Assembly: GCA_951406725.2 (NCBI GenBank) | Contig: OX597818.1 | Coordinates: 118,854,001 to 118,918,000, forward strand | Direction: 5' to 3' | DNA: 64,000 nucleotides | Source of the DNA: Octopus vulgaris | Taxonomy: Eukaryota | Shown: positions 1-64,000 of the stretch, piece after piece | Numbering within the stretch: position 1 is the first letter of the stretch | Layout of the letters: each line of letters opens with the position of its first letter | Position numbers and translations under genes: made by a program | The notes under the pieces: generated by a model | What the model was told of the DNA's origin: nothing | Database searches by the model: none | Seen by the model: only the letters and a program-made list of their open reading frames with translations

Positions 1-26799: not shown

Positions 26800-27810
26800 C
26801 ATATGTATGTATAAAGATACATGCGCGTGTGTGCGTGTATGTGTGTGTGCCTGTGTCTGTGTCTGGGTGCATATCTATAGATATATTTTCATTGATTCGA
26901 AATACACTTCGGGAATTTTCGAACACCGTGTACATATTAACGTTCCTTTAACTCAATACATGTCTCCATATCACAAGCGTAAAATATATGGAATAATAAT
27001 TAAATGTATATGATATAAAAATCCAAGTGTATATATAATTGATGAGGCAATGATGATATCTAATTTTACTTCCTTCTAACTTTCCTACTGAAAATTTAAT
27101 GCATCTTTCCTAACCGTTTCTCACTCTGTTTCCCATCCATTGAGTGACTATCACGTCCACCACGTTCCTGTATTTTTCATACTTCTCTTTTTCATTCTCT
27201 TAGTCTTTATCGGACGCTAACTTTTTCTGTAGAAGGCAAAAATTGCTAACACTAATTTCTTCACTATCTCACATATATTCCGAATATCTTTGACCTTCTT
27301 AGATCTCCAAACATCTAAAAAAGAAATAATAATAATAACTTGTATTAGTAAATTTTGAGAACAATATGCGCATATTCTCGAATTTTCTATACATATTCTT
27401 GACTTAGTCACCCCTGTCTTTTGCATCAAAAATCCTTTGTTAATGAAACGAAATGCATCTATTGTAACAAAGATTTCTAACATACATCAAATACGCGAAA
27501 ATACCTGAAATTCAGGTGAGGTTAGCTTCAAGGTTAAAACGAGTTAGAAAAGATTGAGAGCGTCAATTTTCAAATCGATGCTTTCAGATAAATCGTGGAA
27601 CCATTTTTTGCTGATGACATAGAAGATAAGTAGAATTAAAAGTTTTAAATCACAGGAAGCAGAGAAATAAGGAAATTTGCACTGCACTTCAAATACAAAA
27701 GAACTAGAAACCCGCATATTCACACGCATATTCGCGTACATACATAAACGTATCTATGCCTATGTAACAATCTCTCCCTCACACACTCTCTCTCGTTCGC
27801 TCGGTCCTTG

Positions 27811-27841
<31 letters not shown>

Positions 27842-27856
27842 GTGTGTGTTTGTGTA

Positions 27857-27899
<43 letters not shown>

Positions 27900-28856
27900 T
27901 TGTATTCGATCTTGTGTGTAGCTTTACACTTGTTACTAACGTTGTTCCATAATTTCGTATGATTTCCCAGGTTTTCGTTTAGGAAACTGGTTTTTCAAAA
28001 TTTACCATCGCTGTTTCAAGACCTTTGTCACTTCACATCCAAGAAGGAATTTGTATTTGCGCATGTTGAGACAAATGTAAAATCCGATGCAACTAATACA
28101 AATTGCAGCGTTGTGGCTATTCGTGTACTATCACTGTTGAAAGTGGCATTTTGACCTTTAAATTTCTTCGGTTATGGCTACGCGTTTGCTTTCCATTTTG
28201 AACTGATGGGTGACTTCTATCTTTAGTTCATACTGTGTTGTACAACAAATTTTAACTTACAACAATAGCTGAATTTCTACAAGTAAAATTCTGCACTATA
28301 CTCTATAATCATGCTGAATTTTAATAATGGCTAATTGCAAAGAATTTCGCCATCGATCTATTTATAGGCTAATTAAAGCTATTACATATACAGGGCTTAC
28401 TTAAAAGTTAGTCAAGTATCTACAATCTCGCGATATATATTAAAGTGGTATTTACCTAACAATAGTTTCAACTGTCTTTGCTCCTTCATCAGTAGCAGTT
28501 ACACAACTCATGGAATTGGAATTTAAATAAGACCATTATTATTTAGCGTACATATGAATGAGGGACATTAATTTGATTATTTGACACATATTTTCGCATT
28601 TATTGTTAAGTAAATCCCAGCAGTACCACCAATTATGTAAATTAAATTATGTCAGCAATATTCATTTATCATGTTGAAATTTTCTTTGAAGTCAATACCA
28701 AGATGGTGATTATCATGGCATTTCTAAATTGATTGAACATATTCGATATTTAGACGGTCGAAGGCTTGTCAGGTTTATACAACTTCGTACGGGATAGTAA
28801 ACGTTGATATCTATTTATCTATCTATATATATGTATATATATACATACATACATAC

Positions 28857-28927
<71 letters not shown>

Positions 28928-29069
28928 AAATGGATAAATGAATTATCTCGTTACGGATTATTCAAAAGATAACCGATACCTGGGTAGAATTACAGCCTTT
29001 GAAACATATGTAGAAAATAATAAAGAGGAATTTTGTTAAATCTTCGTTCAGCTCCATTTCTTCCTACAC

Positions 29070-30135
<1,066 letters not shown>

Positions 30136-30602
30136 CTTTGATACTTGGATACTTTGATAAGTTTCGGCCATTATTATTCCAGGCCATGTCTAACTTAATA
30201 GCACCACCTGGTGAAGAAGTCTTTCAAGTCAGAATTTGGGCACTATGGCCCACTCAAGTAGAGAGTTATTGTTTACAGAGACATATCCGGGTGTAGGGGG
30301 TTTATCCGGGATTTCTTGAAGGAATCTGTCCAAAGACTTCTTGAACCCTATAGGGTCAGTTTCTGTTTTAATGTGTTTTGGTGTAATGTTAAAGAGAGCG
30401 GGGCCAATTGAGGTGAAATAATTGTGCCGTATTGTTGTTATGAGATGAGAGTACGATTTTTGTTTTGGGCGGATGGCACGGGGCCCAAGCCTTGGATGTA
30501 CCTTAAAGGTGATGCCAACATCATTTGGGCAATGCTGATGGAATATTTTCCACATCATGCAGATGATGTAGCGCTCACGACGACGATGTAGCGCTCACGA
30601 CG
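30136..30602 (-). mobile_element. Family A 5'-truncated copy A5
   Basis: ORF end ...EWAIVPKF*, 3' UTR with private variants, 8-bp repeat tail. Confidence 0.95.
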
Positions 30603-30681
<79 letters not shown>

Positions 30682-30687
30682 TATATA

Positions 30688-32201
30688 TGATTGATTGATT
30701 GATTGATTGATTCTAGTTTCAGCTTATGAGCTGTGGTCATGCTGGGACACCGCCATTTGGTGTTGCTACTTGGTTTCACTTCATGGAGGCTTTCTAGCAA
30801 CTGCTATTTGGTGCATGAGAGAGTTCGATGCAGCTGCCCTCATCTGCCCCTCCTGCCGTGAAGTTGGTTCATCTGGGACACCTGACAGGAAGAGATCCAG
30901 CTTCATTTTAAAGACATCTGTATCCACCCCATGCAGGTCTCTCAGGTTCTTCGGGAGGATATTGAAGAGCTGTGGGCCTCGGAAGCCCAGGCTATCACAG
31001 AATCTTGTCCTACATCTTGATGGCAGGTTTGGAGTCCTAGGCACCACGCAGTGGCGCCCAGTTCTGGCATTTGCGTAACTCTCGATGCCAAAGTTCAGGA
31101 CACTTCCCTCCAGGATCTTCCAGATGTATATTATGGCATATCTTTCCCGCCTACGCTCCAGGGAATATAATTTTAATCTCTTGAGTCTTTCCCAGTAGCT
31201 TACATTCTGCATAGAGGCTATCTTCTTTGTGTAGCTTCGTTGGATCGCCTCAAGTTCTGTGATCAACTTGACACTGGATGGTGACCATAGCTGAGAGCAA
31301 TAGTCAAAGTGGCTTAGGACAAGTGTCTTCCAGAGGACCATCATGGTTTCTTGTTCTCTTGTTCTAAAGGTTCTAAGAATCCATCCAGCCAGCCGTCTAC
31401 ATTTCATTGTCAGTTTAGCAACATGTACATGAAAGGTCGCGTCATCACTCATGTGAATACCCAAGTCACGCACTGATTGTGCCTCTGGGATTGCAATCCC
31501 TCCGGGTCCAGTGTATTCATTGGGTATTGCATTCAGTTTTGCATGCTGATAGTATAAAGCTTGAAACTTTCCAGCATTGAACTGCATGCTATTCTTTTTC
31601 AGCCCACTTGTATATTTCGTCCAGCTCACATTGCAGGTGTTTAGTGTCCTCAGGGTTCTGTATTGCCTGTGAAACTTTTGTATCATCTGCATAACTTGTG
31701 ATCGTGGCTCTCTGCGTGGCTGAGGGCATGTCTGAGAGGGCCATTATGAACAGTAGTGGTCCCAGAACAGTGCCCTGCGGGAACACCGCTCACTATTTGT
31801 GTGTTAATGGAGGTGGCCCCATTGGCTACTACCACCTGACTTCTATCCTTCAGAAAGTCAAGAAGCCATTCTCCCAGTTTTCCAACTAGGTTGAGATCAC
31901 GCAGTTTGTGACATATCATTCCATGATCGACTTTATCAAAGGCCTTTGCAAAGTCGAGATATATCACTTCCACATTTGAGTGGTTGAGCAGCCGTTTCAG
32001 CACCCAGTCATAGTGTTGTAGGAGCTGAGTTAAACAGCTTCTCCTGGTCGGAAACCATGTTGGGTGTCGGGCAGCAAGTCATTCTCTTCAAGGAAGGTGA
32101 TCAGCTTCCTTCTGACTATTCGTTCCATGACCTTGCTGATGTGTGAGGTCAGAGAGATAGGTCTATAGTTCTTGGCTTCCGCTCTGCTACCTCCTTTTGA
32201 A
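30688..32201 (-). mobile_element. Family B (subfamily 2) 5'-truncated copy B3
   Basis: RT ([17 protein letters not shown]) and C-terminal region; (ATCA)n tail; diagnostic NAGKF/PNEY variants. Confidence 0.95.
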
Positions 32202-33087
<886 letters not shown>

Positions 33088-34861
33088 TTTTCAGCAATAC
33101 CGCTCTGTTTTCATCCTGATATGGCCGATCTGGGCTGTAAGTGATGTCAACCCCCAACACACTATATCGGACATAACGTTTAGTGCCCCTGATGTCTTAG
33201 CGGCGATAAACGAAATAAAACACAATTCAGCAGTAGGCCCCGATAGGTTCCCTGCTTGTGTCCTGAAGGTGTGTCGACACCAACTTGCATCTCCCCTTGC
33301 TAATCTGTGGAGAAACTCACTGGATGCTGGCTATATTCCAAAAAACCTTCTGTCCCAGTCTGTTGTCCCAGTTTTCAAAAAGGGAAACAAGTCCCTTGCC
33401 GTGAATTACCGTCCGATCTCACTCACCTCTCATATCATCAAGGTATTTGAGAGGGTGGTGAGATCTCAAATAATCCAATTTCTGGAAAGCAACAGACGGC
33501 TGATCTCCAACCAACATGGGTTCCGTAATGGAAGGGACTGCCTAACGCAGCTCCTGCATCACTTTGAGGACATTTTGAGAGCTTTGGGAGAGGGCCCAAC
33601 ACCGATGTCATCTACCTTGATTTCAGTAAGGCCTTCGACAGGGTCGATCACAAGATCCTATTGAAAAAACTATCCAACATTGGTGTCTCTGGAAAGTTAC
33701 TGAAATGGATTAAGTGTTTCCTGACAGACAGATCTCAACATGTTGTAGTTGAAGGGGTAAAATCAAGCCCAGCCAAAGTCAGTAGTGGCGTTCCGCAAGG
33801 CACTGTGCTGGGCCCACTTCTTTTCATCATTTACATTAATGACATTAATAACATCATCAAGCACAGCAACATAAAAATCTTTGCAGATGACTCCAAGCTA
33901 CAGAAGGTCATAAATGAGGCGAGTGACCGGACATGCCTTCAGTCAGATCTACTGGCTGTTATCCAATGGGCAGAAAAAAACAATATGCTGCTGAACGAGG
34001 ATAAATTTGAGCTAATCCACTTTGGAAAAGAGGATGCCCTGAAACTCCCATACTCCCTTCCTTCAGGTGAAACTCTCGTGGCGTCCAACAACATCAGAGA
34101 CTTGGGAGTAATTGTGGACAACAACGTAAGCTGGGCCACTCATATAAACACCAAAGTTGACATGGCCCGCAGAATGTGTTCCTGGATTCTCAGAACTTTC
34201 CAGTCGAGAGATATCCACACCATTATCCTTCACTTCTCCACTTTTGCCCGACCCCACCTTGAATACTGTTGTCCACTGTGGTCTCCCCACACAAATACAA
34301 GGTATCATAAAAGTTGAAGCACCTCAAAGGGCAATCACAAAATAGATAGATGGCATGACAGGCCTCAACTATTGGGGTCGACTAGAAAAGCTAAAACTCT
34401 ATTCTCTCCAACGTCGTCGTGAGCGCTACATCATCTGCATGATGTGGAAAATATTCCATCAGCATTGCCCAAATGATGTTGGCATCACCTTTAAGGTACA
34501 TCCAAGACTTGGGCCCCGTGCCATCCGCCCAAACAAAAATCGCACTCTCATCTCATAACAACAATACGGCACAATTATTTCACCTCAATTGGCCCCGCTC
34601 TCTTTAACATTACACCAAAACACATTAAAACAGAAACTGACCCTATAGGGTTCAAGAAGTCTTTGGACAGATTCCTTCAAGAAATCCCGGATAAACCCCC
34701 TACACCCGGATATGTCTCTGTAAACAATAACTCTCTACTTGAGTGGGCCATAGTGCCCAAATTCTGACTTGAAAGACTTCACCAGGTGGTGCTATTAAGT
34801 TAGACATGGCCTGCGCTAAGCAATAATGGCCGAAACCTATCAAAGTATCAAAGTATCAAAG
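33088..34861 (+). mobile_element. Family A 5'-truncated copy A6
   Basis: RT ORF pieces 33269..34558, 3' UTR, tail (TATCAAAG)3. Confidence 0.95.
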
Positions 34862-36189
<1,328 letters not shown>

Positions 36190-36208
36190 TATATATATAA
36201 ATATATAT

Positions 36209-39200
36209 TTGGATTAACTGTTGAAGTGGACGGACGTCTATTTGTTTCTCTCCCAAGTCAGTAGCAAGCTACACAGCTTCAAAACTAACTGACCTTAAAT
36301 ATATATATATTTGTAACCACGTGTTTGCCTACAAACCCGTAAGTACGTTTTCATTTAACTACAAATTGTTATATACACCTGTTTTTCTTTTAATATCCTC
36401 AAACAACCAAATAATCAAAAACTCACACCCTTAAGAGAGAACATTTATATATATATACACTTCTTTAACTCCCAAGAAAGAATATATATATTTTCAAAAA
36501 TCAAAAGGAAAACAAACAAAAGAAAAACAAACATGACTAACTTGCAGGCCTGCAACAGACGAAATTGGTCTGATAACGAAATTGATGTTTTAATAAACAC
36601 ATGGTTCTCTCTTTCCCAAACAGAAAATCTAAATGTCTTGTGTTTGAATGAGATTGCCGAAAAAACATCACAAGTGGTCAACACACGATCCGTCAAACAG
36701 ATTCGTAGCAAGTTGAAACATATCGAAGTATCTTTCAAACTGATAAGAGGCCATTATGAAAAGCTTCTACATATTTTCACAGTTCAAGAACAACAACAGC
36801 TAGAAAATCAGCAGCCACAACAACAACAACAACAGAATGAGCCACTCCTGGTTCCCAGCACAATGGCTGACCCTAACATCGGTCAAGCACAACAACAACA
36901 ACAACAGCCACAGCAACAAGAACAACAACAGCCACTCCTCAACTCTAGCTTACTAGATGATTCACTAAATGCCAGTATCTTTTCACCGCTCTCACAGCAA
37001 CCACCACAATTATCATCATCATCATCACCACCGCTGCCACCATCGTCTTCTATCACCAAAAATACCAACAGAAAACCAAATAAGAAACCACTGCCCTCTT
37101 CCCCCACATCACCACCTCAATACTACTGCAGTAACAAAAACTTAAAGAAACATAGGAAGCAGAATGCGCCCCCCACGGCACAAACAAGAAATCCCCAAAT
37201 ATGCCGCTATTCACTGCGCCAGAGACTCTGCACAAATAGTGACTGCATCTTCACGCATCTACCCGGCACTAGACGCACTACTGGCCAAGGCCAAAGCACG
37301 CATCCCACAATAACATCAACACCACCAAATAGTAAATCGAAATTCAAAACACACACAACTCGGAGTCCCAAAATCTGCCGGTATTCCCAACGTGAGAGAA
37401 CATGTCTACTGAGTGACTGTCCCTTCACTCATCTTCCAGGGACCCGACGCACAAACAGAAACGGGGCCTCAAGCCAACACACAAACCTGAATAACAATAA
37501 AAATAGAAACACACCATGCTGCAGTAATGCTGGTCCAGTCTTTTCAGGAAGACACAAAAACAACAACAACAAAAGTGGAAACTACAACCCTATCCAACAG
37601 TGCAACCACACCTCCAGCCAAAAACTGCTCCCTAAGCAGGAAAATTCTTTATGCCATGTTGAACATGGCAAAAGAGATACACAAAAACATTCTAGCCATC
37701 ACTCAACACCATCCTATGCTATTACCCCAGTGCACCAATTCCCCACATTGCTGCCACTAACACACACAAAAAATCCAAGCCCCCTGCAACAGTCAAAACC
37801 AGCCACTACACTAACCTCCACATTCCTACTCAATGCACAAGGTGTCAGCCCTTCCATCAATGCACAAAAATGGAAGGTCCAATTCATTGAAGACTGGGTT
37901 GGTAACCATTCACACCACATCCCTTTCTTCATTCTCACTGAGACCCACCTTGACAACTCCCACTTGGAAGCCGAAGTGAGAGTGAAGAATTTCACAACCA
38001 TCCGCGCGGATATCGGCAGGAGGAAGGGTGGAACTGCTATTTTCCTGCATGATTCATTTACGGCAGATGGAAATAGTATATTCTCCAACTACTGTGAATC
38101 AGTCACCGTGCACAACAAAGCCAATGACTGACAGTAATTGGGCTCTATAGGCCGCCCCAAACACCCATACTGTGCTTTAAAGAATGCCTCAACAGCATTA
38201 AGTGCTTTATTCAACAGTGCCATTCTAGCAACATACTCATGATGGGAGACTTCAATCTACCCTGTGTTGACTGGACTACAAACTGTTTGAAACCAAGCAC
38301 TCCCGCCTCAACCGCTGACAAAGAAGCAGCAGAGTCACTTTTCGACTTTACGAATGAGTTTTTCTTGTCCCAACTTGTCCTTGCACCAACAAGACATCAG
38401 AACATTTTGGACCTAGTGTTTAGTAACCACACTAACACTATACATAACGTTACAGTGGAAAAAACCCTTCTTTCAGACCATGACATGGTTCTCTGTAACA
38501 TGAAATTCCACCAGCCGAAAGCTAATCCTAGTGACCTTCCTCCAGCCCACCCATTTGACAACATGGATCTCCATAATGCCAACTGGGATGCAATCAGGAA
38601 CGAGCTATCACATGTTGACTGGTCCTTTACACATACACACATCTCCACCAACCATAAAACATCTTGGCAGATCTTTGTAGACACCGTCACAGACATATGT
38701 GCAAAACACTCCCCACCAAGACCTGTGAACAAAAAGTGCAGAATCCCCCAAAACAGAAAAACCATTATCAGAAAAATACAAAAGAACAAACAAAAAAATT
38801 AACAAACTAAAGTACTGCCAACAGCAACACACACATTCGACGGCTATCGCACTGCTTGAATCCAAAAAATATAACCTCCAACAATGCATGAAGACCCTCA
38901 TCAATAACCAAAGATCAGCTGAGGAGAAGTGGGCCATTGAAAAAATCAAACTCAACCCCAAAGTGTTCTTTTCATTTGCGAGGAAACGCAGGGTCACTGT
39001 CTCCACTGTAGGCCCTCTAATTGATGAAACTGGCACTCTCCAAGATAATGCCAAATCCATGGCCGCGATACTGCAGAAACAATACTGCTCTGTTTTCAGC
39101 AATCCTGATATGGCCGATCTGGGCTGTATCAGTGATGTCAACCCCCAACACACTATATCGGACATAACGTTTAGTGCCCCTGATGTCTTAGCGGCGATAA

Positions 39201-40831
39201 ACGAAATAAAACACAATTCAGCAGTAGGCCCCGATAGGTTCCCTGCTTGTGTCCTGAAGGTGTGTCGACACCAACTTGCATCTCCCCTTGCTAATCTGTG
39301 GAGAAACTCACTGGATGCTGGCTATATTCCTAAAAAACCTTCTGTCCCAGTCTGTTGTCCCAGTTTTCAAAAAGGGAAACAAGTCCCTTGCAGTGAATTA
39401 CCGTCCGATCTCACTCACCTCTCATATCATCAAGGTATTTGAGAGGGTGGTGAGATCTCGAATAACCCAATTTCTGGAAAGCAACAGACGGCTGATCTCC
39501 AACCAACATGGGTTCCGTAATGGAAGGGACTGCCTAACGCAGCTCCTGCATCACTTTGAGGACATTTTGAGAGCTTTGGGAGAGGGCTCCAACACCGATG
39601 TCATCTACCTTGATTTCAGTAAGGCCTTCGACAGGGTCGATCACAAGATCCTATTGAAAAAACTATCCAACATTGGTGTCTCTGGAAAGTTACTGAAATG
39701 GATCAAGTGTTTCCTGACAGACAGATCTCAACATGTTGTAGTTGAAGGGGTAAAATCAAGCCCAGCCAAAGTCAGTAGTGGCGTTCCGCAAGGCACTGTG
39801 CTGGGCCCACTTCTTTTCATCATCTACATTAATGACATTAATGACATCATCAAGCACAGCAACATAAAAATCTTTGCAGATGATTCCAAGCTCCAGAAGA
39901 TAATAAATGAGGCGAGTGACCGGACATGCCTTCAGTCAGATCTACTGGCTGTTATCCAATGGGCAGAAAAAAAATTATGCTGCTGAACGAGGATAAATTT
40001 GAGTTAATCCACTTTGGAAAAGAGGATGCCCTGAAACCCCCATACTCCCTTCCTTCAGGTGAAACTCTCGTGGCATCCGACAACATCAGAGACTTGGGAG
40101 TAATTGTGGACAACAACATAAGCTGGGCCACTCATATAAACACCAAAGTTGACATGGCCCGCAGAATGTGTTCCTGGATTCTCAGAACTTTCCAGTCGAG
40201 AGATATCCACACCATTATCCTTCTCTTCTCCACTTTTGTCCGACCCCACCTTGAATACTGTTGTCCACTGTGGTCTCCCCACACAAACAAAGTATCATAA
40301 AAGTTGAAGCACCTCAAAGGGCAATCACAAAAAAGATAGATGGTATGACAGGCCTCGACTATTGGGGTCGACTAAAAAGCTAAAACTTTATTCTCTCCAA
40401 CGTCGCCGTGAGCGCTACATCATCTGCATGATGTGGAAAATATTCCATCAGCATTGCCCAAATGATGTTGGCATCACCTTTAAGGTACATCCAAGGCTTG
40501 GGCCCCGTGCCATCCGCCCAAAACAAAAATCGCACTCTCATCTCATAACAACAATACGGCACAATTATTTCACCTCAATTGGCCCCGCTCTCTTTAACAT
40601 TACACCAAAACACATTAAAACAGAAACTGACCCTATAGAGTTCAAGATGTCTTTGGACAGATTCCTTCAAGAAATCCCGGATAAACACCCTACACCCGGG
40701 TATGTCTCTGTAAACAATAACTCTCTCCTTGAGTGGGCCATAGTGCCCAAATTCTGACTTGAAAGACTTCACCAGGTGGTGCTATTAAGTTAGACATGGC
40801 CTGGGCCAATAATGGCCGAAACCTATCAAAG
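36209..40831 (+). mobile_element. Family A full-length copy A8 with private substitutions
   Basis: 5' end TTGGATTAACTG; ORF 36533..40757 broken by frameshifts; single TATCAAAG tail unit. Confidence 0.96.
36533..40757 (+). pseudogene. Family A polyprotein (Myb-like, CCCH x2, APE, RT), frameshifted
   Basis: ORF 36533..38131 runs uninterrupted from the Myb-like domain into APE motifs (LLNAQG, FILTETHL); downstream pieces carry MGDFN, SDH and FADD. Confidence 0.88.
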
Positions 40832-41241
<410 letters not shown>

Positions 41242-41590
41242 ATAACTTGGCAAATCACTCACAAAACGTAGAAATTGTTACTTTATAGACGCGTACCTGG
41301 ATATTTGCTTATATATATATCAAGTTTTGACACAAAGATCTCTTTCTGCCGAAATGCACGTGGAATCTTATATATATATAAGTACCCAAATTCCTGTTTA
41401 TATATATACAAATTCTTGTTACTGTTAATTTCGTTATATCTATTATCTATAAATTACCTGTTACTCTGTTTATATATATATATATATATATCTATATATC
41501 CATGCATGTGTGTGTGTGTTAGTAGTAGAATCGTATTGTAGTTTATCTTAAGAGACATTGTCTGTAGCGAAATAAATATATATTGCCATT

Positions 41591-41622
<32 letters not shown>

Positions 41623-42441
41623 CTTTGCTTAAACTGTAAACCTCCTGGCGTGTTTTCTTTCAGCTGTTTTATTATTATTATTATTAGAAGTATAGTCGCA
41701 TATATTAGAAGTATAGTATTAGTTATGTTATAGAAGAATTTGTCTGTTGCGGCGGACAAACGTATATATTCCCTTTTCTCTTTTCCTCTGCTTAGATATA
41801 TATGTATATGTATTGTATATGTATGTGTGTGTATGTATTATATGTATTACAAACTCTGTAAAATCTCTTGGCTTGTTTTCTTTCAGCTGTTTTATTATTA
41901 TCACTTGTTAAATATATGTGTGTGTATATATGTGTGTGTGTTATATATATATGTGTGTATGTATATACTACATATATATATATAAACTCTGTAAAACCTC
42001 CTGGCCTGTTTTCTTTCTTTCTTTTCTTTTTCTTTCAGCTGTTTTATTTTATTTTATTTTTCATTTTTATTATTATTATTGTCTTATAATTTCTTATTAT
42101 TACTTTTGTAATATATGTTTATATATGTTTTGTAATATATGCTTATATATTTTCATTATTATTATTGTCTCTTTATATACTCACTTGTTACTCTTGTCTA
42201 TATATGTGCATGTGCACACGTGTGTACATGTGTGTGTGTGTGTGTATACATATGTATGTCCCAATAGCTTCGTTTAGAATTCTATCTGTCTCTTCAGTTC
42301 TCTCCCTTGCGCCCCTCCTTGGCCCAATAGTCTTTTTAGATCTCTCTGTTGCTGCTTCTCTGTCTCTCCCTTTGCGCTTTCTCTCCTGTCTATCTCAGCT
42401 CTCTCTCTAGAGGCTTTCTCTATCTTCCTTCCAGCACTCAG

Positions 42442-42742
42442 TATCTCCTCTTCCTCTTCTCTCTTGCTCTCTTCTCTTGGCTCCCAATCTCTCCTTAAGT
42501 GCATGGACGCTCTCTTTCTCTATTACCCCCCTACCCCCCCTATTGCACTATTGGATTAATATAACTTAATATAATTAGATAGATAGATAGATAGACAACA
42601 TATCTCTCCTCTTCCTCTTCTCTCCTGCTCTCTTCTCTTGGCTCCCAATCTCTCCTTAAGTACATAGACGCTCTCTTTCTCTATTACCCCCCTACTATTG
42701 GATTAATATAACTTAACATAATTAGATAGATAGATAATATAT
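42442..42742 (+). repeat. ~160-bp direct tandem duplication just upstream of the family B ATG
   Basis: TCTCCTCTTCCTCTTCTCTC...GGCTCCCAATCTCTCCTTAAG...GGATTAATATAACTTAA...AGATAGATAG occurs at ~42442 and ~42601. Confidence 0.9.
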
Positions 42743-42747
42743 CAAGA

Positions 42748-45700
42748 ATGTCCAGAGCTTGGAAACGTGATGAACTGGTGTGGTTCCTGCGAGGATGGCA
42801 ATGCGCTGACGGAGAAAGTCCAAGTAACATAATTGCGGCAGCACTAAAGAACAAAGGATTCAAAAGGACATCAGCACAAATAGAGCGGAAGAGGCAAGAG
42901 TTCGTACGCTCATACGCACTTGTCAGATCGCACATAAACACACTGGATGCCATTTTTAACAGCGAAAAACGCGAACAAAGTAAAGATGGCAAGGATGGAG
43001 ACGTGGGCGCAGATGAGGAGGGTCACCCCCACCTGGTGGACGCCCAGGAAGAAAACTCCAGCGAGAGGCCTGCCCGGGAGGTGAACCCAGGTACGGATGC
43101 TCCTACCGGCTCCAAAAGCCGTGGACATGGAGATGAAGAGGCCAAAAAAAGAGGAAAAACTGAAGCTAAAACTCAGACAAAGCCAAGGGACAAGGCAGCC
43201 AGGGACAGAGGCAAACCTAACTGTCCATATGCCAAAAAGGATGGAAACAAGCAGCGCACACGGGTATGTAGGTTCTACCTGAGAGGTGCCTGCCGGCATG
43301 GAGAGGAAGGTGCAGGCTGCCGCTTTGCACATCCGGGACCCTGCCACAGAAACCAACCACCGAAAGGAAATGGGATGGACCACGCATCACCGCCCCAAAA
43401 CGGAGGTACGCAGATGTGGTGCGTACCACAAACCACCAACGTGTTGTTGAAAGGGCAGCTGCTGAGCAGGAATCTTTTTGTGCATGGCACAAAAGATTGT
43501 ACAGCAGCTAACCTGGCTCCATCAGGCTCAGGCTCGCAGATGGAACTGCCCACGGTTCACAAGACCGCCACAGCAGATGGACCCAGGGTGGACACCACCG
43601 GCAACAGCATACACCTCACCTCGATGCTCCTACTGAACATCAGAGGACTTACTAACACACAGTAACAGGACAAAAGTCCCGTTCCTGAGAGACTTTGTCG
43701 CATGCAATCAAGCCTTATGCATAGCACTCACAGAAACGCATCTGAAACCGGACATAGCAGATGCGGAATTACACATACCACAGCATGTTGTACTACGGAC
43801 CGACAGGAAAGAAAGAAGTCATGGAGGAGTTGCTATGTACATCCGTGGGGACCTCACACCCCAGGTCCTTTTGTCATACTCAAACTCGGTGTGTGACACA
43901 CTAATTGTACACATAAGGCAACTTGATGTAGTTGTGTGTGCTACATATCGCCCTCCAGATGCCCCAAGTCATATGGGCAAGTTTGAGGACTGCCTTTTAA
44001 AAATAGAAGAAGTTCTAACCACATTAGAACAACACATAAGTGTACTTCTCATGGGAGACTTCAATCTACCGAATGTCAGATGGCCCGAGGGCCTTTCTCT
44101 CCCAGGAATGACAAGATGTGAACGAGGACAGGCGAGGTCCCTCCCTGAACCTCACCAACACCCTGTACATGGAGCAAGTAATACTCCAACCAACCAGAGC
44201 GGGTAACACACTGGATCTCTGCTTCACAAATAATATGGATCTCATCCATAATGTGAAAGTGACACCGACACTACTCTCGGATCACAACATGGTAGAGCTG
44301 ACCATGTACGGGCCAAAGAGAGCACGGACATGCAGCCTACAAGAAACCCTCAAAGTCTTTCCAGCTTGAACTTCAATAAGGCAAACTGGAAACAAATTGA
44401 GAAAGAGATCCTCAAACAAAACTGGCCTGAATGTCTCTCCTCGCCGGACATCGACATGATACTTCAACAATTCATGTCTGTAATGCAAGCCATATGCTAC
44501 AAATGTGTCCCAGAGAGAAAGGCCACTGTACACAAGAACAAAATCCCCAGAGAGAGAAAAATTTTAATGAGACGGCGCACAAAAATCTCAAATCGCCTAA
44601 ACAAACAAATTGAAAGCAGTGAAAAGTCCCGCCTGAAAATAAAACTGTTGGAAATTGAAAATTGTCTGCAACTCTCCCATGAGAAGGAAAGAGCAGACAA
44701 AGAAGCCTGGGCTATAGACAACATAAAAACTAACCCCAGAGCTTTCTACAGGTATGCCAAAGAAACAGCTACGGTGCACTGTAGGATAGGGCCACTCCTC
44801 TGAAAAGGATGGCACACTCACAGGAAAACCAATGAGGGTAAGTGAAATACTGAATGAACAATTCAAGAGTGTTTTCACTCCACCCCTTGGGCATTTCCAA
44901 ATCAGCAATCCAACTGACTTTTTTACCACTGCAGATATAGAATCAGAGGCGGCGACGTTAAATTACATCGATATAAAGGAAGATGATGTAATAAAGGCTA
45001 TAGATGAAATGAAAATAGACTCAGCTATTGGCCCCGATGGATTCCCGGCAATCCTCCTAAAAGTATGTAAGAGAGTCTTAGCAAGACCACTGCAGTTCCT
45101 CTTTCAGAGCTTCCTTGCAGCTGGCAAACTTCCAAGAAAACTGAAGGAAGGTAAAATATGCCCTATTCATAAGGGAGGTAGCAGAGCGGAGGCCAAGAAC
45201 TACAGACCTATCTCTCTGACCTCACACATCAGCAAGGTCATGGAACGAATAGTCAGAAGGAAACTAATCACCTTCCTTGAAGAAAATGACTTGCTGCCTG
45301 ACACCCAACATGGTTTCCGACCAGGAAGAAGCTGCTTAACTCAGCTCCTGCAGCACTATGACTGGGTGCTGAAACAACTGCTCAACCACTCAAATGTGGA
45401 AGTCATATCTCGACTTCGCAAAGGCCTTCGATAAAGTCGATCATGGAATGATATGTCACAAACTGCGTGATCTTGGCATAGTTGGAAAACTAGGAGAATG
45501 GTTTCACGACTTTCTGAAGAATAGAAGTCAGGTGGTAGTAGCCAATGGGGCCACTTCCATTAGCACGCAAATAGTGAGCGGTGTTCCACAGGGCACTGTT
45601 TTGGGACCACTACTGTTCATAATGGCCCTCTCAGACATGCCCTCAGCCACGCGGAGAGCCACGATCACAAGTTATGCAGATGATACAAAAGTTTCACAGG

Positions 45701-46585
45701 CAATACAGAACCCTGAAGACACTAGGCACCTGCAATATGAGCTGGACGAAATTTACAAGTGGGCTGAAAAGAATAGCATGCAGTTCAATGCTGAAAAGTT
45801 TCAAGCTTTATACTATCAGCATGCAAAACTGAATGCAATACCCAAGAAATACACTGGACCCGGAGGGATTGCAATCCCAGAGGCACAATCAGTGCGTGAC
45901 CTGGGTATTCACATGAGTGATGACGCGACCTTTCATGTACATGTTGCTAAACTGACAGTGAAATGCAGACGCCTGGCTGGATGGATTCTTAGAACCTTTA
46001 GAACAAGAGAACAAGAAACCATGATGGTCCTCTGGAAGACACTTGTCCTAAGTCACTTTGACTATTGCTCTCAGCTATGGTCACCATCCAGTGTCAAGTT
46101 GATCACAGAACTTGAGGCGATCCAACGAAGCTACACGAAGAAGATAGCCTCTATGCAGAATGTAAGCTACTGGGAAAGACTCAAGAGATTAAAATTATAT
46201 TCCCTGGAGCGTAGGCGGGAAAGATATGCCATAATATACATCTGGAAGATCCTGGAGGGAAGTGTCCTGAACTTTGGCATCGAGAGTTACGCAAACGCCA
46301 GAAACTGGGCGCCACTGCGTGGTGCCTAGGACTCCAAACTTGCCATCAAGATGTAGGACAAGATTCTGTGATAGCCTGGGCTTCCGAGGCCCACAGCTCT
46401 TCAATATCCTCCCGATGAACCTGAGAGACCTGCATGGGGTGGATACAGATGTCTTTAAAATGGAGCTGGATCTCTTCCTGTCAGGTGTCCCAGATGAACC
46501 AACTTCACGGCAGGAGGGACAGATGAGGGCAGCTGCATCGAACTCTCTCATGCACCAAATAGCAGTTGCTAAAAAGCCTCCATGA
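42748..46585 (+). pseudogene. Family B polyprotein (~1280 aa once frameshifts are corrected): Myb-like, CCCH, APE, RT
   Basis: MSRAWKRDELVWFLRGW...RTSAQIERKRQEF; CRFYLRGACRHGEEGAGCRFAH; reads in frame into APE motif LLLNIRGL; later [27 protein letters not shown]. Several 1-2 bp indels. Confidence 0.88.
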
Positions 46586-46670
46586 AGTGAAACCAAGTAG
46601 CAACACCAAATGGCGGTGCCCCAGCATGGCCACAGCTCATGAGCTGAAACTGGAATCAATCAATCAATCA

Positions 46671-51537
<4,867 letters not shown>

Positions 51538-54500
51538 CTTTGATACTTTGATACTTTGATAGGTTTCGGCCATTATTGGCCCAGGCCATGTCTAACTTAA
51601 TAGCACCACCTGGTGAAGTCTTTCAAGTCAGAATTTGGGCACTATGGCCCACTCAAGTAGAGAGTTATTGTTTACAGAGACATATCCGGGTGTAGGGGGT
51701 TTATCCGGGATTTCTTGAAGGAATCTGTCCAAAGACTTCTTGAACCCTATAGGGTCAGTTTCTGTTTTAATGTGTTTTGGTGTAATGTTAAAGAGAGCGG
51801 GGCCAATTGAGGTGAAATAATTGTGCCGTATTGTTGTTATGAGATGAGAGTGCGATTTTTGTTTTGGGCGGATGGCACGGGGCCCAAGCCTTGGATGTAC
51901 CTTAAAGGTGATGCCAACATCATTTGGGCAATGCTGATGGAATATTTTCCACATCATGCAGATGATGTAGCGCTCATGACGACGTTGGAGAGAATAGAGT
52001 TTTAGCTTTTCTAGTCGACCCCAATAGTCGAGGCCTGTCATGCCATCTATCTTTTTTGTGATTGCCCTTTGAGGTGCTTCGACTTTTTTGATACCTTTTA
52101 TTGTGTGGGGAGACCACAGTGGACAACAGTATTCAAGGTGGGGTCGGGCAAAAGTGGAGAAGAGAAGGATAATGGTGTGGATATCTCTCGACTGGAAAGT
52201 TCTGAGAATCCAGGAACACATTCTGCGGGCCATGTCAACTTTGGTGTTTATATGAGTGGCCCAGCTTACGTTGTTGTCCACAATTACTCCCAAGTCTCTG
52301 ATGTTGTTGGACGCCGCGAGAGTTTCACCTGAAGGAAGGGAGTATGGGAGTTTCAGGGCATCCTCTTTTCCAAAGTGGATTAGCTCAAATTTATCCTCGT
52401 TCAGCAGCATATTGTTTTTTTCTGCCCATTGGATAACAGCCAGTAGATCTGACTGAAGGCATGTCCGGTCACTCGCCTCATTTATGACCTTCTGTAGCTT
52501 GGAGTCATCTGCAAAGATTTTTATGTTGCTGTGCTTGATGATGTCATTAATGTCATTAATGTAAATGATGAAAAGAAGTGGGCCCAGCACAGTGCCTTGC
52601 GGAACGCCACTACTGACTTTGGCTGGGCTTGATTTTACCCCTTCAACTACAACATGTTGAGATCTGTCTGTCAGGAAACACTTAATCCATTTCAGTAACT
52701 TTCCAGAGACACCAATGTTGGATAGTTTTTTCAATAGGATCTTGTGATCGACCCTGTCGAAGGCCTTACTGAAATCAAGGTAGATGACATCGGTGTTGGA
52801 GCCCTCTCCCAAAGCTCTCAAAATGTCCTCAAAGTGATGCAGGAGCTGCGTTAGGCAGTCCCTTCCATTACGGAACCCATGTTGGTTGGAGATCAGCCGT
52901 CTGTTGCTTTCCAGAAATTGGGTTATTTGAGATCTCACCACCCTCTCAAATACCTTGATGATATGAGAGGTGAGTGAGATCGGACGGTAATTCACTGCAA
53001 GGGACTTGTTTCCCTTTTTGAAAACTGGGACAACAGACTGGGACAGAAGGTTTTTTGGAATATAGCCAGCATCCAGTGAGTTTCTCCACAGATTAGCAAG
53101 GGGAGATGCAAGTTGGTGTCGACACACCTTCAGGACACAAGCAGGGAACCTATCGGGGCCTACTGCTGAATTGTGTTTTATTTCGTTTATCGCCGCTAAG
53201 ACATCAGGGGCACTAAACGTTATGCCCGATATAGTGTGTTGGGGGTTGACATCACTGATACAGCCCAGATCGGCCATATCAGGATTGCTGAAAACAGAGC
53301 AGTATTGTTTCTGCAGTATCTCGGCCATGGATTTGGCATTATCTTGGAGAGTGCCAGTTTCGTCAATTAGAGGGCCTACAGTGGAGACAGTGACCCTGCG
53401 TTTCCTCGCAAATGAAAAGAACACTTTGGGGTTGAGTTTGATTTTTTCAATGGCCCACTTCTCCTCAGCTGATCTTTGGTTATTGATGAGGGACTTCATG
53501 CATTGTTGGAGGTTATATTTTTTGGATTCAAGCAGTGCGATAGCCGTCGAATGTGTGTGTTGCTGTTGGCAGTACTTTAGTTTGTTAATTTTTTTGTTTG
53601 TTCTTTTTATTTTTCTGATAATGGTTTTTCTGTTTTGGGGGATTCTGCACTTTTTGTTCACAGGTCTTGGTGGGGAGTGTTTTGCACATATGTCTGTGAC
53701 GGTGTCTACAAAGATCTGCCAAGATGTTTTATGGTTGGTGGAGATGTGTGTATGTGTAAAGGACCAGTCAACATTTGATAGCTCGTTCCTGATTGCATCC
53801 CAGTTGGCTTTATGGAGATCCATGTTGTCAAATGGGTGGGCTGGAGGAAGGTCACTAGGATTAGCTTTCGGCTGGTGGAATTTCATGTTACAGAGAACCA
53901 TGTCATGGTCTGAAAGAAGGGTTTTTTCCACTGTAACGTTATGTATAGTGTTAGTGTGGTTACTAAACACTAGGTCCAAAATGTTCTGATGTCTTGTTGG
54001 TGCAAGGACAAGTTGGGACAAGAAAAACTCATTCGTAAAGTCGAAAAGTGACTCTGCTGCTTCTTTGTCAGCGGTTGAGGCGGGAGTGCTTGGTTTCAAA
54101 CAGTTTGTAGTCCAGTCAACACAGGGTAGATTGAAGTCTCCCATCATGAGTATGTTGCTAGAATGGCACTGTTGAATAAAGCACTTAATGCTGTTGAGGC
54201 ATTCTTTAAAGCACAGTATGGGTGTTTGGGGCGGCCTATAGAGCCCAATTACTGTCAGATCATTGGCTTTGTTGTGCACGGTGACTGATTCACAGTAGCC
54301 GTTGGAGAATATACTATTTCCATCTGCCGTAAATGAATCATGCAGGAAAATGGCAGTTCCACCCTTCCTCCTGCCGATACGATCCGCGCGGATGGTTGTG
54401 AAATTCTTCACTCTCACTTCGGCTTCCAAGTGGGAGTTGTCAAGGTGGGTCTCAGTGAGAATGAAGAAAGGGATGTGGTGTGAATGGTTACCAACCCAGT

Positions 54501-56186
54501 CTTCAATGAATTGGACCTTCCATTTTTGTGCATTGATGGAAGGGCTGACACCTTGTGCATTGAGTAGGAATGTGGAGGTTAGTGTAGTGGCTGGTTTTGA
54601 CTGTTGCAGGGGGCTTGGATTTTTTGTGTGTGTTAGTGGCAGCAATGTGGGGAATTGGTGCACTGGGGTAATAGCATAGGATGGTGTTGAGTGATGGCTA
54701 GAATGTTTTTGTGTATCTCTTTTGCCATGTTCAACATGGCTAAAAAAGAATTTTCCTGCTTAGGGAGCAGTTTTTGGCTGGAGGTGTGGTTGCACTGTTG
54801 GATAGGGTTGTAGTTTCCACTTTTGTTGTTGTTGTTTTTGTGTCTTCCTGAAAAGACTGGACCAGCATTACTGCAGCATGGTGTGTTTCTATTTTTATTG
54901 TTATTCAGGTTTGTGTGTTGGCTCGAGGCCCCGTTTCTGTTTGTGCGTCGGGTCCCTGGAAGATGAGTGAAGGGACAGTCACTCAGTAGACATGTTCTCT
55001 CACGTTGGGAATACCGGCAGATTTTGGGACTCCGAGTTGTGTGTGTTTTGAATTTCGATTTACTATTTGGTGGTGTTGATGTTATTGTGGGATGCGTGCT
55101 TTGGCCTTGGCCAGTAGTGCGTCTAGTGCCGGGTAGATGCGTGAAGATGCAGTCACTATTTGTGCAGAGTCTCTGGCGCAGTGAATAGCGGCATATTTGG
55201 GGATTTCTTGTTTGTGCCGTGGGGGGCGCATTCTGCTTCCTATGTTTCTTTAAGTTTTTGTTACTGCAGTAGTATTGAGGTGGTGATGTGGGGGAAGAGG
55301 GCAGTGGTTTCTTATTTGGTTTTCTGTTGGTATTTTTGGTGATAGAAGACGATGGTGGCAGCGGTGGTGATGATGATGATGATAATTGTGGTGGTTGCTG
55401 TGAGAGCGGTGAAAAGATACTGGCATTTAGTGAATCGTCTAGTAAGCTAGAGTTGAGGAGTGGCTGTTGTTGTTCTTGTTGCTGTGGCTGTTGTTGTTGT
55501 TGTTGTGCCTGACCGATGTCAGGGTCAGCCATTGTGTTGGGAACCAGGAGTGGCTCATTCTGTTGTTGTTGTTGTTGTGGCTGCTGATTTTCTAGCTGTT
55601 GTTGTTCTTGAACTGTGAAAATATGTAGAAGCTTTTCATAATGGCCTCTTATCAGTTTGAAAGATACTTCGATATGTTTCAACTTGCTACGAATCTGTTT
55701 GACGGATCGTGTGTTGACCACTTGTGATGTTTTTTCGGCAATCTCATTCAAACACAAGACATTTAGATTTTCTGTTTGGGAAAGAGAGAGCCATGTGTTT
55801 ATTAAAACATCAATTTCGTTATCAGACCAATTTCGTCTGTTGCAGGCCTGCAAGTTAGTCATGTTTGTTTTTCTTTTGTTTGTTTTCCTTTTGATTTTTG
55901 AAAATATATATATTCTTTCTTGGAAGTTAAAGAAGTGTATATATATATAAATGTTCTCTCTTAAGGGTGTGAGTTTTTGATTATTTGGTTGTTTGAGGAT
56001 ATTAAAAGAAAAACAGGTGTATATAACAATTTGTAGTTAAATGAAAACGTACTTACGGGTTTGTAGGCAAACACGTGGTTACAAATATATATATATTTAA
56101 GGTCAGTTAGTTTTGAAGCTGTGTAGCTTGCTACTGACTCGGGAGAGAAACAAATAGACGTCCGTCCAGTTCAACAGTTAATCCAA
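51538..56186 (-). mobile_element. Family A full-length copy A9 (~4.65 kb), nearly intact
   Basis: 5' UTR ~325 bp; ORFs 54633..55862 and 51628..54663; tail (TATCAAAG)3. Confidence 0.97.
51628..55862 (-). CDS. Family A polyprotein (~1410 aa): Myb-like, CCCH x2, APE endonuclease, RT; one homopolymer frameshift at ~54745
   Basis: 409-aa and 1011-aa ORFs are split only by an A6 run that is A4 and in frame in copy A1; APE catalytic motifs (ETHL, GDFN, SDH) and RT FADD are intact. Confidence 0.88.
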
Positions 56187-57100
<914 letters not shown>

Positions 57101-57715
57101 TTTTTGCCCGACCCCACCTTGAATACTGTTGTCCACTGTGGTCTCCCCACACAATACAAGGTATCAAAAAAGTCGAAGCACCTCAAAGGGCAATCACAAA
57201 AAAGATAGATGGCATGACAGGCTCGACTATTGGGGTCGACTAGAAAAGCTAAAACTCTATTCTCTCCAACGTCGTCGTGAGCGCTACATCATCTGCATGA
57301 TGTGGAAAATATTCCATCAGCATTGCCCAAATGATGTTGGCATCACCTTTAAGGTACATCCAAGGCTTGGGCCCCGTGCCATCCGCCCAAAACAAAATCG
57401 CACTCTCATCTCATAACAACAATACGGCACAATTATTTCACCTCAATTGGCCCCGCTCTCTTTAACATTACACCAAAACACATTAAAACAGAAACTGACC
57501 CTATAGGGTTCAAGAAGTCTTTGGACAGATTCCTTCAAGAAATCCCGGATAAACCCCCTACACCCGGATATGTCTCTGTAAACAATAACTCTCTACTTGA
57601 GTGGGCCATAGTGCCCAAATTCTGACTTGAAAGACTTCACCAGGTGGTGCTATTAAGTTAGACATGGCCTGGGCCAATAATGGCTGAAACCTATCAAAGT
57701 ATCAAAGTAAGTAAG
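57101..57715 (+). mobile_element. Family A 5'-truncated copy A10
   Basis: Same truncation point and same variant tail as A2. Confidence 0.95.
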
Positions 57716-57719
57716 TATA

Positions 57720-57811
<92 letters not shown>

Positions 57812-57817
57812 TATATA

Positions 57818-62335
<4,518 letters not shown>

Positions 62336-63590
62336 TGATTGATTGATTGATTGATTGATTCTAGTTTCAGCTTATGAGCTGTGGCCATTCTGGGGCACCG
62401 CCATTTGGTGTTGCTACTTGGTTTCACTTCATGGAGTCTTTCTAGCAACTGCTATTTGGTGCATGAGAGAGTTCGATGCAGCTGCCCTCATCTGCCCCTC
62501 CTGCCGTGAAGTTGGTTCATCTGGGACACCTGACAGGAAGAGATCCAGCTTCATTTTAAAGACATTTGTATCCACCCCATGCAGGTCTCTCAGGTTCTTC
62601 GGGAGGATATTGAAGAGCTGTGGGCCTCGGAAACCCAGGCTATCACAGAATCTTGTCCTACATCTTGATGGCAGGTTTGGAGTCCTAGGCACCACGCAGT
62701 GGCGCCCAGTTCTGGCATTTGCGTAACTCTCGATGCCAAAGTTCAGGACACTTCCCTCCAGGATCTTCCAGATGTATATTATGGCATATCTTTCCCGCCT
62801 ACGCTCCAGGGAATATAATTTTAATCTCTTGAGTCTTTCCCAGTAGCTTACATTCTGCATAGAGGCTATCTTCTTTGTGTAGCTTCGTTGGATCGCCTCA
62901 AGTTCTGTGATCAACTTGACACTGGATGGTGACCATAGCTGAGAGCAATAGTCAAAGTGGCTTAGGACAAGTGTCTTCCAGAGGACCATCATGGTTTCTT
63001 GTTCTCTTGTTCTAAAGGTTCTAAGAATCCAGCCAGCCAGCCGTCTACATTTCATTGTCAGTTTAGCAACATGTACATGAAAGGTCGCGTCATCACTCAT
63101 GTGAATACCCAGGTCACGCACTGATTGTGCCTCTGGGATTGCAATCCCTCCGGGTCCAGTGTATTCATTGGGTATTGCATTCTGTTTTGCATGCTGATAG
63201 TATAAAGCTTGAAACTTTCCAGCATTGAACTGCATGCTATTCTTTTCAGCCCACTTGTATATTTCGTCCAGCTCACATTGCAGGTGTTTAGTGTCCTCAG
63301 GGTTCTGTATTGCCTGTGAGACTTTTGTATCATCTGCATAACTTGTGATCGTGGCTCTCTGCGTGGCTGAGGGCATGTCTGAGAGGGCCATTATGAACAG
63401 TAGTGGTCCCAGAACAGTGCCCTGCGGAACACCGCTCACAATTTGTGTGTTAATGGAGGTGGCCCCATTGGCTACTGCCACCTGACTTCTAATCCTTCAG
63501 AAAGTCATGAAGCCATTCTCCCATTTTCCAACTATATATACGCAGTTTGTATATATATATATATATATCAAAGGCCTATATATATCACTT
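62336..63590 (-). mobile_element. Family B (subfamily 2) 5'-truncated copy B8
   Basis: 350-aa ORF 62429..63481 with YADD; (ATCA)n tail; 5' end fades into TA. Confidence 0.94.

Positions 63591-64000
<410 letters not shown>

Follow-up and report, generated by a model that had tools for sequence, protein, structure and literature searches.

The window, by which we mean the whole 64,000-nucleotide stretch of Octopus vulgaris DNA analysed here, contains four long and several truncated copies of a single 4.65-kb LINE (family A), which are ~98-99.9% alike and lie embedded in (TA)n arrays of the 2.8-Gb host genome. In one of these copies, referred to below as the flagged copy, the initial annotation had described a single ORF at 36533-38131 that fuses a Myb-like domain and two CCCH fingers to APE-RT. 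This ORF encodes 532 aa, in which a Myb-like N-terminus is followed by a Q/S/P linker, two fingers and the beginning of an APE domain, and it ends inside APE: two 3-nt deletions and a 1-nt deletion lead to a stop there, and an RT is never reached. The copies and the parts of the flagged copy are:

1..4306, minus strand: family A copy (genome copy L050), T-run two shorter, intact in-frame Myb-CCCH-APE-RT ORF
8925..13554, plus strand: full-length, broken family A copy, T-run five shorter, ORF1 breaking after 31 aa
34862..36208, no strand: (TA)n array on the 5' side of the flagged copy, containing a 155-bp 3' fragment of family A (35861-36015)
36200..40834, plus strand: flagged family A copy, full-length but broken, sharing 98.7-98.9% identity with those at 1-4306 and 51538-56195
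36557..36751, plus strand: predicted Myb/SANT-like domain (Myb_DNA-bind_4, trihelix-type), ORF1 residues 9-73, from Pfam, ESM Atlas and AF2
37202..37258, plus strand: CCCH finger 1 (C-X8-C-X4-C-X3-H) by sequence, Nab2-type zf-CCCH match below cut-off, finger also present in ORF1 relatives
37376..37432, plus strand: CCCH finger 2 by sequence, a local duplicate of finger 1
37636..37669, plus strand: ORF1/ORF2 junction of the flagged copy, where a net loss of 2 nt has damaged the slippery site and brought ORF1 into frame with APE
37826..38131, plus strand: 5' part of the APE domain of the flagged copy, cut off by a frameshift and stop
40823..41241, plus strand: 3' (ATCAAAGT)n tail of the flagged copy passing into a (TA)n array

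The flagged copy differs from genome copy L023 by 42 substitutions and 9 indel events, and its junction has two more bases in the contigs of 4/4 short-read runs. Among the four long copies of the window, only that at 1-4306 holds an intact fusion, of 1410 aa once the ORF is followed past the window edge. At 8925 the Myb domain is not in frame with APE, because the reading frame opened by the ATG at 9234 is interrupted within ORF1, and the copy at 51538-56195 has two ORFs, which is the majority layout of family A.

The translation carries the N-terminal trihelix Myb/SANT-like motif that had been described, and PF13837 matches residues 9-73 with an E-value of 4.9e-5 and 24.1 bits in the context of the whole ORF, under the Pfam cut-off of 27. 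Whole proteins score below this cut-off, and the isolated domains reach 28.7 bits in family A (residues 1-95 of L023), 28.1 bits in family C and 31.7 bits in P0007, one of three relatives of the Myb domain obtained by a HMMER scan, with family B below the cut-off at 17.7 bits. The Myb domain of family B is homologous to that of family A by profile comparison (HH probability 92%). ESM Atlas gave Myb/SANT clusters at 0.87, which we treat as a lead only, and its ten best named matches all belong to one clan. The AF2 model built with 5 sequences places helices at residues 14-30, 35-49 and 54-83, the layout expected of the fold (pLDDT 70, pTM 0.49); two helices were merged in an earlier model made without an alignment (pLDDT 67). 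Neither of these models matched a PDB structure in Foldseek, and a PDB sequence search with the domain returned nothing below E 0.075, only coiled-coil noise.

Both of the duplicated fingers were likewise found in the flagged ORF with exact C-X8-C-X4-C-X3-H spacing. Pfam, named in the initial annotation as a check, bore out the Myb assignment for the isolated domain and failed to do so for the fingers, which the Nab2-type zf-CCCH profile matches under its cut-off (E 0.006-0.013). A word-indexed search with the CCCH region gave no match and ESM Atlas no usable match for the whole of ORF1, and viral contigs yielded 8 pattern matches, of which 0 were confirmed. A full HMMER scan returned 11 proteins, including two unrelated multi-CCCH proteins, and a profile search covering lengths up to 753 aa recovered 120 stand-alone ORF1 relatives, mostly of 400-450 aa, three of them named proteins of the ctenophore Mnemiopsis leidyi. 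The predicted Myb/SANT and CCCH identities hold for ORF1 of family A. Myb is carried by families A, B and C, and in family D and the marine relatives the fingers are instead preceded by a Cys cluster of PHD-like type (weak PF00628 match for family D), such that the predicted Myb domain stands in for the PHD-like module of the relatives. That Myb is common to A and B, whose APEs are not sisters, suggests ORF1 exchange or repeated loss, the APE tree not forcing two origins.

To describe the junction we used 40 genome copies, namely 39 of the best 40 matches among 300 candidates together with the window's first copy, a best-scoring sample that is biased to young full-length copies of family A. 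The junction reads TCT TTT TTA GCC in 24 copies, lacks two bases and is in frame in six, lacks one base in a further six and three bases in three, and falls outside this pattern in one. In the six-T form, ORF1 stops at 409 aa and is overlapped by ORF2 in the -1 frame, in which a stop 4 codons before the heptamer is followed by ORF2 with no Met before APE. Six Ts and two open ORFs were present together in 12 of the 34 evaluated copies. Six Ts were also found in the contigs of 8/8 short-read runs from 7 studies, where a contig reports only the majority form of the junction; any runs presumed to be RNA served for the junction sequence only.

These counts bear directly on the possibility that the active element is one R2-like Myb-CCCH-APE-RT ORF and that two-ORF copies are errors or decayed. 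The in-frame junction in three of the four long window copies would fit such an element, as would the intact 1410-aa ORFs in 2/40 genome copies and the fused copies elsewhere (L091 of family C and JGI locus L069), but the in-frame copies have no private substitution in common and are intermixed with six-T copies within SNP groups. Relatives moreover conserve the tail and stop of ORF1 (e.g. P0006), and the 28 best APE matches are 803-1190 aa long, none near 1400, within a search range of 728-2317 aa. The six-T majority in genome copies and in all short-read runs and the lack of SNP grouping largely rule out a single-ORF layout for family A, which is a two-ORF LINE, and we regard a one-ORF active element as very improbable. 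A frame change before APE in the accurate consensus, an outcome that the initial annotation had named as refuting its model, is present, and we infer that the in-frame copies arose by recurrent deletions at a hairpin-flanked T-run and do not form a lineage of their own. The canonical layout is represented in the window by the intact two-ORF copy:

54633..55862, minus strand: canonical ORF1, 409 aa (Myb, Q/S/P linker, two CCCH fingers, SFL motif, helical tail)
51628..54747, minus strand: canonical ORF2 (APE-RT) in the -1 frame, 1039 codons counted from the heptamer, its first Met lying within APE at codon 200
54741..54747, minus strand: slippery heptamer T TTT TTA in ORF1 phase, a candidate -1 frameshift site
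54716..54749, minus strand: predicted hairpin burying the heptamer (RNA fold z -3.07; 0/200 shuffles as stable)
about 54735-54686, minus strand: predicted alternative stem of family A that can begin 5 nt behind the heptamer

Slippery sites for -1 frameshifting take the form X XXY YYZ, for which U_UUU_UUA of HIV-1 gag-pol is a precedent, and family A carries such a heptamer in 0-frame phase inside the -1 overlap. The last finger motif is present in 101 of 123 ORF1 relatives examined, and 94 of the 101 keep Phe-Leu at the junction, 23-97 residues after that motif and preceded by a variable residue. T TTT TTA stands in phase in all 13 JGI metagenome loci (including L071), which as judged by eye represent about eight families. 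The -1 frame continues into APE in 10/13; L066 loses it ahead of the ETWL motif, in L064 the contig ends first, and a later indel has produced a fusion in L069. Families C and D also carry T TTT TTA, with a plain six-T run at 24/31 and 8/9 loci, respectively, and family B has T TTT TTG at 22/29 loci, a heptamer ending in G being a less usual form. Together these elements occupy four separate deep branches of the APE tree (A/C, the JGI group, B and D). The chance of TTT TTA given each family's own codon usage is 0.008-0.04, although a product of these values would overstate the case as the families are related, and 0/28 other Phe-Leu pairs use TTT TTA. Judged by this codon usage, the junction heptamer is conserved at the codon level, and we consider it likely that some ribosomes slip back one base at T TTT TTA to produce an ORF1-APE-RT fusion.

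The -1 frame opens 1-14 codons before the heptamer in the JGI loci and families B, C and D, and families A and D and five JGI families lack a Met ahead of the first APE Asn. The presence of a Met in this frame before APE in families B, C and JGI L070 is compatible with ORF2 starting by itself, through a non-AUG codon, re-initiation after ORF1 or internal entry, with Phe-Leu being kept for the sake of the ORF1 protein. In the available parts of the respective sources, AUG-independent initiation of ORF2 is considered likely in mammalian L1 (PMC5009743) and stop-start coupling is described for SART1 (PMC3894237). However, protein selection cannot fix TTT TTA together with the preceding T over four deep branches, and ORF1 ends 35-86 codons after the -1 frame has opened and not beside an AUG; an independent start is in our view improbable.

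The T-run is shortened in 17/43 family A copies vs 10/344 at eight A6 runs (Fisher p 9e-12), and 8/17 of these changes (-2, -5) restore the frame. Family C shows T-run losses in 0/28 copies and two insertions, both frame-restoring, family D losses in 0/8, and family B changes in 6/28, all of them -1. Such a hotspot, with its frame-restoring changes in families A and C, could also reflect slippage of RNA polymerase (or RT) on the U-run, in which case rare in-frame transcripts would yield a fusion favoured in cis. This would leave unexplained that 26/43 copies were inserted despite six Ts and that none of the changes in family B restores the frame, and the strict X XXY YYZ phase with its terminal A fits tRNA slippage and not a plain homopolymer; we accordingly assign this route a small probability. 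For the T losses themselves we infer slippage at the base of a hairpin, in reverse transcription or partly in assembly.

Ribosomal frameshifting, the reading we prefer, could be aided by downstream RNA structure. In the JGI group a stem starting ~9 nt behind the heptamer covaries, with 3/8 pairs changed on both sides and a covariation of 0.347 vs 0.194 for shuffled and 0.03-0.18 for slid alignments, the stem having been derived from the same related sequences that were used to test it. Its 5' arm is in the top 8% of windows in 9/11 loci, with modest and unremarkable energies (z +0.6 to -2.4). Family A has its stem in a different register, families C and D form theirs only weakly, and the fold of lowest energy in families A and B is one that hides the heptamer. 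Whether a stem 5-10 nt downstream acts as a frameshift stimulator is, on these predictions, evenly balanced. Separately, long-range pairing of the 3' end of the element behind the heptamer was considered and is unsupported as a general feature across 8 elements: only L063 and L069 fall in the top 5% of query windows, and family A has an 8-bp complement ranking 80/393 among query windows and 0/78 among target windows. We also observed that loss of Ts at the junction occurs only in families A and B, the two with a hairpin burying the U-run.

Based on these sequence comparisons, we propose that the AUG-less ORF2 of family A, a young APE-RT LINE with two ORFs, is likely reached by a -1 slip at T TTT TTA. 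Most ribosomes would end at codon 409 and generate an abundant, RNA-packaging ORF1 protein, and a minority slipping at U UUU UUA would produce a little of a 1411-aa Myb-CCCH-APE-RT fusion. The Myb-CCCH-APE-RT fusion is probably made, by ribosomal frameshifting, and would carry Myb and the CCCH fingers onto the endonuclease in cis. In this scheme, APE would nick AT-rich DNA and the repeat tail would pair at TA, while the CCCH fingers would bind RNA and Myb would provide a tether to chromatin or DNA, replacing the PHD-like module of the relatives.

ORF2 encodes APE followed by RT (PF03372/PF14529 and PF00078, above cut-off) and continues for ~220 aa beyond RT, in which Pfam finds no other domain; RNase H and a C-terminal zinc knuckle gave no Pfam match at E<=1 in family A. 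Family A has (ATCAAAGT)n tails and is also represented in the window by 3' fragments (5' truncation). It probably belongs to the CR1 lineage (Jockey superfamily), a placement based on these features, the APE tree covering the relatives found in this analysis. R2 elements have N-terminal zinc fingers and Myb in one ORF together with a C-terminal restriction-like endonuclease. Provided that the fusion is made, family A would resemble them in that a single polypeptide has a Myb-type domain N-terminal to RT, but the R2-like architecture of the initial annotation does not apply, given two ORFs, an N-terminal APE with no C-terminal restriction-like endonuclease, the position of the CCCH fingers after Myb, and targeting that is loose and not confined to one site. 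HIV-1 gag-pol combines an abundant RNA-binding protein with a rare fusion to enzymes. Its heptamer and phase are identical to those of family A, for which abundant ORF1 protein and a rare fusion are proposed by analogy, whereas family A is non-LTR, has no protease by Pfam, and has a weaker and variable putative stimulator. Among non-LTR elements, the Dictyostelium TRE clade is L1-like. TRE5-A and TRE3-A have overlapping ORFs and are stated to need a -1 frameshift for ORF2 (PMC5911963), as proposed for family A, and TRE5-A ORF1p has been implicated in target choice (PMC5911963, PMC5633606). These elements are, however, amoebal and target tRNA genes via TFIIIB, with no Myb or CCCH reported in the available parts of these sources.

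As in family A, LINEs of the CR1 lineage have an APE-RT ORF2, a short tandem-repeat 3' tail and 5'-truncated copies (Metcalfe and Casane 2014, PMC4120745). Their ORF1 types I-V are modular with swapped N-terminal readers, and the PHD-bearing ORF1s (PMC4120745) resemble those of family D and the marine relatives. ORF1 of family A falls outside the described types I-IV (RRM/CCHC, Tnp22, PHD, esterase) and would fall in the unclassified type V. In contrast to family A, the available part of that classification has 0 occurrences each of Myb, CCCH and frameshift, and its Table 1 lists only RRM, CCHC, PHD, Tnp22, esterase and zf/lz (PMC4120745). In the literature searched, outside which lay Repbase Reports and most subscription journals, we found no CR1-type LINE described as having Myb or CCCH in its ORF1 or as using a slippery -1 site, and "frameshift" and "myb" have 0 occurrences in the available main text of PMC10294476. 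In the sections available of other sources, +1 shifting or re-initiation has been suggested for Paramecium elements (PMC5405496), HeT-A is the sole non-LTR element named as requiring a frameshift and recoding is disfavoured for L1 (PMC5009743), and LINE ORF2 translation is called an open question, with frameshifting not among the options listed (PMC3894237).

A heptamer fixed at the codon level over distant animal LINEs makes the proposal testable with 7 nt and one reporter. If the slip is real, ORF1 domains would ride the enzyme in cis, the role of PHD and Myb modules in target choice would have to be reread, and these elements would offer a natural template for directing APE-type LINEs to targets. 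A caution also follows: consensus elements described as 'single-ORF' can result artefactually from T-run deletion at the junction site. Frameshifting by -1 in non-LTR elements has a precedent in the Dictyostelium TREs.

With regard to insertion preference, TA arrays flank family A at the 3' side in 35/38 copies, at the 5' side in 28/40 and in 19/26 of a second 3'-end sample, compared to a TA background of 4.4% (20 x 10 kb), target-site duplications being unreadable inside such arrays. The 3' flanks of the other families are TA arrays in 26/28 (B; two of 30 loci unscored and L226 counted as negative although TA follows), 12/30 (C) and 7/27 (D), and all four families are TA-enriched. One interpretation attributes most of this preference to Myb, which as a part of the fusion would recognise (TA)n DNA in cis. 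Families A and B, which share Myb despite distant APEs, are far above both the background and the Myb-less side of the comparison, which consists of family D alone, and targeting of repeats is achievable with an engineered Myb-APE fusion (PMC2868851). However, family C carries Myb and does not differ from family D (Fisher p 0.40), and Myb-less family D is itself enriched for TA ~sixfold, with joins mostly at TA dinucleotides; survival in harmless sites or TA expansion after insertion may also contribute. We therefore think it rather unlikely that Myb is the main cause. Most likely, the TA preference comes mainly from the endonuclease and 3' tail pairing, with Myb tentatively adding at most a sharpening. 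More doubtful still is the wider proposal of a broad animal CR1-type branch with retrovirus-style -1 frameshift fusions and a swappable N-terminal aiming module (PHD-like or Myb) attached to the endonuclease, in which Myb, common to distant ORF2 lineages, would steer elements of this genome to (TA)n. Nearly all copies of family A lie in one repeat type, as expected of a microsatellite-specific LINE.

Family C, represented by locus L093 of the O. vulgaris genome (G000), is the sister of family A and has a 3′ UTR core in common with it. Its ORF1 is predicted to encode a Myb domain together with four CCCH-type fingers, and TA flanks were found in only 12 of 30 copies. Family B, an APE-RT LINE distant from family A, carries an (ATCA)n tail and a 296-aa ORF1 with a putative Myb and CCCH combination, as in family A. 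TA flanks border 26 of the 28 family B copies scored. The junction of this family has the heptamer T TTT TTG, located within a hairpin, and two of its three long copies in the window are 5′ truncated exactly at this hairpin; L278 is a further locus of the family. Family D (locus L112) encodes a probable PHD-like ORF1 and an ORF2 without AUG, its heptamer (T TTT TTA) is identical to that of family A, and its (GAAAT)n tail joins the target mostly at TA dinucleotides.

G000:C15:21611640-21616940, family C locus L093
Window 42730-46673, + strand, family B long copy
Window 47299-50498, - strand, family B long copy
Window 14578-17558, + strand, family B long copy
G000:C5:3059900-3065600, family D locus L112

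In-frame ORF1-ORF2 fusions are of independent origin in other families as well, at the family C locus L091, where one extra T creates a fused frame of 1439 aa, and at the JGI metagenome locus L069, where the fusion results from an indel 3′ of the heptamer. Since seven bases of the junction-hairpin 3′ arm recur in the 3′ UTR of the family A copy L023, this 3′ UTR could pair immediately 3′ of the heptamer, with no significance for the pairing relative to other query windows.

The adjoining window copies of families A (8925-13554) and B (14578-17558) both contain many small indels and few substitutions, with 20 indel events against 11 substitutions in the former and 245 gap positions in the latter. 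This indel excess may reflect poor local assembly. A family A fragment is cut off directly by an assembly gap, and degraded family B-like sequence adjoins the copies of an older repeat, which are approximately 70–80% identical.

Window 22566-24483, family A fragment
Window 24484-24583, assembly gap of 100 N
Window 41421-43297 and 18774-22145, older repeat, two copies in inverted orientation

Follow-up and report, generated by a model that had tools for sequence, protein, structure and literature searches.

The open reading frame at 42748-43665 of this locus raises the question of whether a LINE joins Myb, CCCH, APE endonuclease and RT domains in one continuous frame, or whether that frame arose by damage to a two-ORF element. 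The initial annotation favoured the former: a single-ORF layout common to two families, A and B, and maintained by selection. From comparison of the sequences, two ORFs are very probably the layout of the family, and family B is best explained as a recently active, now broken CR1-like APE-RT LINE inserted in (TA)n. The earlier finding is partly wrong, yet it points at a real and testable layout.

Two LINE families in the window

The window, i.e., the whole stretch of DNA that was analysed (64 kb), contains two LINE families, A and B, in 18 pieces with 43,940 bases together. In both families an APE endonuclease precedes a non-LTR RT (Pfam Exo_endo_phos and RVT_1), and the copies have 3' ends in common, variable 5' truncation and no terminal repeats. 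The 3' tails are short tandem repeats, (TATCAAAG)n in A and (AATC)n in B, and not poly(A). No RNase H or restriction-like endonuclease domain was matched by Pfam at E 0.1 after the RT, either in the intact ORF2 of A or in the RT ORF of B. Between A and B, the identity of ORF2 is about 42% for the RT part and 26% for the APE part. Both families are presumably CR1-like, a label that comes from their anatomy, the RT trees being made up of unnamed relatives. A search of the whole window with Rfam gave 0 matches.

The family B element whose 5' part is studied here runs to 46673, where its (AATC)n tail is followed by a 626-bp TA array (Table 1). Its putative 5' UTR contains a short subrepeat three times (41634, 41856 and 41989) and a 161-bp tandem duplication (42444-42736), and the sole comparison for it is the copy at 18206-22165, a duplicate of the same locus.

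The window copies of A and B are not mutually independent; large blocks are duplicated or inverted. The block 8925-24483 is a reverse repeat of 38938-56184, and 1-5758 is a repeat of 51888-57713. Since the copies are not independent, the frame state of a single copy needs support from outside the window. The reading of 18206-22165 as a second B insertion was rejected because the flank of the copy at 42748 is repeated there too. Stretches of this copy are replaced by TA-like letters, and it resembles what may be poorly polished long-read sequence. Three A copies differ from one another by 0.9-2.4 substitutions per kb.

Table 1. Features of the full-length B copy and of related copies in the window
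Position	Strand	Feature	Basis
18206..22165	-	degraded duplicate of 41247-46665, flank included; no independent B insertion	copy comparison
40832..41241	.	(TA)n array 5' of the full-length B copy, after the 3' end of an A copy	
41242..42747	+	putative B 5' UTR, 31% GC; extent belonging to the element putative	
42748..42984	+	Myb/SANT (trihelix-like) three-helix domain and fourth helix, start of ORF1	
43267..43332	+	CCCH zinc finger C-X7-C-X8-C-X3-H	
43333..43406	+	interval with the first inferred frame break of B ORF1	homologues match the ATG frame to ~43340
43407..43421	+	YADVV motif, off the ATG frame in the 42748 copy	homologous ORF1s: YAD[AV]V / YSDAV
43463..43480	+	ORF1/ORF2 junction: stop 43463-43465, then T-run 43475-43479 (five T, as in the 50.5 kb copy) where A and relatives have the slippery heptamer	
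43475..43636	+	true ORF1 C-terminus (F-L-x-M-A-Q helix), in another frame than the reported ORF	tblastn
43627..44300	+	APE endonuclease region of ORF2, frame-broken here	
45165..45909	+	RT region of ORF2, frame-broken; ORF2 ends at 46582	
46586..46673	+	short 3' UTR, small hairpins, (AATC)n tail	
46674..47299	.	3' (TA)n array, common to the next B copy, tail-to-tail	
47308..50494	-	5'-truncated B copy beginning at the junction T-run	copy comparison
51628..54759	-	family A ORF2, 1043 codons stop to stop, APE and RT	
54633..55862	-	family A ORF1, 409 aa: Myb-like, Q/P-rich linker, two CCCH fingers, F-L-A-M helix	
54741..54747	-	family A slippery site U_UUU_UUA, in register with ORF1 and encoding F-L, 12 nt past the last stop of the ORF2 frame	

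The apparent single ORF of family B

Translation of 42748-43665 gives 305 aa and a stop, and it agrees with the initial annotation in that the Myb-like peptides, the C-X7-C-X8-C-X3-H finger and LLLNIRG (43627-43647), the first APE motif, share a single frame. The extra T held responsible for the stop at 43663-43665 was found at about 43650, and it is absent in the copies at 14.6 kb and 50.5 kb.

Homologues from outside the window tell a different story about the layout. A profile built from the Myb sequences of A and B gave 63 protein matches among 1.84 billion proteins; 27 of the 63 had one matched stretch, and 21 were aligned with A and B. Fifteen matches were looked up, four of which carried a species name (one O. 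sinensis, three O. vulgaris), which makes an octopod host probable. An intact finger was present in three of the 63, namely P0154 (371 aa), P0159 (289 aa) and P0162 (291 aa). These proteins stay in frame through YAD and an F-L-x-[MV]-A-Q helix and end without an endonuclease; they are known from short contigs (1028-1835 nt), on which only ORF1 is visible. In all three complete homologues, Myb + CCCH thus belongs to a stand-alone ORF1 (289-371 aa). Proteins that extend the B N-terminus further were not found among 1719 candidates (0/1719), which is weak evidence.

Aligned with B, the three proteins follow the ATG frame as far as 43335-43353 and the next frame at 43475-43624 (tblastn E 1e-08 to 6e-05), so that they leave the ATG frame at about 43340. 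YADVV (43407-43421) lies in a third frame relative to both the ATG frame and the F-L frame, and the out-of-frame motifs of B are still 34-44% identical to those of the homologues. The stop of the F-L frame at 43634-43636 overlaps the first APE codons. Read in the -1 frame, the end of P0154 could yield S-M-L-L-L, like the APE start of B, which is compatible with the same overlap. The apparent single ORF is probably the result of two single-base losses, one within 43333-43406 and one in the T-run, as judged from these alignments; the losses may reflect either decay of the copy or assembly error. ORF2 of B switches frame six times in 2.9 kb, and at that local rate two frame breaks in 0.9 kb of ORF1 are unremarkable. 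In practice, error-prone assemblies and consensus building can make a false single ORF out of this ORF1/ORF2 junction.

The single finger of B resembles the first finger of a three-finger cassette in relatives, and the two fingers of A resemble the third. One such relative, P0123, has a separate ORF1 of 395 aa that combines a PHD-like part with three fingers and the F-L helix; it alone was recovered (1/73 candidates) in an ORF1 search with residues 60-265 of P0033. An alternative B frame at about 43400-43445 was considered as the end of a second finger and rejected, because it meets two stops before the junction.

The two-ORF copy of family A

The A copy at 51542-56184 has two ORFs, ORF2 overlapping ORF1 in the -1 frame. 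Its first Met is codon 205 of ORF2, past the motif-I Asn at codon 67. Family A shares Myb + CCCH with B, as the initial annotation had it, but A has two fingers with another spacing (C-X8-C-X4-C-X3-H). The N-termini of A and B were said to have no obvious DNA similarity; no blastn match was found between them, but the families do have a short DNA motif in common at the ORF1/ORF2 junction. The B junction has the same layout as that of A at 43463-43480, but with five T instead of six in both covering copies.

A fused reading is found in three of the four full-length A copies, in which the junction T-run is changed by -2, -5 and -2; one fused copy has an open frame of 1382 codons. Nearly all other runs of five or more bases in the A copies are stable, and the T-run is the only indel between the two cleanest A copies over 4.3 kb. 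A second six-T run on the sense strand of B also varies (6, 5, 6, 4), and A-runs of six or more are almost invariant. The T-run changes in A fit read error at one multiply assembled locus, family polymorphism or polymerase slippage.

The slippery heptamer at the ORF1/ORF2 junction

Related loci were collected by a scan of prokaryotic genome contigs. It gave 164 such stretches, which evidently stem from contamination with eukaryotic DNA; 80 of them were retained. A CCCH cassette was found in 4 of these 80 loci (L002, L025, L035 and L038), and three of the four combine a -1 overlap of ORF2 with a heptamer in ORF1 register. The heptamer is T_TTT_TTA in L035, 9 nt past the last stop of the -1 frame, T_TTT_TTG in L038 (18 nt past) and A_AAA_AAC in L002 (21 nt past). 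U_UUU_UUG is a weaker shift site. In the remaining locus, L025, a run of seven T at the junction fuses the two ORFs, with the ORF1 helix in the other frame. U_UUU_UUA and A_AAA_AAC are both named as -1 shift sites in the text available from PMC5009743.

In 74 control ORFs, heptamers in register occur at 354 of 57,730 codons, which gives a probability of about 0.048 of one within eight codons. Three loci out of three would be expected by chance at about 1e-4 if the loci were independent, which they are not, since L035, L038 and L025 all belong to a single set of related contigs and branch outside the A/B clade in the RT trees. T_TTT_TTR codons were used in 27 of 278 control F-L dipeptides. Two loci with -1 overlaps and other ORF1 types (L008 and L033) have no heptamer in register. 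Simple folds 3' of the heptamer were not significant at any of six sites (z -1.96 to +1.21, a calculation that covered simple local pairing), and one longer B stretch downstream of the junction gave z -2.05.

An AUG in ORF2 before the APE motif-I Asn is absent from A, L035 and L038 and present in B, L002 and L025. In the 120 best-matching of 1509 ORF2 relatives, no more than 30 residues precede this Asn in 108 cases, the predicted start lies past it in 75, and more than 150 residues precede it in a single case (P0033, a gene model from Pleurobrachia bachei); these predicted starts depend on the choices of the gene caller.

How ORF2 may be expressed

To our knowledge, there are few LINEs for which it is settled how a two-ORF RNA yields ORF2. 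Frameshifts between overlapping ORFs have been suggested before, in certain other non-LTR elements, so the idea has precedent. Based on the junction sequences and on analogy with gag-pol, we consider it somewhat likelier to be right than wrong that -1 ribosomal frameshifting yields ORF2 as part of an ORF1-ORF2 fusion. ORF1 would be made in excess, and a minority of ribosomes would slip by -1 on the heptamer, at the F-L codons, so that a fused Myb-CCCH-APE-RT protein may exist as a minority frameshift product. As in other, well-established LINEs, the fusion would nick the target and start to reverse-transcribe its own RNA at the short 3' tail, which would give rise to the 5'-truncated copies. 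If frameshifting is true, the working enzyme carries the ORF1 domains. The conserved in-register heptamer offers a cheap and direct test of retrovirus-like frameshifting in a LINE.

Three other readings of the junction have to be weighed against this one. ORF2 may be translated separately, by re-initiation or from a non-AUG start as in other LINEs, with the T-run merely mirroring the F-L codons of a conserved helix. The AUG shortly before motif I in B, L002 and L025 and the lack of a significant stimulatory fold speak for a separate start, as does the available text of PMC5009743, where no frameshift is shown for mammalian LINE ORF2 or for TART. Such an AUG is missing in A, L035 and L038, however, slippery codons encode only a small part of the control F-L pairs (27/278), and at the corresponding position L002 has another canonical heptamer and no F-L. 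Separate translation is unlikely. Somewhat less likely still is slippage of a polymerase (RNA polymerase or the element's own RT) that alters the U-run, whereby in-frame RNAs would make the enzyme and be copied preferentially, leaving fused genomic copies. In its favour, the T-run is a specific hotspot, variable across the four full-length A copies and always frame-fusing; it is the only indel between the two cleanest A copies; L025 has seven T; and the second six-T run of B is variable too, with A-runs nearly invariant. On the other hand, several A copies have common flanks and differ by so few substitutions (0.9-2.4 per kb) that they may be one insertion with read errors, L002 has an A-run, and the heptamer always keeps the ORF1 codon register, for which polymerase slippage has no need.

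The view of the initial annotation, that A and B are true single-ORF elements whose fused frame is kept by selection, possibly as a recent derived state in this host, is the least probable of the three. B is indeed open from the ATG to motif I in its sole good full-length copy, three of four A copies are fused, and both B copies have five T. Yet a fused B requires two frame changes that move the best-conserved motifs of ORF1 out of frame, a fused frame is seen in 0 of 3 complete Myb + CCCH homologues, and the fused A alleles are three different sequences. Because the layout is one of two ORFs with a -1 overlap and each fused reading involves a changed junction T-run, a single ORF kept by selection is not supported. 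The part of the claim that stands is conservation of the N-terminal Myb + CCCH module beyond the window.

A known counterpart is the -1 frameshifting in the gag-pol genes of retroviruses and LTR elements. As described in the available text of PMC5009743 (HIV, U_UUU_UUA), these systems have the same X_XXY_YYZ heptamer, in ORF1 register and at the start of a -1 overlap, and their downstream ORF often has no AUG of its own, like that of A. In contrast to these systems, A and B are LINEs, no significant simple fold was found 3' of the heptamer, and frameshifting is predicted from sequence. The same text names HeT-A as the sole frameshifting non-LTR element, the shift lying within gag. Like A and B, the Drosophila elements HeT-A and TART are non-LTR elements in a repeated target, and HeT-A expression needs a frameshift; unlike A and B, HeT-A has no RT and shifts within gag, and the ORFs of TART do not overlap and lie 37 nt apart (PMC5009743). 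As far as this text goes, neither of them joins ORF1 to APE-RT via a -1 heptamer.

The Myb-like domain

The identification of the B N-terminus as Myb (trihelix-like) is borne out by several comparisons. The Pfam model Myb_DNA-bind_4 matches with E 0.061 in B and 2.4e-05 in A, both under the gathering score, and scores above the gathering threshold for the homologues P0136 and P0146. A and B are 25% identical over 73 aa of this part (E 0.002 in a protein comparison). A confident model of B residues 1-81 (mean pLDDT 88.7) contains four helices, and the three-helix HTH fold with a W-x(11)-W start is present. Its best structural matches are Myb and trihelix domains: RAD Myb (Z 7.7, rmsd 2.6, 58 aligned), ARR1 (7.6), GT-1 (7.5) and LUX (7.3), all below 8 and thus moderate, and saying nothing on function. 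A Foldseek search of the B model against the PDB gave no match at E 0.001, the top rows being TEAD4, GT-1 and RAD, and the ESM Atlas gave no usable match to B residues 1-215. Taken together, the sequence and model comparisons indicate that the N-terminal Myb-like domain of B is more than a chance resemblance. Sequence-specific DNA binding is its predicted role, which the domain may fulfil.

Myb-like DNA-binding domains are also found in R2 and TRAS, which, like A and B, are retrotransposons in a repeated target. R2 is a single-ORF element with a restriction-like endonuclease and C2H2 fingers. TRAS belongs to the R1 clade and has its Myb-like part in ORF2; that of A and B is at the N-terminus of ORF1.

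Association with (TA)n

The initial annotation described the same flanking repeat for A and B. All evaluable ends of the elements adjoin TA tracts, i.e., 34 of 34 (36 ends of 18 pieces, less one at the window edge and one at an N gap), a count in which the copies are partly duplicated and target-site duplications are invisible in TA. In the two full-length B pieces, the 5' boundary is set by the TA array itself. The B ATG lies 1.5 kb from the nearest upstream array. The ends at TA include at least nine different 5' truncation points, and none lies in the roughly 6 kb of other sequence. As all ends, including many truncation points, adjoin TA, the repeat is to be regarded as the target context and not as the 5' end of the element.

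A Myb + CCCH ORF1 provides a testable route to microsatellite targeting in TA-rich genomes. In its widest form, the proposal would be that -1 frameshifting operates in a widespread group of CR1-like LINEs with a CCCH ORF1, and that an octopod Myb domain, tethered to the endonuclease, steers insertion into (TA)n; this combination is doubtful. It is fairly probable instead that the (TA)n link arises without Myb, from a preference of the endonuclease for flexible AT DNA, from tolerance of insertions or, in part, from assembly joins. TA tract makes up 69% of the non-element bases in the window, large blocks of which are duplicated or inverted, and the Myb model of B also matches many unrelated DNA-binding folds at Z <8. 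Against a cause other than Myb stand the count of ends and truncation points at TA given above and the rarity of such flanks elsewhere: (TA)6 or more was found within 600 nt past the RT ORF in 2 of 47 related loci, neither of them L035 or L038, the two non-Myb CCCH loci in which a 3' end is present. These counts agree with the idea of the initial annotation, which may thus hold.

A hairpin near the 3' end common to A and B is not claimed, as the fold scores were z -2.52 in A and -1.38 and 0.11 in B, in a poor alignment.

Lineage and known relatives

Two RT trees were made, a quick one of 112 rows (77 locus ORFs, one in four of the protein relatives and three more) and a careful one of 23 rows. 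A, B, L002, P0033 and protein relatives form one group, with support of 100/100 in the 23-row tree and 98 in the 112-row tree. In this group the partner of B is L002 (98/97), whose ORF1 is PHD-like and gives no Myb match, and that of A is P0009 (86/88). Forcing A and B together gives a worse tree that is not rejected (p-AU 0.115). The single old (TA)n-associated lineage that the initial annotation saw defined by Myb + CCCH is a candidate reading. The Myb domain common to A and B could be ancestral and lost elsewhere, or it could have been exchanged within one host. L035 and L038 fall outside the A/B group, so that the CCCH ORF1 and its junction are either old or have moved between RT lineages.

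LINEs of the CR1 group (Jockey superfamily), whose ORF1 types I-V were described by Metcalfe and Casane 2014 (PMC4120745, available in part), likewise have two ORFs, with APE and RT in ORF2, a short tandem 3' tail and frequent 5' truncation, and some have a PHD-bearing ORF1, as do the relatives P0123 and L002. The domain table of that survey lists PHD, RRM, CCHC, Tnp22, esterase and zf/lz; Myb + CCCH is absent from the ORF1 domains in the part available, and its main text uses none of the words CCCH, Myb, frameshift and overlap. Pfam matched no RRM + CCHC, Tnp22, PHD(+RRM) or esterase in ORF1 of A or B, a search that weak RRMs could escape. A CCCH or Myb + CCCH ORF1 would fall into the unclassified type V of PMC4120745, as far as its available text defines it. 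The portions of the full-text literature at hand (including PMC5009743, PMC4120745, PMC10294476 and PMC13282606) mention no CCCH or Myb ORF1, slippery junction or TA targeting in CR1-like elements; repeat databases and supplements may describe such families. For O. vulgaris, 13 recently active CR1 families are listed in the accessible text of PMC13282606, with no description.

In the searched set, the closest RT relatives of A are CR1-like elements of ctenophores and marine metagenomes (P0033 of Pleurobrachia bachei and the P0004 cluster, with a Bolinopsis microptera member), with up to 58% identity over 430 columns. Unlike A and B, P0033, P0123 and L002 have in ORF1 a PHD-like domain, two or three fingers and no Myb match. 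P0123, one of these ctenophore/metagenome relatives, has the same CCCH finger family and F-L helix as A and B.

Copies and fragments of family B

The two CR1-like APE-RT LINEs of the window, families A and B, both abut (TA)n arrays. Sequence divergence separates a second B subfamily: it differs from the main subfamily by about 3.5%, and its members differ from each other by 1.2%. The second six-T run of B on the sense strand (44919-44924) has lengths of 6, 5, 6 and 4 across copies, whereas A-runs of at least six are nearly constant; slippage polarised by strand is a possible explanation of this contrast.

Coordinates of family B copies in the window and of an upstream ORF in a related locus
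Feature	Position	Strand	Remarks
5'-truncated B insertion	47308-50494	-	truncation point exactly at the T-run of the ORF1/ORF2 junction
5'-truncated B insertion	14600-17552	+	as preceding; the same insertion
Second B subfamily	30694-32195, 62342-63550, 60059-60238		defined by sequence divergence
Internal B fragment	60059-60238	-	TA on either side, without element 3' end
Degraded duplicate B copy	18206-22165	-	coding sequence partly replaced by TA-like runs
LINE upstream ORF, L075	3-1589 (of locus)		PHD finger + NADAR domain; Pfam E 2.2e-10 (NADAR)

Element-TA-element blocks also recur over long stretches of the window, both inverted and in direct orientation (8925-24483 against 38938-56184; 1-5758 against 51888-57713), with identical truncation points in the paired blocks. 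These duplications represent either segmental duplication or redundant assembly. The TA-like replacements in the degraded copy appear typical of poor long-read base calls past long TA arrays.

Element ends and insertion junctions

Short motifs around small hairpins are common to the 3' ends of A (51545-51632, -) and B (46584-46673, +), but the tails beyond the hairpins differ, and a common structure for these two ends was not significant. The putative 5' UTR of B (1.5 kb) carries subrepeats at 41634, 41856, 41989 and 42444-42736, which may be promoter-like monomers. At two 5' truncation junctions (30565-30603 and 35852-35880), element sequence is duplicated over short stretches, which suggests template re-priming during insertion.

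Relatives in other genomes

For family A ORF2 (51628-54759, -), the closest named RT relatives in the searched set are from the ctenophores Pleurobrachia and Bolinopsis (51-58% over 430 columns), a match that may reflect either horizontal transfer or a bias of the databases. Eukaryotic LINE contigs were present in many prokaryotic genome bins of the searched collection (L001-L080), and are evidently host contamination. Eight of these loci (L004, L007, L018, L020, L021, L031, L062 and L079) hold CR1-like elements with ORF1 and ORF2 in one frame and a single stop codon between them, and are candidates for stop-start or read-through.
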